A DNA stretch of 15,464 nt from Promethearchaeota archaeon (GTDB lineage: Archaea; Asgardarchaeota; Lokiarchaeia; Sigyniarchaeales; SOKP01): assembly GCA_011364975.1 (NCBI GenBank), contig RDOE01000075.1:1-15464 (forward strand), in the 5' to 3' direction. Under the pieces are notes generated by a model that did no database searches, was not told where the DNA came from, and saw only the letters and a list, made by a program, of their open reading frames with translations. This document shows, one piece after another, positions 1 through 15,464 of this stretch. Numbering within the stretch: position 1 is the stretch's first letter; each line of letters begins with the position of its first letter. Position numbers and translations under genes: made by a program.

Positions 1-111
1 AATAAATTCTATATCAAAATGAACTTATTTGTTTTAATTAAAACCCTCTCAATTGTTAATAAATAATTTTTAATATAAAATTTTAAAAGAAAAATTAATA
101 TTCTTTAAGCA

Positions 112-1851
112 ATGCGCTTTAGATTCAACTTTATAAAAGTCAAAAAACATTATTTTTTGTTAATTTCAACTATCTATTTTATAATAATTATAAGCCTTTT
201 ATATGGCTCAAGAGCAAGTTCATACAATTATTATGAGAGAGTTAAATTTGAATCGTCTGGTGCTTATATTTACGCTAATTTGTTTTATCCTGAAAATAAG
301 TTAACTTTTCAAGATAAACATCCATTTGTTATTTTTACGCATGGATTAGGAAGCCAAAAGGATCTAGACCCTCGCATTCCAATAGAACTTACAAAACGAG
401 GTTTCATTGTGGCTAGTATTGATTATAGGGGTGATGGAGAAAGCACCGGACATTTATTAGATATTAATTATGGAAGTTATCGAAATCGAACGAATGTTCC
501 AGCTATAGCACAGGATTGTTCAAAATTATTAGATGTAATAGAAAAGCACCCTGTATATAATATGATAAATAGTTCCCAAATTGGTATAGTTGGCCATTCT
601 TTAGGTGGAATGGTAGCTTTAATGACTAATGCTTTAGATGAGAGGTTTAGAGTAGCGGTTACTTGGGCAGGTCTAGTAAACTTTTCAGCTAACCTTTTTG
701 GCATTAATGAAAGTAATCCATTCATGAAATTTATCCCAGCAAGAATTATTAATGCTACTAATTCTCAAAATCTATTAGTTATTCATTCGATTTATGATAA
801 TACTGTTCCATATAGAGCAAACGCTTTATTGGCTCAAAAATTAACCAATTGCGAATTATTAAATATTACATATCATATTTTAGGAGGTCCTCATTACTTA
901 TTTACGGATGAAGTGTTGATTAAAACTATTAATTGGTTTGAGGTAAAATTCTTCAACTCAAAAATGATAAATGGTCCAATAAGACTTTCTTATCTTCAGA
1001 CATATGTATTATTATTCATGGCTTTATTTGGGGTTTTTATTACCACTCTAGCTATTATGGTATCATTATCTCATCTTTTTATTATTGAAAAAGAAAGATT
1101 AACTATATCTTCAAACCTCAATAACAATTTAAATAAAACTCATATACTAAAACAATCAATTAAGATATCGCTCTATTTCACAGGTTTTTTAATAATTTGG
1201 ATTCTTTTTTTTACATTAATGGGTATTATTGGTCTAATATTAGCTCCAATCTTCATAATTTTGATATATTTTATTTGGATTCTTGTGAAATATATTATTA
1301 CTGCGGAGGAGAAAAAACAAAGAATCATTTTATATATTGAATCAAAGTTAAAAGATGAGATCAAATCACAATTTAGGAAAAATGTTCTTCTATATTCATT
1401 TGTATCTACTATAATTTTTTTAGGATTATATTTTTCCCTATCACTTTCGTATCCATTTGCATTCTTTTCACCAATAAATGTTATTGATTTTATTCTAACC
1501 TATACAATCTATCCTTTTTATCTTGCAATCGAATTATTCTACAGGAAGGTAGTTTATGAAGATTTGGACTTTATAAAATCTCCAACTACAAAGACAATAA
1601 TTACTGCTTTAATGGGAATTTTAAATATTGGGATTTTAATGATTTTATCTTATAGTTTGTTTTTAATTTCTGCGTTTTATATGACATTTTTAATATTTTT
1701 AGCAGTGATGATAATAAATTCGGTAATTTATGAAAAAACTAATAAATTTAGTTCGGTGTTGATTAGTTCATTTATTATCATTCAAATCTTTTTTGGATCA
1801 GCAGTCTCGGTCATATTTGGGTTTGGATCACTGACTCGGTTAATCATCTAA
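112..1851 (+). CDS. Membrane-anchored alpha/beta-fold serine hydrolase with C-terminal multi-TM domain (degenerate CPBP/CAAX-protease-like)
   Basis: 579 aa. N-terminal hydrophobic anchor, oxyanion motif THGLGS, SIDYRGDGES, nucleophile elbow GHSLGG (Ser163), candidate Asp in YDNTVP and candidate His in GGPHYL. About 8 hydrophobic segments follow residue ~295. Confidence 0.85.
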   Translation: MRFRFNFIKVKKHYFLLISTIYFIIIISLLYGSRASSYNYYERVKFESSGAYIYANLFYPENKLTFQDKHPFVIFTHGLGSQKDLDPRIPIELTKRGFIVASIDYRGDGESTGHLLDINYGSYRNRTNVPAIAQDCSKLLDVIEKHPVYNMINSSQIGIVGHSLGGMVALMTNALDERFRVAVTWAGLVNFSANLFGINESNPFMKFIPARIINATNSQNLLVIHSIYDNTVPYRANALLAQKLTNCELLNITYHILGGPHYLFTDEVLIKTINWFEVKFFNSKMINGPIRLSYLQTYVLLFMALFGVFITTLAIMVSLSHLFIIEKERLTISSNLNNNLNKTHILKQSIKISLYFTGFLIIWILFFTLMGIIGLILAPIFIILIYFIWILVKYIITAEEKKQRIILYIESKLKDEIKSQFRKNVLLYSFVSTIIFLGLYFSLSLSYPFAFFSPINVIDFILTYTIYPFYLAIELFYRKVVYEDLDFIKSPTTKTIITALMGILNIGILMILSYSLFLISAFYMTFLIFLAVMIINSVIYEKTNKFSSVLISSFIIIQIFFGSAVSVIFGFGSLTRLII

Positions 1852-1922
1852 AAGAGTTCCAAATAGTTTTGAAAAAAAAATGGAAAAGATGTTTTAAAAA
1901 AATAAATGCGAAATGAATAAAA

Positions 1923-2036
1923 ATGCACTTTTTAATTGAAGTTAATGCTAATAATGTAATTTTAGGCTTTATTGGAGAAGATAACCTTACATCAACAATC
2001 AAATTCCCAGAAGAGAAAATTTACTTTATAGTATAA
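1923..2036 (+). CDS. Possible 37-aa small ORF or gene remnant (MHFLIEVNANNVILGFIGEDNLTSTIKFPEEKIYFIV)
   Basis: ATG at 1923 to TAA at 2034-2036, inside the longest intergenic gap and directly followed by two T7 tracts. No recognisable motif. Confidence 0.25.
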   Translation: MHFLIEVNANNVILGFIGEDNLTSTIKFPEEKIYFIV

Positions 2037-2037
2037 A

Positions 2038-2057
2038 TTTTTTTCTAATATTTTTTT
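2038..2057 (+). terminator. Putative archaeal-type oligo-T terminator
   Basis: Two T7 runs (2038-2044 and 2051-2057) downstream of the hydrolase gene and small ORF. Confidence 0.35.
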
Positions 2058-2131
2058 AATATTAAAAATAATAGTTATAATAAAAGAAACTAAAGAATAA
2101 ATGATAATTTAGCATTACGGTATAAATCAAG

Positions 2132-3391
2132 ATGGAACAAAAAGTTGATTTTGAATCTTTCTTTAAAAAGGAACGCGTTTTTAAACATGTTGAAGATTTT
2201 AGCTTCCCACGACTGGCAGGTACAGATGGTGAACAAAATGCCGTTAATTTAGTAATCAAAACTTTCAACAATATCGGATTTAAGAAGGACCAAATCGAAT
2301 ATCAAAAATTTGATTTTTCAACCTTTTATTCTGAAGTTTTAATAAAAATCATAGCTTTTATGAGCATAATCATTGTCTCAATAGTTATATTTATTAAATA
2401 TATATACCCTTTTTTCACAATAATAGTGATCTTAATTATAGTTATAGTTTTTCTTTCTATACTTAATGTATTGAAACATCCTGAGAATCAAAAATTTTGG
2501 GAAAAACATTTTGGCAAAGAAATATCATCTACTAATGTTTACATAAAATTAAATGCAAAAGATCAACCCTTTGAAAAAGCAGGAAATATAATTATTTCAG
2601 CGCATTTAGATTCTAAATCCCAAACTTTTAAAACGATTTGGCGAGTAATTTTTTTTACAGTATGGGAATTTGGAGCAATAGGATTGGCAATTCTTTATAT
2701 ATTCTTTTTTATTGATCTTTACTTTAAGGTGATTCAGAATATAATTCTTTTAATTGAATTTGGTATCATAATTACATCTTCCTTAATTATACTCTCGAGT
2801 CTCATGATCTTTTTTATAAAAACGGGAAATAAATCTCCTGGCGCTTTAGATAACGCAAGTGGTATGGCAATAGTATTTGAATTAAGTTCCATTTTTAGAG
2901 TTTCTCCTCTAAATTATTATAATATTTGGTTTTGCCAATTTTCAGCAGAAGAAATAGGTACAATGGGATCAAGGTTATTTCTTGATTCTTATGATAGTCT
3001 TTTTTCCAAAGAACATACGTTTCAAATAAACTTTGATATGATATCTGGGGACAAAAAAAATCAAAATCGAGTTGAGTATGTTAAATCTTATGGAGCATTA
3101 CCTCCAAAAAAGATTTCCGGAACACTTGATTCATTTATCCATCAGGCCGCACACGAAGAAAATTTAAATGTTAAGGGCTTTAAAATCCTTTCCGGGGCTC
3201 ATACTGACAGTATTCCGTTTCATTTAAGAAAGTATGAGAGTGTAGATTTTGCTACATTTAATGCTTCTAAATATTCCCATAGTAAAGAGGATACTCCAGA
3301 TAAGGTTAATTCTGTTATATTACTTAATACGTGTAAACTTGTTGCCAGAATGATTATTAATCTTGATAAGAATTTTAAAATTTGTTGCTAA
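2132..3391 (+). CDS. M28-family zinc metallopeptidase with inserted transmembrane segments
   Basis: 419 aa. Motifs PRLAGTDGE, IISAHLDS, PGALDNASG, FSAEEIGTMGS, INFDMI, HTDSIPF and YSHSKEDT give a full set of M28 metal ligands. Two hydrophobic hairpins lie at ~aa 70-114 and ~aa 170-229. Confidence 0.88.
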   Translation: MEQKVDFESFFKKERVFKHVEDFSFPRLAGTDGEQNAVNLVIKTFNNIGFKKDQIEYQKFDFSTFYSEVLIKIIAFMSIIIVSIVIFIKYIYPFFTIIVILIIVIVFLSILNVLKHPENQKFWEKHFGKEISSTNVYIKLNAKDQPFEKAGNIIISAHLDSKSQTFKTIWRVIFFTVWEFGAIGLAILYIFFFIDLYFKVIQNIILLIEFGIIITSSLIILSSLMIFFIKTGNKSPGALDNASGMAIVFELSSIFRVSPLNYYNIWFCQFSAEEIGTMGSRLFLDSYDSLFSKEHTFQINFDMISGDKKNQNRVEYVKSYGALPPKKISGTLDSFIHQAAHEENLNVKGFKILSGAHTDSIPFHLRKYESVDFATFNASKYSHSKEDTPDKVNSVILLNTCKLVARMIINLDKNFKICC

Positions 3392-3503
3392 GAAAAGGCA
3401 TTTGGCTTTAAATTTTTTAATTAGAAATTAAATCCTTAATTTAGCACTGTTTGATGGTTCTATATCGAATAGGAATAAATACGATGATTATTATGAGATA
3501 TTT

Positions 3504-4268
3504 ATGATTACATGGATTTTAGGAACAATTCTAATAATATTCTGTTTGATTAAAAGATTTAGTAAAGAGGGACGTGTAGAAGGTCAACCTTTGGGAATGC
3601 CCCAAGGAACAGTTAGAGCAATAATAACATTAATGATTGTTGCATTCCCATTTACTTATATCATAATAAATGCTGAAATTCCTTCAGAAATAGTTAATTC
3701 AATATTTATCTTGGTTGCATTTTATTATGAAGCTAGAAAGAGTGAGGATAATAGATTAACACTCATCCATGAAATAAAGAAGCCAGAGAAAGCGGCTGAA
3801 GAGAAAAAAAAGGCAAAAAAACCACTCTACCTGCCAAAATATTCTGTAAGAATATTAATATTGAGCTTATTGGTGATCTTTTTCATAATAGACCAATTTA
3901 GACATATTTCACTGGAATTAACAAACACTTTAATTGATATCTTAATTATTGCTGCTTTGTATTTTATTGGTACGTTCTTTAGTCTAATAGGTGATGCAAT
4001 ACAAAAGAAGAAGTTAAAAAGACAAATTGTAGCGATTCCAAATTTTCAAGATTTATCAAAATATGATATTTCAGAAAAATTGAATGAACAAAAGCGTGGA
4101 AGTGCTATTAATTTTAGCAAAAGCCTATTTTCGATAATAATATTTCTTGCAGTGACATTTGCTTTAGCTCTGTTTACGTTTGATATAGATTATACATTAG
4201 TTTTCAATATATCACTACGTAGAGCTTTATTACTCCTCATTAATATATACTATGGTTTCAGAGATTAG
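3504..4268 (+). CDS. Uncharacterised integral membrane protein with internal repeats
   Basis: 254 aa with 6-7 hydrophobic segments. Repeated motif PLGMPQGTVRA (aa 29) and PLYLPKYSVRI (aa 107). TM pairs end in FYYE, LYFIG and IYYG. Confidence 0.75.
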   Translation: MITWILGTILIIFCLIKRFSKEGRVEGQPLGMPQGTVRAIITLMIVAFPFTYIIINAEIPSEIVNSIFILVAFYYEARKSEDNRLTLIHEIKKPEKAAEEKKKAKKPLYLPKYSVRILILSLLVIFFIIDQFRHISLELTNTLIDILIIAALYFIGTFFSLIGDAIQKKKLKRQIVAIPNFQDLSKYDISEKLNEQKRGSAINFSKSLFSIIIFLAVTFALALFTFDIDYTLVFNISLRRALLLLINIYYGFRD

Positions 4269-4287
4269 TAACTTTAATTTAAAATTA

Positions 4288-4300
4288 TTTTTTATTTTTT
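4288..4300 (+). terminator. Putative oligo-T terminator
   Basis: TTTTTTATTTTTT about 20 nt after the stop of 3504..4268. It could also overlap the promoter of the next gene. Confidence 0.35.
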
Positions 4301-4325
4301 AGTTCTTTCCAATAGATATAAACAT

Positions 4326-5834
4326 ATGATAAATTCAAATAATAATCCAGTAATCATTGGAATAGCACAGCATACTCAGCCAAAAACCGTCTCTAAACCC
4401 CTTGATCCTTTAAGATTGATGCAGAAAACCTCGAAATTAGCTTTAAGGGATACTGAAGTAAAAGAGATAGAAAATTATATTAAATCGATTTATATGGTGA
4501 ATATACGGAGTTGGTCATACGAGGATGCACCTGGAACGTTAGCAGAGCAACTTAAAATTCTACCCAAAAGCAAAATTTATTTACCAGATGGCGGTAATAC
4601 CCCTCAAATGTTAGTCAATCGAGCTGCAAAAGCTATATTCCATGATCAAAATAATCTAATTTTAATAACAGGTGCAGAATCTGGATATTCGGCCTATAGA
4701 AGAGATAAAGAGTTGCTCAAAAAGTATTGGCCAGAAAAAAAAGAACCAAAATATATGGAAGGCAAACTTTGGAATGGTATAAACAATTTTGAAAATGCTT
4801 ATCGGCTTTCTAATCCTCCTTATACTTATGCATTATTTGAGACCGCATTAAGAGCATCTCTAAATAGATCTATTGATAATCATTTGAAGAAGATTGGAGA
4901 ATTATTTGGAAAGTTTTCTGAAATTGCTGCTAAAAATCCTTATGCATGGAATAAAGACTTATTCCAAGCTGATGATATAATAAAAGTTTCTGAGAAAAAT
5001 CGTTTGATTTCGTATCCATATAGCAAACTTATGTGCTCTAACCTCTTTGTTGACCAATCGGCGAGTTTAATTATTACAAGTGAAGCGTTCGCAAGCAAGC
5101 TTAAAGTTCCTAAAAATAAATGGGTCTATCTAATGGGTAGTGCTGATTTTGAAAATATATTTGCGATTTCACAAAGACCAAAATTATATGATTCACCCGC
5201 AGCGAGAGAAGGTGCTAAATTTGCGTTAAACCAAGCAGGATTAAATATTAACCAAATTGATGCATTTGATATATATAGTTGTTTTCCTTCAATTGTACAA
5301 ATAATAAGAAATGAACTTGGAATTAAGGAAGAAGATTCTCGTGATTTAACTATAACAGGAGGTCTTCCGTATTTTGGTGGCCCTTGGAGTAATTATTCAT
5401 TGCATGCGATAATAACCGCTGTTGAAAAAATTCGAAATAATCCTTCATTAAAGATAATGGTAATTGCTAATGGTGGATACAATACCAAACAATCATTTGG
5501 AATTTATGGGAAAAACCATCAAATAAAACCTAGATCTAAAATTGAGGAAGAAAAAATTCAAAAATCAATATTAGAGAAATCTTTACCACCGCCCGTAGAA
5601 CAAGCGAAAGGTTATATCACTGTAAAGGGGTATACGATTCCTTATGAAAGAACCGGAACTGCTATAAAAGGGATAATAATCGGAGAATTAGATGATCATC
5701 GTCGAACTTTAGCCTATGTCGATATCGAACCTAATATCTTACATCTATTAATAAATCAAGAATTTGTTGGAAAGAAGGTTGAAGTTTATTATGATTATAA
5801 AACCAAACATAATAGACTCTTATTAAACCTTTAG
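4326..5834 (+). CDS. Thiolase-like protein, TLP1 type (usually annotated acetyl-CoA acetyltransferase) with extra C-terminal domain
   Basis: 502 aa. Motifs PVIIGIAQ, GGNTPQMLVNRAA, NRLISYPYSKLMCSNLFVDQ, DIYSCFP, LTITGGLPYFGGPWSNYSLHAI and ANGG, plus a ~80-aa beta-rich C-terminal extension (GYTIPYER...RRTLA). Confidence 0.85.
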   Translation: MINSNNNPVIIGIAQHTQPKTVSKPLDPLRLMQKTSKLALRDTEVKEIENYIKSIYMVNIRSWSYEDAPGTLAEQLKILPKSKIYLPDGGNTPQMLVNRAAKAIFHDQNNLILITGAESGYSAYRRDKELLKKYWPEKKEPKYMEGKLWNGINNFENAYRLSNPPYTYALFETALRASLNRSIDNHLKKIGELFGKFSEIAAKNPYAWNKDLFQADDIIKVSEKNRLISYPYSKLMCSNLFVDQSASLIITSEAFASKLKVPKNKWVYLMGSADFENIFAISQRPKLYDSPAAREGAKFALNQAGLNINQIDAFDIYSCFPSIVQIIRNELGIKEEDSRDLTITGGLPYFGGPWSNYSLHAIITAVEKIRNNPSLKIMVIANGGYNTKQSFGIYGKNHQIKPRSKIEEEKIQKSILEKSLPPPVEQAKGYITVKGYTIPYERTGTAIKGIIIGELDDHRRTLAYVDIEPNILHLLINQEFVGKKVEVYYDYKTKHNRLLLNL

Positions 5835-5922
5835 CTTTTTCAAATTTTATTTTATAAAAGAATAAATTTATTATCTTACGATTAATCAATCTACTAAATA
5901 GTAAATGAATATTTAGATTAGC

Positions 5923-7167
5923 ATGAAGTATAGAAAAATGGGTTCCCTTGACTGGGATGTATCTGCTTTAGGTTTTGGAGCGATGCGTTTACCAGTTATA
6001 CCAATCAAAGATGAAAAAACGGGTGAAATGATCTATAAGGTAAATGAAGAAGAAGCAATTAAGATGATCCGTTATGCTATCGATAATGGAGTTAATTATA
6101 TTGATACTGCATACCCATATCACAATGGAGAAAGTGAAGTGGTTGTAGGAAAAGCACTGAAGGATGGATATCGCGAGAAAGTTCATCTTACTACGAAATT
6201 ACCTATGTGGCAAGTAAAAAATACTGAAGATTTTGAAAAGTTTTTAAGTGAACAGATCCAGAGGTTACAAACAAATCCAGATATATACTTGTTTCATGGT
6301 TTAAATAAGTCTCGTCTTGAGAAAATTAAGGAATTACGATTAATTAAAAAAATGGAAGAAGCAAGGGAAGAGGGCTTAATTAAATATATTGGGTTTTCAT
6401 TTCACGATAATGTAGAGGTTTTTAAAGAAATTACTGATTATTATGATTGGGATTGTTGTCAGATACAACATAATTATTTAGACATTAATTATCAAGCGGG
6501 AACAGAAGGTTTACGATATGCGGGAAAAAAGGGTATAGCAGTTATCATTATGGAACCAATTCGTGGAGGTAAATTAGCGATCCCAGAGAATAAACTCGAA
6601 ACGCGTCCAGAAATAAAGAATATTCTTGAAAAATCTCAATCCAAAAGATCTATGCCTGATTGGGCACTTCAATTTTTATGGAATCAACCAGAAGTCTCTG
6701 TTGTGTTGAGTGGAATGAGTACTATGCAACATGTTATTGAGAATGTTGAATCGGCAAATAATTCTGGAATAAAAATTTTAAACGAAGACGAATTAGCTAC
6801 AATTTCAGAACTACGGGAAGCATATGAGAAGTACACATATGTTCCATGTACAAGTTGTGGGTATTGTTTACCATGCCCTAATGATGTTGGTATTCCAGGA
6901 GTTTTGAGACTTCTCAATGAAGTATATTATTGGGGCGAACAAGGAAAACAAAGAATTTCTTATTTCTACAATAATATGGCTAAAACAAAGGAAGAAATCG
7001 AAACTAAACGAGAAAATGGTGATGAATACGAAGGTGCTGCAGTATTATGTGTTCAATGTGGTGAATGTTTAGATAAATGCCCACAACAAATTGAAATCCC
7101 TGAAATGATGTTAAAAGCGAATGCTATTTTTGAAGATAATAAAAAAGTAGTTGACACCCTAGATTAA
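5923..7167 (+). CDS. Aldo/keto reductase with C-terminal 4Fe-4S dicluster domain (COG1453-like)
   Basis: 414 aa. SALGFGAMRLP, GVNYIDTAYPYH, TKLP, YIGFSFH, IMEPIRGG and VVLSGMS, with C-terminal CTSCGYCLPCP and CVQCGECLDKCP. Confidence 0.93.
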   Translation: MKYRKMGSLDWDVSALGFGAMRLPVIPIKDEKTGEMIYKVNEEEAIKMIRYAIDNGVNYIDTAYPYHNGESEVVVGKALKDGYREKVHLTTKLPMWQVKNTEDFEKFLSEQIQRLQTNPDIYLFHGLNKSRLEKIKELRLIKKMEEAREEGLIKYIGFSFHDNVEVFKEITDYYDWDCCQIQHNYLDINYQAGTEGLRYAGKKGIAVIIMEPIRGGKLAIPENKLETRPEIKNILEKSQSKRSMPDWALQFLWNQPEVSVVLSGMSTMQHVIENVESANNSGIKILNEDELATISELREAYEKYTYVPCTSCGYCLPCPNDVGIPGVLRLLNEVYYWGEQGKQRISYFYNNMAKTKEEIETKRENGDEYEGAAVLCVQCGECLDKCPQQIEIPEMMLKANAIFEDNKKVVDTLD

Positions 7168-7171
7168 TAGA

Positions 7172-7369
7172 TTACTTCTTTAATTTTCTTAAACTTTCTT
7201 TCATTTTTTTATAGGCTTCTTTAATACCAGAATCTTCAATGAACTGCTCCAATTTAGTTTTTACTGTAATTTGGGTATTCCGTTGGGAAGATAACAATTC
7301 ATTTCCACAATATTCACAGATAATTTGTCCATTATCGACATATTCCTTTCCACAATTCGGACATTCCAT
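7172..7369 (-). CDS. Small zinc-ribbon protein
   Basis: 65 aa. N-terminal CPNCG...ICEYCGNEL, then a charged, Lys-rich helical tail. It fills a gap convergent to the AKR gene (4 nt between stop codons). Confidence 0.75.
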   Translation of the reverse strand: MECPNCGKEYVDNGQIICEYCGNELLSSQRNTQITVKTKLEQFIEDSGIKEAYKKMKESLRKLKK

Positions 7370-7521
7370 TATTAGAGATCTCTTTGTATTTTTACTTTAA
7401 TTTGAATTAATAATTAGTAAAAATTATTTTTATATTTTAATTTAAAATTTAATAATTTAATTAATAGACTTCTTATGAAAAGATATAGAAATAAGAAATT
7501 CTAAGAATATTTTGAGGTTTT

Positions 7522-7538
7522 GATAATTAGTAATTATC
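7522..7538. promoter_or_regulatory. Perfect 8-1-8 inverted repeat (GATAATTA-G-TAATTATC), possible transcription-factor site or hairpin
   Basis: Directly visible palindrome in the 7370-7580 intergenic region. Function is inferred. Confidence 0.3.
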
Positions 7539-7580
7539 CCATGATTATCGGTTTAAGCTTTTATTTAAGCATTGTTTTAA

Positions 7581-7850
7581 TTATCCATATTGGTAAACAA
7601 TTCCTGTGCCACCCTCAGGATACATAAAATTTATAGCCCCTGGTTCACAGACTTGAGCACAACTCCCACATTCTAAGCATTTAGTCTTATAATCATCAAT
7701 AATAGATGCTACACCATCTTTCACTTTCCAAAGATTTACAATACAAATTATTGCACATTGATTACAACCGTTACATTTAGATTTATCAATGGTTATAAAA
7801 TTACTTGTACTAGGTATATGTTTAGATAATCCCTCTAATTCAATTTTCAT
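7581..7850 (-). CDS. fixX: FixX-like 2x[4Fe-4S] ferredoxin
   Basis: 89 aa. CNGCNQCAIIC and CLECGSCAQVCEP, with C-terminal YPEGGTGIVYQYG matching the FixX-type YPxGGxGVxYxxG tail. Start abuts the upstream stop (TAA-ATG), with SD-like GAGGAGG ~10 nt upstream. Confidence 0.8.
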   Translation of the reverse strand: MKIELEGLSKHIPSTSNFITIDKSKCNGCNQCAIICIVNLWKVKDGVASIIDDYKTKCLECGSCAQVCEPGAINFMYPEGGTGIVYQYG

Positions 7851-9254
7851 TTAATTTATCCCTCCTCTTTGTTTCTTTTTCGGAATCATATCTAAAACTT
7901 TTGGTAGAACCGTCATTAATTTTGATGGATCCATTAATTTATCAAGATCATTTTCAAATATTTTTGCTATAAGAGGAAATACGTATTTCATGATGAAAGG
8001 TAATGCTTGTGGCATATAAGATTTAATTTGGGAGGCTATTTCTCTAACTCTTGTTGCATGCGGCTGAGACCAATCATAAATTCCTCCCATTACCTCCATG
8101 AACATTGGCACAAACCAACTCATTGTTTCCTTAGGACTAAATGGTAATGCCTTCCAAATATTATATAATTCTTCACCCGATTTGAAATCTTCTCCTACTG
8201 ATGTTTTTTGCCATAACTCATCATAATTAGAAAGAGCCTTTTTAGAAACGTCTCCAGCAGTGATTGCATTAGCAGCACATTCAACGGCTGCTTTTCCAGT
8301 AACTATAGCAGGATAAATTCCTTCAGCTTCAAGTGGACAGGGAAATCCTCCAGCATCCCCAATTAAAATGACACCATCTGTATGTGTATTGTATGGGAAT
8401 TTAAGCCAAGGAAGCAAATGACATTGTAATTCTCTTGGTTTTGCTTCTAAAATTTTTAATAATCTTTGATAATACTTTAGATTTATAACCTCATTTAGAT
8501 AATATAAAGGATTTCTATCCCATTTATCAAGCCAATTACCTAATCCTTGATGAAACCCGTCATTGAAAAAAACTTGATAAGACGCAGGAAACAAAGCAGA
8601 CCACCAGACTGCTAAAGCCTCATCACCCATTATATCATCAATTTTATTGGGAGGTGCATGAAAATCATATTGGGGAACAGCCGTAATCTGAGTGTGAGAC
8701 CATTTAGAACGCAACCCACTTTGCTTGGCTACCATCGAAATCGCTCCATCAGCTCCAATTACGACAGAGGCTTTGTATTTTATTCCATGCTCATCAATAA
8801 CACCACAAACTTTACCTTCTTCTTTTAGTAGGTCAATAATCAGGGTTGAGGTTTTCAATTCAGCACCAGCATTAGTAGCTAATTCAGCAATCCATGGATC
8901 GAATTCATTTCGATAACAATTCATGGTAATCCAGCTTTTAGCTGGTTCATAAGACACAGACTCAGTTGGACGCGTCATTATATAACCTGCTACAATCCCT
9001 TCAGAATTAATAAAATAATTTCGAGCCGCTGCTCCTGCTCGGAGTGATGGGCATTTTTCAGGTGTTAATTCTTTCATCATTAAAGGAAATTCACGCCACA
9101 AACGAGGTCCCAACCCACATCCAGAAGAATTTTTTTCTCCTGGTTTTCGACCACGTTCAAAAAATATTGTTTTTAATCCTTTTTCAGCAGCACATTTAGT
9201 AGCCATAGAACCTCCTGGACCTGCACCAACAATAATTATATCATATGTTGTCAA
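7851..9254 (-). CDS. FixC/geranylgeranyl-reductase superfamily FAD-dependent oxidoreductase (FixC-like)
   Basis: 467 aa, TTG start preceded by AGGTGA. Rossmann motif YDIIIVGAGPGG, FixC-like ERGRKPGEKNSSG, RNEFDPWIA, VIGADGA and ILIGDAGGF...EGIYPA. Adjacent to a FixX-like ferredoxin. Confidence 0.82.
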   Translation of the reverse strand: MTTYDIIIVGAGPGGSMATKCAAEKGLKTIFFERGRKPGEKNSSGCGLGPRLWREFPLMMKELTPEKCPSLRAGAAARNYFINSEGIVAGYIMTRPTESVSYEPAKSWITMNCYRNEFDPWIAELATNAGAELKTSTLIIDLLKEEGKVCGVIDEHGIKYKASVVIGADGAISMVAKQSGLRSKWSHTQITAVPQYDFHAPPNKIDDIMGDEALAVWWSALFPASYQVFFNDGFHQGLGNWLDKWDRNPLYYLNEVINLKYYQRLLKILEAKPRELQCHLLPWLKFPYNTHTDGVILIGDAGGFPCPLEAEGIYPAIVTGKAAVECAANAITAGDVSKKALSNYDELWQKTSVGEDFKSGEELYNIWKALPFSPKETMSWFVPMFMEVMGGIYDWSQPHATRVREIASQIKSYMPQALPFIMKYVFPLIAKIFENDLDKLMDPSKLMTVLPKVLDMIPKKKQRGGIN

Positions 9255-9407
9255 TCTTTCACCTTTAATAGAGTAAATTAGTAAAAGTATAATAAAGAAA
9301 AATAAGAGGATTATTAATATAAAATTGACTTCATAAACTAAATCAAAAGAGCTTTATACATTAAATTATTGTAAAGAATAATTGTGTTTAAATGAAATTA
9401 GGATATT
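9255..9407. promoter_or_regulatory. Divergent promoter region with back-to-back TATA-like boxes
   Basis: Plus strand: purine-rich CAAAAGAG then TTTATA (9353-9358), ~50 nt before ATG 9408. Minus strand: TTTTATAT (9317-9324) and SD AGGTGA (9259-9264) before TTG 9254. The AT-rich background limits certainty. Confidence 0.45.
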
Positions 9408-10871
9408 ATGAGAGACGATTTAATATATACTAGCTTAGTAAAGATTTTTGGTTCAAGGTGCGTTTTTAATGATCCAAAAGAATTGATGAAATATTCTAAT
9501 GATATGAGCTTCTACAAAGGTAAAATTCCAAAATTCGTTGTTTTCCCCTCTAAAGTTAGACAAATAGAAGAAGTTCTAAAATTAGCAAACATGTTAAAAT
9601 TTTCAATCATTCCAATAAGTTCTAACTCTCGATTTAAACATCATGGTGATAGTATTCCTAGAAGTGATAATTCTATAATATTAAATCTTTCTAATATGAA
9701 AAAAATCCTCTCTATAGATCGAAAAAATAGAGTAGTCATGGTTGAACCTGGAGTTACTTTTGGAGAATTAATTACAAAGCTCAAAAAAAAGGGGTTAAGG
9801 TTATTAACTCCTTTAAGTCCGACGGCGTCTAAATCAGTCTTGGTTGCAGCGCTTGAAAGAGAACCAATTATAATACCCCGCTATCATTGGGACAGTTCTG
9901 ACCCCTTATTGTGTACGGAGGTGGTCTTTGGAACTGGAGATTTATTAAGAACAGGGACGGCTGCTGGTCCGGGAACAATAAAACAACAACAAAAAGCAGG
10001 TCAAGCGCAAGTTAATCCAATGGGCCCTACTCAATTCAGTCCTTTTAGAGTAATACAAGGTGCTCAAGGTAGTTTAGGAGTAGTAACCTGGGCTACGTTA
10101 AAATTAGAATTATTACCCTTTATTCAGAAGGCTTACCATCTTCAATCTGAGAATATCCAAGAGCTGTTAGATATTCAATATGAATTGTTGAAATTCAGAC
10201 TCTGCGATGAGCTCCTCATTTTGAATAATTTAAATCTAGCATGTTTGTTAAAAAAAAGACCACAAGAAATTTTAGAACTTTCAGAAAAATTAAGTAAATG
10301 GAACCTGATTTTTGTTATCTCTGGTCGGGGGCCTTTAGCAAAAGATAAGATTTTTTATCTTGAAGGGGACATAGATGAGATTAGAGAAAGATTAGGCTAT
10401 AACTTTTCAAGCATACATACAGATACATTTAATAGAGAAATACTTAATATTCTTAATGAACCATGTGATCAGCCTTGGAGAACGAGATTTAAAAGTACCT
10501 ATCAAGATATTTTCTTTTTAACTAGTTTTGAAAAAATTCCTAAATTTATCTCTATAGTTGAAGCCCAATTTGCAACAGAATTAGGTATCTACATTCAACC
10601 AATAAATCAAGGAACTGCATATCACACTGAATTTGATATTTATTATGATCCAGAGGATCAAGACATGGAAAATACAGTTAAAAAGAAAATTTTAGATGTA
10701 ACTTTTCAACTAATGGAAAATGGAGCTTTTTTTAGTAGGCCCTATGGTTTGTGGGCAAAGGAAGTATACGCTCATCATAATTTAGAAACTATCGATGCTC
10801 TTAAAAAAGTAAAAAAAATATTCGATCCAAATAATGTATTAAATCCAGGAGTTTTATGTTTTGATGAGTAA
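9408..10871 (+). CDS. FAD-binding oxidoreductase, VAO/PCMH (FAD_binding_4, GlcD-like) family, subunit 1
   Basis: 487 aa. VVFPSKVRQIEEVLKLAN, ILNLSNMKKILSID, VEPGVTF, EVVFGTGDLLRTG, GAQGSLGVVT and C-terminal KKIFDPNNVLNPG. Confidence 0.9.
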   Translation: MRDDLIYTSLVKIFGSRCVFNDPKELMKYSNDMSFYKGKIPKFVVFPSKVRQIEEVLKLANMLKFSIIPISSNSRFKHHGDSIPRSDNSIILNLSNMKKILSIDRKNRVVMVEPGVTFGELITKLKKKGLRLLTPLSPTASKSVLVAALEREPIIIPRYHWDSSDPLLCTEVVFGTGDLLRTGTAAGPGTIKQQQKAGQAQVNPMGPTQFSPFRVIQGAQGSLGVVTWATLKLELLPFIQKAYHLQSENIQELLDIQYELLKFRLCDELLILNNLNLACLLKKRPQEILELSEKLSKWNLIFVISGRGPLAKDKIFYLEGDIDEIRERLGYNFSSIHTDTFNREILNILNEPCDQPWRTRFKSTYQDIFFLTSFEKIPKFISIVEAQFATELGIYIQPINQGTAYHTEFDIYYDPEDQDMENTVKKKILDVTFQLMENGAFFSRPYGLWAKEVYAHHNLETIDALKKVKKIFDPNNVLNPGVLCFDE

Positions 10872-10904
10872 AGTTAAAAATATTTTTTCAAAATAAAAAA
10901 ATCC

Positions 10905-12221
10905 ATGAGGATTAAAATGGAAGAAGAAAAATATCAGAAAATGATTAAACGCTGTTTACGTTGTTCTGTATGTAAATGGATACCTCAAGTCCAGATAAAA
11001 AGTCAAAAATATGCTTCGGGATGTCCAGCGATAGATATTTATAATTTCCATCCTTACAGTGGTGGGGGAAAAATAATTCTCGCTCTTGCATATGAGATGG
11101 GAAGACTCAAACCAACAGAGGAACTTCGTGATATAGTTTATAAATGTACTGAATGTGGAAATTGCGCAGTGGCATGTAAATATATGAACACTTTAGAACC
11201 TTTGGAGATAATTATGAAATTGAGAGAGAAATTAGTCTCAGTAGGGTGTGGTCCTATGCCAAAACAGCAAGCCTATATAGATGCAGTTAAAAAAGTCCAT
11301 AATCCATATAATGAACCTCACGAAAAAAGAATCGATTGGTTAACAGATGAAATTAAACTTGATCCAAATGCAAAAGTGCTGTATTTTGTAGGTTGTACTT
11401 CTTCCTACAGAAGAAAAGAAATGGCAATAGCTGCTGCACGTATTATGAATGAAGCAGGAGTTCCATTTAACATTTTACAAGACGATGAATTTTGCTGTGG
11501 AAGTCCGATATTACGTACTGGGGATGTGTATACATTTGAACAAATTCTCAATAGAAATATAGATATAATAGAATCTAAGGGAATAGAAACAGTAGTTTTT
11601 AGTTGTGCTGGTTGTTATGATACTTTTAAAGTCGATTACCCTTTACGCAGAAAATATAATTTTAGAGTTTTACATACCGTGGAACTTTTTGATGAGTTAA
11701 TCACCTCAAGACAATTACAATTAACAAATCAAGTTCCACTAATTGTAACCTACCATGATCCTTGTCATTTAGGTAGAAACGCCGAAAGGTATGAAGATTG
11801 GGATGGTGATATTGTTCCATTAATGCCCTTGGTTTCAATTAATATCCCTCCAAAACCCAAAAGGACGGGTTCTAAGGGTGTTTATGATGCTCCAAGAAAT
11901 ATACTTAATAGTATTCCTGGATTGAAATTCGTTGAGATGGAAAGGATTCAAGAGTATGCTTATTGTTGTGGAGCAGGAGCAGGAGTAAAATCAGCGTTTC
12001 CTGAAATGGCTTTAAAGACTGCAATAACTCGAGTTGATGAGGCTGAAGATTCTGGTGCAGAAATAATAGTATCTGCTTGTCCATTTTGCTCCACGAACTT
12101 GCAAGATGGCATTAAAGGGAAAAATTCTAAATTAATTTATTATGATATTAATGAATTAATTCTGATGGCTTTAGGTCTGGAGACTGAAAAAATGAAACAA
12201 GCAACTGCGGAGGTTGTATAA
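10905..12221 (+). CDS. Fe-S oxidoreductase with N-terminal 4Fe-4S dicluster and two CCG domains (GlcF/GlpC/HdrD family)
   Basis: 438 aa (true start may be ATG 10917, after GAGGA). CLRCSVC...CP, CTECGNCAVAC, YFVGC, FCCGSP, SCAGC, YHDPCHLGR, YCCGAGAG and SACPFC. Confidence 0.92.
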   Translation: MRIKMEEEKYQKMIKRCLRCSVCKWIPQVQIKSQKYASGCPAIDIYNFHPYSGGGKIILALAYEMGRLKPTEELRDIVYKCTECGNCAVACKYMNTLEPLEIIMKLREKLVSVGCGPMPKQQAYIDAVKKVHNPYNEPHEKRIDWLTDEIKLDPNAKVLYFVGCTSSYRRKEMAIAAARIMNEAGVPFNILQDDEFCCGSPILRTGDVYTFEQILNRNIDIIESKGIETVVFSCAGCYDTFKVDYPLRRKYNFRVLHTVELFDELITSRQLQLTNQVPLIVTYHDPCHLGRNAERYEDWDGDIVPLMPLVSINIPPKPKRTGSKGVYDAPRNILNSIPGLKFVEMERIQEYAYCCGAGAGVKSAFPEMALKTAITRVDEAEDSGAEIIVSACPFCSTNLQDGIKGKNSKLIYYDINELILMALGLETEKMKQATAEVV

Positions 12222-12224
12222 ATA

Positions 12225-13796
12225 GTGTTAGGAAAACAAATTCTTAAAGAATTTCAAGAAATTGTTGGCGTAGAAAACATAAATGATGGAGAAGTAATGA
12301 CAAATGCTTATGCATACAATTGGTGTACTGAATTTGTAAATTATATGAATGGTAACGATCCTATCCCATTCTCTCCCATTCCAAAAGCAATTATATTACC
12401 CTCAACGACAGAAGAAGTTCAGAAAGTCATACAAATTTGTAGTAAATATAAAATTCAATTTAAAGCACAAAGCACTGGTCTTGGACCGTGGAATCAACCA
12501 TCTACTGATAATTCAGTGATACTAGATCTACGTAGGATGAATAAAATCGTAAAAATTAATATAAAAAATCTTTATGCTGTAGTTGAACCATATGTTACCG
12601 GTGCACAACTTCAAGCAGAAGTTATGAAATATGGGCTAAACGTGCATATGCCCGGTGCAGGTCCTATGGCTTCACCTTTAGCAAGTCATACATCAATGGC
12701 AGGTCCTGGTTTTACCTCGCCCCAAACGGGTCATAGTGCAAGAAATGTATTAGGCACGGAATGGGTATTACCAACAGGAGAAATTCTTAGGTTGGGTTCA
12801 CTTGGGTTAAATAATAATTCTGATTGGTTTTCTGGTGATGGACCTGGTCCGAGTTTACGAGGTATAATGCGGGGATGGGTGGGAACTAAGTCTGGGCTTG
12901 GAGTATTTACTCGAGTAGCAATAAAATTATTTCCTTATCCCTGTGATACCGAATTTATCTTAAAAGGCCATGCTCCTTTATATGATTTTAAATTACCTGA
13001 CTTTATTCGAGTTTATGTAGTGGATTGTGGGAACTTCAAACACTTGGAGAAATCTCTATTAAGGGTTGAGGAAGAAGAAATTGCATTCATATGCAGTCAT
13101 ATGTCTAGCTATGCTGTAATGGCAATTTTCTCTTATACTTTAGAAAGTTTAATAGATAAATTAGCAGTGGGAAGTATGAAATGTCCATTAGTTATTGTTA
13201 TAGCAGCACGTACAAAACGAGAATTTGAGTATAAACAAAAAGTTATGAACTATTTAATGAAAGAGCTTAAACTAACTAATATAATTGGAACGAAATACAC
13301 TCCCGAATCAGTTTTTTTTGCAGAATGTTTACGTGCTAATTTGGGATACCATGGCTTTATTGCAACGGGAGGTTTCCAATCAGCTAAGGGTCAATGTGAT
13401 TCTGCAGCTCTTTGCCTTCGAGCAGAAATGAAAAATACACCATTAAAAAAGAAATATATTAAAAAAGGAGTAATAGCCAACGATTTTGGAGAAGGCGCAT
13501 GGATGACTTCATACGAATCAGGGCATTATTTCCATATGGAAGCTCCAACTTTTTTTGATCAAACTGAGCTTGAAAGCGTTAAAGGAATGGGAGAATATCT
13601 TGAAGAAAGTAATCAAATAGATTTGCTTAAACACTTAGGTGTACCTTTTTTCATAGAAGGAGATAAATTACACAATAAATGGGGGCCATTTCTCATGAAT
13701 TATCATAAGTGGCTGCGAAAAATCAAAGAAACTTTCGATCCAAACGGGATTTCTGACTCAGGATTTTATATTTCAAGTAATCATGGGGGATTTTGA
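12225..13796 (+). CDS. FAD-binding oxidoreductase, VAO/PCMH (FAD_binding_4) family, subunit 2
   Basis: 523 aa, GTG start 3 nt after the upstream stop, with SD GGAGGT at 12209-12214. ILPSTTEEVQ, AQSTG, LDLRRMNKI, VVEPYVT, EWVLPTGEILRLGS, GPGPSLRG, GLGVFT and KIKETFDPNG. Confidence 0.9.
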   Translation: MLGKQILKEFQEIVGVENINDGEVMTNAYAYNWCTEFVNYMNGNDPIPFSPIPKAIILPSTTEEVQKVIQICSKYKIQFKAQSTGLGPWNQPSTDNSVILDLRRMNKIVKINIKNLYAVVEPYVTGAQLQAEVMKYGLNVHMPGAGPMASPLASHTSMAGPGFTSPQTGHSARNVLGTEWVLPTGEILRLGSLGLNNNSDWFSGDGPGPSLRGIMRGWVGTKSGLGVFTRVAIKLFPYPCDTEFILKGHAPLYDFKLPDFIRVYVVDCGNFKHLEKSLLRVEEEEIAFICSHMSSYAVMAIFSYTLESLIDKLAVGSMKCPLVIVIAARTKREFEYKQKVMNYLMKELKLTNIIGTKYTPESVFFAECLRANLGYHGFIATGGFQSAKGQCDSAALCLRAEMKNTPLKKKYIKKGVIANDFGEGAWMTSYESGHYFHMEAPTFFDQTELESVKGMGEYLEESNQIDLLKHLGVPFFIEGDKLHNKWGPFLMNYHKWLRKIKETFDPNGISDSGFYISSNHGGF

Positions 13797-14208
13797 AAAA
13801 ATGAATAATTTAAATCTAATTATAAAAGAACCAAAAGGATTTGCAGGATTAATTGCAAATGTGATGATGCCATTAAATGATAATCCTCAATTTAAAGAAA
13901 AATTCAAAAAAACCTCTCGTAAAATCCTTATTAATGCTACAAATTTAAATTACGCTGCTTTATTAACGATTGATAAAGGCAACTTAAAGGTAGAGAGCAT
14001 TCTGAATAAACCCAAGTCGAATCTCAACAAAAAGTTAATTGGATGGAATGGTTATGTTGCAATGGATACTCAAATATTTCTAGGATTTGCAACAAAAAGA
14101 CTTTCACTAATAAAGCTTGGATTAAAGGTTCTTAGGGGCGAAGTAAAGCTTAGAGGGATTTTAAAGTTACTAATTATATTTAAGTTAATTAAAATTTTAA
14201 CCAAGTAA
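13783..14208 (+). CDS. SCP2 (sterol carrier protein 2)-like lipid-binding protein
   Basis: 141 aa (alternative start ATG 13801). Pattern matches the SCP2 fold: ALLTIDKGNLKV, VAMDTQIFLGFATKRLS and VLRGEVKLRG followed by a terminal helix. Confidence 0.65.
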   Translation: MGDFEKMNNLNLIIKEPKGFAGLIANVMMPLNDNPQFKEKFKKTSRKILINATNLNYAALLTIDKGNLKVESILNKPKSNLNKKLIGWNGYVAMDTQIFLGFATKRLSLIKLGLKVLRGEVKLRGILKLLIIFKLIKILTK

Positions 14209-14286
14209 ATTGAAACCTAAAATAAATCACTTTCAGAAGCCTATTTATTCTTTAATATATTTTACTATTAAAATACAGTTTTTTCC

Positions 14287-15342
14287 TTGAATATTATGAC
14301 AAATAAGATTAAGGAAGTTTGGTTAGGTCCCGGAAAAAAAGATGGTCAAATTCGTGAGTTTAAACCAGAAAATGATGGACTTCATATTGATATGAAGCAG
14401 AGAGGTAATTTTGAATGGTGGTATTTTGATGCTCGCCTTGATAACGGATATATGGCAGTAGGTTTTTTTCGAGCTAAGCATGAACGAACAGGCAAAACTG
14501 GAGTAGAAATAACAATATATAAGCCAAATGGTGAAAAAATTCAAAAGGTTTATGATTATAAACACTCCGATTTAATAGCTTCAAATAAAGATGCAAATGT
14601 GAGGATTGGTAAAAATTATATCAAAGTAGATTATTCTAAGGAAACTTTACCCACCTATGAAATCTTTTTAGAAGAGGAGAATTTTGGGATTCATTTACAT
14701 TACAAACCAACAGTTAAAGGTTGGATGCCAGGTGAGGGATATACGGAATTTGGTAATTTAGGTGAATTTGGATGGGCTGTAGCAATTCCTAGGGCGGAAG
14801 TGTTTGGAAAATTAACAATTAATAATCAAGAAATTGCAGTTAAGGGTATTGGGTATCATGATCATAATTGGCTTACTTTTAATTTAGTAAGAGTTGTAGA
14901 TTATTGGTATTGGGGGCGAATCTACTCAAAGAATTTTACAATAATCTATGCATATATTAAATGTAATAAAAAAATGGATAATTATCCTATAAATATTTTA
15001 ATGCTTGCTAAAGAAGAGGAAATTATTGCAAGTACGGGTGATTTTGATTTAATAGATAAGGATTTCCAATATAATGAAAAAGCGGGAAATAAGTATCCTA
15101 AATCTCTTGAGTTTTTATTATCAAAGAAACAAAAAATTACTTTAAATGTTCAAAAAATTATTGATGCTGATAACTTACTCTTTGAATTAAATCCAATTCT
15201 TCGATTCCTTGCTAAGTATTTGTTACGAATTAAACCAGGATACTTTAGACTGAATTCTAAATTCTTAATTGATTTTGAATACGAGGATAATATCTACAAG
15301 GAGGAAGGAGATACATTGCATGAAATGGTTATTGTAAAATAA
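14287..15342 (+). CDS. CrtC/AttH-like (lipocalin-like double beta-barrel) protein; hydratase/cyclase superfamily
   Basis: 351 aa (probable start ATG 14296). FEWWYFDARLDNG, GWAVAIPRAEVFGKLTI, GIGYHDHNW, WYWGR and KYPKSL. Aromatic-rich, beta-strand-like, no TM segment. Confidence 0.75.
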   Translation: MNIMTNKIKEVWLGPGKKDGQIREFKPENDGLHIDMKQRGNFEWWYFDARLDNGYMAVGFFRAKHERTGKTGVEITIYKPNGEKIQKVYDYKHSDLIASNKDANVRIGKNYIKVDYSKETLPTYEIFLEEENFGIHLHYKPTVKGWMPGEGYTEFGNLGEFGWAVAIPRAEVFGKLTINNQEIAVKGIGYHDHNWLTFNLVRVVDYWYWGRIYSKNFTIIYAYIKCNKKMDNYPINILMLAKEEEIIASTGDFDLIDKDFQYNEKAGNKYPKSLEFLLSKKQKITLNVQKIIDADNLLFELNPILRFLAKYLLRIKPGYFRLNSKFLIDFEYEDNIYKEEGDTLHEMVIVK

Positions 15343-15343
15343 C

Positions 15344-15463
15344 CTATTTATCTTCGAGGACTTCTTTTTTATATAATCTTTGTTTCAAAGTGACTATGCC
15401 TGTATCTATGTCATGATTTACTAATTCCACATTTGCTAATTCTTGCACAGCCCTTAAAATATA
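15344..15463 (-). CDS. 3' end of a gene running off the window (…YILRAVQELANVELVNHDIDTGIVTLKQRLYKKEVLEDK*), possibly a winged-helix C-terminus
   Basis: Open frame from the window edge to TAG at 15344-15346, convergent with and 1 nt from the preceding stop. Amphipathic helix followed by a beta-hairpin-like pattern. Confidence 0.55.
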   Translation of the reverse strand, partial: YILRAVQELANVELVNHDIDTGIVTLKQRLYKKEVLEDK

Positions 15464-15464
15464 C

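Follow-up and report, generated by a model that had tools for sequence, protein, structure and literature searches.

A Conserved Asgard Gene Cluster Linking a Flavin/Fe-S Dehydrogenase to SCP2-Fold and AttH/CrtC-Like Proteins, with a Possible Role in O2-Independent Isoprenoid Lipid Conversion

Closest Described Systems

Parts of the seven-gene Asgard cluster described here can be set beside several known systems. Like GlcDEF, whose subunit roles serve as background here, its central trio combines two homologous FAD_binding_4 subunits (FADa and FADb) with an Fe-S subunit carrying a 4Fe-4S dicluster and two CCG domains. However, the trio falls far under the equivalog cut-offs, FADb is without FAD-oxidase_C, the gene order is D-F-E-like, and the trio is tied to SCP2, AttH-like and FixC-like genes. 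The FADb model also has its overall fold in common with D-lactate dehydrogenase. Ldh-EtfAB (LctBCD) of Acetobacterium woodii is reportedly an electron-confurcating lactate dehydrogenase in which a VAO-fold enzyme works with EtfAB. Both FAD subunits match its LctD (7qh2_C) in sequence, EtfAB genes lie beside distant relatives of the trio, and the EtfA of the genome studied here has an N-terminal ferredoxin domain, but the Asgard cluster has no Etf genes and adds a CCG Fe-S subunit, a second FAD subunit and a FixC-like protein. For both FAD subunits, p-cresol methylhydroxylase (PCMH) and vanillyl-alcohol oxidase (VAO) rank first by sequence and by structure, yet the Tyr-Tyr-Arg triad of these enzymes is not preserved in the cluster, except for the Arg in FADa, and a CCG Fe-S protein is found where PCMH has a cytochrome c subunit.

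In FixABCX/EtfABCX systems, too, a small 2x[4Fe-4S] ferredoxin comes after a FixC-superfamily flavoprotein. T. maritima FixC shares the place of best PDB match, and EtfAB genes are also found in 7 of the 14 non-Asgard loci that encode a flavoprotein homologue. Nevertheless, the FixC and FixX models score far under cut-off, and the Asgard loci are without EtfAB. UbiJ, which presents prenylated intermediates in ubiquinone synthesis, and UbiT have SCP2-type domains that share their fold with the cluster's 141-aa protein; both settings place the gene of a small lipid-binding protein next to those of soluble redox enzymes, although the 141-aa protein has no sequence-level SCP2 match. A protein of the tocopherol cyclase family (PF14249) takes the CrtC-like slot in 10 related loci, and that family aligns with the CrtC-like one at 85% probability, but none was found in the window or its genome, nor was a homogentisate or prenylquinol pathway seen. 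In the Ted-Hgs system, as far as the available text of its report goes, a B12-radical-SAM desaturase and an AttH-like hydratase serve hydroxy-GDGT formation (10.1101/2025.10.20.683597). There too the genome couples an AttH/CrtC-superfamily hydratase with a redox enzyme that acts on isoprenoid lipid chains, whereas in our cluster the partner is a flavin/Fe-S dehydrogenase and not a radical SAM enzyme, Hgs being compared by description only.

Gene Layout

The window, the whole 15,464-nt stretch analysed, is a complete contig (G000:C178) of an Asgard genome and ends 122 nt past the last gene. A re-check of its open reading frames bore out the coordinates, gaps and seven-gene order of the first-pass annotation, whose seven family calls hold at superfamily level (SCP2 by fold only). 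The features are as follows:

7581-7850, minus strand: FixX-like small ferredoxin, 89 aa (Fer4 families)
7851-9254, minus strand: FixC/GGR-superfamily FAD flavoprotein, 467 aa, TTG start, C-terminal extension (HMM)
9255-9407, spacer: AT-rich divergent promoter spacer, 153 nt, between opposite-strand gene sets
9408-10871, plus strand: FADa, VAO/PCMH-fold subunit, 487 aa (FAD_binding_4)
10905-12221, plus strand: Fe-S subunit, 438 aa, GlcF/TfrB/HdrD-like, 4Fe-4S dicluster (Fer4_8) and two CCG domains
12225-13796, plus strand: FADb, VAO/PCMH-fold subunit, 523 aa, GTG start, divergent cap domain (FAD_binding_4)
13783-14208, plus strand: SCP2-fold lipid-carrier-like protein, 141 aa (predicted fold only)
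14287-15342, plus strand: AttH/CrtC-superfamily double-lipocalin protein, 351 aa, TTG start, putative isoprene C=C hydratase (Pfam)

The intergenic distances, in order, are 153 nt (divergent), 33 nt, 3 nt, a 14-nt overlap and 78 nt. Because homologues of the AttH/CrtC-like protein are 348 aa long, its gene probably starts at the ATG at 14296, giving 348 aa and a preceding gap of 87 nt. Most orthologues of the small protein measure 134-138 aa, and its AF2 model has pLDDT <50 for residues 1-8, so its start may be the Met at 13801, which would leave no overlap with FADb.

Conservation of the Cluster

The comparison set consists of 79 related Asgard loci, with smaller denominators (58, 66, 63 or 54) for some counts; the loci are kin, and the counts overstate their independence. 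The Fe-S subunit gene is present in 78/79. The FixC/GGR-like gene and its ferredoxin lie divergently upstream in 45 of the 58 loci with enough flank, the SCP2-fold gene follows tightly spaced behind FADb in 62/66, and the CrtC/AttH-like gene comes next in 46/66. The FixCX-, SCP2- and CrtC-like genes, grouped with the triplet by the first-pass annotation, are thus conserved beside it. A tocopherol-cyclase-like gene fills the CrtC-like slot in 10/66 loci, and the two are mutually exclusive, never occurring together in any of the 66; one or the other is found in 56 and neither in 10. All seven genes are present in 30/54 loci. The divergent spacer has a median length of 148 nt (46 loci; ≤400 nt in 40 of them), and its blocks TA..TAAA and AT.AAAA.ATCTT.AT, kept in ≥80% of 38 distinct spacers, could represent a TATA box or operator. 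Given this recurrence in 79 related loci and a near-constant spacer with conserved blocks, the arrangement is far beyond chance. The seven genes are a conserved cluster in Asgard archaea, of which cluster-directed literature searches found no description. FADb in these clusters is at least 67% identical among the 120 matches listed.

Among 24 same-genus genomes, a FADb orthologue was found in 11 and the module is absent from 13, several of them ~100% complete. A response-regulator gene lies within the operon in 21/79 loci, and a gene for a coiled-coil, winged-helix-like protein lies downstream in 51/63. PadR-type regulators and MFS transporters are seen near some loci.

Outside Asgard, 77 metagenome loci of other GC content were compared. 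The FAD-CCG-FAD trio is found in 41 of these, FixC-like relatives in 14 (31-43% identical), EtfAB genes in 14, and FixC-like genes together with EtfAB in 7, a context that backs the earlier 'FixCX-like' label. SCP2 and CrtC-like genes occur in only 1/77 each, and the neighbours are catabolic: SDR, SnoaL, KstD-like, AOR, ALDH, CoA ligases and IclR/TetR regulators. Co-occurrence of all seven families, for which a search across Asgard and bacterial phyla had been suggested, therefore holds in Asgard but not in this sample beyond it, where the trio and FixC-like genes recur and the SCP2 and CrtC-like genes hardly do. The trio's occurrence there in the absence of SCP2 and AttH genes means that the core enzyme can do without them.

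A Proposed Role in Isoprenoid Lipid Conversion

Our preferred reading, to which we give a probability of roughly 0.4, is that the seven genes are regulated together as a single accessory module for the O2-free conversion of a lipophilic prenyl-chain substrate, with an inducible, ferredoxin/ETF-linked dehydrogenase at its center. It builds on the observed gene order, conservation, folds and hydratase/cyclase swap, from which we infer a single shared substrate, its class and the direction of electron flow. As its fold suggests, the SCP2-fold protein would extract the lipid from a membrane or micelle. Going by family chemistry, the AttH/CrtC-like enzyme would then protonate an isoprene C=C and add water or, in some relatives, a tocopherol-cyclase-like enzyme would close a ring instead. 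The FADa/FADb/CCG complex, GlcDEF-like in fold and architecture, would dehydrogenate the same molecule at an activated C-H or C-OH. From its [4Fe-4S] and CCG clusters, the FixC-like flavoprotein and the 2x[4Fe-4S] ferredoxin would receive the electrons and, judging from the context of distant relatives, hand them on to ferredoxin or the genome's single EtfAB. The cluster thus suggests an uncharacterised O2-independent route for transforming isoprenoid lipids. The module's patchy occurrence in close relatives and its regulator-gene surroundings lead us to prefer conditional use, on isoprenoid lipids that are exogenous or being turned over, to a part in core membrane synthesis.

Several points weigh against the module as proposed: the FAD subunits are without a known active-site signature and the STG loop of FADa is altered, no Etf genes lie within 10 kb of the cluster in any of the 79 Asgard loci, and 10/66 loci have neither hydratase nor cyclase. 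In addition, a trisubstituted isoprene bond becomes a tertiary alcohol on hydration, and no flavin dehydrogenase can oxidise such an alcohol, so the proposal does not account for where and in which order the two reactions would take place. The membrane electron carriers to which the first-pass annotation had tied the CCG and FixCX-like proteins are doubtful: the CCG subunit has no obvious membrane segment, judged by eye, and a quinone acceptor is questionable because a genome search that covered the MqnA/D families turned up none. Ferredoxin or ETF is the likelier partner.

Flavoprotein, Lipid-Binding and Hydratase-Like Components

The 467-aa flavoprotein lies under the cut-off of both its candidate families (TIGR02032, 122 bits against 158.8; FixC, 73 against 610). 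Its best HMM, as in its Etf-adjacent relatives, is the geranylgeranyl reductase (GGR) superfamily model GG-red-SF (TIGR02032), and because this outscores the FixC models the protein could itself be a prenyl reductase. In the PDB, T. acidophilum GGR (3oz2, 1.3e-20) and T. maritima FixC (7koe_C, 1.4e-20) match it about equally. The 89-aa ferredoxin encoded directly downstream has two CxxCxxCxxxC motifs for 2x[4Fe-4S] and matches Fer4 families; its top NCBIfam model is the HgcB ferredoxin (40.9 bits), FixX reaching just 21 bits.

The 141-aa protein found no match in Pfam, NCBIfam or PDB sequence searches and was also missed by a PF02036 genome scan. The best Foldseek matches of its AF2 model (pLDDT 89.3) are SCP2 folds (AF1534 3bn8, UbiJ-SCP2 6h6o, human SCP2 and the alkylsulfatase C-terminal domain, ~1e-4). 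It aligns with the genome's own SCP2 set (hhalign 85% probability, E 6e-6), and an Atlas SCP2 cluster scores 0.91. It is thus predicted to be an SCP2-fold protein, seen by fold only. Two paralogues adjoin glycerophosphodiesterase genes and a PlsC-like acyltransferase gene, and an SCP2-FAD-SCP2-FAD-CCG array lies on another contig of the same genome.

The 351-aa protein matches PF07143, the CrtC N-terminal lipocalin domain (29.8 bits, cut-off 22.5), PF24137 (30.8, cut-off 27) and Svf1_C (21.7), with just 17.8 bits on the CrtC equivalog (cut-off 400). Blocks E40-W-W-Y-x-D45 and Y187-H-D-H-N-W192 are invariant in 21 sequences. The PF14249 proteins score 80-88 bits in the two loci scanned (L116 and L098), and the two families are distant homologues (hhalign E 6e-6); their exchange in 10 loci strengthens the idea of prenyl double-bond chemistry. 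Both families have characterised members whose targets are prenyl double bonds: CrtC, kievitone hydratase, which acts on a prenylated isoflavonoid, and geranylgeraniol hydration are examples reported in PMC6013536, and Hgs acting on GDGT is another (10.1101/2025.10.20.683597).

The cluster could also serve biosynthetic remodelling of the archaeon's own lipids, which we consider unlikely. The FixC/GGR-like protein and ferredoxin would be a prenyl reductase, the FAD/Fe-S complex would make or shift a double bond or run reductively, as the VAO-family sterol C-24 reductase does, and AttH-like hydration would give hydroxylated archaeol- or GDGT-type lipids, a flavin-based counterpart of Ted-Hgs. 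The GG-red-SF score fits this, as does the GGR motif LxGD, retained as LIGD, but the second, catalytic motif PxxYxWxFP is lost (AVWWSALFP), both as defined in the accessible part of PMC10821996, which also describes ferredoxin genes as often adjoining archaeal GGR genes. Two other reports add favourable points: GGR-family proteins can reduce terminal isoprene bonds of sterols (PMC12004948), and an AttH-like hydratase paired with a desaturase produces OH-GDGT, Hgs homologues being reported as lacking in Asgard at that study's thresholds (10.1101/2025.10.20.683597). Such a lack would leave a niche for another enzyme. On the other hand, the flavoprotein shares 42% identity along its whole length with L153, an Etf-adjacent homologue from another taxon, and ≤28% with the other GGR paralogues of its own genome, of which the one adjoining a UbiA prenyltransferase gene is the likelier lipid GGR. 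Absence from 13/24 same-genus genomes would be odd for membrane synthesis, and no flavin enzyme is known to desaturate unactivated alkyl chains.

The FAD/Fe-S/FAD Trio

FADa matches PF01565 at 59.6 bits and PF02913 at 24.7 bits, the latter in its C-terminal part only; FADb matches PF01565 at 82.6 bits and has no PF02913 match in the Pfam scan. PCMH, the top PDB profile match of FADa (3e-23), reaches 1e-20 with FADb, against about 1e-10 to 1e-18 for lactate dehydrogenases. In the fold search with the FADb model (AF2, pLDDT 84), mouse D-lactate dehydrogenase (LDHD; 3e-26, TM 0.70/0.80) ranks almost level with PCMH (1dii; 1e-28, TM 0.74). We take Tyr95, Tyr473 and Arg474 of PCMH to be the phenolate-binding triad of PCMH/VAO structures. 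In FADa, invariant Arg444 aligns with Arg474, His79 with Tyr95 and Ser/Asn443 with Tyr473, while FADb has Pro and Ile/Val-Pro at these positions; by these weak alignments the triad is absent from FADb and reduced to Arg in FADa. The STG flavin loop is intact in FADb but replaced by SSxS in FADa, which for this reason may not bind FAD. Neither subunit has a recognisable active-site signature of any characterised subgroup.

The Fe-S subunit matches PF02754 (116.9 bits, in two stretches) with an N-terminal Fer4_8, and scores 210.9 bits on TfrB (cut-off 385) and 118.9 on LdhH. Its top PDB match is 9ojn_A (8e-34), reportedly cited in work on the ETF-linked oxidoreductase EtfD.

A GlcD equivalog identity was rejected for both FAD subunits: their scores of 68.7 and 62.8 bits lie far under the cut-off (567.9), and they match 85-179 of the 413 profile positions, where several paralogues align over the whole profile. 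The triplet is therefore no ordinary glycolate/lactate dehydrogenase, the outcome that would have undercut the first-pass annotation. It seems to us improbable that a fermenting archaeon uses it as some other D-2-hydroxyacid dehydrogenase (lactate/glycolate type) whose electrons move by a FixCX-like route, the SCP2-like and AttH-like genes being conserved neighbours that share no substrate with it. The GlcD/GlcE/GlcF-like architecture, the TM of 0.80 on target for mouse LDHD (which, going by its PDB titles, accepts hydrophobic 2-hydroxy acids) and the precedent of a VAO-fold lactate dehydrogenase working with EtfAB would all suit it, but the GlcD scores, the missing PF02913 domain, the SCP2-like gene in 62/66 loci, the hydratase or cyclase in 56/66, and the SCP2 genes interleaved with FAD paralogues elsewhere in the genome speak against it.

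Quite improbable is chromanol-type processing of a prenylated phenol or quinol, with the PCMH/VAO-like subunits oxidising a para-alkylphenol or quinol, the tocopherol-cyclase-like or CrtC-like enzyme cyclising or hydrating the prenyl side chain, the FixC-like protein handling quinone and the SCP2 protein in a UbiJ-like role for ubiquinone intermediates: the nearness of both FAD subunits to 4-phenol-oxidising enzymes, the cyclase swap, the UbiJ-SCP2 match, kievitone hydratase and the nearby PadR and MFS genes agree with it, but the triad is incomplete, D-lactate dehydrogenase is nearly as good a fold match, the genome shows no MqnA/D family or tocopherol cyclase, and the cluster has no aromatic prenyltransferase or methyltransferase gene.

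Other FAD_binding_4 paralogues in the genome number at least seven, or about eight going by search matches; several have CCG partners, and one such pair adjoins 2-hydroxyacyl-CoA dehydratase genes, a setting that would also suit a hydroxyacid dehydrogenase.

Locus and gene starts

The window, which at about 30% GC is a complete contig (G000:C178; 15,464 nt) of a 3.74-Mb genome in 200 contigs, carries a cluster of seven genes arranged around a divergent spacer.

7581-7850 (-): FixX-like ferredoxin, 89 aa
7851-9254 (-): FixC/GGR-like flavoprotein, 467 aa
9408-10871 (+): FADa, 487 aa
10905-12221 (+): CCG Fe-S subunit, 438 aa
12225-13796 (+): FADb, 523 aa
13783-14208 (+): small SCP2-fold protein, 141 aa
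14287-15342 (+): AttH/CrtC-like protein, 351 aa

An ORF check on the window returned exactly the seven positions proposed in the first-pass annotation, as well as its spacings: 153 nt for the divergent spacer, then gaps of 33 and 3 nt, a 14-nt overlap and a gap of 78 nt. Two starts can be refined from sequence comparison. The last gene probably begins at the ATG at 14296, because its homologues are 348 aa long, and the small protein may begin at the Met at 13801, because its orthologues are mostly 134-138 aa and residues 1-8 of its model are disordered.

Conservation across Asgard archaea

For both FADb and the last gene, the nearest homologues with a source name are almost all labelled as Asgard MAGs (Promethearchaeota, Loki-, Hermod-, Hod- and Thorarchaeota). 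A pattern scan with an FADb alignment, taking one genome per species, was used to collect 79 related loci, 67 with Asgard names and 12 titled 'uncultured archaeon' (fetched loci carry L numbers here). Arrangements were counted by tblastn of the window's twelve proteins against these loci, and only loci with sufficient flank entered each count. The FixC/GGR-like gene and its ferredoxin lie divergently upstream of FADa in 45 of 58 loci, FADa itself is found in 70 of 79 and the CCG subunit in 78 of 79. The small protein follows 3' of FADb in 62 of 66 loci and the CrtC-like gene is present in 46 of 66, with the complete seven-gene set in 30 of 54. The divergent spacer is near-constant in length (median 148 nt; 400 nt or less in 40 of 46), and the blocks TA..TAAA and AT.AAAA.ATCTT.AT are common to 38 distinct spacers at 80% or more. 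Twelve loci fetched by genome give the same picture; at least some are the same contigs as in the larger set (for example L023 and L041), so they are not independent of it, and because all of the compared genomes are kin, the counts overstate independence. Tandem duplication of the CCG-FADb pair was seen in related loci L065 (5610-11563) and L072.

Among 40 relatives examined, an FADb orthologue (E 1e-40 or better) occurs in 11 of 24 genomes of the same genus and, for three other families, in 0 of 11, 1 of 1 and 1 of 4. Given this patchiness, and since several of the relatives that lack the orthologue are about 100% complete genomes, the module is accessory. One same-genus FADb orthologue (G024:C7:43329-44888, L015) contains a single in-frame TGA, explicable by a sequencing error, by recoding or by the gene being a pseudogene.

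Proposed function

We propose, with a probability of about 0.4, that the seven genes act as a single accessory module, regulated together, whose lipophilic prenylated substrate is transformed in an O2-independent way. The SCP2 carrier would present the substrate, the AttH-like enzyme would hydrate it (or a cyclase-like enzyme would cyclise it), the FAD/Fe-S complex would dehydrogenate it, and electrons would leave via the FixCX-like pair to ferredoxin or ETF. The data show gene order, conservation, folds and the hydratase-cyclase swap; we infer that the substrate is shared, which way electrons flow and in what order the steps run. This reading has its weak points. A tertiary alcohol formed by hydration cannot be what the dehydrogenase acts on, the active sites carry no recognisable signature, and in other taxa the core trio does without genes of the SCP2 and AttH kinds. 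The parts are of known kinds (GlcDEF-like dehydrogenases, Etf/FixCX, SCP2 and AttH/CrtC) and the combination is new; a cluster-directed literature search, with most subscription journals and supplements outside its scope, found no description of it.

The divergent FixC/GGR-like pair

The 467-aa protein reaches 122 bits against the GGR superfamily model TIGR02032 (cut-off 158.8) and 73.1 bits against FixC NF007542 (cut-off 610), and the ferredoxin 21.3 bits against FixX NF011993 (cut-off 166). In the PDB, Thermoplasma acidophilum GGR and Thermotoga maritima FixC match the flavoprotein equally. According to PMC10821996, a review of archaeal GGR paralogues, many of these are labelled FixC, and the GGR motifs are PxxYxWxFP and LxGD. 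The 467-aa protein has AVWWSALFP at the first of these and LIGD, which fits, at the second. It is 42% identical to one Etf-adjacent homologue versus at most 28% to the genome's other paralogues, and the Etf-adjacent homologues share its HMM pattern, with the GGR superfamily above FixC. Because of these distant relatives beside Etf genes, the 42% identity and the shared pattern, the balance tips slightly towards FixCX-like electron transfer proteins over a prenyl reductase. The earlier assignment to FixCX therefore stands as a leaning: the FixC and FixX models remain below cut-off and no Etf gene lies within 10 kb in any of the 79 Asgard loci, but 7 of the 14 non-Asgard loci with a FixC-like homologue do have Etf genes.

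The pair had at first been read as an archaeal geranylgeranyl reductase with its ferredoxin, and this was downgraded in light of the Etf-adjacent homologues and the absent PxxYxWxFP motif. The same two observations count against a remodelling of the cell's own lipids in which the FixC/GGR-like protein acts as a prenyl reductase; the higher GGR superfamily score and the LIGD motif are in its favour, and we consider it unlikely, if the best placed of the alternatives.

The genome's one detected EtfB/EtfA pair is on another contig (G000:C165:1508-6752, L208), and its EtfA has an N-terminal 2x[4Fe-4S] ferredoxin domain. This pair adjoins an SDR gene and a PF01593 (phytoene-desaturase/amine-oxidase-type) flavoprotein gene.

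The FAD-CCG-FAD trio

Both FAD subunits contain PF01565 (FAD_binding_4), and the 438-aa protein has PF02754 over two stretches together with Fer4_8. The trio in this way shares the architecture of GlcD, GlcE and GlcF, with two FAD_binding_4 proteins and a dicluster, two-CCG Fe-S subunit. Against the GlcD equivalog TIGR00387, however, the FAD subunits score only 68.7 and 62.8 bits versus a cut-off of 567.9, on profile positions 1-85 and 1-179 of 413, so that only the N-terminal FAD domain is matched. Several of the genome's other paralogues align with positions 1-413, yet also stay under the cut-off. A glycolate oxidase is rejected by these curated models, which goes against one of the outcomes that the first-pass annotation named as refuting its proposal. 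An ordinary 2-hydroxyacid dehydrogenase with unrelated neighbour genes would account for the shared architecture, but the same GlcD scores argue against it, and we regard it as less probable than lipid remodelling by a prenyl reductase.

PF02913 (FAD-oxidase_C) is matched by FADa at 24.7 bits on positions 174-246 of 248 only, and by FADb not at all. Sequence searches with both subunits put p-cresol methylhydroxylase (PCMH), vanillyl-alcohol dehydrogenase/oxidase and eugenol oxidase on top. This group also led in a Foldseek search, where the FADb model (pLDDT 84) matched PCMH (1dii; E 1e-28, TM 0.74), with mouse D-lactate dehydrogenase (3e-26, TM 0.70/0.80) so close behind that the fold does not decide between the two types. 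The phenolate-binding triad of PCMH consists of Tyr95, Tyr473 and Arg474. In HMMER profile alignments, whose C-terminal part is weak (3-15 bits), the equivalent positions are Pro88 and Ile/Val-Pro in FADb and His79, Ser/Asn443 and an invariant Arg444 in FADa, so the Tyr-Tyr-Arg triad of the 4-phenol-oxidising VAO/PCMH subgroup is kept in neither. The STG flavin loop is kept in FADb and is SSxS in FADa. The triad, the loop and the GlcD-model results thus allow no claim to an active site of either the 4-phenol oxidase or the GlcD type.

In the case of the CCG subunit, the nearest NCBIfam models are TfrB and LdhH, and the closest PDB entry is 9ojn_A (8e-34). Papers citing that entry describe it as mycobacterial EtfD, an ETF-linked oxidoreductase.

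The small SCP2-fold protein

Whether searched singly or as a profile, the small protein has no match in Pfam (E 0.01 or better), NCBIfam or the PDB sequences. PF02036, scanned across the genome at E up to 10, hit 14 places, and the gene of the small protein was not among these. An AF2 model built from 34 sequences has a pLDDT of 89.3, and in a Foldseek search of the PDB all matches listed to rank 45 (E 0.035 or better) are SCP2 proteins or SCP2 domains, at TM 0.5-0.69, including Archaeoglobus AF1534, UbiJ-SCP2, human SCP2 and the C-terminal domain of an alkylsulfatase. By hhalign the protein aligns with the genome's own twelve SCP2 ORFs at 85% probability (E 6e-6), and, as a further lead, a protein-atlas search lists an SCP2 cluster at 0.91. 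The SCP2 label of the first-pass annotation can thus be retained for the alpha/beta fold, on the AF2, Foldseek and hhalign results, but not for a PF02036 sequence match. A complex prediction of FADb with the small protein (score 0.06, mark 0.32) was uninformative either way.

SCP2 genes are interleaved with FAD paralogues elsewhere in the genome, in a paralogous array with the plus-strand order SCP2-FAD-SCP2-FAD-CCG-CCG (G000:C129:9000-25000, L039). Ahead of this plus-strand run lie a pair of genes for 2-hydroxyacyl-CoA dehydratase D components with one for an activator ATPase, and then minus-strand CCG and FAD genes. Of the genome's 12 SCP2 ORFs above cut-off, four are clustered on contig C169. 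The small protein has two paralogues, 40% and 35% identical to it, on contigs C11 (L036:7391-7786) and C159 (L037:7352-7759); one of the two lies near two glycerophosphodiester phosphodiesterase genes, and the other near a 553-aa PlsC-type acyltransferase, a HAD hydrolase and MFS transporters.

The last gene and the cyclase swap

The last gene exceeds the gathering score of PF07143 (CrtC N-terminal lipocalin; 29.8 versus 22.5 bits) and of PF24137 (30.8 versus 27), and its sole PDB sequence match is 7a0q, a 'CrtC domain-containing protein' (E 0.0099). It is not a CrtC orthologue, since it scores 17.8 bits against the CrtC equivalog NF045922, far under the cut-off of 400. PMC4717167 gives the catalytic residues of RgCrtC as His239, Trp241, Tyr266 and Asp268. 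An invariant block of the last gene, Y187-H-D-H-N-W192, holds both YxD and HxW at a spacing unlike that of CrtC, as compared at the level of motifs.

Where the CrtC-like gene is missing, its slot is often filled by a protein of 326-327 aa from the tocopherol cyclase family; the two slot proteins that were scanned (L116:12066-13049 and one in L098) match PF14249 at E 2e-22 and 7e-25, with 80-88 bits against a cut-off of 26.6. Across 66 loci, the last slot holds a CrtC-like gene in 46, a cyclase-like gene in 10, both in none and neither in 10. Profile-profile comparison shows the two families to be distant homologues (85% probability, E 6e-6, 147 columns), with the invariant GYHDHNW of the CrtC-like proteins aligned to GYIEKDW of the cyclase-like ones. 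Characterised enzymes of the CrtC superfamily use an acidic Asp to hydrate isoprene C=C bonds, with carotenoids, geranylgeraniol and kievitone, a prenylated isoflavonoid, as substrates (PMC6013536, PMC4717167). The swap between hydratase and cyclase is the strongest hint that the chemistry of the cluster centres on a prenyl C=C.

One AttH-like enzyme, Hgs, makes hydroxy-GDGT, according to 10.1101/2025.10.20.683597. Its gene overlaps or adjoins that of the B12-radical-SAM desaturase ted, whereas no radical SAM gene was found in the window or in the scanned neighbour loci; the Asgard cluster is set apart from Hgs on gene context.

A scan of the genome found no MqnA/D family protein (PF02621) and no tocopherol cyclase (PF14249), along with one UbiD and three UbiA-family genes, one of these beside another GGR paralogue. 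A quinone acceptor and endogenous synthesis of prenylquinols or chromanols are therefore unsupported, as judged by these four families. Processing of a prenylphenol or quinol would suit the cyclase-like slot proteins, but with PF14249 and PF02621 both missing from this genome it is the least likely of the alternatives.

The wider family outside Asgard archaea

An exhaustive search of a library of 1.84 billion proteins identified 161 representatives of this family with E of 1e-30 or better; many are full length, with 30-41% identity. With an alignment of these, 77 metagenome loci (41-69% GC) were fetched, of which 41 show the order FADa-CCG-FADb and 54 the order CCG-FADb. Fourteen have a homologue of the 467-aa protein (31-43% identical), 15 a small ferredoxin, 14 EtfA or EtfB, and 7 both Etf and a FixC-like gene, as in the order Fa-CCG-Fb-EtfA-EtfB-FixC-Fd. 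The recurrent neighbours (SDR, runs of SnoaL-like genes, KstD-like flavoproteins, aldehyde:ferredoxin oxidoreductase, aldehyde dehydrogenase, CoA ligases and IclR/TetR regulators) give the neighbourhood a catabolic flavour. As a lead only, the nearest named atlas clusters of the family belong to Chloroflexota, Myxococcota and Thermodesulfobacteriota. Two consecutive FADb-like genes were seen in metagenome loci L131 and L132.

HMMs of the CrtC-like, cyclase-like, small-protein and SCP2 families were run against 678 neighbouring ORFs and found one CrtC-like fragment (L143) and one SCP2 (L136), so the SCP2 and AttH additions are specific to Asgard within this 77-locus sample. The co-occurrence of all seven families, for which the first-pass annotation suggested a neighbourhood search, was not found outside Asgard in this sample. 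Neighbour families of 153, 128 and 227 aa were considered as SCP2 relatives and rejected, at hhalign probabilities of 0.3% or lower.

Significance

Whatever the substrate, the trio with its FixC-like and Etf partners represents a widespread, unstudied dehydrogenase family of anaerobes, and its Asgard version, in which the accessory genes are telling, offers a good starting place for finding out what it does. Should isoprenoid lipids prove to be what the module acts on, it would bring in a way of hydroxylating, cyclising or degrading prenyl chains that is independent of both O2 and radical SAM chemistry. This would affect how hydroxylated and cyclised archaeal lipid biomarkers in sediments are read, and would mean a concrete role for SCP2-type carriers in Asgard archaea. 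No closer relatives of eukaryotes are known than these archaea, and soluble lipid transfer in them is of interest for evolution.

A bolder version, which we see as a long shot, is an Asgard flavin/Fe-S route for functionalising isoprenoid chains without O2 or radical SAM enzymes. Here an SCP2-type carrier would lift a prenyl lipid from the membrane, and a heterodimeric VAO-fold dehydrogenase, wired to the CCG clusters and the FixCX-like pair, would create or shift unsaturation. The AttH-like hydratase would then yield a tertiary alcohol, and in sister lineages the tocopherol-cyclase-like enzyme would yield a cyclic ether. Hydroxylated or cyclised lipids of archaea, and biomarkers in sediments, would then have a new source, and the closest lineage to eukaryotes would provide an early example of lipid metabolism assisted by a soluble lipid carrier.

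Neighbouring genes and insertions

A response-regulator receiver gene lies between FADa and CCG in 21 of the 79 related loci (for instance L078:7634-8521, 295 aa; split in L116), and the window, where this gap is only 33 nt, is without it. A few loci have transposase or integrase insertions at the same place. Mobile-element-like insertions in or beside the operon (L060:2974-4191, L098:4789-8366 and L070:4629-8197) include an IS605 OrfB/TnpB-like gene, an integrase fragment and a 984-aa resolvase-type HTH protein, which is encoded between FADa and CCG and paired with a 208-aa opposite-strand partner.

Downstream of the cluster, a convergent 230-aa gene is found in 51 of 63 loci (L078:13112-13804 (-)). 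Its product has no Pfam match; inspection by eye shows an N-terminal coiled coil and a C-terminal part resembling a winged helix. Beyond it come genes for an alpha/beta hydrolase, an MFS transporter, an M20 peptidase and an enoyl-CoA hydratase. The window's contig stops 122 nt past the last gene (15343-15464) and is probably continued by contig C9 of the same genome, because C9 carries these usual downstream genes.

Three genes in the left part of the window, with the thiolase-like gene preceding the AKR-FeS gene, are as follows.

112-1851: alpha/beta hydrolase, 579 aa, at the left end
4326-5834: thiolase-like protein type 1, with TLP1 C-terminal domain (PRK08257 393 bits, below cut-off)
5923-7167: aldo-keto reductase fused to a C-terminal 4Fe-4S dicluster domain (AKR-FeS)

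It is a paralogue of the 579-aa hydrolase on C9 (41% identical), and not the window copy, that corresponds to the downstream hydrolase of related loci. In 8 of the 79 related loci, a homologue of the AKR-FeS gene lies no more than 10 kb from the cluster.
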